A stretch of DNA of 64,000 nucleotides from Kondoa subrosea. Taxonomy: Eukaryota. The notes beneath the pieces were generated by a model. That model was not told the origin of the DNA. It did no database searches and saw only the letters and a list, made by a program, of their open reading frames with translations. The translations under genes were made by a program, and so were the position numbers. Within the stretch, counting starts at the first letter, position 1, and every line of letters begins with the position of its first letter. Shown here one piece after another: positions 1-64,000 of this stretch. The stretch covers positions 620,001-684,000 of the forward strand of contig BCIN01000003.1 of assembly GCA_039545335.1 (NCBI GenBank), written 5' to 3'.

Positions 1-13103: not shown

Positions 13104-13819
13104 ATGACAGAGGAAGCCACTACGCTCGCAGAGCTTCTGGATCAGCTACCACAATTGGAAGCCGGTCTCAAGCTAGGCGAGCACTGCGCAGATCAGCGAG
13201 GTGTTATGCTCGATAAGCTGCAAGTGAGACTTTGTTCAGTCCCAGGCTGTCGAGCAGTCTCGCTCATTAATGACTGTAGAGAATAATAGACGCTCAATTG
13301 GAGCAGATCAAGCCTGGAAAGCTTACTGACGAGAACATGATCTCTTTGAATTACTGTATGGTTTGCGCTACTTACCCAGTACCTGTTTCAGACTCCTCTT
13401 GTAGCTTGCTACGATATTCTTTTGCCTGCACTCAGTTTGCTAGATTACAAGGAAGTCTGGAAACTAAAGACGCCTGCCGATCGTTTCATCTATCAAGTTC
13501 ATTACTCTCTCTCTTCCTTCCTTGTCATATTGCCGATCTCGTGTGTTCTTCTTCTCGTAGGTAGCAAGTTCGAAAGGCAAACCGTATACTGTTTATCCTT
13601 TTATCTTCCCTTCTTTCTGTCCGTGTAAAGCTTGGGAGAAATCAGTCTTTACAGATCGGAATCATGGTACGGTTCTGCTATTCTTCTCACATTCATCTGT
13701 GTCTGATGATTAGGACTCCAGTCATCTGCAAACATCTCTTGGCTTGTCTGCTGGCAGAAAGACTTGAAATGTTTAACGAAAGAGATGTGGACTGGGATTA
13801 TGTTGCTTCGCTCCATTAA
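13104..13819 (+). CDS. SWS1: SWIM zinc-finger protein of the Shu complex (SWS1/ZSWIM7-like)
   Basis: Spliced reading: ...LTDENMISLNYC...PALSLLDYKEVWKLKTPADRFIYQ...SSKGKPYTVYPFIFPSFCPCKAWEKSVF...VICKHLLACLLAERLEMF...*. Carries the CxC...CxH SWIM signature with ZSWIM7-like context. The SWIM exons are absent from the ORF track. Confidence 0.8.
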
Positions 13820-14005
13820 GAAGAAGAGGGTCACGGTAACTGAGAAGGTGGACACTTGTAAGAACAATCAATGTAAAACAACAATAGATAAAGGTATTTT
13901 CAATGACAAGTCACATATGCTTCACTAAATGTACCAATATACGAGTGATGCTACAATAACAAAGATGGTAAACTGCGTTAATGAGAAGGATACATGCAAG
14001 GAGAA

Positions 14006-17000
14006 TCAAGCATCGTCAAATTGTTCGTCTTCCCCTTCGGCGTCGTCGTCGAGCCCCGCGGGAGATGCATGCATTTCTGCTTGATCCGACGAAGGTGCGT
14101 GAGTGTCGTAAGGACCGTTCATTTCGTGTCGTAGAAGGTCTGCAAACCTCAGTGAGCAAAAGTAACATCAGTTCGCGAGACCGAAAGCTTACCTATTGTT
14201 GTAATGATCCAGACAGACTTGTCTCCTACTTCAAGAGACCATTTTGATGCTGGAGGTTCGACAGGAGCATCGGCATTTCCAGCACCGGTAGTTGAAGCTC
14301 TTCTTTTCGCTGCTGACCCACTTCCGCTCACACTTCTGCTCGGGGCTGCGGATGTTGAGCCTCTTCGGTGCTTTTTCACTTTGCCTCCATCATTTGTCTC
14401 TGGAATAGCTGGAATGGAGATGCTGTTGGCTCGAGTTCGACCAAAGAGACCAGTCTCCGGACCGTCAAGTCGACTAGAAGGCATATGCGTCATTTGACTT
14501 GATGCCGGTCCGACAAGAAAATCATCATCCACGAGTGCATCGAGATTTTGAGCAGAGGAAGAAGGAGTAATGCCATTTTCTTTAGTAGCTGTAATTGGCT
14601 TTCTATTCTTATTGACGTTGAATAAGCCGACTGCACTGTCTCCTCGGGCCAAATAGACGCTAGGATCGCCTGCTGTTCTTTTTTGTCGTGTTCTTGCTTG
14701 ACTCAGAGCGGCTTGAGGGTCGCCTAAGACTTCAAAGGCGACTTTTTGCAAATGTGTGATCTCTTCGCCCAGAGGTTCGCCAGGTGCAACATTCGTTCCA
14801 GGTGGGTAAGGACTTGTTCGTGCTAGCAGATCTGCCCCAAAAGCCAAATTGCGATCCGAAAGTCGGATAATCAGTAGGGGGCTGACCATTCCAGTGGAAA
14901 GGCATTGGAGGACGACTGAGGTCATTTTGTTAGATTTTGTTTATAGAATCAACCTTTCGGCCTACCTAGCTGATTCGCGCGAATAACCTGTCCCGGTTTG
15001 AACAAAGACGTTCCAGGCGGAGGTTGAGGGTAAGCAGGCTGATAGCGACCTACAGGTGTGACGTCTTGTGATAGAGGATCCACAAGGTAGATCTATGGTA
15101 CTAGTCAGCGGCTAGAATCGCCTTGTAAGCAGGCCCTACTTACCACATAAGCATCCCATGCATCTGGACGAGCCTCGAACTAACGCGGCTTGATCAGAAT
15201 AAGCCAGTAGATCAGCAGAATGCACTCACTGTTGTGACCGGTTCAGATAGAGGATGTCTCTCATGCCCAATAGTTTTCCAATCGTGCATCGGGAAAGCCG
15301 CTGCATTCTTGGACGTGCAGAGATAATTAGTAGTGACGATTTCTATGGTTTAAAGCTTAATAAGTCGTGTCCGAGCAAATCTGAGTAGACGAACGAGTTC
15401 TAACTCGGTTGAACAAGCAGACAATCGATCCATGACACACATTCACTGAAAGAGAACCCGATTCAATATTGAGAACGCGAGATGTTTGAATGGATGCTCA
15501 CTTTCAACGGGAGCTCTTTGGCTTCCCTTCTTCTTGACTGCTTTCGACATGATCTTGACAGGTGGACCTTGTACAGTTCGCGAGAATCCAGGATATTCAA
15601 GTGTAATCATTGCTCTAGTGACCTTATCGCTTGCTTCTAGATTGCTCACGTAGATCCGGGTCGCTAAAGCTCGACCAGACAAAACCGTTCCATCTTCTGG
15701 GTCGATAGCAGCAACACCATTGACAACGCCAATCTTTTCTACTCCGACTTCTTGCGCTGGGTTACCGTCGCCATCGAATTGGATAGTGACTTTGAGCTCG
15801 TCGTTAGAATCTCTCCACCAAGATTGACCGACAAGAAGGACAGCAGGTGGAGGGAAAAGATATCTGCTGAGGTGTTCAGAGCTGTAGGCTACTATATGTT
15901 AAGTGCTTACCGCTTTTCTGTGCCGTAAGACTTTTGACCAAGTCGAGGTGAAAGGATAAGGACAGCGCGATCAGCAATGGGCTTGTCAGGCTGTTGAGTA
16001 GTTTCGGAAGGATCCAAAGGAGCAGCAGGAGCCAATACACTAGGGCTCTTTCTTAAGCTTCGCTGTACGTAGACACGTTCGATAGGCTCACCACTCAGCT
16101 TGCGAAAGTGGACTACTTTCTTGACTGCTCGGTTCTTGCGAATAGGCACGTAACGTCATTTGACTCAATTTGACTGAGGCATTGACTGTGACTGAGCTTT
16201 TACGACGCGTACCACCTGAAACAGGAGTGATCGACCGACTTGTTCGAGTTGATCGAGGTGTTGGTCTCCTACCTTCTTCGTCTTCCGCTGGCAAGAAAGC
16301 TAGTTGAGCGAAAGGATTAGGTGATTGTTGCGCTTGTCTAGGTTGCTGCTCAGGAACGGCTGAAGTTTGAGGTGAATTCCAATCGTACTGATGTCCTGTT
16401 ATTGGCGATCCAAAGTGACCGTTGCTAAAGAATGGCGATTGCTCTTCATTTCCAGGTGTGTCGAGAGCGGTATCATAATGCATGTCGCGGAATTCTTGGA
16501 ACGAAGATTTGCCGTAAGTGAATTCTTCATTCCAACCATTCTCATTTGTCATGGTTGGCAGCATAGTTTGACGAGGCGAGTAGTGATACTGGAGAGGGTC
16601 AAAATGCGAGGACGGATCATTCTGAGCTTGATAATAAGGCGTTTGAGTTTCTTGCCAGGAATGCTGGGGGAAACCAGACCAAACTGTTTGCTGACCTTGA
16701 AATTGATGTACCGCGTGGTTGAAATGCTGCGTATTATGTGCAAAGTAGGTTCCAGGAGCTCGATGTGGGCTATCGTAAGGAGTGTGTGCCTCGTCAACAT
16801 CGAAAGAATTGTGTCTTGTATTTGGATCAGAGTAGTCCAGAGCAGGGACAGACAAGCGACGATCGTGCTGTAGATCTTGCACGTATTGCTGCTGAGGATT
16901 GAAGCTATTCGTGAAGACGATTGGCTGAGATTGCGGAGGAGACTGCTGGAAGTAAACGGGCTGCTGAGGGCTACATTCTGGATAGAAGTACTGCTCTGGA

Positions 17001-17149
17001 GGCTGTTGATATTGCATAGTATGAGCTGACCACGGAAGAGGAGACGCAGGCTTGCAATGTGAAAGATTGCCAGCAGAGTGAGAGATGGGCAGCGCGGAAT
17101 CAAAGTGCTGCTCTTCCTCGTGCGCGTACATTAGCTCTTGGACCTCCAT
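14006..17149 (-). CDS. CSL-family (LAG1 DNA-binding + beta-trefoil) transcription factor, Cbf11/Cbf12-like
   Basis: ILSPRLGQKSYGTEKR/YLFPPPAVLLVG (LAG1 signature), IMSKAVKKK, LFNRVRT, WDAYV, VVLQCLSTGMVSPLLIIR, EEITHLQKVAF. Long Q/P-rich N-terminus from MEVQEL. Confidence 0.9.
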
Positions 17150-17261
17150 CTCCTGCGCGAGAAGAGATGGTGGTCTGAAGACTAAGGTCGAGCTAGCAAA
17201 GTTGTGAGCTCGAAAATTTCGAAATAAACTGAAAGGCGGAAACAGATGAATGGAGATCAAA

Positions 17262-17407
17262 CGTGAGAAGATCAGCGACGTGATTAAAAACGTCCCGCTT
17301 CGGTTAGTAAAATAGACATGTCCCTGAGGGGCTCTTGATTGCGCAAGATCATGGCAATTTTTCGCGCCAAAGTTCAAGAAAGTTTCGCAATGCAGCGGAA
17401 GTGGGAA
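17262..17407. promoter_or_regulatory. Two CSL consensus sites (CGTGAGAA 17262-17269; GTGGGAA 17401-17407) and an SCB-like TTTCGCG (17360-17366) upstream of the CSL gene
   Basis: Exact matches to the established GTG(G/A)GAA CSL consensus; function is inferred. Confidence 0.4.
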
Positions 17408-17585
17408 TAGGAACCTAATTGAGGGACAAAGTCGTGTAAGAGCAGGTGTAGAAGGGTCTGGCTATACACAATACATTGCATAGAATTGGCAAGGTATTGT
17501 AAGTAATAAAGAAGCCCAATGCGAGCCATATTAAGGCTTTGATACTCGGACTTGATAATCGTTTACCCGCAGACTGCCCTGAAGC

Positions 17586-20500
17586 TCATTGCTTGACAGA
17601 GCGTCCACCAGCGGCCTTCTCGACCCGATGCAGTTCTGCAATGCGACTCTTCAAAGCCTGAGTCCAGATTTTGACAATCTGTTGCAACGAGTTGGTCAGT
17701 CAGATGAACTCACGCGAGTCGCATGTATTCACCTTAACAAAGCTGCCTGTTGCAGTGGTGGACTCCTTTGAATATTGCTTGATCAAATTGTCCAGTGCAT
17801 CCTTCCAGAGTTTCAAATCTGCCTTGACCGGGTGGGCGTTGGCTACACCTCCAGTAGTGGGAGACAGTAGCAAAGCATTGTACAAGCGGTCATGAGGAGC
17901 AACATCGATTTGTGCGAGCGTTTCGAATAGCTTGAGGTCGACAGTTGCGATTTCAGCCAAAACCTGCTTGATGAGACGACCGTTGCCCTTGATAGCAACG
18001 CTGGAATAGAGCATTAGCTAGCAAATTTAAATAGTCTGTGAAAGACATGCTGAAGCAAAAGCAACCGTTGGAGATCTTCGTCACCCGGAAACATGTCCTG
18101 GACAGTTTCAGTCAAGTTATTGAGTTCAGGAGCGGAACGTACCAGCAACTCTTCGCAAGTGGTGCCAGGCTTGTGGCTAAAGCTGTATTGCGACAAGTTC
18201 TTGTGTACGTAAACACAACTACCTCGAGCTCTGACTGGCTGTACCGGCGCCGGCACAAATCGCTGGAACTCTCTCTCAGCGCAGAGAGGCGAGAAAAAAA
18301 GATTCGCGCTTTGCAGGTTGTATAGCGAATTCTTTCCGAATAGCCAACGAAAGCTTCTTCTTGAGTTTCGGCGCATTTGCGACGATAGGTTTAAGACACG
18401 ACTGGATGCAACGTGACGAAATTGTCATCCGCCCGAAGTGCTAATCACTTACTATATTGCCAGCCCAAACCGCGCAGACACAACCAAGTAATACGCCTTC
18501 TTCGAAATTTTTTCTTCCGTGGAGCAGTCCTACCAAAGAAGACCCTTCTACGTACCGAGAGTCCACCAAATCTGCGACCATATCAGTGTGAAGATCACAG
18601 ACCTTTCCCGCAGAAGCACGAAAATTCATCGATTGTTTGCGAGAACGCAATTACGGACTGACCTGAGCATCTTGCAGCACTACTTTGGCTTGCTCAACTG
18701 TAATGCTGTCAGAGAGGGCGATTGTTCTGATTCTTCCAGGATTTTGCTGATAAACACCGTTGTTGTCCAACCACTTGGTGACGGTGTCAGTTCCTTGAAG
18801 AAGGAAGAGCACATTTCTCATGATAGCATAGTCCAGCACTGCGCACTGCTTGCCTTTGACGGGTGGAAACAGCGATAACAAATCATAAAAGTAGCCATAA
18901 TCTTCCATATCCTGCTTGACATCAATCTTGAGTATCTTCAAGCATGTACACAAGAATACTGACCCAAGAGCGTACAAGAGCTCGAGCACTAGCGTGTCTG
19001 GTTGTCCAGCAAATTTTGGACATGCCTTCGAGACACTGATGTAGAGGCGTGACTAACCTCATGCACTCCTCGTATTGCGGATGAGCTTCTTTGACTGCTT
19101 CCAAGAACTGGAGCTGCTTCAGAACCCTTGCGGCCGATGTAAACAGCTTGGATAAGGCTTCTTCTTGCATCAGCCTGACGCCAGGTGCTAAGGTCAGGAA
19201 GCGATCGAGTCTATCCAACTTATGATCGTTGGACTTCTTGAGTGATACGAGGTACTCGAATGTAGCTTCGCCGAATGCTTCAGTGATGTGAAAACCGTTG
19301 TTGACGATCTCAGAGAGGAATTGACCATCTTGTGTATCTTGCTGTAAAATTAGCTCGATAACGGGATCCTGTGAAAGCTCGATCACTCGCAAATTTGAAG
19401 CGAATACAGTTCACCCTACTTGAGGATGAAAAGGAGAAAACCCGCATTCCTTAAACAGGCGCTGCAATTTGCCTTGTTCAATTGTTTTCGACTCGCTGGT
19501 GGCTGAAGCGTCAACCCAGTCTTTCGGTGTGCGTCTCCATCCATGTCGCATGTTTCGTTTGTAGCGTAATGGCAATTCGCCTCGAGTACCTTTTGAAGCA
19601 ATCCTGTATGTGTTTCAGCTCATTATGTTAGCCCAATTATTAGTGATAGAAGAGCTTACCAGATGCGAATGATCTAACAATATATCTTAGCTGAGCCTTG
19701 CAAAGTCAGACGTACGACAAAGAAGCTTACTTCATCGTCGCAGTTATTACGCACTGCCTTCATCTCGGTACCGTATAAGGCGGAAGCTTTGCTGATGAGA
19801 GCAGCATAAGCAGCAAAATGCATGGTTTCTGGGTTACACCAGGTTCTTGTGTACTTCAGCCTCAAGGCATGTACTTTGACCAGCAAACTTACTTGGGCAG
19901 AAAGTAAGGTCCACTCCGGGCGTAAGCAAGAATAGCCAATTGGAACAAGTACTTTGAGGCATGAGCGCGCGATCCATCAAGCAAAGAATCCAAGGTCTGA
20001 CTGTCGCAAATGGTACCGATTCGGATCAAGTGAAACAAAGCGTTGTCAGAACCGAAATGCCTCATTAGCCATTCGGCACGAGCATAAGGTTCCTACTGGG
20101 ATAAGCATGAGATGCACATGTGTATATACAGGCATACCTTTGAGATCTTATTGAAACGCTTGCAAGTTTGACTGAAGCGCAAGGTAGATTTGGTTTTAGG
20201 CTCAACGTAAGAGAAGATCATAATGAGGAGCTTGAGAAGACTTTAGGCAAGGGAAAGAAGATAGATAGCAAGTAGACTTACTTCGTCTGACAGGTCATCG
20301 AAAGGTTGCTCAACAGGCCAGTGGATTTTGCGGCATCGGCGAATCTTCTTTGGCTTTTCCGAGTCCATCTCATAAGTAGATTCGGAATCAGAAGCATCAG
20401 AGCCTTTTCCACCTTTCTTGCGAGCATTGCGTTTCTCGCCTGGACCGAGGAAATCATCGTCCGAGCTTTCGTGAGTCTGATCATCTTCTTCCTCATCATC

Positions 20501-20674
20501 AGATGCATTAGAGTCGTCTTCATCGTCATCGCTAGCATCAAAGCCGCTTTTATCGCCTTGACCAGTTTCATTGTTGTTTTCGAGATCCGACAGATCAGTC
20601 AAGGAGGCATCACTGTCAAAGCCTGCTGCAGCAATCAAGCGCTTGTTCTCAATAGCTTTAGTGCGCTTCGTCAT
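17586..20674 (-). CDS. F-box protein with acidic N-terminus and helical C-terminal region
   Basis: D/E-rich N-terminus, then spliced FDDLSDE/LLIMIFSYVEPKTKSTLRFSQTCKRF (F-box pattern). Several further exons end at IVKIWTQALK...SVKQ*. Confidence 0.7.
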
Positions 20675-20869
20675 GGCGAGACTTGAGCAGTTGGTAGAAG
20701 CTGGAATAGCAGCTCGCCGCAAGTTGTCTGCAGACCGTGATCGAATCTTTCCTCTTGTTGTCTCGCGTTCTTTTCCATCTCAGAGCCTGCTGTACCTCTG
20801 CTAGGTCATATTGCGCGTGGGATCGGAGCGCTTTCTTACCCTTCCCAAAATTTACTTGGCTTAGTCAGC

Positions 20870-22773
20870 ATGTCTGAAGAATTTCCTATAGCTGCTGTGT
20901 CTGTGCAAAACGAGTCTCGAAGGCGAGGATATCTGCCTCTGTGGGTCAACCGGACGCTGGCGAAACTCTTCGCTTGCAATTTCGCCTGTGAGAACAGCGA
21001 CTCGCTTGTATTTGCTCACAAATTTAGCGAATTGTGCACGGACAGTGGCTACTTGTGGCTTTCACGATGCTGTAGCAGGAGCTCTACTGCCTTCAATTCA
21101 AAGTCGCTATGGCATTGGCTACTCAGTTGTGTCCTTGCTCTTCATCGGCGCTTTCATAGGCTCCATGTGTTGGCGCTCTCTTTTAAACCCTGTTTTCCTT
21201 GAGTAACATGCTTGAATATAGCGGCTAGCTTTGTGCAAGTTCCGCTAGTGAAAAAGCTCGGCTTTGGCAAAGTAAGTCAATCTTGCTTTGATCCACCATG
21301 CTGTTCACTGATTATTTGCAGCTCCTCGTACTCGGAGCATTCATACAAGCTGTCGCGTATATCTTCATTGTTGTTCCTCTGCCCTTCGGTGTGTGCACTG
21401 TTCAGATCAGTCCTGACTGATGACTTGGCCGCAGCACTTATGGTAATAGCCTATGCGATTGCTGGCTTTGGTGTCGCAATTCAAGACGCTCAATGCAACG
21501 TCTATATCGCCAATCTATCTAATGCACCCTTTAAGCTTGGCATAGCTCATGCGTTATATGGGGTTGGAGCAGTAATTTCACCGCTTGCGGGCACATCTTT
21601 CCTTTCGCATGGTTCATCTTATCGCTACTTCTACCTTACTGCTTTGGGAGTCTGCTTGATCAATATGAGCATTCTTGCATTTACTTTCCAGCTCAAGCAT
21701 GAAATCGAAATGGAAGTTCATGAAGAGCAAACAACCGAATTAGACGATATGTCCGCGCCAATTTCATCAATCACTGCAGATGCTGCTGCCTCAGACTCCT
21801 CCAAGACCCGAGACTCTTCGCCAACTGTCGAAATGTCTGCACCTACTCTGCCGCTCGAGGAAAGAGTTGCAGATCGGAGACAGATGCAGCACTCGTCTGT
21901 GCTGGACTCATTACGTTTTCGTGCTGTATGGGTTGCTGGGTATGTCTCAAATTTTTTCGCTCACTGCAAATTGAGCGTGATAATAGAGTCTTCTTCTTCC
22001 TTTACGTTGGAGCTGAAGTTTCTCAAGGGGGATGGTCTGTATCATACATTATCGATGTCAGAAATGGGTCAACGAACACAGGCTATGTTGCTTCAGGTAA
22101 GGAATATGACTTCATTGCAATAAAGTCTGCTGATCGAAAATATGTTTAGGCTTCTGGGCAAGTGTCAAAGTTGCACTCCGTAATCTCTTGCTTACTAAAG
22201 TTGTTAGGCTGGAATTGCACTTAGCCGATTGGTTGCCGTCCCGTTTACTTTGTGGGTAGGCGAAAAGACAGCTATCTTCATCTTTCTGGGCTTTGCTATC
22301 GGCTTGCAATTCATCATCCTCTTCGTGAAGAATCTGGTCGGCAATGCAGTAGCAATTGCTTTTGTTGGTTTCGCCTTGGGGTTTGGCTTCCTCTGAGAAC
22401 GGCTGGCAGCAATGCTCATAGCACATTCACAGACCACTCTACCCAACAACGATCAGTCTTTTCACCAAAGTCACGCCTAGGAAGATTCATACTGCTGCTA
22501 TTGGACTTCTAGTAAGCATCCAGATCTTCCGTAATGCATAACTCTAAGAATCGATCAAAGGCTTGTCTCGGTCAAGGCGGATCAGCTCTGTTTCCTCTGA
22601 TGGTAGGACTGATTGCTCAGGCGAAAAGCATACGCGTAAGTGTGGACAGCAGTTCAATATAGCTCCAAGCTAACAGACGTTGTTAGGTCTTTCCGCCTAT
22701 CATTATCGCAATGTTGGGTTCTATGACTTGCGTGTGGGTCTTGATGCCAAACGCAGTGCAAAAGCGCGAATAG
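20870..22773 (+). CDS. MFS transporter (Bsc6/fucose-permease-like)
   Basis: GFHDAVAGALLPSIQSRY, GFGVAIQDAQCNVYIA, HALYGVGAVISPLAGT, FFFLYVGAEVSQGGW, GYVASGFWAGIALSR, GQGGSALFP; multiple TM segments. Confidence 0.9.
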
Positions 22774-22890
22774 ATGGAGGATGTACATATGCATGAGGGT
22801 ATACAATATAAAAATGCATAGTATGCTCTATAATCGTGAATAAATCAATGATGTAACTGTCCTCCCTCTACTTATTGCGTATGTTCTGCT

Positions 22891-24218
22891 TCATCCACCA
22901 AAGCGAGCCAACCTTCTTCTTCTCAATTCATCTAAAGTCGGTTCATCCTCAACGAAAGACTCTTCGCTCTCCGGTTCTTTCTCTATCTTCCAATCCACCT
23001 TCTCTTCCTCTTCCTCATCATCGCCAATCTTCTTGTATTCTGGATCTTGTACATCTTCCAAACTAGCAGCCAAAGCCATCCTCAACATTTCTTCTTCATC
23101 CAAAGTAGAAGCGGGTTGATGTTCCGGCAAATGAGGAACAACAGCAGGTAACTTCTCAGGTGAATGAATCCTTCTTCTTCTTGCAAAGCGTTGCTCATCT
23201 TCTGAATCACCGGATTCGGATCTAGTTCTTGCTCGAGAGGTAGAAGCAGAAGAAGAAGCACCGTTTGTTGCTGCTGCTGCCGCTGTTGGAGTGAAAGAAG
23301 TGTAAGCTAAATGACCATTGGAGATGAAGTAATCGTCAGCTGATGAAGTGGGTAGGAAGGATTGATGAGAGGAAGTTGAAGGGATGTCTTCGCTGGCTTG
23401 AATGGCAAAGACTTGATAGCCTGTGGGTATGATCAGTCACTGAAAGATAAACACGTTGAATCGGGTACCTTCTCGCTGTGCTTGATGTATCGACATGCCC
23501 AAGTATAATTTCGAGACTCTTTCTGGCCGCGGCAGAAAGCTATTCAAGTTGAAGAAGAGATCGGCGTTATTAGCGAAGCGTCGAACTATAAATCGCATGA
23601 GCATCAATCTACTAGCAGAGGTTGAGACTTGCTAGTGAACCAATGCTGCGCAAGATTCAGAACGAAAGCTTCTTGCTGTTCTGGAAAGTCTTGATATGGA
23701 GCCATCTCCTGACTGGACCAGTTGACTAGACGCAGTCCAACGACTTCTAGAGCTTTCTCTAGTACAGCAACACTGAAATAGCCAGTATCGTTTGCGTTCT
23801 GTGCACCATGCTTGTCGCTTTAGATCCAATGATTAACGCAATGAAGCCAGCTTACCTGATTTCTGTCATCTAAAGCTTCGCCATCATCAAGAGCAGCAGC
23901 TTCCAGCTGATCCAACTCGGTTGCGATGTTTGCTAATTCGCTTGAGCTGAACAGAGAGGTTTGTAGCAAGTTGTTCAAGGCATGCTGTCAATTACTACCA
24001 TATAAACTAACGCCCATTGGCGACATAGATGACAATACTGACCTGTGCACACAGCATAGAACCCTGTTGCGTGTATATGTATGAGTAACGAGTACTCTCT
24101 GCTCAGATGGGAAGCAGCTGACCTCTTCTTGTTTCTGTAAGCCAAACCATGCAATAAGCTACTGCAGCAGCATAGAGCAAGCCCAGCTCACCTCATGATA
24201 TATTTGTGCCAAATCCAT
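22891..24218 (-). CDS. ATXN3: Ataxin-3/Josephin deubiquitinase
   Basis: MDLAQIYHE/KQEE (12-nt microexon)/GSMLCAQ/HALNNLLQ, GYFSV, QHW, FNLNS catalytic motifs. UIM (EEEMLRMALAASL) and C-terminal LDELRRRRLARF (p97/VCP-binding-like). Confidence 0.93.
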
Positions 24219-24290
24219 AGTGTGCAGATAATGACCAAGACACTATATAATCGAGGCGGTCGTGCTTGATCCTCGAGTAGAACACTCCAG

Positions 24291-26129
24291 ATGAGCACCT
24301 TGAGCTTTCTGAGGCAATACGTCGCGGTTGAAATTCAAGAACAGCTTCGTCACCTTTGTTCACGAGGGCCACCCAGAGCAAGCATGTCGATACCCAACAG
24401 CGCCAGACGGTCGCAGATATACCAACTGGTCTTTTCAATATCAAAGGAACTCTTCTATGGACTCTTCATCTCGCTGCCCTTATGTTTCTATAGGCTATTT
24501 GCTGTCACTTGTTTGAACGCTCCTCCGCAAGTCTTAGATCCTGCCCCTCCTCGTAAATCATATGCAGAGCACGATGCGCAAGTAGAGAAGCTGCAGGCTC
24601 AGCTTAGAAAGTGTTATGTTCTGGGTCAGAAGGTGTCAATTCTGAAGAAAGTTGGCGAGGGACATTCTGCTCGAAGCAATCAATACAAGCATTCTCATGC
24701 TCGATTGGATTTCACTAATCTCAAATCACTATTGTCGCTGGATCCAATGGCGAAAACTGCAGAAGTAGAAGCTGGAGTTAGCTTCTCATCCCTTTGTAGC
24801 GCTACATTAGAGCACAGTTTGTTACCTCTTTAGTCCTATTGTCGTTCAGCTTATACTTGCATCAGATCTTCTTCCTCCAGTTGTGCCTGAGTTCCGCTCG
24901 ATTACAGTATCTGGAGCAGTCTCAGGCCTGGGCATAGAATCTACTTCGTGGCATAACGGAACATTCGATACACATGTCCTCGATGCATCACTTCTAGTCC
25001 CATCTTCTTCTACTCTCTCAACAAGGAAAGAAGATCCAAAACTATGGTCTACTGTAGTGGGATCGAATGGCACTATAGCTCTGCTGACCAAAGCTACTGT
25101 TTCTTTGATGCCTGCTACGAAGTGGATCAAATTAAGATATATCAAGTACAAAACACCTGAAGTATTCGCCAATGTGATTTTAGCAAACGAATGCAAACCT
25201 GTTTCCACTTGGATAGGAAAGGATGTACTCTGTGATGGTATCGTCTTCGGAGATTGTACGATTGGCATGTATGGCGGTTGTGTGACGGATGAAGAAGAGC
25301 AAAGTTGGAAAGGACCGAGATATCGAGATCATCCTGGTCAACCTTTCTTCTTTCAACATGTTCAAGAAGTCTCACGGAATGGAAGTCAAGGAGTAATACA
25401 TGAGGAATTGATACCTACTTTGGAATACCTATTCAGATACGATAGAGGTGTAAGTGCTTACTAATTCAAAAGCAAGAATTAATACTGATAGTATCCAATC
25501 AGGGCTTTTGGGGAGTTCAAGCATTAGCTGAAATGATACCACCACTAAAATGGATGCTTTCCACACCTCTACTTCGACCGATAACCTATGCACTTCTCAC
25601 AACTCAATTCCTCTACAAAACAGCTATGCTCCTCTCCGATGCACACAGAGAAGATGTTGCTCTCTTACAAGACGTCTCTTTACCTATGAACGATAACTTG
25701 CGATCTTATTCTGAGCTATTGAATTGGTTAGGAGATCTGAAACCGATCTGGCTATGTCCTGTCCGGACTGGTGATACGACTGTGGGATCAGAAAAGAGAT
25801 TGTTCGCTCTCGATGGGAAACAAGAACAGAAAGTATTGATGAATATTGGCGTTTATGGCATTCCGAGCAAGAGGAAAGGTAAACTGGCTCAAGTGAATAG
25901 AGAATTGGAGGAACGAGTTATCAATGCTGGCGGTCACAAGGCCCTTTGTGCGTGTTTTGTCAACCACTTGATTGTAAAGCTGAGACGCGATAAAACAGAT
26001 GCTTTCGTTTACGCCTCGAGGGAAGAGTTCTGGTCCTGGTTTGACAGCGAGAAGTATGAAGCTGCAAGACAGAAATATGGCGGTGAGAGAGTCTTTGCTG
26101 GACTTTGGGAGAAGGTGAAAAGAGCCTGA
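24291..26129 (+). CDS. FAD-binding oxidoreductase, Delta(24)-sterol reductase (DHCR24/DWF1) family
   Basis: AEVEAGV, LPPVVPEFRSITVSGAVSGLGIESTS, GSNGTIALLT, EYLFRYDRGAFW, LQDVSLP, PIWLCPV, NIGVYG, RELEERV, Y...RQKY...F..LWEKV. Confidence 0.85.
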
Positions 26130-26363
26130 GGGAGGTCTTTGCAGCTCTTGATGAAGATATCTCACATTTCGGCCCATGCACTGTTGATCCTGCTTGCTTG
26201 CGAGAGAATCTAAAGGATGCTACTCAGAATAGGGCAAGTACGCGTCGTCACGGTGCCCATGTCTTCTGTTGCCTTCTGTTATCTTCTTATCATTGCTTCT
26301 GTTTCGTGATATCTCTATGTCCCTCTTTTAAACAACCATATCTGTCAGCAAATTCCCCGTCGC

Positions 26364-28122
26364 ATGGATATGTCCCTCCCAGCTTCAGCATCTCGCTATG
26401 CAAACCGTTCTAGACTGCAGTTAGCAGCTCTTACTTCTGTTTTTTCGTCTTGGGCTGGTTAGATGTCTCGTCAAGCGCCTTTCATTTCTTCATGTACCTG
26501 TACGTACGACTATATTCTCCCTACAATCGCGCGATTCCTGAATCTGCACGATGTAGAAAGAGCATCCACGCGACGATACCTTGGCTCTCCTTTTGGTCTT
26601 CAGACTTGCTGGTGCTATAGGTGCGTACTAGTATCGTGATCCATATTGGTTGTGCTAAACTATGTCTGATAGTCTGTCTCAGCTCGATCGTACTACTGAC
26701 GCGAAAATTCGGTGCACGTAGTATTTACCGAGTTGGCGCTGCAATACTGGCTCTTGCGCCCTTGCTTTGGATCGTAGAAGCGCCTTTATGCAAGTGATCA
26801 GGCTCTTCCTGTCTTTGATCGTGACTTATCTAACGATCAGTCTTCCTCCTCATCATTTCTGGTATTTCCAGCTCCGCCAGTATGGCTCTAGATGTGAACA
26901 CAAACTATCATATCAGTTCTTTATCGGAGTCTTTGGTCAAATTAGGAGTCCTGTATGGTCTGTACGACTTAGCAGGAATACTTTGTTCCTTTGCTGCCGA
27001 GCCCTTTCTCAAACAAGGCTATTACTGGCGGCACTTTCCCATCGGCTCTACTTTATTTCTCTCCTGTACTAATGCCTTGGTGATTTGGCTTGCTTTCGGA
27101 ATAATTGATCCAAAAGAACATTCACCTTCCACACAACCTCTTGAGGAAGAGCGGGACATTCCAGAAGCGACATCACAAGAAGATCATAGAGGAGTACTCG
27201 ATCGCAATATACTGCCAGAGTCTCCCCTGCAAGCTGTGAAATTGCGAGCGGTTTGGGTGTCAAGGTTAGTTTTCTGCGCTTGTAGAGGGGTACTCAAGCT
27301 GATCACTTGCCTCCAGCTTGCTCGCAATTGCCATAACTGGCTCGGAAACAGCTGCATCGGACTGGTTCTTCCTCTTCTTGATCAGCGAGCGGAATGCAAG
27401 AGCGAATGTAGCATTTGCTCATACTGGCTTTGCAACAGGTTTCTTCAGTGCTATGAACAGATACTAATACTGATCTTCCCAAAAAGGCCTCGCTGCCAGT
27501 CGTCTCATCATTTCACCTATCACTCAGCGCTTCAATGTGAAGCGATTGCTCTTCGCTTACCTTGTCATCGCCTTGGTCTGTATCAATATCATCTGGCATG
27601 TTGATAACGCGATATCGAATGGTGTTGCGTTCGCAGCTATGGGCATCGCAGTGGTATTTTTCTCAGAGTCATTTTAAGTCAAGCTTATAGTGATCACAGG
27701 GTCCTATCTATCCTTCGCTCATTGCGTTGTGTACAAGTGTCACGCCACCTGAGTACCACATTGCGGCTCTTTCGCTTATTGTCAGTCAGAAATTCTCAAC
27801 AAATGCTGAGTTGACATTCAAAGCCAGTCATTTGGGTCAAGAATTGGAGCGACTTTGATATCGATAATCATTGGAATATTGGCGCAGTGGACAGGTAGCT
27901 TGATGGTAAATACCGCTTACTTCTCGCATCCCGTTTAGGTCTGATGGATCTGTCTCAGGTCTTTCCTCAAGTTTTGGTCGCTTTTCTCAGCGGTATGATC
28001 GTACTATGGTGTCAGTGTCATTCTAATCTCAGCCTAACCCTATAGCTGACATTCAAGCAGACTTTATGCCTCAGTCGAAGCGGATCTTGCTTGCTGTAGA
28101 GGGGAATGGAGAGCCGCATTAA
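26364..28122 (+). CDS. MFS transporter, divergent paralog of the 20870 gene
   Basis: VFFVLGWLDVSS, ALDVNTNYHIS, GVLYGLYDLAG, AVKLRAVW, ETAASDW, GPIYPSLIAL; same layout as the upstream MFS. Confidence 0.75.
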
Positions 28123-28374
28123 ATAGCTGAAAGGACACGTAATATAAAGTAATCAGGCTTGTCAAGACATTTTGTGGCTAACATCTGCGCCGTCTGGCTC
28201 TGTTGACCTATATCATGACGCGCTTGTTTTTTTTCTCGAGCATCCATCTCGTGTCAATCTCGCTGGACGGCATTCTCCGACCTCGTGACTTATTCGAAAA
28301 GTCCTGTTAGCTCTGACCAGCCCCTTGGAGCTTCTTTACGAGCCCTTTCCTTCGATTTCATCTATTTAGAAAAC

Positions 28375-29836
28375 ATGAGCGCTCCTCAAGATGTCGATGG
28401 TGAATCCGCACCTCGTCGAAGCTATCCGATGGCGATCAAGGAAGGTGAAGACGTCGACGCTTTCTTGGCAAAGTATCCACCCACGCAAGGAAGAGACAGC
28501 ATTCTCACTGTAAGCTCCGTAATGGAACTTGTATGAGCATCTTATGGATGCTCGAGCTTCCCAGGAGGAAGGCGATAGGATTGTAAGCCGATCTCAGCTC
28601 GTTCGGGCGCTTCCAAGACTGATGTAAAGACCGCAGCAAACACCTTGGATCTGGTGTCGTCGAGACCGTGGAGAAAAAGAACGTGAGCTGCTACATCTCC
28701 TCTCTGTCCTCTTATTCTCTCTCTCGCCTTTCCGACTTAATGTCCTGTGTACTCAATGCGCCTTTGCTGACTAATGCAGTAGAAACGGAGGAACAGTACA
28801 ATCGAATGATCGCTGAAAGCCGTACGATAGAAGAAGAGCTCGCTGAAGAATGTGCTCGTATTGCTTCGGACGATTCTATTCCTGTTCGTGCCTCGAAAGT
28901 AGGTTTTGACAAGCTCGTCGTAGCAACCTCTCAATGTTTGTCATCGCTGTATAGAAGAACCCAAACAACAAAAAGAAGCTTAGAGAAGAACAGCACGCAA
29001 GTACTCATGCTGCATTGAAGAAACTCGCCCAAGAAACCGTGCGCTAGGAATCATTTCTGTACAGATTTGCTTGTATGCTAAGGTCTATATCCATCTGTTT
29101 AGAACACTACCAGTGGCAAATTCCTCTTCTACGCTACGGACGATACAGTCAACGAAAAATGGGGGAAAATTGTGAAGGGAATGCTATTGGAAGATGGAAA
29201 GCTTCGAGGAGTCGAGTCAGTTCTCTTTTTGTTATCAGCTTATCAATGCTGACTGATTATCGTTCAAACAGTGTATTCACTGCCAAAGTCTCGACTACCA
29301 AAGCTGATGATGCCGAGGTAAGTGTTCCATCTGTCTGCATGCTGCACCGGCTCAAAATAAGCAGACTCGCGTCATCTGTGTCTATGTCAAGGACTCCTAT
29401 GATAAAGCTTCTGTGAAAGAAGTCTTTGAAGTGCGGCTTATCTTCAACGAGGTCTCAATGCCAACTGGTAGTTTTATTAGGTCTTGGTCAAGCAGCTTTC
29501 TATGGTGCCAAACTCTTTCAAGGCAGATGTTTACACCTATGCAGGTCTGTATTCCAAGCATAGCTCTCAGATCAAGAGTACCTTGTACAGCAATGATGAT
29601 TTCATGAGCAAGACCGAGATCAAGGTCGTTCTCCTTTTCTCCGCATCAGTTCATTCCGCTCAATGCCTCATTTCTAGGATTTTTTTGATGCTCAGAAAGA
29701 TAATGCTCGAGCTAAAGTAGACAAAAGCGAAGAGAAAGAAGCGAAAAGAGCAGCAGAGACAGGTGGTGGATTTGCATCTGAAACTGAAAGTGAAGAAGAA
29801 GCTAAACCAGCCAAAAAGAAAGCAAAGAAAGATTGA
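28375..29836 (+). CDS. DUF1917 / Bles03 (C11orf68)-like protein, copy 1
   Basis: FLAKYPPT, TSGKFLFY...WGKIVKGM, VFTAKVST, VICVYVKDSYDKASVKEV, FKADVYTYAGLYS; acidic then basic tail KPAKKKAKKD. Confidence 0.85.
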
Positions 29837-29977
29837 TGAAGGCGGTTCTGGACACTGTCAACTGTACTATAGACAAATCTATGCATTGAGATATCTTCGT
29901 CATCCCTAGACGCGACCCTTGTTGACCTTGATCAACGACATACCTGGCTTACGTGATACCCCCTCGCATACGATAGC

Positions 29978-31275
29978 ATGGATGAGACCAAGTATACCCT
30001 AACCTCATACGATAATCTGCAGCGCTTCCTGACTGACTACCCTGTTTCCGGCAAGAAGTTAATCAATGGTCGTTGCCAGCGAATTGTGCGTCTCACTGCA
30101 CCAGCTGATCGGATCCCAGCAACTTATGCCTACTCATCTATCGACAGCAATTGCCTGACTATGTCTGGTGTCGGAGAAGCGTGCCTAATCAAGACTATGG
30201 TCAGTCTGCATCCAACGCATCTCAACTCTTCTGGGCTGAACAAAGTCCTATATCTCAGGCCGTGTGGGTGAAGCAACAGCCAGAGCAAAGGCCGCTGTTA
30301 GCAAACTAGAGAAGGCGCTAGGCAAAGAAGGCTTACGTAAACATGAGCAAGACGGATTGAGAGACAAGACTGCCGCAGCGTTGCAGAAGATTGCCCAAGA
30401 CACTGGAGTGACGTCTGGGAAATGGATGGTCAAAGTAGACAGTGGCTTAATCAATCAAGCTTGGGCTAAAGTATGTAAGGCTATCATGAGTCCAGATGGA
30501 GCTTTCTACAATACCTGGTGAATATTTCCCTGACCTTCTATCAGGAGCGTACTCAGATCGTGAGTTTTATAGCGTATCTACTGCAAAGGTCTGCACTGAG
30601 GCTAGGGATGATGGGGTAAGTCTCCTTTGCCCTTTTAGACTTGCTTGCTGCTAATGAGCGTCAATGGAACAGAAACAGGTCATGTACGTACATGGTCTGC
30701 GATCCTTCATATATGCTAAAGACAATATAGATTGATCTATGTGAATGACTCTTTTGATGAAGATGTTGTCGGAGCAACTTACAAGGTGCGTGTTCTGACA
30801 TCTCGAATGTAGCTGAGAGCTGAATACCTATGTAGACTATGCTGCACAAGCTTGATTTGAATCCTACTTCAGGATTCAAGGCTGATATCTGTTCGTCGAG
30901 CAATTTACCACCAGCGTCTTATCTTAGCTTAAGCCTCAATACAGACACTTTGGCTGGTATCTATGGCTTTGGGAAGCAATCTTTTTATCTCAAGGTTGTC
31001 ATTTGGAGAACCAGCGATTTCAAAAGTTGGTCTGCTTCCAAGGCAAGCGCTGAATGTATTACCTGTAGCTGACTTGCGACTAAAGTCGTCCTTGATACTC
31101 ACAGAGGACTTCACCGAGCAGATCTGCCAAAAAGATGACGCAAAGTACTCTTACCTTTGGTGCCAGTCGAGCTTCGTCGCGCAAGCCTGACAAAAGCGAA
31201 TACGGTGATGGCAACGAAACAGAAGAAGAAGAGGAAGTTCAGAAGAAGCCAGCTAAGCGTCGCAAAATTCATTGA
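29978..31275 (+). CDS. DUF1917 / Bles03-like protein, copy 2
   Basis: FLTDYPVS, GVTSGKWMV...AWAKVCKAI, VSTAKVCT, ILIYVNDSFDEDVV, FKADIYTLAGIY. The last-exon splice is uncertain; tail EEEEEVQKKPAKRRKIH. Confidence 0.8.
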
Positions 31276-31634
31276 AGACGTATGGCGCGCCGTTGTACAA
31301 GTTCAAAACGATTTGCCTTGTGGCGATTCTTCTGTACCTCATACATTTCACTGGCTCGGATTCGTGTTGAAGCTGCGGAGTATGCCTCTCGCTGCCGTAG
31401 CGGAAGGTCTTTCGTTTCTGTCCTCCTTTCATTTGCTCTTCAATATCGCTGCTTTCCAATCCTCTCTTTCAGCATTTGCCGAAATCTTCAGAATCAATGT
31501 CTAAACTCTTCGATTCCAGTGTCTCGCAGAATATAAACGCGCAGTTAACACAATCTGGAACTCCCCTTCTGATCTTTGAAGTCGTTTGTTATGCCTTTTA
31601 TTATATCTGTTCTTGCTTTCACTCAAGCTACGAC

Positions 31635-32502
31635 ATGACATTCAAGATCAGAGAAGGTATAATGAGGGATGTGCCTACGGTCAGTCTTGGTCTGTTGCTA
31701 GCCTGTCCTGCTGATGAAGTGTCTAGATAGCAAAAATCGCAGTCTTAGGCTTCGAGCACAGCCGTGAGTCCTTGGAGCCACTTTATTGACTACACTTTAC
31801 AAGCCCAAAAGCTATGTCTCAATTTGAGCGGCCTTGGCGAAAAGAGTATCCAGAAGATTGGCTTACAAGCTACACTAAAGAATATAGATCAATCGCTGAA
31901 AATGGCACGGACAAAGGCTTTCTATTGGTGCTAGACTTACGAACTTTGGATAAATCGGAAACCGTGGGGTTCATTAGCGGATCATATGCTGGTCGGTACT
32001 CGCTCAATGGCTAGGAAGTCCGCTGACGAACATTGCAGAGTCTGAAGAAGCTAAAGAAGAAGGTACACTGAAGCCAAAGGAAGAAGAGCAGAAGGATAGA
32101 AGCGTCGACTATTATCGACGGGATCTCATCAGTAAAGCTAGTGATCCGATCAAGCGAAAGTGAGTGGCAGGCATGCTATACCATACAGACGACGAGCTAA
32201 CACAGAGTAGATTCTTCCAAGGCGCCATGACAGACAATGGTCTAGCAGTACTACCAAAACACTGGCGCAAGGGTTATGGATCAGCTTTGATCGCTGCCGC
32301 CAAAGCCAGAGCTCTGGAACAAGGCTTTAGATATGGAGCAGGAGCGATGAGCACAAGCGTCAGACTCTTCCAAGCTGCTGGATTTGAGACTTTAACTACT
32401 TCTCATGTCGTTGATAAACGACCTGGCAAAGAAGCGACACTGGGCGAAACTTTCTTGATGTATGATCCGACTGGGAAAGGAGAGAGCGTTGAGCTCAGCT
32501 AG
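31635..32502 (+). CDS. GNAT-family N-acetyltransferase
   Basis: FKIREGIMRDVPTIAKI N-terminus; LAVLPKHWRKGYGSALI acetyl-CoA motif; LFQAAGF. Confidence 0.85.
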
Positions 32503-32734
32503 AGCAAAAGTAGTATATTTGTCAGTTACAATGCAAGTACAATAGGTTACACTATTAGACATCCCGTGTTTGGGTGCGATCAGAAGACTAATCCAGCTCC
32601 AGGTGCTTTCTTCCCTCAGAATTTATCTCGAGAGAAATTATGGTGTAAATATCGACAGTCATAGCCAGCACGACAGCCATAGTGGTTGCGCGAAAGAAAG
32701 ATGGAATTCGAACCTCTCACGAAACAGCCGAGCA

Positions 32735-34467
32735 ATGGTTACAATCAAGTTCAGCCTGCAAGACAGGAAGCGCAGTCGCAGTCGGTCCATCGATACATAT
32801 CAGGGCGACGAGACAGAGGAAGCTTCAGGCAGCAGCGAGGGGAGTGATGTTGATTCGCAGCAGCAAGGCTTTCATGTCGCCGTGCCCTACTCAACAGTGC
32901 AAGGTATGTCTTTCAGCACACCTATCAGGAGCGGCCCTCAGGTTTTGCGGACTGTCACGCAGCTGGCGCCAAACGCGGAAGAGGCAGACCACGCAAGAAA
33001 GCTCGAATAGATGATTTATCGCAAGCGCCTTCTCGTATGGATAGTCCCATTTCAGCGGGTACACCTGGCTCAAGTGGTTATCCTTCTGGCGTGAATTCTC
33101 CTGTGCCAAACTTCCATTCCCCTTATGCTTCTATTTCTGCTCTACCTCCAGCTCATGCTGCGCCCGTCGAGAAGTTTGATCGGCGGACTATGCGCAATGT
33201 AGAGGGCGTTGTCTATCGTATTGAAGGCGATGAATTGGCTTTAGCCGAAAATGAAGCAGGCGAGGACAAGATTGACAAAGATGGGAACCTCCTAGGCGGT
33301 CAGTGTCCAATATCAAATACTGAGTGCTTAATGTTGGATACTTACAATCATGAGTTCTTCAGGCCGAGAGTTCAAATTCTCTACTTTCACTTCCACTTCT
33401 CGAGCCAACAAAGATCGGCAATACTGTCTTTCCATCGATGCAGCTCGAACAGCAGGATACAGAGACTCGCTTTACTTCTTTCGCAAACATCCTCTGATCA
33501 TGAAAGTCAATTGCGTTCAAGGCGAAAAAGAATTATTAATCCAACAAGGCAAATTACATCCTAACCTCCGTTCAAGAGCAGTCACTATGGTCACTGCTCA
33601 CAACCTCTTCAAACTCTTTGGTGCAAAGATTATCAAAAACGGCAAATATGTGATAGACGATTATGATGAAGTCGCCGCTTTAGCTCAAGGTTACATTCGA
33701 GGTGAACCTGCCATCCATGAAGGATACCAAAAAGCGGAAAGCACTACTGCGGGCAAAGGAATTGAAGATGTTTACCAAGCTGAAAAGAAAGGAGGAAGAC
33801 CGGTTGGTGCTTCAATGCCTCGAGATCTGACTACTGGTGAAGTCCTCAAGATTCAATTTGGCGGTGCTGGTGCTGCTCCTTTTACCAGATGGGATCCTCA
33901 AGGTAGACAGATCAAGAGAGGAAAAGAATTGGAAATGGAAACTTGGATGCTTCAATATGCGGAAAGCATTCGTGAATCCAATCAAGCAATCAGAAAGTGG
34001 AGGAGAGGTCATTGGACTGAACTACAGGGTTGGCAAGAGGATCAATACGTGAAAGGTGTTGTGTGAGTTTTCGATCAGACTCACCTAAATTTGAGCTCAG
34101 TCTTCTTGGGATCCTTACAGCGACACTCATACTGCCATACCTCATGTCTTTGCTGCTTCTCAACCTACGTCGTCCATCACTGAACGTATTTCACCTTATC
34201 CGCAAATCGATTCAGTCGAAAATGATTCAGCGGCTGAAGAAGGCTTTTCATCCGTTGAAGTCGTTACTGTCACGAAAGATTGGAACGATGAATATGAAGT
34301 GTATGACGATGAGAAAGCTCGAAGATGGGTCACACCAGGAGCTTGGGTATTTCCGCTGGAAGGAGATTGGGATTCGAATGACAAGTTAGTATTTCTTGTG
34401 TTGTTGTCGTTTGCATGCTGAAGGTTGAATTAGGGAACCACTGGTTGGTTCAAACAAGGACTCATAA
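32735..34467 (+). CDS. RSC/SWI-SNF subunit Rsc7/Npl6/Swp82-like with AT-hook
   Basis: KRGRGRPRKK AT-hook; GEDKIDKDGNLLGGREFK, DAARTAGYRDSLYFF, LRSRAVTMVTAHNLFKLFGAKIIKNG...DDY; YSDTHT.IPHV. Confidence 0.85.
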
Positions 34468-34721
34468 ACAACAAGTATTTCGTTGCATTGTAGCTGGACT
34501 AGAAGCGCAAATGGAAGCTACAGGTTCACCCTATGGTTTGCAATTCGCTGTCGGGTTATGAGGACATCAGAGATGAGCAAGCGGGTGAACTTCCATTGAA
34601 CTCCAGAAGAGTAGAGAAAGGCAAGGCTAAACTTGGCTGATTTGTAATCATGTCCACATGAACGACTTCGAGGCTTCTGCTGTCTCTTCTTGTATACCAC
34701 CATCAATACCTAGTAGTCAAT

Positions 34722-36024
34722 ATGTCTGTACTCTTCATCCTAGCTAGCCACGACAAGCACCCTGTAAGCTGCTCAAAGCGAATGAAATCATATTGCATCC
34801 GCTAAAGAACTGCTCTTACTTCCCTCGCAATAGAACGGAAACCCTAGTACGCCTGTCATAGCTCATTTATGGCGTATCTAACGCCTTTCCGTCCGCTCCT
34901 CAGCTGGCTGGTGTTAGTCTTTGCGTGCACTTCCACGTTCTTTCACTGCTTATAAGTATACTTTCGCAACTTCCCAGACTTGCCTGAGGTAAGCTGGATT
35001 CTATTCACAGGCATGGTATATCGACCTAATACTTTCCCTACATAGGCAGCTCATCCATACTACGAAGTGAAACCTCATTACAAAGTTGCATTCGCTTCCG
35101 TAAGTCTAGCCTAACACGTGTGTGCCATACAATGCCGACCATAATCCGATCAGGTCAAAGGCGGCAAAGCTCCTCTGTAAGCTTATGAACCTTCAGACCC
35201 ATCATATTAGCTCATGTTGATTGAAAGAGATCCAACTTCCGTCGAAGGTTTCAAGGATGATGAAGGCTGTAAGGTGAGTTGATCTTCTTCATCCGATCGA
35301 TCTTCTTGGGCTAATCAGCGGGCGGAATATAGAAATTCCAAGCTGACGAAGAAGCCCAAAAACTAGTATCCAACACTCTCAAGCTTAGCGACATCAAAAC
35401 CGCAGACTATGAAGCGATCTTCTTTGTTGGTGGCCATGGACCCATGCATGAATCAAAGTAAGCTGGTCTCCGATACATTACTTCTGGATCTAGCTCATTG
35501 CGATGTTAGGGAACCTGCTATTCTTGAAAAAGCTGGAGAGATGTACCAAGCTGGTAAACTGGTAGCATCAGTCTGTCATGTGTGTATCTGCATGACATGC
35601 CGAACGCGTGCCTAAAAGTTAGCGAATAGGGTCCTGGAGCTTTGGTCGAAGTCAAAGGCAAAGACGGAAAGTCAATCTTCGCAGGTCGAAATGTGACAGT
35701 ACGTCGTCGAGCAGAAGAAGCAGAGTAAACTCTTAATATACTGATTAACAAGGGCTTTTCCAACGCTGAAGAAGAGCAAGCTGGTTTGACTGATCAAGTT
35801 CCATTCTTGTTGGAAGATGAGCTCAAAACGTCAGTAGTCCTTCTTACACTTCCGCTCAGAAGACTGTACTGATGTAAAGCTACAGTCGAGGCGGCAAATA
35901 CACTAAAGCTTCGGAAGCATGGGGTGAATGTGTTCAGTTAGACGGAAATGTCTTGACTGGTCAAAACCCGGCATCCGCCTCTGGAGTTGGCAAGAAGATC
36001 GTCGAGTATCTGAGCAAGAACTAG
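34722..36024 (+). CDS. DJ-1/PfpI (Hsp31-like) glyoxalase/deglycase
   Basis: Spliced MSVLFILASHDKHP/NGNP/TGW/YLPE/AAHPYY...GGKAPLDPTS...FFVGGHGP...SVCHGPGAL...GFSNAEE...VPFLLED...TGQNPASA. Confidence 0.92.
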
Positions 36025-36306
36025 GTGGGTCGCCATTCTTGCTACATATGCTTAAGCTGACTAAGTTCTCTAGGCCGATGTCGAGACAAATATTGCAAGC
36101 CGGGAGTTGAAGAGGAGGATGCAAAGCAGTCGTTACATCTTAGATTGCCAATGACATTACTCCGATACCGAGCATTTTGAGGCAGTTCTTTGGCATCGCC
36201 CCTTTTGAGACATTACGCGTGTTAATTCTTTGTTGATTCAGTACCATCATATCACTTTCAAAGGCGAAAGCTCAGAATGGGCATACTAGAGAAGATAAGC
36301 GACAAA

Positions 36307-37741
36307 ATGCCTGGTAAGTTATAATGTGCGCAGAGCAAAAGAATCTGCGCATTGACATTTCGACTTGGTCAGCTTTCGGGCGGTCGGACAGTCATAGGAG
36401 TTTATCAGCAGAGGAGAGAGGGATAGTAGGAGGACATGCTCAACCTATCAAGCGAAGCTATATCTCAGATGTGGGTTCAGCAAGAAGGAAAGGTCAAGCG
36501 CTGGAAGCTCAGGTACTTTGAATTGGACAGGACGATGATTGGAGAGTAGTACTCATCACTAAAGGACTGCAACTCTTCTTCCTTCTTATCTCTCTCTTCA
36601 TCGCTATTGGTATAGCGTCGGTATGCTTGCGGCTCAGACTCATTCTGACGACTTCTGATACTTTAGCTGACAGTTTCAAGGGAAGAACTTTGGCGTTTCT
36701 GGACTCTCAGCGCTCAATCTTCTTATTCTCCTACAATCACTCATCATCACGGGCGCGATATTACTCATAACGTTCTTGAACGACCGGTATGGCAAGCTAA
36801 AGGCGATGGCTGGAGCTACAAGGCAGATGTGAGTTGATCTTCAAATCAGTACGAATACTTTGCTGAGAATATGCTTCTCAGCCGCTTCGGCTTTGTAATC
36901 TCAATCGCTCAAGTTACTTTACTGCTCATTATCGCTTTTGTCAACGCAATATCGGCGAATACAAAGGGTTGCAGTACGTTCAGAGATACTCACTCTGAGA
37001 GAATTAGCGTAACATTCCCGCAGAGGATCCAGAGAAGGACAAGCATGCAAGCAACGGAGATTAGTAAGCAGCATACATGGTCCCAGTTTGCTCAGACTTA
37101 TGGATGATGATGAGCAGCAAAAATCAATTAGGAGGATTCTGTACAACGAAAAAAGCTCTGAGCGCTTTCCTCTGGTTCTCAACCTGTACGTTCACTGCAT
37201 TTTCTGCCAAAGCCGCTAAATGTCAAGTATAGTCGCTTGGGCTGCATCTCTGGTTCTCGCTTTCCTCAAATGGCGATCATTCAGAACAGGAGGAGGCTCA
37301 CGTATTCCTCCTTTCCAACCGCCCCACGAGCAAGGTGCTTCAGAGTATGAGAACGGCGCCTTCAATGCAAACGAAGACGACGATGATCCACATTCTGGTT
37401 ATGCTGCGCCTACAATGTATCAGAACGATAATGCCAGACCCTCGGGAACTTTCTATTCTGGAGAAAGACCGTTTGAAGATCCTTTGCCTTCTGGCTATAG
37501 TACGTTCTCTTATATATTGATGCTCTAGTCCTTACGAAATAATGATTTTTAAATAGATGTAGGTCAGCAGCGTCAGAATAACCCTTTTCAAGATCCTTCG
37601 CCAGGATATGACGATCCATGTTAGCTATTCTCTGTTGTTTTCTTCATTCGCATACTGATTCGACTCGACCCAGATGATCGAATAAGGGCTGAGATCAATG
37701 CAAGGGATGAGAGGGACGAAGCGCAGTATGCGAGAAGGTGA
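36307..37741 (+). CDS. Four-TM membrane protein (MARVEL-like) with Pro/Tyr/DPF-rich cytosolic tail
   Basis: Four hydrophobic segments across exons, a Cys pair in a loop and NPFQDP/PFEDP motifs in the tail. The family call is tentative. Confidence 0.6.
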
Positions 37742-38310
37742 CGATGACGCTATATTGAAACAGGCGCAAGATGGACTTTGGAAATATGTACGCGATTGAC
37801 CCCAACATTTTAGATATCATGCAATGTAATAGCTTGTTGTACAAGCTCAAGAGTCACCAGAGTACTTTCTTCTTCCTCTCGCATTTAGTCGATTTCAGAT
37901 TTGGCAAGACTCTTCTTCGATGCAGCGTCTCAGCTTCAAGGTAATTCTTAGTGTTCAGATCTACTGCGTTGCTCAACTGGCTCATAAGCTTCCCTCTTCT
38001 CGTCTCTTCCTTCAATGGCCTTGTTCTTGCTTTCCAGATTGTATTGTCCGAGATTTGACTTTGCAGCGTGACCTTTCCAGGACACTGCTGCTACAGAAGA
38101 AGGCATACCTCGTGCTCTTGCAGTGACCTTTAAGCAAGCAGCTGACGAAAAGACCCTGCAATTTGGCGGTGCGATCCGTATCGCTTCAAAGCACAGCCAA
38201 TGGGTATTCATTAACTTCGTGTTCTATTTCTTGCCCTTCTGCTCTCTGAACCGCGATAAAGACTCTCGCTTGAAAGCTCAAGGTTTCCGTCTGCGTTGAA
38301 GATCTGAAAG

Positions 38311-41300
38311 ATGAACAGCGCTCCTCCTGTTCCTTTGGGCAAGAGACCGGCTCTTCCTGGTCGTTCTTCTACTCTCAGTTCTATCTCTACTACGTCCTTA
38401 GCTCAAAGTCCTCAAGCTTCTCCTGCCTCTCCTGCTCCTCAAGCTAAACATATCCCTCAAGAGGTAAGCTAGAATTCATCGTTCCCTTTGTACAGTCAGC
38501 TCACGCTCTTGTTCAATGCTAGAGCAAGATTAAGCCTCCTACTGAAGCTCAATGGCAAGCTACAATGAAGTCACTTCCGAACCCGAATCGTTTGGCCGAA
38601 TTGGAAGCCTCTGTTCGAGCAGCAGATAGAGAAGCTCTGGCTGCGAAATCTGGTCTAAATAAGACTGATATCAAACCAGGTGATGCGAAGCAGGATGGGA
38701 AACCTTCAGACGGGAAACCTGGCGAGAAAACCAATCTGGAAGAGAACAAAGGCAATCAAGGCAACATAGTCAGTCTGCTCGTTCTCTCGATGCAAACTTC
38801 AAGGCACTGACCGATCCTAGAAGGTCGACGAGAAGAAGACAGCAAATTCGCCAGCTCTGAAAGCCGGAGATCCGCCTAGGAATGATGGACCAAGGCCAAC
38901 TGACCCTGCTAGAGCTCCAGAACCGCCCAAAACACCTCTCGCTCCCAATCCACCTGCTCCTCCAGCTCCTTCGGGCTTTGGTCCAAGTTCGTAAGCTGGA
39001 ATATGTCTTCATTGTAGACTGATTAGCTTGACAGGCAATCCGCTGAACAGTACTAACCCAATGTATAACAATATGATGAAGTGAGCACACTCAGTAGTAT
39101 GATCTCTTGCGCTGATCTCTTGATCTTCACAGTCGAGGTTCGTTCACCTGGAATGTCCTTATGCTTCTTCTCATACTCAGTCTTCCTCAGGAATGTACGG
39201 TGGAATGGGTATGCCTGGAATGATGGGAGGTCAGGTCTGCTTCTTTATCTCCCACATATCGACTGAAGCCAGCGAAAGGAATGGGAGATATGGGAAGAAT
39301 ACCAATGCCCATGCAACAGCCAATGCCGCCTCCAATGATGCGTATGTTGCTATATATTACATTTGGAGCAGAACTAATTAGCTATAAAGCTCAAATGCCA
39401 ATGCCTGGTTCGTGTTCAGCGCAGAATCATGATTGCAATCGCTGACATGATCAGTAGCGATGCCGATGCAGATGCGTGAGCTTTCTGATATGTCTGTGTG
39501 CACAGCTACTGATTTGCTTCTCGTCGTCAGCACAGATGCGTGAGCTGTGCAAATGCGACTTGCAGATAGATACTCATGTATCATCATTCTCGCAGCTCAG
39601 ATGCCGCCTCCGATGCCGCCTGTAAGCCACTGCTCATCCTATACTGCTAACTTTGATGTCGATCATCTGTTCAAAGCCACCTCCGTGGGTACTCTTTTGT
39701 CGTTTTACATTCGTCGCTGATATTTTGCAGTCCTCCAATGCCTCCGTGCGTATCTCAATTGCTTGAGCCTACTATACTGACCTATCTAGTTTCTGTAGAC
39801 CACCGGTATGTCTGTCGCATCGCTTAATTTGCGCAATTTGATTATGTTCATTACTAGGCTATTCCTGCACCACCTCGTAAGTAGCAATGTTTGTTCTGAT
39901 ATGTGTGCTCATCTTCTTAGCCCCTGCTCCGGCTCCACCGTGCGCTCTCGATTTTGCATTGACAGATACAAGCTGACTCGTCGGTAGACCAATGCAAGCT
40001 CCTCCGCCTATTATCCAGGCGCCTGTGCCTCGTACGCTATTCTGATTGTTCTAGTACCTAGCTGATACTCAAAAGAAACAGCATCTGTACCCAAAGGACC
40101 TGACCCGATGGTTGCTATGATGACACAGTTCAAACAACAACTGGAAGAGGCTACAAAGAAAGCTGAGCAGGCCAGATCTGCCGCGAGAGCCGTTCCACGA
40201 CCTTCGGAAGATTCAGTAGGTTTAATCGATATTAAAGGACAAATGGCAAAGCTGAGCAAATACAGTCCGACGAGTCTTCAGAGGATGAACCCGTTCGCCG
40301 ACCTAGACATCGCTCTAGGCGGGCTTCTTCTTCCCATGCGGACGAAGCAGAAGACCAGCCGAGCTCAAGAGATTCTCCCAGGCCCGTAAAGGTCAGTTGT
40401 CAGCAATCTCATCTGTCCTCGTATCGATTCTTTCTTTCAGCAAAGCGTCTGGTCTCCCGACCCTGAATTGCGCCGTCTCTTCGTAATTCTGGCTCGTCGA
40501 TCATCAGGTACTTATGCTGAAACTGCTCTTTACATAGGATGAAGACAAAGAAGGACCAAAAAGACGTCCATTCCCTATTTCGCGAGCTTCGTCATTTCAC
40601 CAAGATGAAGACAGAACTAGACACGACTTCGACGATTTCCCGCAAAGAAAACACTCTCACGATGTCTCTAGCACTACGACGCCGGAACCACTACCACCTG
40701 AGAGTCTGCCAAATCAGTGGAGACCTGGTACGCCGCCGATTTCGAGGAAAAGCAGCTGGAACTCAGAAGCTCTAGGCGAGCATCAACATTCGCCTCACCA
40801 CAGATCTAACGGTCTGCCTCATCCGAACTTGAGACGTAGATCGGATAGCAGCGGAATGGAAGGTCTGAATTCGAGGCCTAGAAGTAAGCTTGTTCTTGGT
40901 CTTGCGCAAATTGAGCCTTGATGCCCTTCAAAGCACCTGATCCGATTCATCCCGAAGATCCAGCGGTGCACTTTGGCAGAGCTACAACGCCGGTCTCGAA
41001 GCAGTTCCACGCCAGTCTTGATGAAACACCTGACCTCAGTAGTTGGCAACCTTTTCCTACTTTCTCGCAGCATGAATCAACTGAGAAGAGTAAGAGAAAC
41101 ATTGATCTTCTGGAGGAGATCTACAGCTCAGCGGCTGCTAAGTGAGGCCAAGTCTAGGATATATACTGCGCTGGCTGACCGTGGTTTACAGCAACATTGA
41201 TAGCTCGATCTGGAATCACCCTGATTTTGCCGAAGCGTGTCAAGAGAAGACGAACTACCAGACAGATCCGTTCGAACAAGGTGATTCTGGTCAGCAGACA

Positions 41301-42051
41301 CCTCGCAGTCCTGGAGTGGTCCAGTCACACGCTTTCCTTGGCTTTTCTTCGACTCATGACAAGACATTTGCCTACGAAGAAAAGACACCTTCAGGAATAT
41401 ACTCAACATCAGTGCATAATGCTATGCCATATTACCAGCAGACTCCGTCATTCGCTGAACCATCTTTCGATTTCCAAGCGACACAAACTCCTCAGCAGGT
41501 ACCTCCGCAAGAACGGTATCGTACCAACGAGATGCAACCCGAGCAACAGCTAGCACCCTGGAATCAGCATGATTTGGATCAACCTGAATCGATTTTCGAT
41601 CAACCTGCAAGACAGCTCGCCCAATCATGGGTGGAAGATCTGCCGCAACGTCAATACAATAGTAGACCTCGCCTAAGAGCTTATTATTCTCAGTCCGCCG
41701 AAGATTTTGTTGATACTTCTTCCCGCTTCTCCCGCTCAGATGCAAACGGCGAAGAAACGTACGAGGAGACTTTTGTCAGTTTCGGTCGTCCTGCTCATAA
41801 CCAGATCTACGGTCATACTCAAGATCTACTGGAAGAAGACGATATGGATTCGCCTTTACAGCGCTTTCATCCTCCTCTCAATGATTTCGGTGATGGTTCA
41901 GGGCAACAGCTCAATGGTGTGCCGTCTTCCAGTACAGGTGATCTCCCCAGTAGGTGAATAACACTCTTGCCAATACAAAACTCAGCAGCTGACGAGAACT
42001 TTCAGCTTCGACAGTGATTTCAGTTGCGATATAGATTTCAGATTGCCTTGA
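38311..42051 (+). CDS. Large disordered Pro/Met-rich protein assembled from a microexon array
   Basis: Manual splicing keeps one reading frame from MNSAPPVPLGKR through 13 consecutive introns in 39081-40075 and later exons to ...IDFRLP*. No catalytic domain recognised. Confidence 0.7.
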
Positions 42052-42095
42052 CAAGTTGTATCGATGCAATGATATGTATGCTAGTATATAGGAGA

Positions 42096-43675
42096 CTACA
42101 GTTCATTCAGAAGTGCCTTGTCCTTATCGAATAATCGCCGCATGCAATGGAATGGATAGGCTTTGGGCACTGCATTGAGTCGATCGAAAGCTTCTGTAGC
42201 TTCTCTGTTCTCCTTCTGCTTCTGTTGCTGGATCTCTTGTATTGACTGTCGAACTGCTGTTGCGTTCGCGGGCGATATTTGTTCCGTATAACCATTAAGG
42301 ACTTGTTGCCATTGCTTGACATTTCCAAAACTTGCTGCCAATGGATTACTTGACCATTGTGTATAGTACAATCGTAAAGCCATAAGTAGACTATGAGACG
42401 CTTGAGCTTTTTCATCTGCGTAATGAAAACAGTATCCGCTAAAGATCGCAAATCAGCTCAGGTCAAACAGAAATCTCATGAAACGGACTCAGCAAGACCA
42501 TTCTGTATCAGCAATCCCTGCTTTACTTCCTTTTCGCTTAGTTCTAATTTACTATACAACGCCTCCACTTCTTTGTTAACCGATATCGAGTTGTCAAAAT
42601 TGGTTTCCTCCAGGATAAAACCATACTCAGCCAGCAGACAGGCATCAGAGTGTGCGCCGTAGGGGAAAAAGACTTCCCTACGCAACTCCATAAGCTATCC
42701 GTGATTTTATAACACAAGCCTGGGAAAACGAACTCGTCTTTGAGAATGAGCGGTTCGGAAGAAGTGACTGTTGTATCTTCTGCTAAACTGGACATGAAGG
42801 ATAATTTTGTCCATTCATAATATGGTGTAGCCTGATCAAAAATGTATATCAGTATTTCTCGAAGGCAATCGAGGATTGAAGATTTACTTTCTTCTTCGGC
42901 GCATGATTGACCATATCCATTATAGGACACATTGTGAAGTTATCTTCCTGACGAGAGAGATTGAGGTTATGGTAGATGCATCGAGTGTTCACCATAAGCC
43001 AAGCCCAGCAAATATCTTTTTCGTCTAACGAGCTAGGAAGAACAGCTTTCTTCAATGCGAAAGAGGTAGGATTGGCCAATATTTCAGCCTGGCGACTTGT
43101 CAGATTTTCACTACGAGAGATATAATAGGCAAAAGCATACGTATTCTGATTGCAAAGCATGGAGATCTAGCTTATAACGCTTCCTTACATCTCCTAAACA
43201 AGCCTGAAACTCGCTCGTAGTATGCTCCAAGATCTCTTCTATTCCATCAGGAGTAAACGAAGCCAACCAAAGTGGATGATCCTCCATATCTTGAGGTAGA
43301 CTTTGGATGAATGGAATAGACAGCGTATCTTCGTCAACTTGCGATAAAGATGAATGACGAAAGAGAGCAAGATGAAGAGTGACGAGCTGAATAGCTGTCA
43401 ATGTGCTATAAAGGCTGGCAGGATAGAAGGGTCGAAGTGTCTTAGCATGCAAGAGTGCAGTGTTTGGAATTGATATTAAACGAGTCGCAGGCTCAAGAGG
43501 ATTTTCAGATCAAAGTAGGGACACATTGTACAGGAGCCCATACAGGAATGTCTTGAGTCGCGTACAATCCCCGTACTCCATTCTTCACATCCAGATGCAC
43601 TTTCAAAGTACTCGCATCAAAGTCGTGCTTGCGCTCAAGCCAGCTGATGAGATCTGTCCATATAGGATCTGTCAT
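42096..43675 (-). CDS. SET-domain protein lysine methyltransferase (Rkm2/SETD4-like)
   Basis: GVRGLYATQDI, WAWLMVNTRCIY, PIMDMVNH, EVFFPYGAHSDACLLAEYGF, ALRL. Confidence 0.88.
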
Positions 43676-43763
43676 GGGAGACACAGAGTGAAGAGAGAGT
43701 GGCAGCACGAAACAACCTTGCATTGAAATCCGCGTAAGCCTGGGTTCGTTCATTACCACGACT

Positions 43764-46700
43764 ATGGTTGGCTCTAACTCTGCTGGTGAGCCTCGCACAG
43801 CTCCTAAGAGTAGCTTAAGTCTGATGCCTGCCTTGGCTGGGCTTAGCTGGCATCCTGTCCTTACTTGACGATGATGACCTCGAGATTCAAGAATACGCTT
43901 TGTCGCAATTGGATGTTCACGTTTCTCAATTCTGGCCAGAGATTTCAGACTCGTTAACAAAGATTGAGATCATCTACGAGACTTCAACCTCACAATCGCT
44001 CAAAAATCTGGCTGCTTTGGTCATTTCGAAAGTCTACTTCCATCTAGGTGACTTGGACGAGTCTCTCAACTTTGCTCTCAATGCTGGAGACCTCTTCCAA
44101 ATCGATGGAGTTGACGGCGATCAATATGTAGAAACAGTCATCTGTGAGTTGGCATTCAAATGTAGGAGTTTGCCTAGAGCTTGACTGTCATACTTGCAGC
44201 CCAATGTATCGACAAGTATATCCTACTCAGGTCAGAAGATGAAGCTTCATCATCATCAGCAGTGGCTTCTACCTCGAAAGCACCAGCAAGTAATGAAGCG
44301 CGAATGCAATCGATTGTCGAAAAGATGCTTCAACGTTGTTTGCGGGATCAAGAATACAAGCAAGCACTTGGTATTGCTCTGGAAACACGTCGGCTGGATG
44401 TACTTCAAGATATCTTGTCATCAAAAGAAGCCGTTTCGTCAGATCCAGCTCTCCTTTCCTACGTCTTGCAATCTACAATGACTCTCCTCACAAAGCTTGA
44501 TCTACGGAATCAAGTCCTCAATCTGCTCGTTGGCCTCTTCTACAAGACCGAACCTTTGCCTGACTACTTCTCTATCGCTCAATGTTTCGTCTACCTGAAC
44601 GATTCAGCTCAAGCTGCTACAATGATGCAAGAGCTTTTGAAAGACGAAGACTCGGAAGAGAAGACATTGATCGCTTTGCAAGTAGCTTTCGATCTTGCCG
44701 ATACTGCGACACAAGAATTTTTGGGCGCAGTGAGAGAACAGTTGAAACCGGCCGAAGGTCAAACAAGCGTGAGTTTTCTTCATCGAAGCATCTATCATTT
44801 TTTCTAACATGTGTTTTTCAGTCTGCACTTACCACCAAAATCACTCAAATTCTAACTGGAAAAGATTCTATCCGACTCTACCTTGAATTCCTCTACAAGA
44901 ACAACAAATCCGATCTCTCTATTCTCAAAGGTTCCAAAGATGTTTTAGAAGGACGAAACTCAGTGTTCCACTCCGCCATCACTTTCGCCAACGCTTTCTC
45001 CAACGCAGGAACTACTTCTGACCTCTTCTTACGAGAAAATTTGGATTGGTTAGGAAAAGCTTCTAATTGGTCTAAATTCTCAGCAACGGCTGCTTTGGGT
45101 GTCATTCATAAAGGAAATTTGGATCAAGCTATGGAAATTTTGCAACCTTATTTACCTGCTACTGGTGGAACGAATGGATCCACTAGTGTTTTTAGTGAAG
45201 GTGGTTCGCTTTATGCTTTGGGTTTAGTCAATGCGAATCATGGAGTGGGAGTGTTGAGCTATTTGAAAGATGCACTCAAGAACAATCAGAATGAAACTAT
45301 TTTGCATGGTGCTGCTCTGGGTTTAGGTGTAGCTGGTATGGCTACTGGAAACGAAGGTCGGAAGAGAACCTGACATGATTAGAATTTATACTGATACTGC
45401 CACGTGTTCTTGATGACAGAAATCTACGATGAGCTACGAAGTGCTTTGTACAACGATAATGCTGTAGCTGGAGAAGCAGCAGGTTATGCGATGGGTCTCG
45501 TCATGCTTGGTACAGCTTCAAGCAAAGCTCTGGATGAAATGCTTCAATACGCTCATGAAACTCAACATGAGAAGATCATTCGTGGTTTGGCTATCGGCAT
45601 GTCTTTCCTCATGTATGGCAAACAGGAAGAAGCGGATGGATTGATCGAGACTCTTACTTCCGATAAGGTTCGTGTTGGCGAAAGACGTTCAGTTTGCGAT
45701 GACTGATTGCCTTTTTGTTCACGAACAGGATCCTATTCTTCGCTATGGAGGTATCTACACTATCGCTCTCGCATATGCTGGAACTGGCAACAGCAAAGCT
45801 ATTCGCAAACTCCTTCATGTCGCTGTTTCAGATACTAATGATGATGTTCGAAGAGCTGCTGTTATCGCGCTTGGTTTCCTTCTTTTCCGCACACCAAGTC
45901 AAGTACCTCGAATTGTTCAACTGCTCAGTGAGAGTTATAACCCAAACGTGAGGTTCGGTGCGACTTTGGCTTTGGGTGTTTCTTGCGCTGGAACAGGTCT
46001 AGAGGTTAGCCTAGGACCGGATATATCAGTGCGATACTGATTAAATCCTGTTGTAATACTGACAGGAAGCCATTGCCCTACTTGAACCTATGACCAAAGA
46101 TCCAGTCGACTTCGTTCGCCAAGGAGCCTGTGTTTCACTTGCCATGATCCTGATTCAGCAAAACGAAACACTCAACCCGAAGGTCAAGACTACTAGAGAA
46201 CTTTTTGCGAAGATCATCAAAGACAAGCATGAAGACGCAATGGCCAAATTAGGAGCAACAATGGCTCAAGGCCTGATCGATGCAGGAGGAAGAAATGTCA
46301 CTATCTCAATGCAAAGCAAGTCCGGAAGCTCCAACATGCCAGCGATTGTCGGACTGGCCCTCTTTACTCAATTCTGGTATTGGTTCCCTCTGGCTCATTG
46401 CGCTTCTTTGGCTTTCACTCCTACCGCTATTATCGGTGTCGACAAAGATCTCAAGCTACCTAAATTCGACTTCGTCTCGAACGTCAAACCCTCACTTTTC
46501 GCTTATCAACCGCAAACGAAACCACCTCAGAAAGAAACGATTGAGAAGGTCGCTACTGCTGTGCTATCTACCACAGCAAAGACAACTGCTCGAGCAAAGA
46601 CAAGGGAGAAGGAAAAGGCTGGATCTGATGCTATGGATACAGTAAGTTTCGCTCTCGGGTCAAGATTGCTGTAGCTTATATTCATGGCAGGACGAGACAC

Positions 46701-47302
46701 CTGCTAGTGCAACATCAGAAAGCAAGCCAAAAGAACTTGAGCCAATGCAAACTGATGAAGTACCAGCAGCGGAGGAAGCTGCTAAAGATAGCAAGGATGA
46801 AAAGACAGAAGTCAAAAAGCCTCGCAAAGCAGAACCCAAATCTGAAAACTTGCCTAACCTGTCTCGAGTGGTTCCAGCTCAACTTCCGTACATTTCTTTC
46901 CCTTCTGAATCTCGCTTCCAACCTGTTCGACCTGTCGTACCTGCTGCAATCAAGTCAGTTAGCAAGTCAAGCAAATCGAAAGATGCTTCGCCCGCTGCAG
47001 CTGCGATTCTAGCTGCAAGCTCAACTTTAACAAGCAGAGCAGGCGGAGGAATTTTCGTCGTGAGAGATACGAAACCATCAGAAGAGGCGGAATTCTTGGA
47101 AATGGAAGCAGTCAAACCGATCGATAATGGACCAGCAGCTACAGATGCACCAGCAGCAGCTCAAGCGGATTCAGGTTTGAATGTGGATATGACCGGCCCT
47201 ATAGCGGAAATGCGTTCGTGCTCATGTCCTTTGAAGTATTGAATGAGCTAATATGTGTTTGTTACAGCTCCAAGCTTCGAATATCCGTTCGGGCAGGACT
47301 AG
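43764..47302 (+). CDS. RPN2: 26S proteasome regulatory subunit Rpn2 (PSMD1)
   Basis: [39 protein letters not shown] repeats, [32 protein letters not shown]. Confidence 0.98.
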
Positions 47303-47361
47303 AACAGGCAAGAATTACAAAGTACAAAGAGAAAAATGCACTGCATACAATTCACAAAGCG

Positions 47362-47805
47362 CTACCAGTCGCCTCCTCTCTTGTTTCTTTGTTTCGGTAT
47401 CAGGATCTGTAAGAGGTATTCGGCTGCAAATGAGAGCTGAACTAAGGGATCTCTTACTTCGACTTGAGAAACGTCTTGAAGTGATTGCAGCCAATTCTTG
47501 ACCTGATTGATGTTCAGAGAGATATACGATCGATGAAAGAGACTCACTTCGTCCGCTTGTGATGCGCTATTGCTTGTCGGTATTCCAGGCAAACAAACGA
47601 CTTGACTGTTTCCCATACTTCCCGAACCTATAGAGCCTAGCTGTTGCAGCGATTGACATACAGGCGGCGCTGAGGCGAGACTGGAAGCTTCAAGGGGAGT
47701 GGAAGAGCTGGCAGAAGGTAAAAAAGCGAGCGCGCTTGATGACGATATTTCGCATGCAAAGTAAGTGTTGGACGTGTAATCGAGATGAAGGGGTGCAGTT
47801 GACAT
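47362..47805 (-). CDS. Small stand-alone kexin/S8 prodomain-like protein
   Basis: DYTSNTYFACEI...LGSIG...VKNWLQSLQDVSQVE/ILIPKQRNKRGGDW. Two putative introns (47547-47503, 47457-47407). Gene existence is well supported; the family call is from recalled similarity. Confidence 0.55.
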   Translation of the reverse strand: MSTAPLHLDYTSNTYFACEISSSSALAFLPSASSSTPLEASSLASAPPVCQSLQQLGSIGSGSMGNSQVVCLPGIPTSNSASQADEVSLFHRSYISLNINQVKNWLQSLQDVSQVEVRDPLVQLSFAAEYLLQILIPKQRNKRGGDW

Positions 47806-48262
47806 GATTGATGATATTGATAAGGCTGATCAGGCTAGCTGAACGGCATTGACAAGCAGCAAAAGATTTGTTTTGTTTCTTGAACTCATCCCATGACTGG
47901 CCTATGGATTATGTCCTATGCTTTGCTCTGTAGCGATTCGGATTGTGCCATGGCTCAAGATCAAGAAGCTCATTAGACCGAAAGAGGCTATGTTGGGCTG
48001 CGATAAGTTCTGAATTCATGTTCACTTCTTGGCCCTGTTATCCATGCCCAGTGCGATTGCGCTGATGTCTGTTATCACTGTATTAACGCGACTATCACGG
48101 TCGATACACGGCGCTAACACTTGGAAGGCTATCCTATCATCGCCTTTACTGATTGACTTCTGAAACTCCTTGCGTTCTTGTTCCTCTCGCTCATCTATCC
48201 TCTTCCTTTACTCTCCATCCTTCTCTTGAATACTGTGTCGACTTGTCTCTGCATTCTGCTGT

Positions 48263-48807
48263 GATGAACTACAATAACCCTCAGCTCGAAAACAAGCTTA
48301 AAGCAGTGCTAATACCTCAAAGACAGAATCGATAAGATTTCCAGGCAAGAAAAGGCGGAGAAGGCTCACGAAAATGAACAGCGAAGACAAAAGCAGATTC
48401 AGCAAGCTGAACATCAAAGATCCGAAGCAGAACGGGAGTATCCCCAACGTCATGTACGGGTAGCTTATTCTGCTCGACATACTCTAAAGCTGAACGTTTC
48501 TTCGCAGCCTCGCAGTTTTGCTCCCTTCGTCAGAATGAGCGGTACTGAAAAAGGTCAACATGTTTACGAAACCACAGATGGTTTCCTCTTCCGTGATGGG
48601 CAGGCCCCTGTCACAATGCAATATCATGTACGTCCGAGAAGAGGAACGTCTGAGATTGGAGCTCACGACTCTTAGCCTCATATCGATCATCCTCATATCG
48701 CGGGCCAAAAGAGAGAGTCAGAATCAGGCAAACCTGAATATGAGTACTTGAACTATTTTGATAAGCAGCGTAGATATTGGGACACAAAGGCCCCTGTTCA
48801 CAGATGA
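48263..48807 (+). CDS. Small hypothetical protein (start uncertain)
   Basis: Exons RIDKISRQEK...YPQRH / PRSFAPF...MQYH / PHIDHP...APVHR* joined by introns 48454-48507 and 48628-48675. The 5' end is unresolved. Confidence 0.45.
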
Positions 48808-49471
48808 AGACTTGGGGCGCTTTGATTGATTGCACTTGCAGAGTACTCGAGCGAGATCCCCGGAAGAGCAATAGCAGATGAATTGTAAACTATCTTATGC
48901 AATGCAAAACTTGAACAGACTCCTACTAAACTAATACCGCAAGGTTACTATACACAACGAAGTAGAGGAGAGATGAATGTTTTCCCTTTGACTCTTCTTG
49001 AACTCTTTTCAGTGAAATGCGAGATGACGAGCAGAGAGGGATGGAGGCGAAGTGATTTTGAGATGGGGCATGATATCTTGAGGAAACTTGGATGCGGTTA
49101 TCGAAGTACCGGAAATTCAGAGCTGAGAGAGGAAAGAAGAGTTCGTTAAATGTTTTGACGTGATGGTGACTTGAAGTACTTTCCATTCGTTAGATCGAGG
49201 TACAGACTGTTCTGAACAACCGAAACCGTGCAGTTAAATGTATGAAGAACGACAGATGCGTTATTGAAATTTTGCGTGATGAATGTTTTGGCATAAAGGT
49301 TCAAAAGAGTGTGATGGGGTGAACATGAGAGACCATTGACGATGGACAGGCTAGATATAAAAATTGAGGATTGTTAGTCACGAGATAGAAAGACAAACTC
49401 ACCGGCACAGATGCTCGTTAAAGCCCTCAAAGTATCTTTACTATATACAACTTCCTTGACATTTCTATCTT

Positions 49472-51080
49472 CTACGAGACGTTCATTGCTTCCGCTTCCA
49501 TTGGCCATGTATGCGACGCAAATTGCGGTTGCTGAGTGATCTTGACCGTTGGCGAGCTTTGCGTGCAATCCATCGGATCGACAAGAGAGCAGGCAGAGAG
49601 CGGTGTTATGGGCGTCATGGGTTCAGAGTCGTCGTCAAAGTCCAGACAATCATCTGAAGAAGCTGAGCTGAAGCTAGATTCTGAAGAAGGACTTGTGAGC
49701 GGAGAAGACGACCTTTGATATGAAGAGGAGCGCGACATTGGTGACGAACAAGGGTCGCTGCTGAAAAGAATAGGAGATTGAGGAAGAGCGAAGCGGTTAC
49801 CTGAAAGATACCATTCGCGAGCAAAAGTGCTTGATCGAGAGTAGAAGGCGAAAGAGTACTTCTTGATGACGATGCCAGATACTTGATCGAGATGTTCGCC
49901 AAGATGCGAGTCCAGAAGGTGAACAATTGAAAGCACATTGGGAGTTTCATATTGCCGCTAGAAGAAAGTCGCAATCAGCTCAAGTTGAGAGAAACTTGAT
50001 GAGCTGGAAACGAACCCGTCGTTCTTTGCCCATCATGAACCTTGCAAGCATCAGAGAAGCCACTGCCACATCTGAAGGCTTGAAAGCAACGAAAGCTCGA
50101 TGAAAGAGGGTGATCTCCATCAAGAAGCGCGATACATGTTGAACCCTTTGTTCTTCCAACCCATAGCCAACAGAGGCAAGTCGAAGCCAGGCTTCTGCTG
50201 TTGGATGACCGAGAACCCAGCCAATGGTTGATAGAACGTGACCTTCCATTTGAATGAAAGCGCTTTCTTCATAAGCGTTGCAGCATGCTTGTGCCAATTC
50301 TTGAACTGTTGGCACACGGTCTTTGGCATCTTCGAATTTTGCAGCGATCCAAAGAGCAGCACTGTTGAAAGAGAGAAAAAATTCGCGTTAAGTATTCCGT
50401 TATTTTGAATACCGCAGCGAGGAAAAACTGACCAGCCGACGAGCTGATAATGCTTCTTGAACACAATACGTTTCGATACATAACGGTCAACAATGTTGAT
50501 AGCCAAGTAAAGCGTTTCTGATCTCAGAGCGTGTTGTTGATGAATTTCGACCAGGAAATCGACAAGATATGGGCGCATATACCACTGCAGTTCCGGCTGC
50601 TGATCAATGAGTTCCACGGAGGCGATTGTGCGTTCCTGTTGTCAAAAGTTCACACGCGCATCAACATAAAGTTGATTACCACGCAAAACGAAGACAAACC
50701 TCCATAGTGTACATATACTCTTGAACATCATCCCGATACTCAACTTCCATCAAATTCTGCAACTCTCGTTCAAAAGCAATTTGTTGATTGATGCCTCGAT
50801 CCGAAATGACTGCGGTGCCAGGACTTGATCTCCTCAACGGTGGTCTTTGAGGATTGCTTGAACTAGCTTTCGGTGGAGCCAAGACTGCTCTTGCTTGTTG
50901 TTGAGAAGAGGAAGAAGAAGAAGATGATGAAGATTGGGAAGAAGATAAAGGAGACGAACGAGGTGAAGGAGAGGATGAAGCGACTGATTGATAACCGCTG
51001 TCTGCATGCCTCGGACTTCTCTTCTTAGGTAAGAATGTACTGCGGTTGGAAGGAAGGTTTGAAGTGGATGTAACCTTCAT
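49472..51080 (-). CDS. G1/S cyclin (Cln1/Puc1-like)
   Basis: EYRDDVQEYM, IDQQPELQWYMRPYLVDFLVEIH, LAINIVDRYVSKRIV, ALWIAAKFEDAK, FIQMEGHVL; PEST-like Ser-rich C-terminus. Confidence 0.92.
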
Positions 51081-51480
51081 ATTGACTGTGGTATTGGCAA
51101 GCGTGAGTTGTTTGAAGTTAGTAATGTTGGGCGTTTAGTTTGAGAGTTGGTTGACGTAAAAGTTTTGGACGCGCGAATTTGAGGTTAGTTTGGTAATTTG
51201 ATTTGAAAGAGCGTGAAGTAGTTGGAGTTGATTTGATTTGAAGGAATGTCGTTAGTTGGTAAGTTGAGTTAAAAGAGCGTAATGGTTTGTTATATATTCG
51301 TTTGAGGAATTGAAAAGGGCGAGTTATAGAAAGAGATATATAGAACACACGATAGTCAGCACTGCTAGACCACCTTTCTCGGAGTAAGAAGGTAAATAAT
51401 GAAGGATAGGAGAGGAGAGAAAGGGTAGGTCCAGGTTAAAAGGATGGTCGAGAGTGTTGTGATGTGTTTTGCATGGTTGT

Positions 51481-51674
51481 CGCGCGAAAGTGGGAATGCC
51501 AGCGGGCGGGCAACAAGGAGGGTTGTTGAAACTGCCAACCGACTGCGAAAAAAGACGGTCCAGCCGGTTTTTTAAGGCAAACGCGTGGAAATGCTGTTTT
51601 GATTGAACGCGTCCAACGCGTTTTCATAGCTCAACAACCTCGCCCCGCGTTGACCGTGCACAAACGTCACGAAA
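51481..51674. promoter_or_regulatory. Cluster of MCB (ACGCGT) and SCB (CRCGAAA) cell-cycle boxes upstream of the cyclin
   Basis: ACGCGT at 51581, 51607 and 51616; CGCGAAA at 51483; CACGAAA at 51668; CCGCGT at 51645. Confidence 0.7.
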
Positions 51675-53776
51675 AGAGGGAACAAGCTTCCGTCGGCGAT
51701 CAGGAAAGTTGCATATGAATGACGTTTTTTGTGGTCGAGAGCAAGTTGAAGGTACAAACAAAGAAGAAAAAGGAGATAACAAGGTCAGGAGCACTCACGT
51801 TGTTTGTACGGATGCAGAGGTGTTGACTTTTTCCTCCTTCCAGAAGAATTGATTTGAGCTGTAGACCGAAAAGCAGACATCAAGTCAGCTTCGGGTTCTT
51901 TCTGTCTTCGCTAAACCAGTAGAGAAGAGCATGCGAAAAGGAGAGCAGAGCGAGAAGAAGAGCAAGAGAGCAAGAGAGCAAGAGGCACTAGGATGGAGTG
52001 CTTAGCCTGTTCCCAATAATTGTCGGTTGGAAATTGTCGTCTCGAATGTCGCCCTGTCTTTAAGCTTTCCGACCTGTGCGAATCGGAACCTTCACAAGGA
52101 ACGTCATGATCTGCACGACGACCGATCTCAAGGGGAGCTCCAGGTCCTGATGGATAGGCTTTGACTTTTTTGTTCCAATACCGTTTCAACTGAATTCGCT
52201 GCTGGTTATCGAGATTCACACCACCGTTCATTGAAACCAGTCTCCTGCAACGCTTGTTGGATGCTGTTTCAAAGGATTGAAGTGGTTGCTGCCAATTCCG
52301 CTGAATATCCGACAATTCATCCAAATTCGTTTTGAGCGCATTCAAGCCACTTTGGAGCGTTTGGTTCATGTATTGCTTTCTTGCTTGGAGGGATGGACCT
52401 CCTCAATGATGTCTGGTCGCGATACAAGCAACACGCAGTCGAAATAGTGGAAAGAAGCGGGAAAACGAAGAGCAAAGAAGAAAACCGAAATGGAAGCCTC
52501 ACCTTTATAGCTAGGAGAAGGATTGTATGAACTCTTGCAAGTGCTTGAGCAGAAATCTGCGCGTCTTGAATCAACATCAACGCTTCTGAACATTTGGTCA
52601 AAGCGTTGTCAGACTTACTTTGATGAAATGAACGAGGACAGTGAGGATGCACCAAATGAAGATGCTCCGGTCTGAGCTTGTCTGAAGTTGGATTAGAGGT
52701 TAAAGGACGCGAGTCTAGCTTGAAGCAAATGACGAGTCAGGTAAGCAGTCTCTTCGCCAAAGATTCGACGCGATGAGCTCACGACTTTTGCTGTCTGTAG
52801 GTGCATCGAATGCAATGGATGAGCAAGAGGAAGCCAAGCTAGCTTCAGCACATGCTTGCTAACCTCTTTGACTTTAGCGAGAAACTTCTTTCTACAGCTT
52901 GATTGACCCGAACAAGGCGGGACTTGTATGTATGCGCTAAATGAGGCAGAATAACAAAGGCCAGCTTTATGGTGATCAGAAGCAGAAGGGATCTGAAAAT
53001 GTTGGAAAAGCTGTCTTTATCGAAAGTCAAATTGGCGTTGCCTTGACTGCAATGCGACAACAAGCAATCGCGGACTCACTATTCCTTCTTGCTTCTCTCT
53101 CTTTCTCTTGTTTTTCTGTTGTCGTGATATAATATGTGTGCCGTGCTTGAACTCTCCGAATGCGAGCTGTGCTTTGAATTTGGATTTGATATGCAAAGAT
53201 ATGAGATGCGGCGTTGCTGAAAGAAAGACAGATAGGCAAGCTCTGCCCCTCTGTACTCTATCTGTGCTTGGTGTTTCTTCAGAATTTCATAGCTGCTTGA
53301 GAGCTCTTCGGAACAACCTTGAGTGTGGCTTGAAGAAAGCAGAAGAGAAAGGGATCGTGCTTGCTGCGTGCTCAAAGAAGTCAGAAGACACAAGAAGACA
53401 ACCTTCTTCATCCCGTAATGTATTTTGTGTTTCATGATTCTGTCTATGCTCTGCGACTCTTTACGCGACTTACGACCTATGCGCGAGTACAGACAGCACA
53501 GAACAGTACCAAGTCTTCCTACCGCGGCGTGAAAGTATTTTGCTCACGCGTTCGGCTGACTTTATGCTCATGCGAGTTCTTTTCATGAGCGGAACAGAAC
53601 TTCTGCATGGGAATTGTCAAATAGCATATTCTAATATTCTAGTCCGCACATTAATGGTAAAATGCATCGCACGCATAAGTTATGACCCCAAGTGCTTTTT
53701 CAAGGCCTCAAAAACCCTCTATTGCCCAACCTTCTGAAACTTCTAATTCACCCCTTACAGAACCGCTCCCAATCTC

Positions 53777-55083
53777 TTATACCTCCTCCAAAGTCGCACC
53801 TGGTCCCACTTCTAGTACTTTCCAATCGCAATCTACATTACCCAACTCTTTCCACCTCTTCTGAATCTCGTTCCCTATCGCATCAAAGTTATGCGTCGCC
53901 AAAGCCAAGATGGTTGGTCCTGCTCCAGATAGACATATACCCAGCAAGCCATCGTGCGATTTCGGTGTTACTGATGCAAGGATTTCAGGAAGAGCAGGTA
54001 TCTAGTTTTCCCATGCAAGTCAGAATGGAATTCGCCATTAGAAAGAGTTTAAAGGAAAAAAGAGACGTACGAGGTGTTTTCGATATGGTTGATGTATCTT
54101 ATCTTGCATTGCTTGAAATATCAGGTCTGCGTCTGGCGGTGATCTTGTCAAAGCAGTGGTAAGAACTGCTAATCTTTGAAGGTTGAATACCTATCGTCCC
54201 TTTTATTCAGCAAATACGTCCACCAAGTCAAAAGATAGCACTCACGCAATCCCTTAATGAATACGATTCTTTTAGAGCTCCTCTGGCTTTTGCTGTACTT
54301 AATTCAAATCTCGGCACAACAGTGACGGCTTTGATTTCTTTAGCCCAACCAAATTGTACGCAGTGCCCAATCCCGAAAGGAGGTATAGGTGGATCTTTAC
54401 CCCAATTTTCTCCAGCATCCGGTGGATATTCAGGTAAGACCTCAGCCAAAGGTACAGAAGTTGCAGAAGTATCTTGATCTGATAATTCCCTTAGGTAAGA
54501 TCCAACGAATCCTCCTATTAAAGCAGCTGCAACGTTGTCCGGATGTCTTTCTACCATTAAAGCGAAATCTAATCTTCTTCCTTGACTGAGTTGTAGATTA
54601 CCTAATGCATCCGCTAAAAGTACACCTGCTATGACTGCTGCACCTGAAGATCCCATTCCTCGACCAAAAGGTATTTCATTGTGAACGTGTAAGAGTAGTT
54701 TGGAAGGGAAGGAAACGATAGAGTGACATCGTAAGACATAGAGAGCTACTCGAGTGATGAGATTCTTGTAAGGATCCAAAGGTGCTTCATCTGCTCCTTC
54801 GCCTGAGCAAGTAATCACTGGTAATACGGTCTCTTGGCTAGGAGAGAGGTGCACATCCAGTGTGAGGTAGACAGAAAGCGAGAGACCAAGTACATCAAAG
54901 CCAGGTCCTGATGTCAGAGAAAAAGAATAGCATGAATCAATTTGTGTAATGGAAGTTCGCCAAGAAGGGAGCGCACCAATATTAGCAGAGGACGCAGGGA
55001 CTCGTATTCGATACTAGCAATGTCTGCATTGAGCTACTACTAGCTCTGTTCGTGTTGAAAGCTACCTTGCGTTCTTTTGACAT
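53777..55083 (-). CDS. THR1: Homoserine kinase (GHMP)
   Basis: RVPASSANIGPGFDVLG, PFGRGMGSSGAA, ERHPDNVAAA, MQDKIHQPYR, LSGAGPTIL. Confidence 0.97.
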
Positions 55084-55243
55084 GGCTGTCGAAAAGTCAA
55101 TATACAGCATTGGGGAAGCCAAAGACTCCCGACTCCTGTTGAGTGCTCGTCGCGAAAGAGACCTTGGACAATGCTCATTGTTTCCACAACACAGCTAATA
55201 CAATTTTTGGAAGCGAAACCCTTTGACCCATACAGAACACTCT

Positions 55244-57606
55244 TTAAGCTGCCAACTGAGGTCCAGCATTGCGAACAGCAGGTGTGCAATCGGACTGTGA
55301 GAACGAAAACCTTCAGCATTGAAAATATGCGAAGAGTGTTTCTGTCAACTCACGGAGTATTTTTCGAAGGCCTCGTTGAACATCTTTCCGAGCTTGTTGC
55401 GCTCAGCGTCGAAAGCACTGGAATCTGACCATGCTTTTGCAGGGTTGAGCAATTTGCTATCAATACCTTCAACAGCTGAGGGAATAGATAGGTTGAAAAC
55501 ACCGAACTGTGAAATGGCAGCAATTGTTTCAGCTCAATATCGAGCAGCGAACGCGAGCCAACCCACGTTTTCGAACTTGCACTTGGCTAAGCTTCCATCG
55601 TGAATAGCATCCACAATAGCACGCGTAGCTTTGAGAGGGCAACGCTTGCCAACACCGAACTTTCCTCCAGTCCAGCCAGTGTTGAGCAGCCAGCACTTGG
55701 ATCCAGCCTTGGTCATACGTTCGGCCAACATGGTAGCGTATCGCGATGGGTGCAAGACAATGAAAGGTTGACCGAAGCAGGTCGAGAAAGTCGGTGATGG
55801 TTCTGTTACACCATCTTCAGTTCCAGGAGTTTTCGAGCTGCCTAGAACATAAGCTGCTACATTAAGGGCAATGTGTTGTATAGCTTACGTGTAACCCAAG
55901 ATGAACCAGCTATTACAGAGTATCAGCTTCAAGTTTTCACTCGCAGTATGTGATAGCTTACTATTGCGCCTGCTCAGGAGTGAGAAGAGAGACAGGTGGC
56001 AGGACACCGTAAGCGTCGCAAGTAAGGTAGATGACATTGCTTGGTTGAGCGTCTGCGATGCAAGGGATTTTGGCGTTTCTGTGCGTCACAAGCAGATCAG
56101 CAGCCGCAGTAAACGGCCCAAGACTGTCTGACGCACGGAATGAATTCGATAGGGTAGGCGCATCTGGTGTTTTCGGTAATTCCATCATCAGCGTAATCTG
56201 GTTCTCTGGTATCTCTGTCGAAAGAGACATTCTCTAAAATAGAACCGAAGCGAATAGCATTATAGATTTCGGGTTCCTTCTCTTTCGCTAGACCAATGCA
56301 CTTGGCGTAGCAACCACCCTCGATGTTGAAAACGCCATTGTCAGCCCAAACATGTTCGTCATCGCCAATAAGAGCTCGGTGAGGGTCAGCGGAAAGAGTA
56401 GTCTTGCCAGTTCCTGAAAGACCGAAGAAGAGAGAAACATCGCCGTTTGGTCCTTCATTCGCTGACGAGTGAAGAGAAAGTTGACCGAATTTGACTGGTT
56501 GGAGATAGTGCATGACACTGAAGATACCCTTCTTCATTTCCCCAGCGTACTGTAACATCAGGTCAATACAACTCCAAATGAAGATATTATTGCCTCTTTG
56601 CCTACCTCTGTACCGAGGATGACCATCTCGTTTCTCTTGAAGTTAAGTTCGACTGAAGTAGTTGAAGTCATGCCAGCGGTGAAACGATTGGCAGGGAATT
56701 GTCCAGCGTTGTCTGTGAAATGGGAAGGGCTCGTAAGTTCGATGCAGCTGGGAGTTGACAAGTCAACTGACAGATAGTAAAGTCTGGAGTGCCGAATTCT
56801 GCTAACTCCTTCTTTGTTGGTCGAATAAGCACTACATACAGGTCAGCAACAGTCTGCAGCGTGAGCAGGCGAACTGACTGTTGTTCATGAAGAGAGCATG
56901 GTAAGCACGAGCGCAAATCACTCGAACTTTGATGCGGTACTTGGGGTGCCATCCAGCGAATCCATCGAAGACGTATACGTTATCACGAGTGTTCAAGTAA
57001 TCGATAGCTCGTTCTCTGTTAATTTCGAAAGTGTGTTCATCAAGCTTGATGTTGACTGATCCCCACCAGATGTCGTCTTTTGAAGTCTCTTCGTATACGA
57101 TACGTTTGTCTTTTGGTGATCGACCAGTCTTCTTACCAGAGCTGAAACAGAGTAAGCATGCTAAAATTATAAATGGGAACACAGACTGACTAGTTGATCA
57201 AAGCTCCTGAAGCGGAGATAACAGCTCCTTCGTACTTGACAGCATCTTCGTACAATTGAGCAACAGGTGCGTTTCGCTTCAAGTGCTGTCAAACCGCATA
57301 GGTGTCAGAATGCGGGACTCCGGACAAAAGGAGAAGGCGGTGTTACAATCTTTTCCATGTCGAAACCAGCTTCTGAGAACATGTCCAGGTCTTTGCCAAC
57401 AAGAGAGTAGTGAGCACTGTATATCAAGCTTAGCGGATGGTAGCATATTGGCTTCGTCAGAATTTACCTTGGACCGCTGCGTTTTGGGCATGCTTTTAGC
57501 ACTGCATAAGCGAGCATCAAGGCGAAGCTCACCCTTCCTGCTGGTCAATAGGTGCTTTCATACCAGGTGTGCCGGGACGAGCGGGAGTACCATGACTGAG
57601 GACCAT
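55244..57606 (-). CDS. PCK1: Phosphoenolpyruvate carboxykinase (ATP)
   Basis: [66 protein letters not shown]. The 5' end includes a 9-nt microexon. Confidence 0.98.
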
Positions 57607-57979
57607 ATTTGGAATTGAGATGGAGTAAGGGGAAGAGAAGGACAGATGCTAGCAAGAATAGCGAAGAAAGATGAGCGGGAAGTCTGACACAGCCGCTTTC
57701 TGTCGAGGCTCACGAGCTATTGCAAGCGAACTCAATTTCAATGCCTGCCGACCGATAACTGCGAAGACTCACTTAATCCTAATTGTTATATGTATTCGAG
57801 ACAGAAGGACACAAAGGAGCTCTTCTATCACAATAAGCAATTGGTTCAAGAGAAGTCGACTCTCGCGAGCCTATCCCAGCTCATGAATTCGGAACGGAAC
57901 GCCTCGACTTCCCGAGAACGGACTTTATAAGGGGTTCCCCGGATTTGCTCAAGCTTGTTGTGCACTGCGAATGAACTAG

Positions 57980-58593
57980 ATGTGGCTTCATTTGCTACCT
58001 GTGGAGGTGGCATGTAATACCATAGCACCTTTAGAATGGACTGGAACGTCAATCTCAAGCCTGCGGACTGCAATGCACATGCTTGGCAAGAGAAGCAGTA
58101 GCCCGCAGATAGTGATTAGGCCATTGCGAAGAGCGGACCTACCTAGAGTCATCAAATTGCACGTAAGCGCACTACTGCTCAAGGTTTCCACCAAGTAGAA
58201 GCTCATTGTTGGATGCTGTAGCACTCAGTCCTCACTTCGAAGCTTCGAACTTCCTTCTATCTCAACACGCTCCTGCAAGCGGACAAGCTCTGTCTGGTTG
58301 CTGTGCATCGAATGGAAGTCATAGGTTGCGTTGCAGCGACTCTTGATTCTTCTTCCCTTTACCTTTCTTCGCTCTTTGTTTCGCCAAATTATCAGAATCA
58401 AGGGGTAGCATCGCTGTTGTGTAACGCTCTACCGAAGAGGAAGAGAATGTCCTTGCACTGTGCGAAGAGCAACATAGCGGGAAGACGGTTTTATGAAGCA
58501 AGAGGGTTTAAAGCGATTCGAAGTTGTCCGGGATTTTATAGGGGAGTGTTGAAGGACAGTGATGCGATAGAATATGTGCGAGAAGAACAGTGA
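57980..58593 (+). CDS. GNAT N-acetyltransferase (RimI/Naa50-like)
   Basis: IRPLRRADLPRVIKLH, LYLSSLFVSPNYQNQGVAS, LHCAKSNIAGRRFYEARGF, GFYRG...DAI. The start could be 58073. Confidence 0.85.
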
Positions 58594-58731
58594 AGCGGGT
58601 CAATACGGGGTTGTCTCTTTGTAATTGGTACATTTGGTGTAGGCATATGTACATCTGTAATCTAATATATAGTCAGTTGAGCACGACATAGATATAATAT
58701 AGAGCACCTACTCACTTCACAATCAAACTGT

Positions 58732-61174
58732 CTAATAAGCTGCTCCTTGACCATTCTTCCTCGAATCGCTCGCAGCTATTCAAATCATCAAATTTGACAG
58801 AGCCAAAGTCTGTCGGGACTTACCGATATACCAGCCTTCCGGATTGCGTTGAACAGCTTGCTGTAAGAGAATGAAACCGGATCAGCACGTCATCGAGCTG
58901 ATTCAGTATTCCTTACGATTTCACAAGCCGCAACATTGATGTCAAACATTGTTATACTACGGGCTTGTCAGTGATGCACAAAGAGTAAGAAGAGTGTGAC
59001 TCACTTGTGACCTCGATCACTCAATGCTGACAGCAATTCAGGTTGGATTCCGCTCTCGATCGAAACCTGTCTGAACGCCTTAGACTGGCCGAAACCGACC
59101 GCGACATAGCTTACGTAAGAAGGTAAGAGCTGATGATGGACTCTAGGCTCTTCAATAGCATGACTTAGATCGTAGCCCCAATCCAAGTTGAGCAACACCT
59201 ATGTCGAATATCAGCTTCAAATACTTCCAACTTGGCGAACAAATGCTCACTTGTGCAACAGCACCAAATATTCTACTTCCACCAGATCCACCAACAGCAA
59301 GCATTACTCTTCCATTCTCACCCTCCATAATCATCGGGCTTGTAGAACTGAGTGGTCTTTTCCCAATTCCTCCTTGAATTTTAGGTCCTTCAGGATAATT
59401 AAAAGGACTAGGTCTTAAACCAAAGATATCAGGTCGATTAGGTACTGCGAAATCATTCATCTCGTCGTTTAGGATCACACCCGTTTTAGGATCTCGAACA
59501 CGAGAACCAAAAATGAAATTGACGGTTGTGGTCAAGGCTACTGCTGAACCTTGAGAATCGATGATTGATAAATGAGTGGTCCCGTGATCTGGTTTGATGT
59601 CGAATTTAGCATTGTAGTATTCAAGTGTATGAGTTTGGTTCTTGCAAAACACACAGATCAGATAAAAGTATCAGGAGAGAAGCAAGTAAATACATACATC
59701 TTGTATATGAGCTAGGGTTTGCCGACCAAACTCTTTTGTTTCGATATGATGCCACTTCTGAGCATCCTTCATGAAAGCTGGATCCCCAAATTCAGTTCGA
59801 TGAGCGAAAGCGACTATGACTCCGTCATCAGCAACAACCATAAGCATCGTGTAATGTGGAGTCACATTTCTGAGCCTCAACAAAGCGATGAACGTTTAAT
59901 CCCGTTCTTCCTTCTTGAACGTAATCTTCGATCGGTTCAAGCGTATTCAACAGACTCAAGAGCACAGGACCAGAAGAAGGAGCTCCAGAAGTCCAGATCG
60001 TTCGTTTCCTATATGTTCCTCTCGTAGCTGGTTCAACTGTTGCTGTATAGGAAGCCATATCGTCCATGGTCAGAATACCGCCAGCGTTTTGGGTAGTTCT
60101 GACAAGAGATTCGGCAATAGGACCCTAGACCATATTCAGAGAGCACATAATAGCAAGAGAAAACAGATTTACGTAATAGAAAGCATCTGCACCATGTTTC
60201 GCTATCGTACGCAAAGTGTTGGCTAAAGCAGGTTGACGAATGATATCTCCAGCTTTCAAGAATTCTCCTTCAGGCAAGAAGATTTCTCTCCACTCAGGTA
60301 AATCATGCATGAAATCGGCAAAGAGCTGTCAGAAATTGGCATATTCGTTAGCTGAATGAAGCAGCTAAAAAATTAGGGATTATTAACCGGAACTTGTAAT
60401 CTCCTAGCTAATTCTTTACCGACCACATGAGCTTCCGCGATTTCAATTACTGGTTCAAACAATTCTTTCCAAGATAAACCACCTCCATACAATTTGTAAG
60501 CGGCTTCCAATCCTCTTAATTCACCAGGTACGCCCACAGAGAGACCACCGACGAGAGAAGAAGTCTTGTCGAACATATCTGGATGAGAGCCTGTTGGACA
60601 AGATTCACGGAAGTTGATACTGATTGGTGTTGCATTGAAATGGTTTGCAGGACGAATGACCATGAAACCACCTCCTCCAATACTTATTACCCATTAAATC
60701 ATATTGAGCAAGAAGAAACCTGGGATGAAGAAGATTGACTGACCCGCTACTGAACATGTTTGTAACTCCTATACATAAAGTTGAAGAAATTGCAGCATCC
60801 ACAGCATTTCCACCTTTCTTGAGTATTTCAACACCAACATGAGAACAAATATCAACTTCTGTTGCTACAGCTCCATTTTGACCTCTAACGAAATAAGATG
60901 GGTTTCTTAAACCAGGTTGTGGACCAGGTAGAGTGTAATTCAAAGGAAGTTTGCTTTCCTTCTCGTTTGAGTTCCGATCATGATATAGACGACGGAAAGC
61001 TTCTACCACGAGTAGGATAGTTAGAGCAAATGCAGCCAAAGCTAAGATTCGATAGAGAATGCGTTTGGTTGTATGATCTCGCTGCGAAGGTCGCTGGCTC
61101 CGTGAAGAAGAAGTGGGTAACAGAGGCTCTCTAGAGCTGGTATCTTCATTCTGTCGCTGCTTGCCTTTCGACAT
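58732..61174 (-). CDS. ECM38: Gamma-glutamyltranspeptidase (type II membrane anchor)
   Basis: N-terminal TM, GGNAVDAAI, INFRE, VGVPGELRG, catalytic GTTHLS, LNDEMNDF, GKRPLSS, GGSGGSRI, ASDSRKNG. Confidence 0.96.
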
Positions 61175-61259
61175 GGTTCTTCGAGATTTATGACCGTTTG
61201 TCAGCAACGTCCATCCATCTGTTGCTGCCTTGCTCTGATAGCCACTCTAGAAAGTCAAG

Positions 61260-61635
61260 ATGTCCACATACATTGATCCAGATGCAGTACCACCAGCGGC
61301 CAAGCATCTCTTTCGAAGGAACAGCTCAATTTCGAGTTCGGACTCTGGTACATCTTCATCATTGGACAGCGAAGGCAGCGCAAGAGATGCTCAGCTACAG
61401 CGGGAATATGAAGAGAGTATGAGGCAATTGCAAATGCTCGTATCTGTGGTTGCATTGCCGTTTATTGGGAAATGGTTAGGTAGGAAAGTAGCTTATGCTG
61501 GTCCGTGTCTTTGTCCGTGATTGAATAACAGCATGCTGATGGATGACCCGATCAGCTTGGGGTCGATTTCTCGATGTTGGCCTAAACCTGCAATTCTTCG
61601 TTGGCTCAAGATTGTCAATGTGGATCAAGAGCTAG
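61260..61635 (+). CDS. MIM2: Mitochondrial outer-membrane import protein Mim2
   Basis: AQLQREYEESMRQLQMLVSVVALPFIGKWLGRKVAY matches the Mim2 signature; one intron. Confidence 0.85.
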
Positions 61636-62092
61636 CTTATGTATCACGGCTGACCATTTAGAGATTGTGAGTAAGTCTTTGGACTTGTGAGCAAAGCTGA
61701 AGACACCCTTCCTGTAGCTGTCCGGCTGACATCACGAATTGCAGCACTTCGAACACAAATCTGAAATATCGGTATACCTGCATCTTCATTCAGTATTATC
61801 ATTTCAAGGCCGCATAGCAATACAATCTCAAAGTGGTCTCATCCAAGTAAGTATCCATCCTATTCGAGATTTCTCGACGAGCAATTGATGCTCTGCCTTA
61901 GTCAGGCGGATGAATTGAACATATTGTATAGAGTACACTATGTAATATATATAATCCGCATTGAAGCATAACCGAGCTCTCCCTTCCACGTACTTGATTC
62001 CCCGATAGCTCTTCGTTTCAAACAAGCATCTTGCACACATATATTTCCATTGAGCGGAATCCCTGTATACCCACGCGTATTAGTAGAGAGAG

Positions 62093-64000
62093 ATGGAGGA
62101 TTCTATATTGGATGCTACTCTGTCAGGAGCTGCTTCCAATTTCTCAGCTGCCTTGACAGCATGGAAAGGTTCATTACTCTCCAACTTCCCTCTCCCTCGC
62201 TGTAGTATGAGCTGAATGCGTTATGAGGGTAAACAGATATCAGTCTGGCTGATCTGCAGAAGAAATTGGATACTCAAGGTCCGTCTATTCCAAGTTGTAC
62301 TTTCAGCATTCGAGCTGATTACAATGACTGGGGTTATGGACAGGCTTGGAGATCGTTGAGAACCAGAAAGAGAACATGATGGGTCGTAAACGTTTAGCAG
62401 AACAAACCAGAGGTAGTTTAACCCTACTCCGTAATGTCGAATCAAACTCATGTCGCTCGAATAGATTTCAAAAAGATAGCAGAGGAAGAGAAAGCCAATG
62501 CATTCAAAGGACTTCTCAAAGGTGACACTCTTACTCTTTCGTTTCTATACTTTGGCTAATGCGTTAAGGGATATTAGCATATCAATCGGAAATCGATTCC
62601 CTTACTAAACGAAGTAAAACTGCAGAGAACGCTTTCTTGAGCGTCTACAAAGTTTTGGCGGAAGCACCTGATCCTTTTCCACTACTTGATGCAGCCGTCG
62701 TATGTTCCCTCATGATTCATTTCGACTGAATTCGCATTGAATTCCATGCACGAACATACAGGATCAAACTGCTAAAGCTTCAGAAGCAAAATTATTGGAA
62801 GCTGAACTCGCTAGAGAGAAAGAAGAGACTTCAAGTTTGAAACAACAATTAGCGGATGCTCAAAGTATTGAGAAAGAACGCAAGAAGCTCGCTGACAAGT
62901 GCGAGAAGTTTGAGCAAAAGGTAACTTTCCAAGTCGTACCAGTCAGGATAGTGGATAGCTGAATAGAAGGGTTCAGATGGATGATATGATTGCTGAAAAA
63001 GTGGATCAGAAAGAAGCTGAACTGCATGCAACATATGATGAACGGTTACGAAATTACGAAGACAGGTGAGCAAAGCTGTATGGTACCCTATGTTTAGCTG
63101 ACGGGAAGCAATAGAGAACGAGATTTGACAAAACAAGTTTCAATGTCTCGCGATCAATTGAGAGAATTGCGAAACTCGAATGAATCTACGCATGCAAAAT
63201 TACTCGACAACAATCAAAGACAAGGTCAGTCATGTCACTCTTAATGGTAGCTGTAGCTGGAAGAGTCAAGATAGATCAGGAAACTTTGGCTAGATTGACC
63301 GAAATGGATCTGATGACGGCTGATATCGAGCGCGCAAACAGTCGAGTCCTGGAGATGGAGAGACGTAACGTCAGTCTAGCGTAGACCTGCTGAGCAATTT
63401 CGTTGACATTGACTACAGGAGAAACTTCGAGCGGAAATCGAGACTGTCCGGAACGGAAGTGAGAACGAAGCTCGGTCAGTCCATATTGGCGTCTGCCTGA
63501 TACCGTCTGACGTCAGACCTGGGTATGACAGGGCTCAGGCACTAGAAACGCAGATATCAGATCTACAAACAGAGACTGCTCGCCTGATACGAAATCTGGA
63601 AGACCAGAAATTGGAGAGCGAACGCGAACAGAAACAGGACAAGAAGACAATACAAGAACGCGAAGCAAAATTGACTGCCTTAGTGAGTGCACGATATCTT
63701 CATTTCAAAGCTTGCCTGACATCCACTTACAGACGACTGAACTGCAATCTTTGCGAGAAAGAGTAGCGCAATTCGCAGACTATGATGAGATCAAGCGAGA
63801 GCTTGACATCATGAAAGTTCGCAACATTCTTGATGACTGTGTGATATGATGCCCAAATGTTTAGCAGTTTGTCGAATTCTCTGGAACGAATCTGGATGAC
63901 GATGTCGAGGGCGACGACGACTCAACCTCGCTCTCAGAGTCTGTTGTACGGATGCCTGATCCTAATGCGGACAAGAATCAGAGCAGAGGTCGGCCGCTAG
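62093..64000 (+). CDS. COY1: Golgi coiled-coil protein CASP/Coy1, 5' part (runs off window end)
   Basis: [73 protein letters not shown]. Essentially absent from the ORF track. Confidence 0.92.

Follow-up and report, generated by a model that had tools for sequence, protein, structure and literature searches.

Tiny exons are common in basidiomycetes. In Coprinopsis cinerea, microexons of at most 15 nt have been reported in about 9% of the gene models and exons of 1-3 nt exist (PMC12230235), and constitutive microexons are likewise described in P450 genes of Phanerochaete (PMC1184071). Intron retention is reported as the main, regulated splicing mode of basidiomycetes (PMC5034255; PMC5006051), and in Schizophyllum commune it accounts for 44% of the splicing events in coding regions, with exon skipping at 1% (PMC5034255). 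No description of a fungal run of many microexons coding for a low-complexity tract was found in the literature searched. The coding sequence of the schistosome microexon genes (MEGs) consists mostly of symmetric microexons that are variably spliced, and fibrillar collagen genes contain short repeated exons. MEG exons measure 3-81 bp, with introns of up to 5 kb, and the products are secreted proteins (PMC10526429). The PEVK region of titin is reported to contain about 113 exons, ranging from tens of nt up to roughly 100 nt and separated by long introns, and exon definition together with regulated skipping (Rbm20) sets the length of the spring (PMC6469411; PMC3575840). Small groups of neighbouring microexons are described in rice, with adjacent exons of 5 and 12 nt (PMC8831610), and in human RPS24, with three microexons (PMC12207440).

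The window analysed here, a stretch of 64,000 nt from Kondoa subrosea, contains a candidate gene interrupted by an array of very short exons (Table 1). The manual model of this gene comprises 24 exons and 23 introns, with 854 codons plus the stop codon (2565 nt) and no internal stop in the frame across the 24 exons. The region 38311-42051 is probably one protein-coding gene of an intron-rich basidiomycete, with the array in its middle. Of the 2,562 coding nt, 290 (about 11%) come from the array span, where the predicted intron density, about 1 per 22 coding bases, is about 10 times that of the rest of the gene. A preliminary description had taken the MM at 39073 (MMN) as the gene start; this is refuted by intron 38987-39034 (23.3 bits, found by the parse described below), through which the exon bearing this motif prolongs the frame of exon 38821-38986; the tract thus lies within a larger gene. 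We infer, indirectly, that the array is transcribed and spliced as modelled. Two to five junctions of the model may lie a few bases off, the weakest ones outside the array being 38464, 40483 and 40884.

The 13 introns and the exon coordinates of the preliminary description have been reproduced exactly, and the joined frame is open and yields the same Met/Pro/Gly-rich peptide. The end of the array is different from that proposed: a 14th intron follows the 44-nt exon, with acceptors at 40075 (previously given as the end) and 40081, both in frame. The 13 introns are all of the GT..AG type, 44-56 nt long, with G at position +5 in 13/13 and C or T at +6 in 12/13. The intron phases also agreed with those described before, with six consecutive phase-1 introns that delimit five 1-1 exons, plus one 2-2 exon. 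Within the tract, coding sequence runs uninterrupted for 63 nt at most, and the array is indeed invisible to ORF finders.

Table 1. Features of the candidate gene and its exon array. Introns are scored in bits; M+P, methionine plus proline residues.
Feature	Position	Strand	Remarks
Whole gene	38311..42051	+	array = exons 5-17; manual model, intron scores
46-nt exon upstream of array	39035..39080	+	bears MM; extends frame of 38821-38986; stops in other two frames
Intron 1	39081..39132	+	52 nt, phase 2, 25.3 bits; picked by signal-only parse
5-nt exon	39133..39137	+	between two picked introns; skipping shifts frame
Intron 2	39138..39190	+	53 nt, phase 1, 17.6 bits; weak branch site, 2.9 bits; parse-picked
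39-nt exon, phase 1-1	39191..39229	+	M+P: 6 in chain frame vs 0 and 0
Intron 3	39230..39278	+	49 nt, phase 1, weakest of array, 11.3 bits; donor GTCAGG, acceptor AAG
63-nt exon, phase 1-1	39279..39341	+	M+P: 13 in chain frame vs 1 and 0
Intron 4	39342..39389	+	48 nt, phase 1, 21.7 bits; sole array intron with stop-free in-frame retention
18-nt exon, phase 1-1	39390..39407	+	both flanking introns >=20 bits; frame check agrees
Intron 5	39408..39457	+	50 nt, phase 1, 25.1 bits; CAG/TAG tandem acceptor 39454 + 39457
18-nt exon, phase 1-1	39458..39475	+	exon end and next intron start repeated 64 nt downstream
Intron 6	39476..39530	+	55 nt, phase 1, 25.0 bits
9-nt exon, phase 1-1	39531..39539	+	frame check and flanking intron scores
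Intron 7	39540..39595	+	56 nt, phase 1, 20.6 bits
26-nt exon, phase 1 to 0	39596..39621	+	holds 12-nt unit 2.2 times
Intron 8	39622..39676	+	55 nt, phase 0, AAG acceptor, 20.4 bits
8-nt exon	39677..39684	+	frame check and flanking intron scores
Intron 9	39685..39730	+	46 nt, phase 2, 26.1 bits
15-nt exon, phase 2-2	39731..39745	+	frame check and flanking intron scores
Intron 10	39746..39798	+	53 nt, phase 2, 24.8 bits
7-nt exon	39799..39805	+	frame check and flanking intron scores
Intron 11	39806..39857	+	52 nt, phase 0, 20.8 bits
19-nt exon	39858..39876	+	frame check and flanking intron scores
Intron 12	39877..39920	+	44 nt, phase 1, 23.3 bits
19-nt exon	39921..39939	+	frame check and flanking intron scores
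Intron 13	39940..39987	+	48 nt, phase 2, 22.0 bits
44-nt exon, last of Met/Pro tract	39988..40031	+	M+P: 7 in chain frame vs 1 and 0
Intron 14	40032..40081	+	50 nt, phase 1, 24.2 bits; in-frame alternative acceptor 40075, 21.1 bits
134-nt exon downstream of array	40082..40215	+	open only in the frame set by the chain; other frames 2 stops each

A strict intron pattern (GTNNGY, CTRAY branch, [CTA]AG end, 42-70 nt) matched 9 times in 39001-40000, the highest number of all 1-kb bins on both strands (the runner-up had 6), and about 0.47 times per kb in 30 Markov-1 random sequences. An intron model was trained on 52 introns located outside the gene, with lengths of 43-73 nt; it is partly circular because the pattern by which these introns were preselected already demands G at +5 and the CTRAY branch. 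According to this model the array introns match the genome's own introns in length (44-56 nt) and in their 5', branch and 3' sites: 12 of the 13 score 17.6-26.1 bits, between the lowest (17.1) and the highest (29.6) training scores, which were not leave-one-out, and intron 3 falls below the training minimum. A parse based on the signals only recovered 11 of the 13 introns exactly and preferred a frame-breaking site at two junctions: for intron 3 it favours a donor at 39235 (14.9 bits) that would lead into a stop, and for intron 13 an acceptor at 39998 (22.1 bits) that would throw the following exon out of frame. When 39081-39190 was read as one intron of 110 nt, without the 5-nt exon, the score was 1.9 bits. 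A longest-ORF dynamic program and an intron finder based on ORF junctions were dropped as too permissive.

Exons of at most 30 nt between two introns of at least 20 bits were found 9 times in the array and once elsewhere in the 64 kb (both strands), and 0.4 are found in 64 kb of random sequence. The sole other predicted microexon of the window, with 21 nt (55909-55889, minus strand), lies in a neighbouring PEPCK gene, and its residues align to a conserved PEPCK motif in the homologue P0005, so that this genome does splice exons of such a small size. The PEPCK gene has also served as a control of the parse, which was right at about 7 of 9 introns as judged by eye, with one acceptor 4 nt off the homology-supported site, one intron missed and one misplaced; the choice among close AGs is therefore unreliable. 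The nearest named relative of this PEPCK is only 84% identical, which indicates that the clade is thinly sampled.

The array exons in 39133-40031 together with the preceding exon encode a tract of 111 residues that includes 43 Pro and 25 Met. The frame imposed by the chain is the richest one in Met plus Pro in 12 of the 12 exons that hold a full codon, despite six changes of offset. The 854-residue protein appears to be disordered and without a recognisable domain. By inspection, its first 30 residues are rich in Pro, Ser, Gly and Arg and its N-terminus is not hydrophobic, the longest hydrophobic run of the protein being 5 residues, and D-x-F motifs are not enriched (2 vs 1.9). The most likely role of the Met/Pro tract would be that of a proline-rich ligand or spacer, or that of a low-complexity segment able to self-associate.

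The search for relatives included eight translated exons or ORFs from the gene and its upstream neighbour, none of which gave a Pfam match above the cut-off, the weak rows (E 0.32 and 0.031) both lying under the curated scores. The 253-aa C-terminal exon had no homologue among longer proteins, none at E<=0.001 in 1.84 billion representatives, no usable match in the Atlas and none in metagenome contigs, and the 82-aa second exon had no homologue either. One metagenome locus (L001), retrieved with a 115-aa exon as query, was rejected as a chance match of a Pro-rich word within a long prokaryote-like ATPase frame. As the gene had no relative in any search, outside support for the model is nil and the sequence itself has to bear it.

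These empty searches would also be expected if the stretch were non-coding, that is, an intergenic spacer, one long intron or a decayed gene in which the splice signals and the Met/Pro segments are relics or chance. The weak intron 3 points in the same direction, as do the shuffled sequences, which at a lenient threshold of 12 bits still yield 6.7 pseudo-introns for this region, and an ATG at about 40108 (noted by eye) could open a downstream gene. At 20 bits, by contrast, 12 non-overlapping introns are present in 39035-40081 (1,047 nt) against 0.40 expected in random sequence, and the parse total for the region was 311.9, whereas 200 shuffles averaged 107.9 and peaked at 208.1. The agreement of Met and Pro with the chain frame in every informative exon and the unbroken frame over the 24 exons also argue against a non-coding stretch. 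A single intron of 1 kb would be an outlier in a genome with introns of 43-73 nt, and the frame could not survive its excision (39081-40081), since the array exons total 290 nt, a length not divisible by 3; worked by hand, the direct join hits a stop after seven codons. A non-coding stretch is considered very unlikely.

Other alternatives accept the array as real and differ in what it would do. The preliminary description had proposed that the length of the Met/Pro domain is varied by regulated skipping of symmetric microexons. Six of the 13 exons (39, 63, 18, 18, 9 and 15 nt), five of them consecutive, can each be skipped in frame without a stop, and four introns offer in-frame alternative acceptors (39272, 39454, 39789 and 40075) that would change the length by 3-9 nt. 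Among them, the one at 39272 in intron 3 scores 9.9 bits, that of intron 5, located 3 nt upstream, reaches 24.3 bits vs 25.1, and that of intron 10 (22.5 bits) would extend the 7-nt exon to 16 nt. Against this proposal, skipping of each of the other seven exons shifts the frame and leads to a stop within about 50 codons, six skippable exons are close to the 4.3 expected by chance, coding exons are rarely skipped in basidiomycetes (1% in the S. commune data; PMC5034255), and a run of equal phases is also left by old tandem duplication. Tuning of the protein by the cell through the array is therefore unsupported, and we regard it as very unlikely. The 14 packed introns might instead make the full-length mRNA steeply dependent on the spliceosome, as a gate on splicing efficiency, with the mis-spliced forms cleared by nonsense-mediated decay. 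Retention of 13 of the 14 introns would give a premature stop and retention is the dominant, regulated mode in basidiomycetes (PMC5034255; PMC5006051), but the idea is pure inference from anatomy and any multi-intron gene shares the property to some degree; it is judged highly improbable. Efficiency and site choice could also act together, so that splicing would set, through the array, both how much of a condensate-prone or ligand-rich Met/Pro domain is made and how long it is. This reading draws on the 14 packed introns, the six skippable exons, the four alternative acceptors and the 48-nt intron that reads through; it is unlikely, and if true it would represent a fungal, intron-definition counterpart of the tuning of titin PEVK. 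The preliminary description had suggested as well that the introns spare a repeat-prone peptide a long DNA repeat, and in this sense they could be kept to break coding repeats that are prone to slippage. The short unbroken coding runs, none above 63 nt, and the presence of only one detectable short tandem repeat in the tract are consistent with it, but a frame of 303 codons at 2566-3477 in the same window, intron-free as judged by ORF only, carries an unbroken run of 15 Gln together with Pro runs, and neither mechanism nor precedent was found in the literature searched. This suggestion found no support and is highly unlikely.

The preferred explanation is that of 14 ordinary short spliceosomal introns of 44-56 nt, which would be arranged head to tail between exons of 5-63 nt, each equipped with a 5' site, a branch site and a 3' site for itself. 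Where fungal introns are as short as these, the spliceosome is thought to pair the sites across the intron (intron definition). Under intron definition exon size would not be limiting, and the tiny exons would consequently be joined in a constitutive way. The exons appear to be required for the frame, which is shifted by removal of the whole array or of any of seven exons.

With regard to the origin of the array, the duplicated junctions noted earlier do exist: exact 14-nt copies lie 64 nt apart, at 39469 and 39533, and 12-nt copies lie 61 nt apart, at 39680 and 39741, in each case across exon ends and intron starts. Three phase-2 introns share the same CC-rich context. The two repeated junction contexts and the six phase-1 introns weakly favour the tandem exon-intron duplication proposed in the preliminary description; the introns hardly resemble one another more than unrelated introns do, the best pairwise score being 9 (introns 6 and 7 are one of the two most alike pairs) where the unrelated set has its 99th percentile at 8.5, and the means being 0.1 vs -1.5. 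Tandem duplication is thus only weakly indicated as the origin of the units. The high intron density would most likely be a historical by-product, due in part to an old duplication of symmetric exon-intron units. A burst of introners or introner-like elements is not indicated: no intron pair is clearly above the controls and no repeat family extends over the introns.

If transcripts confirm the model, this array would be among the densest runs of tiny exons found described. It would pose a severe test for gene prediction in basidiomycetes, where one missed exon of 5-9 nt wrecks the gene model, and offer a compact natural substrate for studying how a spliceosome excises introns when adjoining 5' and 3' sites are 5-9 nt apart.

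The comparison with the schistosome MEGs reveals runs of very short exons, some of them symmetric, and a disordered product in both cases. The introns of the array are short where those of the MEGs are long, the microexons represent 290 of 2,562 coding nt, 6/13 exons are symmetric and 7/13 asymmetric, and the hydrophobic N-terminus is absent, so that the locus departs from most MEG features (coding share, symmetry, intron length and secretion) and the previous view of a microexon-gene-like device is not supported. With titin PEVK and the fibrillar collagens it shares a proline-rich, repetitive, disordered segment encoded by many short, packed exons that are missed by annotation tools, and in those genes exon duplication is the accepted origin; in contrast to titin PEVK, the exons here are far smaller and mostly asymmetric, and the similarity between units is nearly gone. 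In rice and in human RPS24, too, tiny exons directly follow one another, as validated by RT-PCR; those runs comprise two or three exons in conserved folded proteins, against roughly a dozen here in a low-complexity tract. The closest resemblance is to the microexons of C. cinerea and Phanerochaete, exons of at most 15 nt between GT-AG introns of about 50 nt, whose omission breaks the frame and which ab initio predictors miss. The array differs from them in that it packs 12 internal exons, 5-63 nt long and five of them no longer than 15 nt, into less than 1 kb and encodes a low-complexity tract instead of a folded enzyme; the portion of the C. cinerea study drawn on here gives no maximum per gene (PMC12230235). 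The array is not evidence of a new mechanism, but an extreme case of the tiny exons already known in basidiomycetes.

Script cutting of the window at the junctions proposed in the preliminary description has returned 13 introns, all of them GT..AG and 44-56 nt long, separating exons of 5, 39, 63, 18, 18, 9, 26, 8, 15, 7, 19, 19 and 44 nt. As described, the joined exons give an open frame encoding a Met/Pro/Gly-rich peptide that is invisible to the ORF track, no ordinary ORF crossing the stretch (maximum length 85 codons, both strands considered). On intrinsic evidence, and with a homology-validated control, the observation is confirmed, and the array is predicted to be spliced as modelled. It was placed in a manual gene model of 854 codons without internal stop (features are listed below), with the weakest junctions outside the array at 38464, 40483 and 40884. 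The MM at 39073 was rejected as a start codon, as exon 39035-39080 extends the frame of exon 38821-38986, to which it is joined by intron 38987-39034 (23.3 bits). Removal of 39081-40081 as a single intron is unlikely: the array exons total 290 nt, which is not divisible by three, and their loss would shift the frame; such an intron would also exceed every training intron about 14-fold in length. The small frame upstream of the gene, with a hydrophobic N-terminus, an acidic tail and no Pfam match, probably belongs to a separate small membrane-protein gene.

Features of the array gene and of other loci in the window
Feature	Position	Strand	Remarks
Manual gene model	ATG 38311 to stop 42049-42051	+	24 exons, 23 introns of 44-59 nt
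Array	39081-40075	+	exons 5-17 of the model
14th intron	after the 44-nt exon; acceptors 40075, 40081	+	both in frame; 21.1 bits (end in the preliminary description) and 24.2 bits
Asp-Phe region	40266-42051	+	residues 301-854
Upstream frame	37220-37528	+	102 codons
Low-complexity frames	1765-3477	+	266 and 303 codons, Ser/Pro/Gln-rich
PEPCK microexon	55909-55889	-	21 nt; sole other microexon predicted by the intron model
PEPCK gene segment around the microexon	55838-55961	-

Matches to a strict intron pattern number 80 on the plus strand of the window and 45 on the minus strand, compared with a mean of 29.9 in thirty Markov-1 random sequences, and the richest kilobase is 39001-40000, with 9, above every other bin. 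An intron model combining position matrices with branch-distance and length terms was trained on 52 introns outside the whole gene, chosen by pattern plus open frame. Twelve of the 13 array introns scored 17.6-26.1 bits (training range 17.1-29.6), the weak exception being 39230-39278, with 11.3 bits. A parse maximizing the splice-signal score alone, without coding information, returned 11 of the 13 introns exactly; the other two each deviated at a single end, one using donor 39235 and the other acceptor 39998, sites with nearly equal scores that would both break the frame. Introns of at least 20 bits numbered 12 in the 1,047-nt region, with 0.40 expected, and exons of up to 30 nt between two such introns were found 9 times in the array, once elsewhere in the window (both strands) and 0.4 times per 64 kb of random sequence. 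At a lenient 12-bit threshold the intron count was not discriminating (14 versus 6.7 in shuffles); the total parse score did discriminate, reaching 311.9 when none of 200 shuffles exceeded 208.1. The parse of the minus strand of the array gave only weak sites (up to 18 bits), in numbers similar to those of shuffled sequence. In addition, the frame set by cumulative exon length is the richest of the three in Met plus Pro in all 12 informative exons, those containing a complete codon (the 5-nt exon has none), despite six offset changes along the array. This tracking is not merely a product of the junctions chosen, since nine exons have both borders set by signals alone.

The PEPCK microexon served as positive control. 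It supplies 7-8 residues aligning with a conserved motif of the PEPCK homologue P0005, and its omission breaks the frame. According to homology, the acceptor downstream of this exon is the CAG 4 nt beyond a TAG, and the parse placed it 4 nt early; by eye against the homology blocks, about seven of nine introns were right, one was missed and one mis-placed. Therefore individual array junctions, chiefly acceptors with a nearby second AG, may be off by a few bases. A second in-frame acceptor lies 3-9 nt upstream in 4 of the 14 introns (39272, 39454, 39789 and 40075), scoring 0.8-3.1 bits below the main one; these could reflect chance or be a source of small length variants. Both introns around the PEPCK microexon open with the identical nine bases, comparable to the twin donors of the array. 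The top PEPCK match by score (P0001; 368 bits, source 'merc', 385 aa) has only 67% identity in its best local alignment, while lower-scoring matches reach 92%, and it may be a close relative's gene model reading through introns.

Where introns are this short, pairing of splice sites takes place across the intron, which would make exons of 5-9 nt tolerable. Each array intron carries its own complete signal set and has a length normal for this genome. Of the 14 introns, 13 introduce a premature stop if retained; the exception is the 48-nt intron 39342-39389, which reads through in frame. A long-read annotation of Coprinopsis cinerea describes internal exons of up to 15 nt in about 9% of genes, and exons as small as 1-3 nt (PMC12230235). 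Complete signals, cross-intron pairing and the tiny exons of C. cinerea together suggest that the array is constitutively spliced. The preliminary description proposed instead that exon skipping tunes the length of the tract. The phases on which this was based are correct, with six consecutive phase-1 introns generating five symmetric 1-1 exons, plus one 2-2 exon; however, in-frame skipping is possible for only 6 of the 13 exons, near chance expectation, and among coding-region splicing events reported for Schizophyllum commune exon skipping accounts for 1% and intron retention for 44% (PMC5034255). A regulatory role of the array would be hypothetical.

Concerning the origin of the array, the preliminary description suggested tandem duplication. 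Two junction contexts do recur, as exact repeats of 14 nt spaced 64 nt apart and of 12 nt spaced 61 nt apart. The same five exon bases precede three phase-1 introns, and three phase-2 introns share one CC-rich context. The introns themselves, however, are scarcely more alike than unrelated ones: the most similar pair has a score of 9 (control 99th percentile 8.5), and the difference in means (0.1 versus -1.5; Mann-Whitney p = 0.002) could be due to length and composition. A burst of introner-like elements is therefore excluded, whereas an old duplication of a few exon-intron units is plausible. The proposal that the introns keep a repeat-prone peptide free of long DNA repeats found no support. 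A 303-codon frame elsewhere in the window, itself unbroken, encodes an uninterrupted run of 15 Gln together with Pro runs, an argument against any general pressure to break coding repeats by introns. With the second frame, of 266 codons, it indicates that low-complexity coding without dense introns exists in this window.

The tract (exons 39035-40031) comprises 111 residues, including 43 Pro, 25 Met, 9 Gly, 8 Gln and 7 Ala, with Pro runs of 7, 4 and 4. Pro makes up 16% and Ser 11% of the whole predicted protein, in which hydrophobic runs reach at most 5 residues, and a PxxPxR-type motif was seen by eye at the predicted N-terminus. We take the tract to resemble proline-rich ligand regions and the Met-rich low-complexity domains of yeast proteins, and by this analogy it may function as one of these types. 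In residues 301-854, Asp directly precedes 8 of 28 Phe (mean of shuffles 2.3; 8 reached in 24 of 20,000), two of the pairs falling in the last 11 residues, and this excess may represent a short acidic-aromatic motif. Exon-by-exon Pfam analysis gave no family above cut-off, and relatives of the gene product were likewise missing from a word-indexed search of longer proteins, from exhaustive phmmer of a 253-aa exon against 1.84 billion representatives, from the Atlas and from metagenome contigs. For an apparently disordered protein this silence is to be expected and says little, since no named species has a PEPCK more than 84% identical to the one in the window.

The window is eukaryotic in character, with long open frames interrupted every few hundred bases, a GC content of about 45-48%, and introns of about 50 nt with GTNNGY starts and CTRAY branch sites. 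Homology search with the conserved PEPCK exon retrieved basidiomycetes only, the best named being Acaromyces (84% identity), followed by mixed Pucciniomycotina and Ustilaginomycotina, so that the source is a basidiomycete of a thinly sampled lineage. A dozen consecutive microexons encoding a fungal low-complexity tract were not described in the literature searched, although the supplements of PMC12230235 might list comparable genes, and 'functional' regulated microexons were termed undescribed in filamentous fungi as late as 2024 (PMC11121469). The array shares with schistosome micro-exon genes only the run of tiny exons, differing in intron length, symmetry, coding-sequence share and secretion, and with the PEVK region of titin the encoding of a proline-rich repetitive segment by many short exons (PMC6469411). 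Rice (PMC8831610) and human RPS24 provide documented cases of two or three successive microexons, whereas the array has about a dozen. Single microexons are described as ordinary in basidiomycetes (PMC12230235), and the array is an extreme member of this already known kind.
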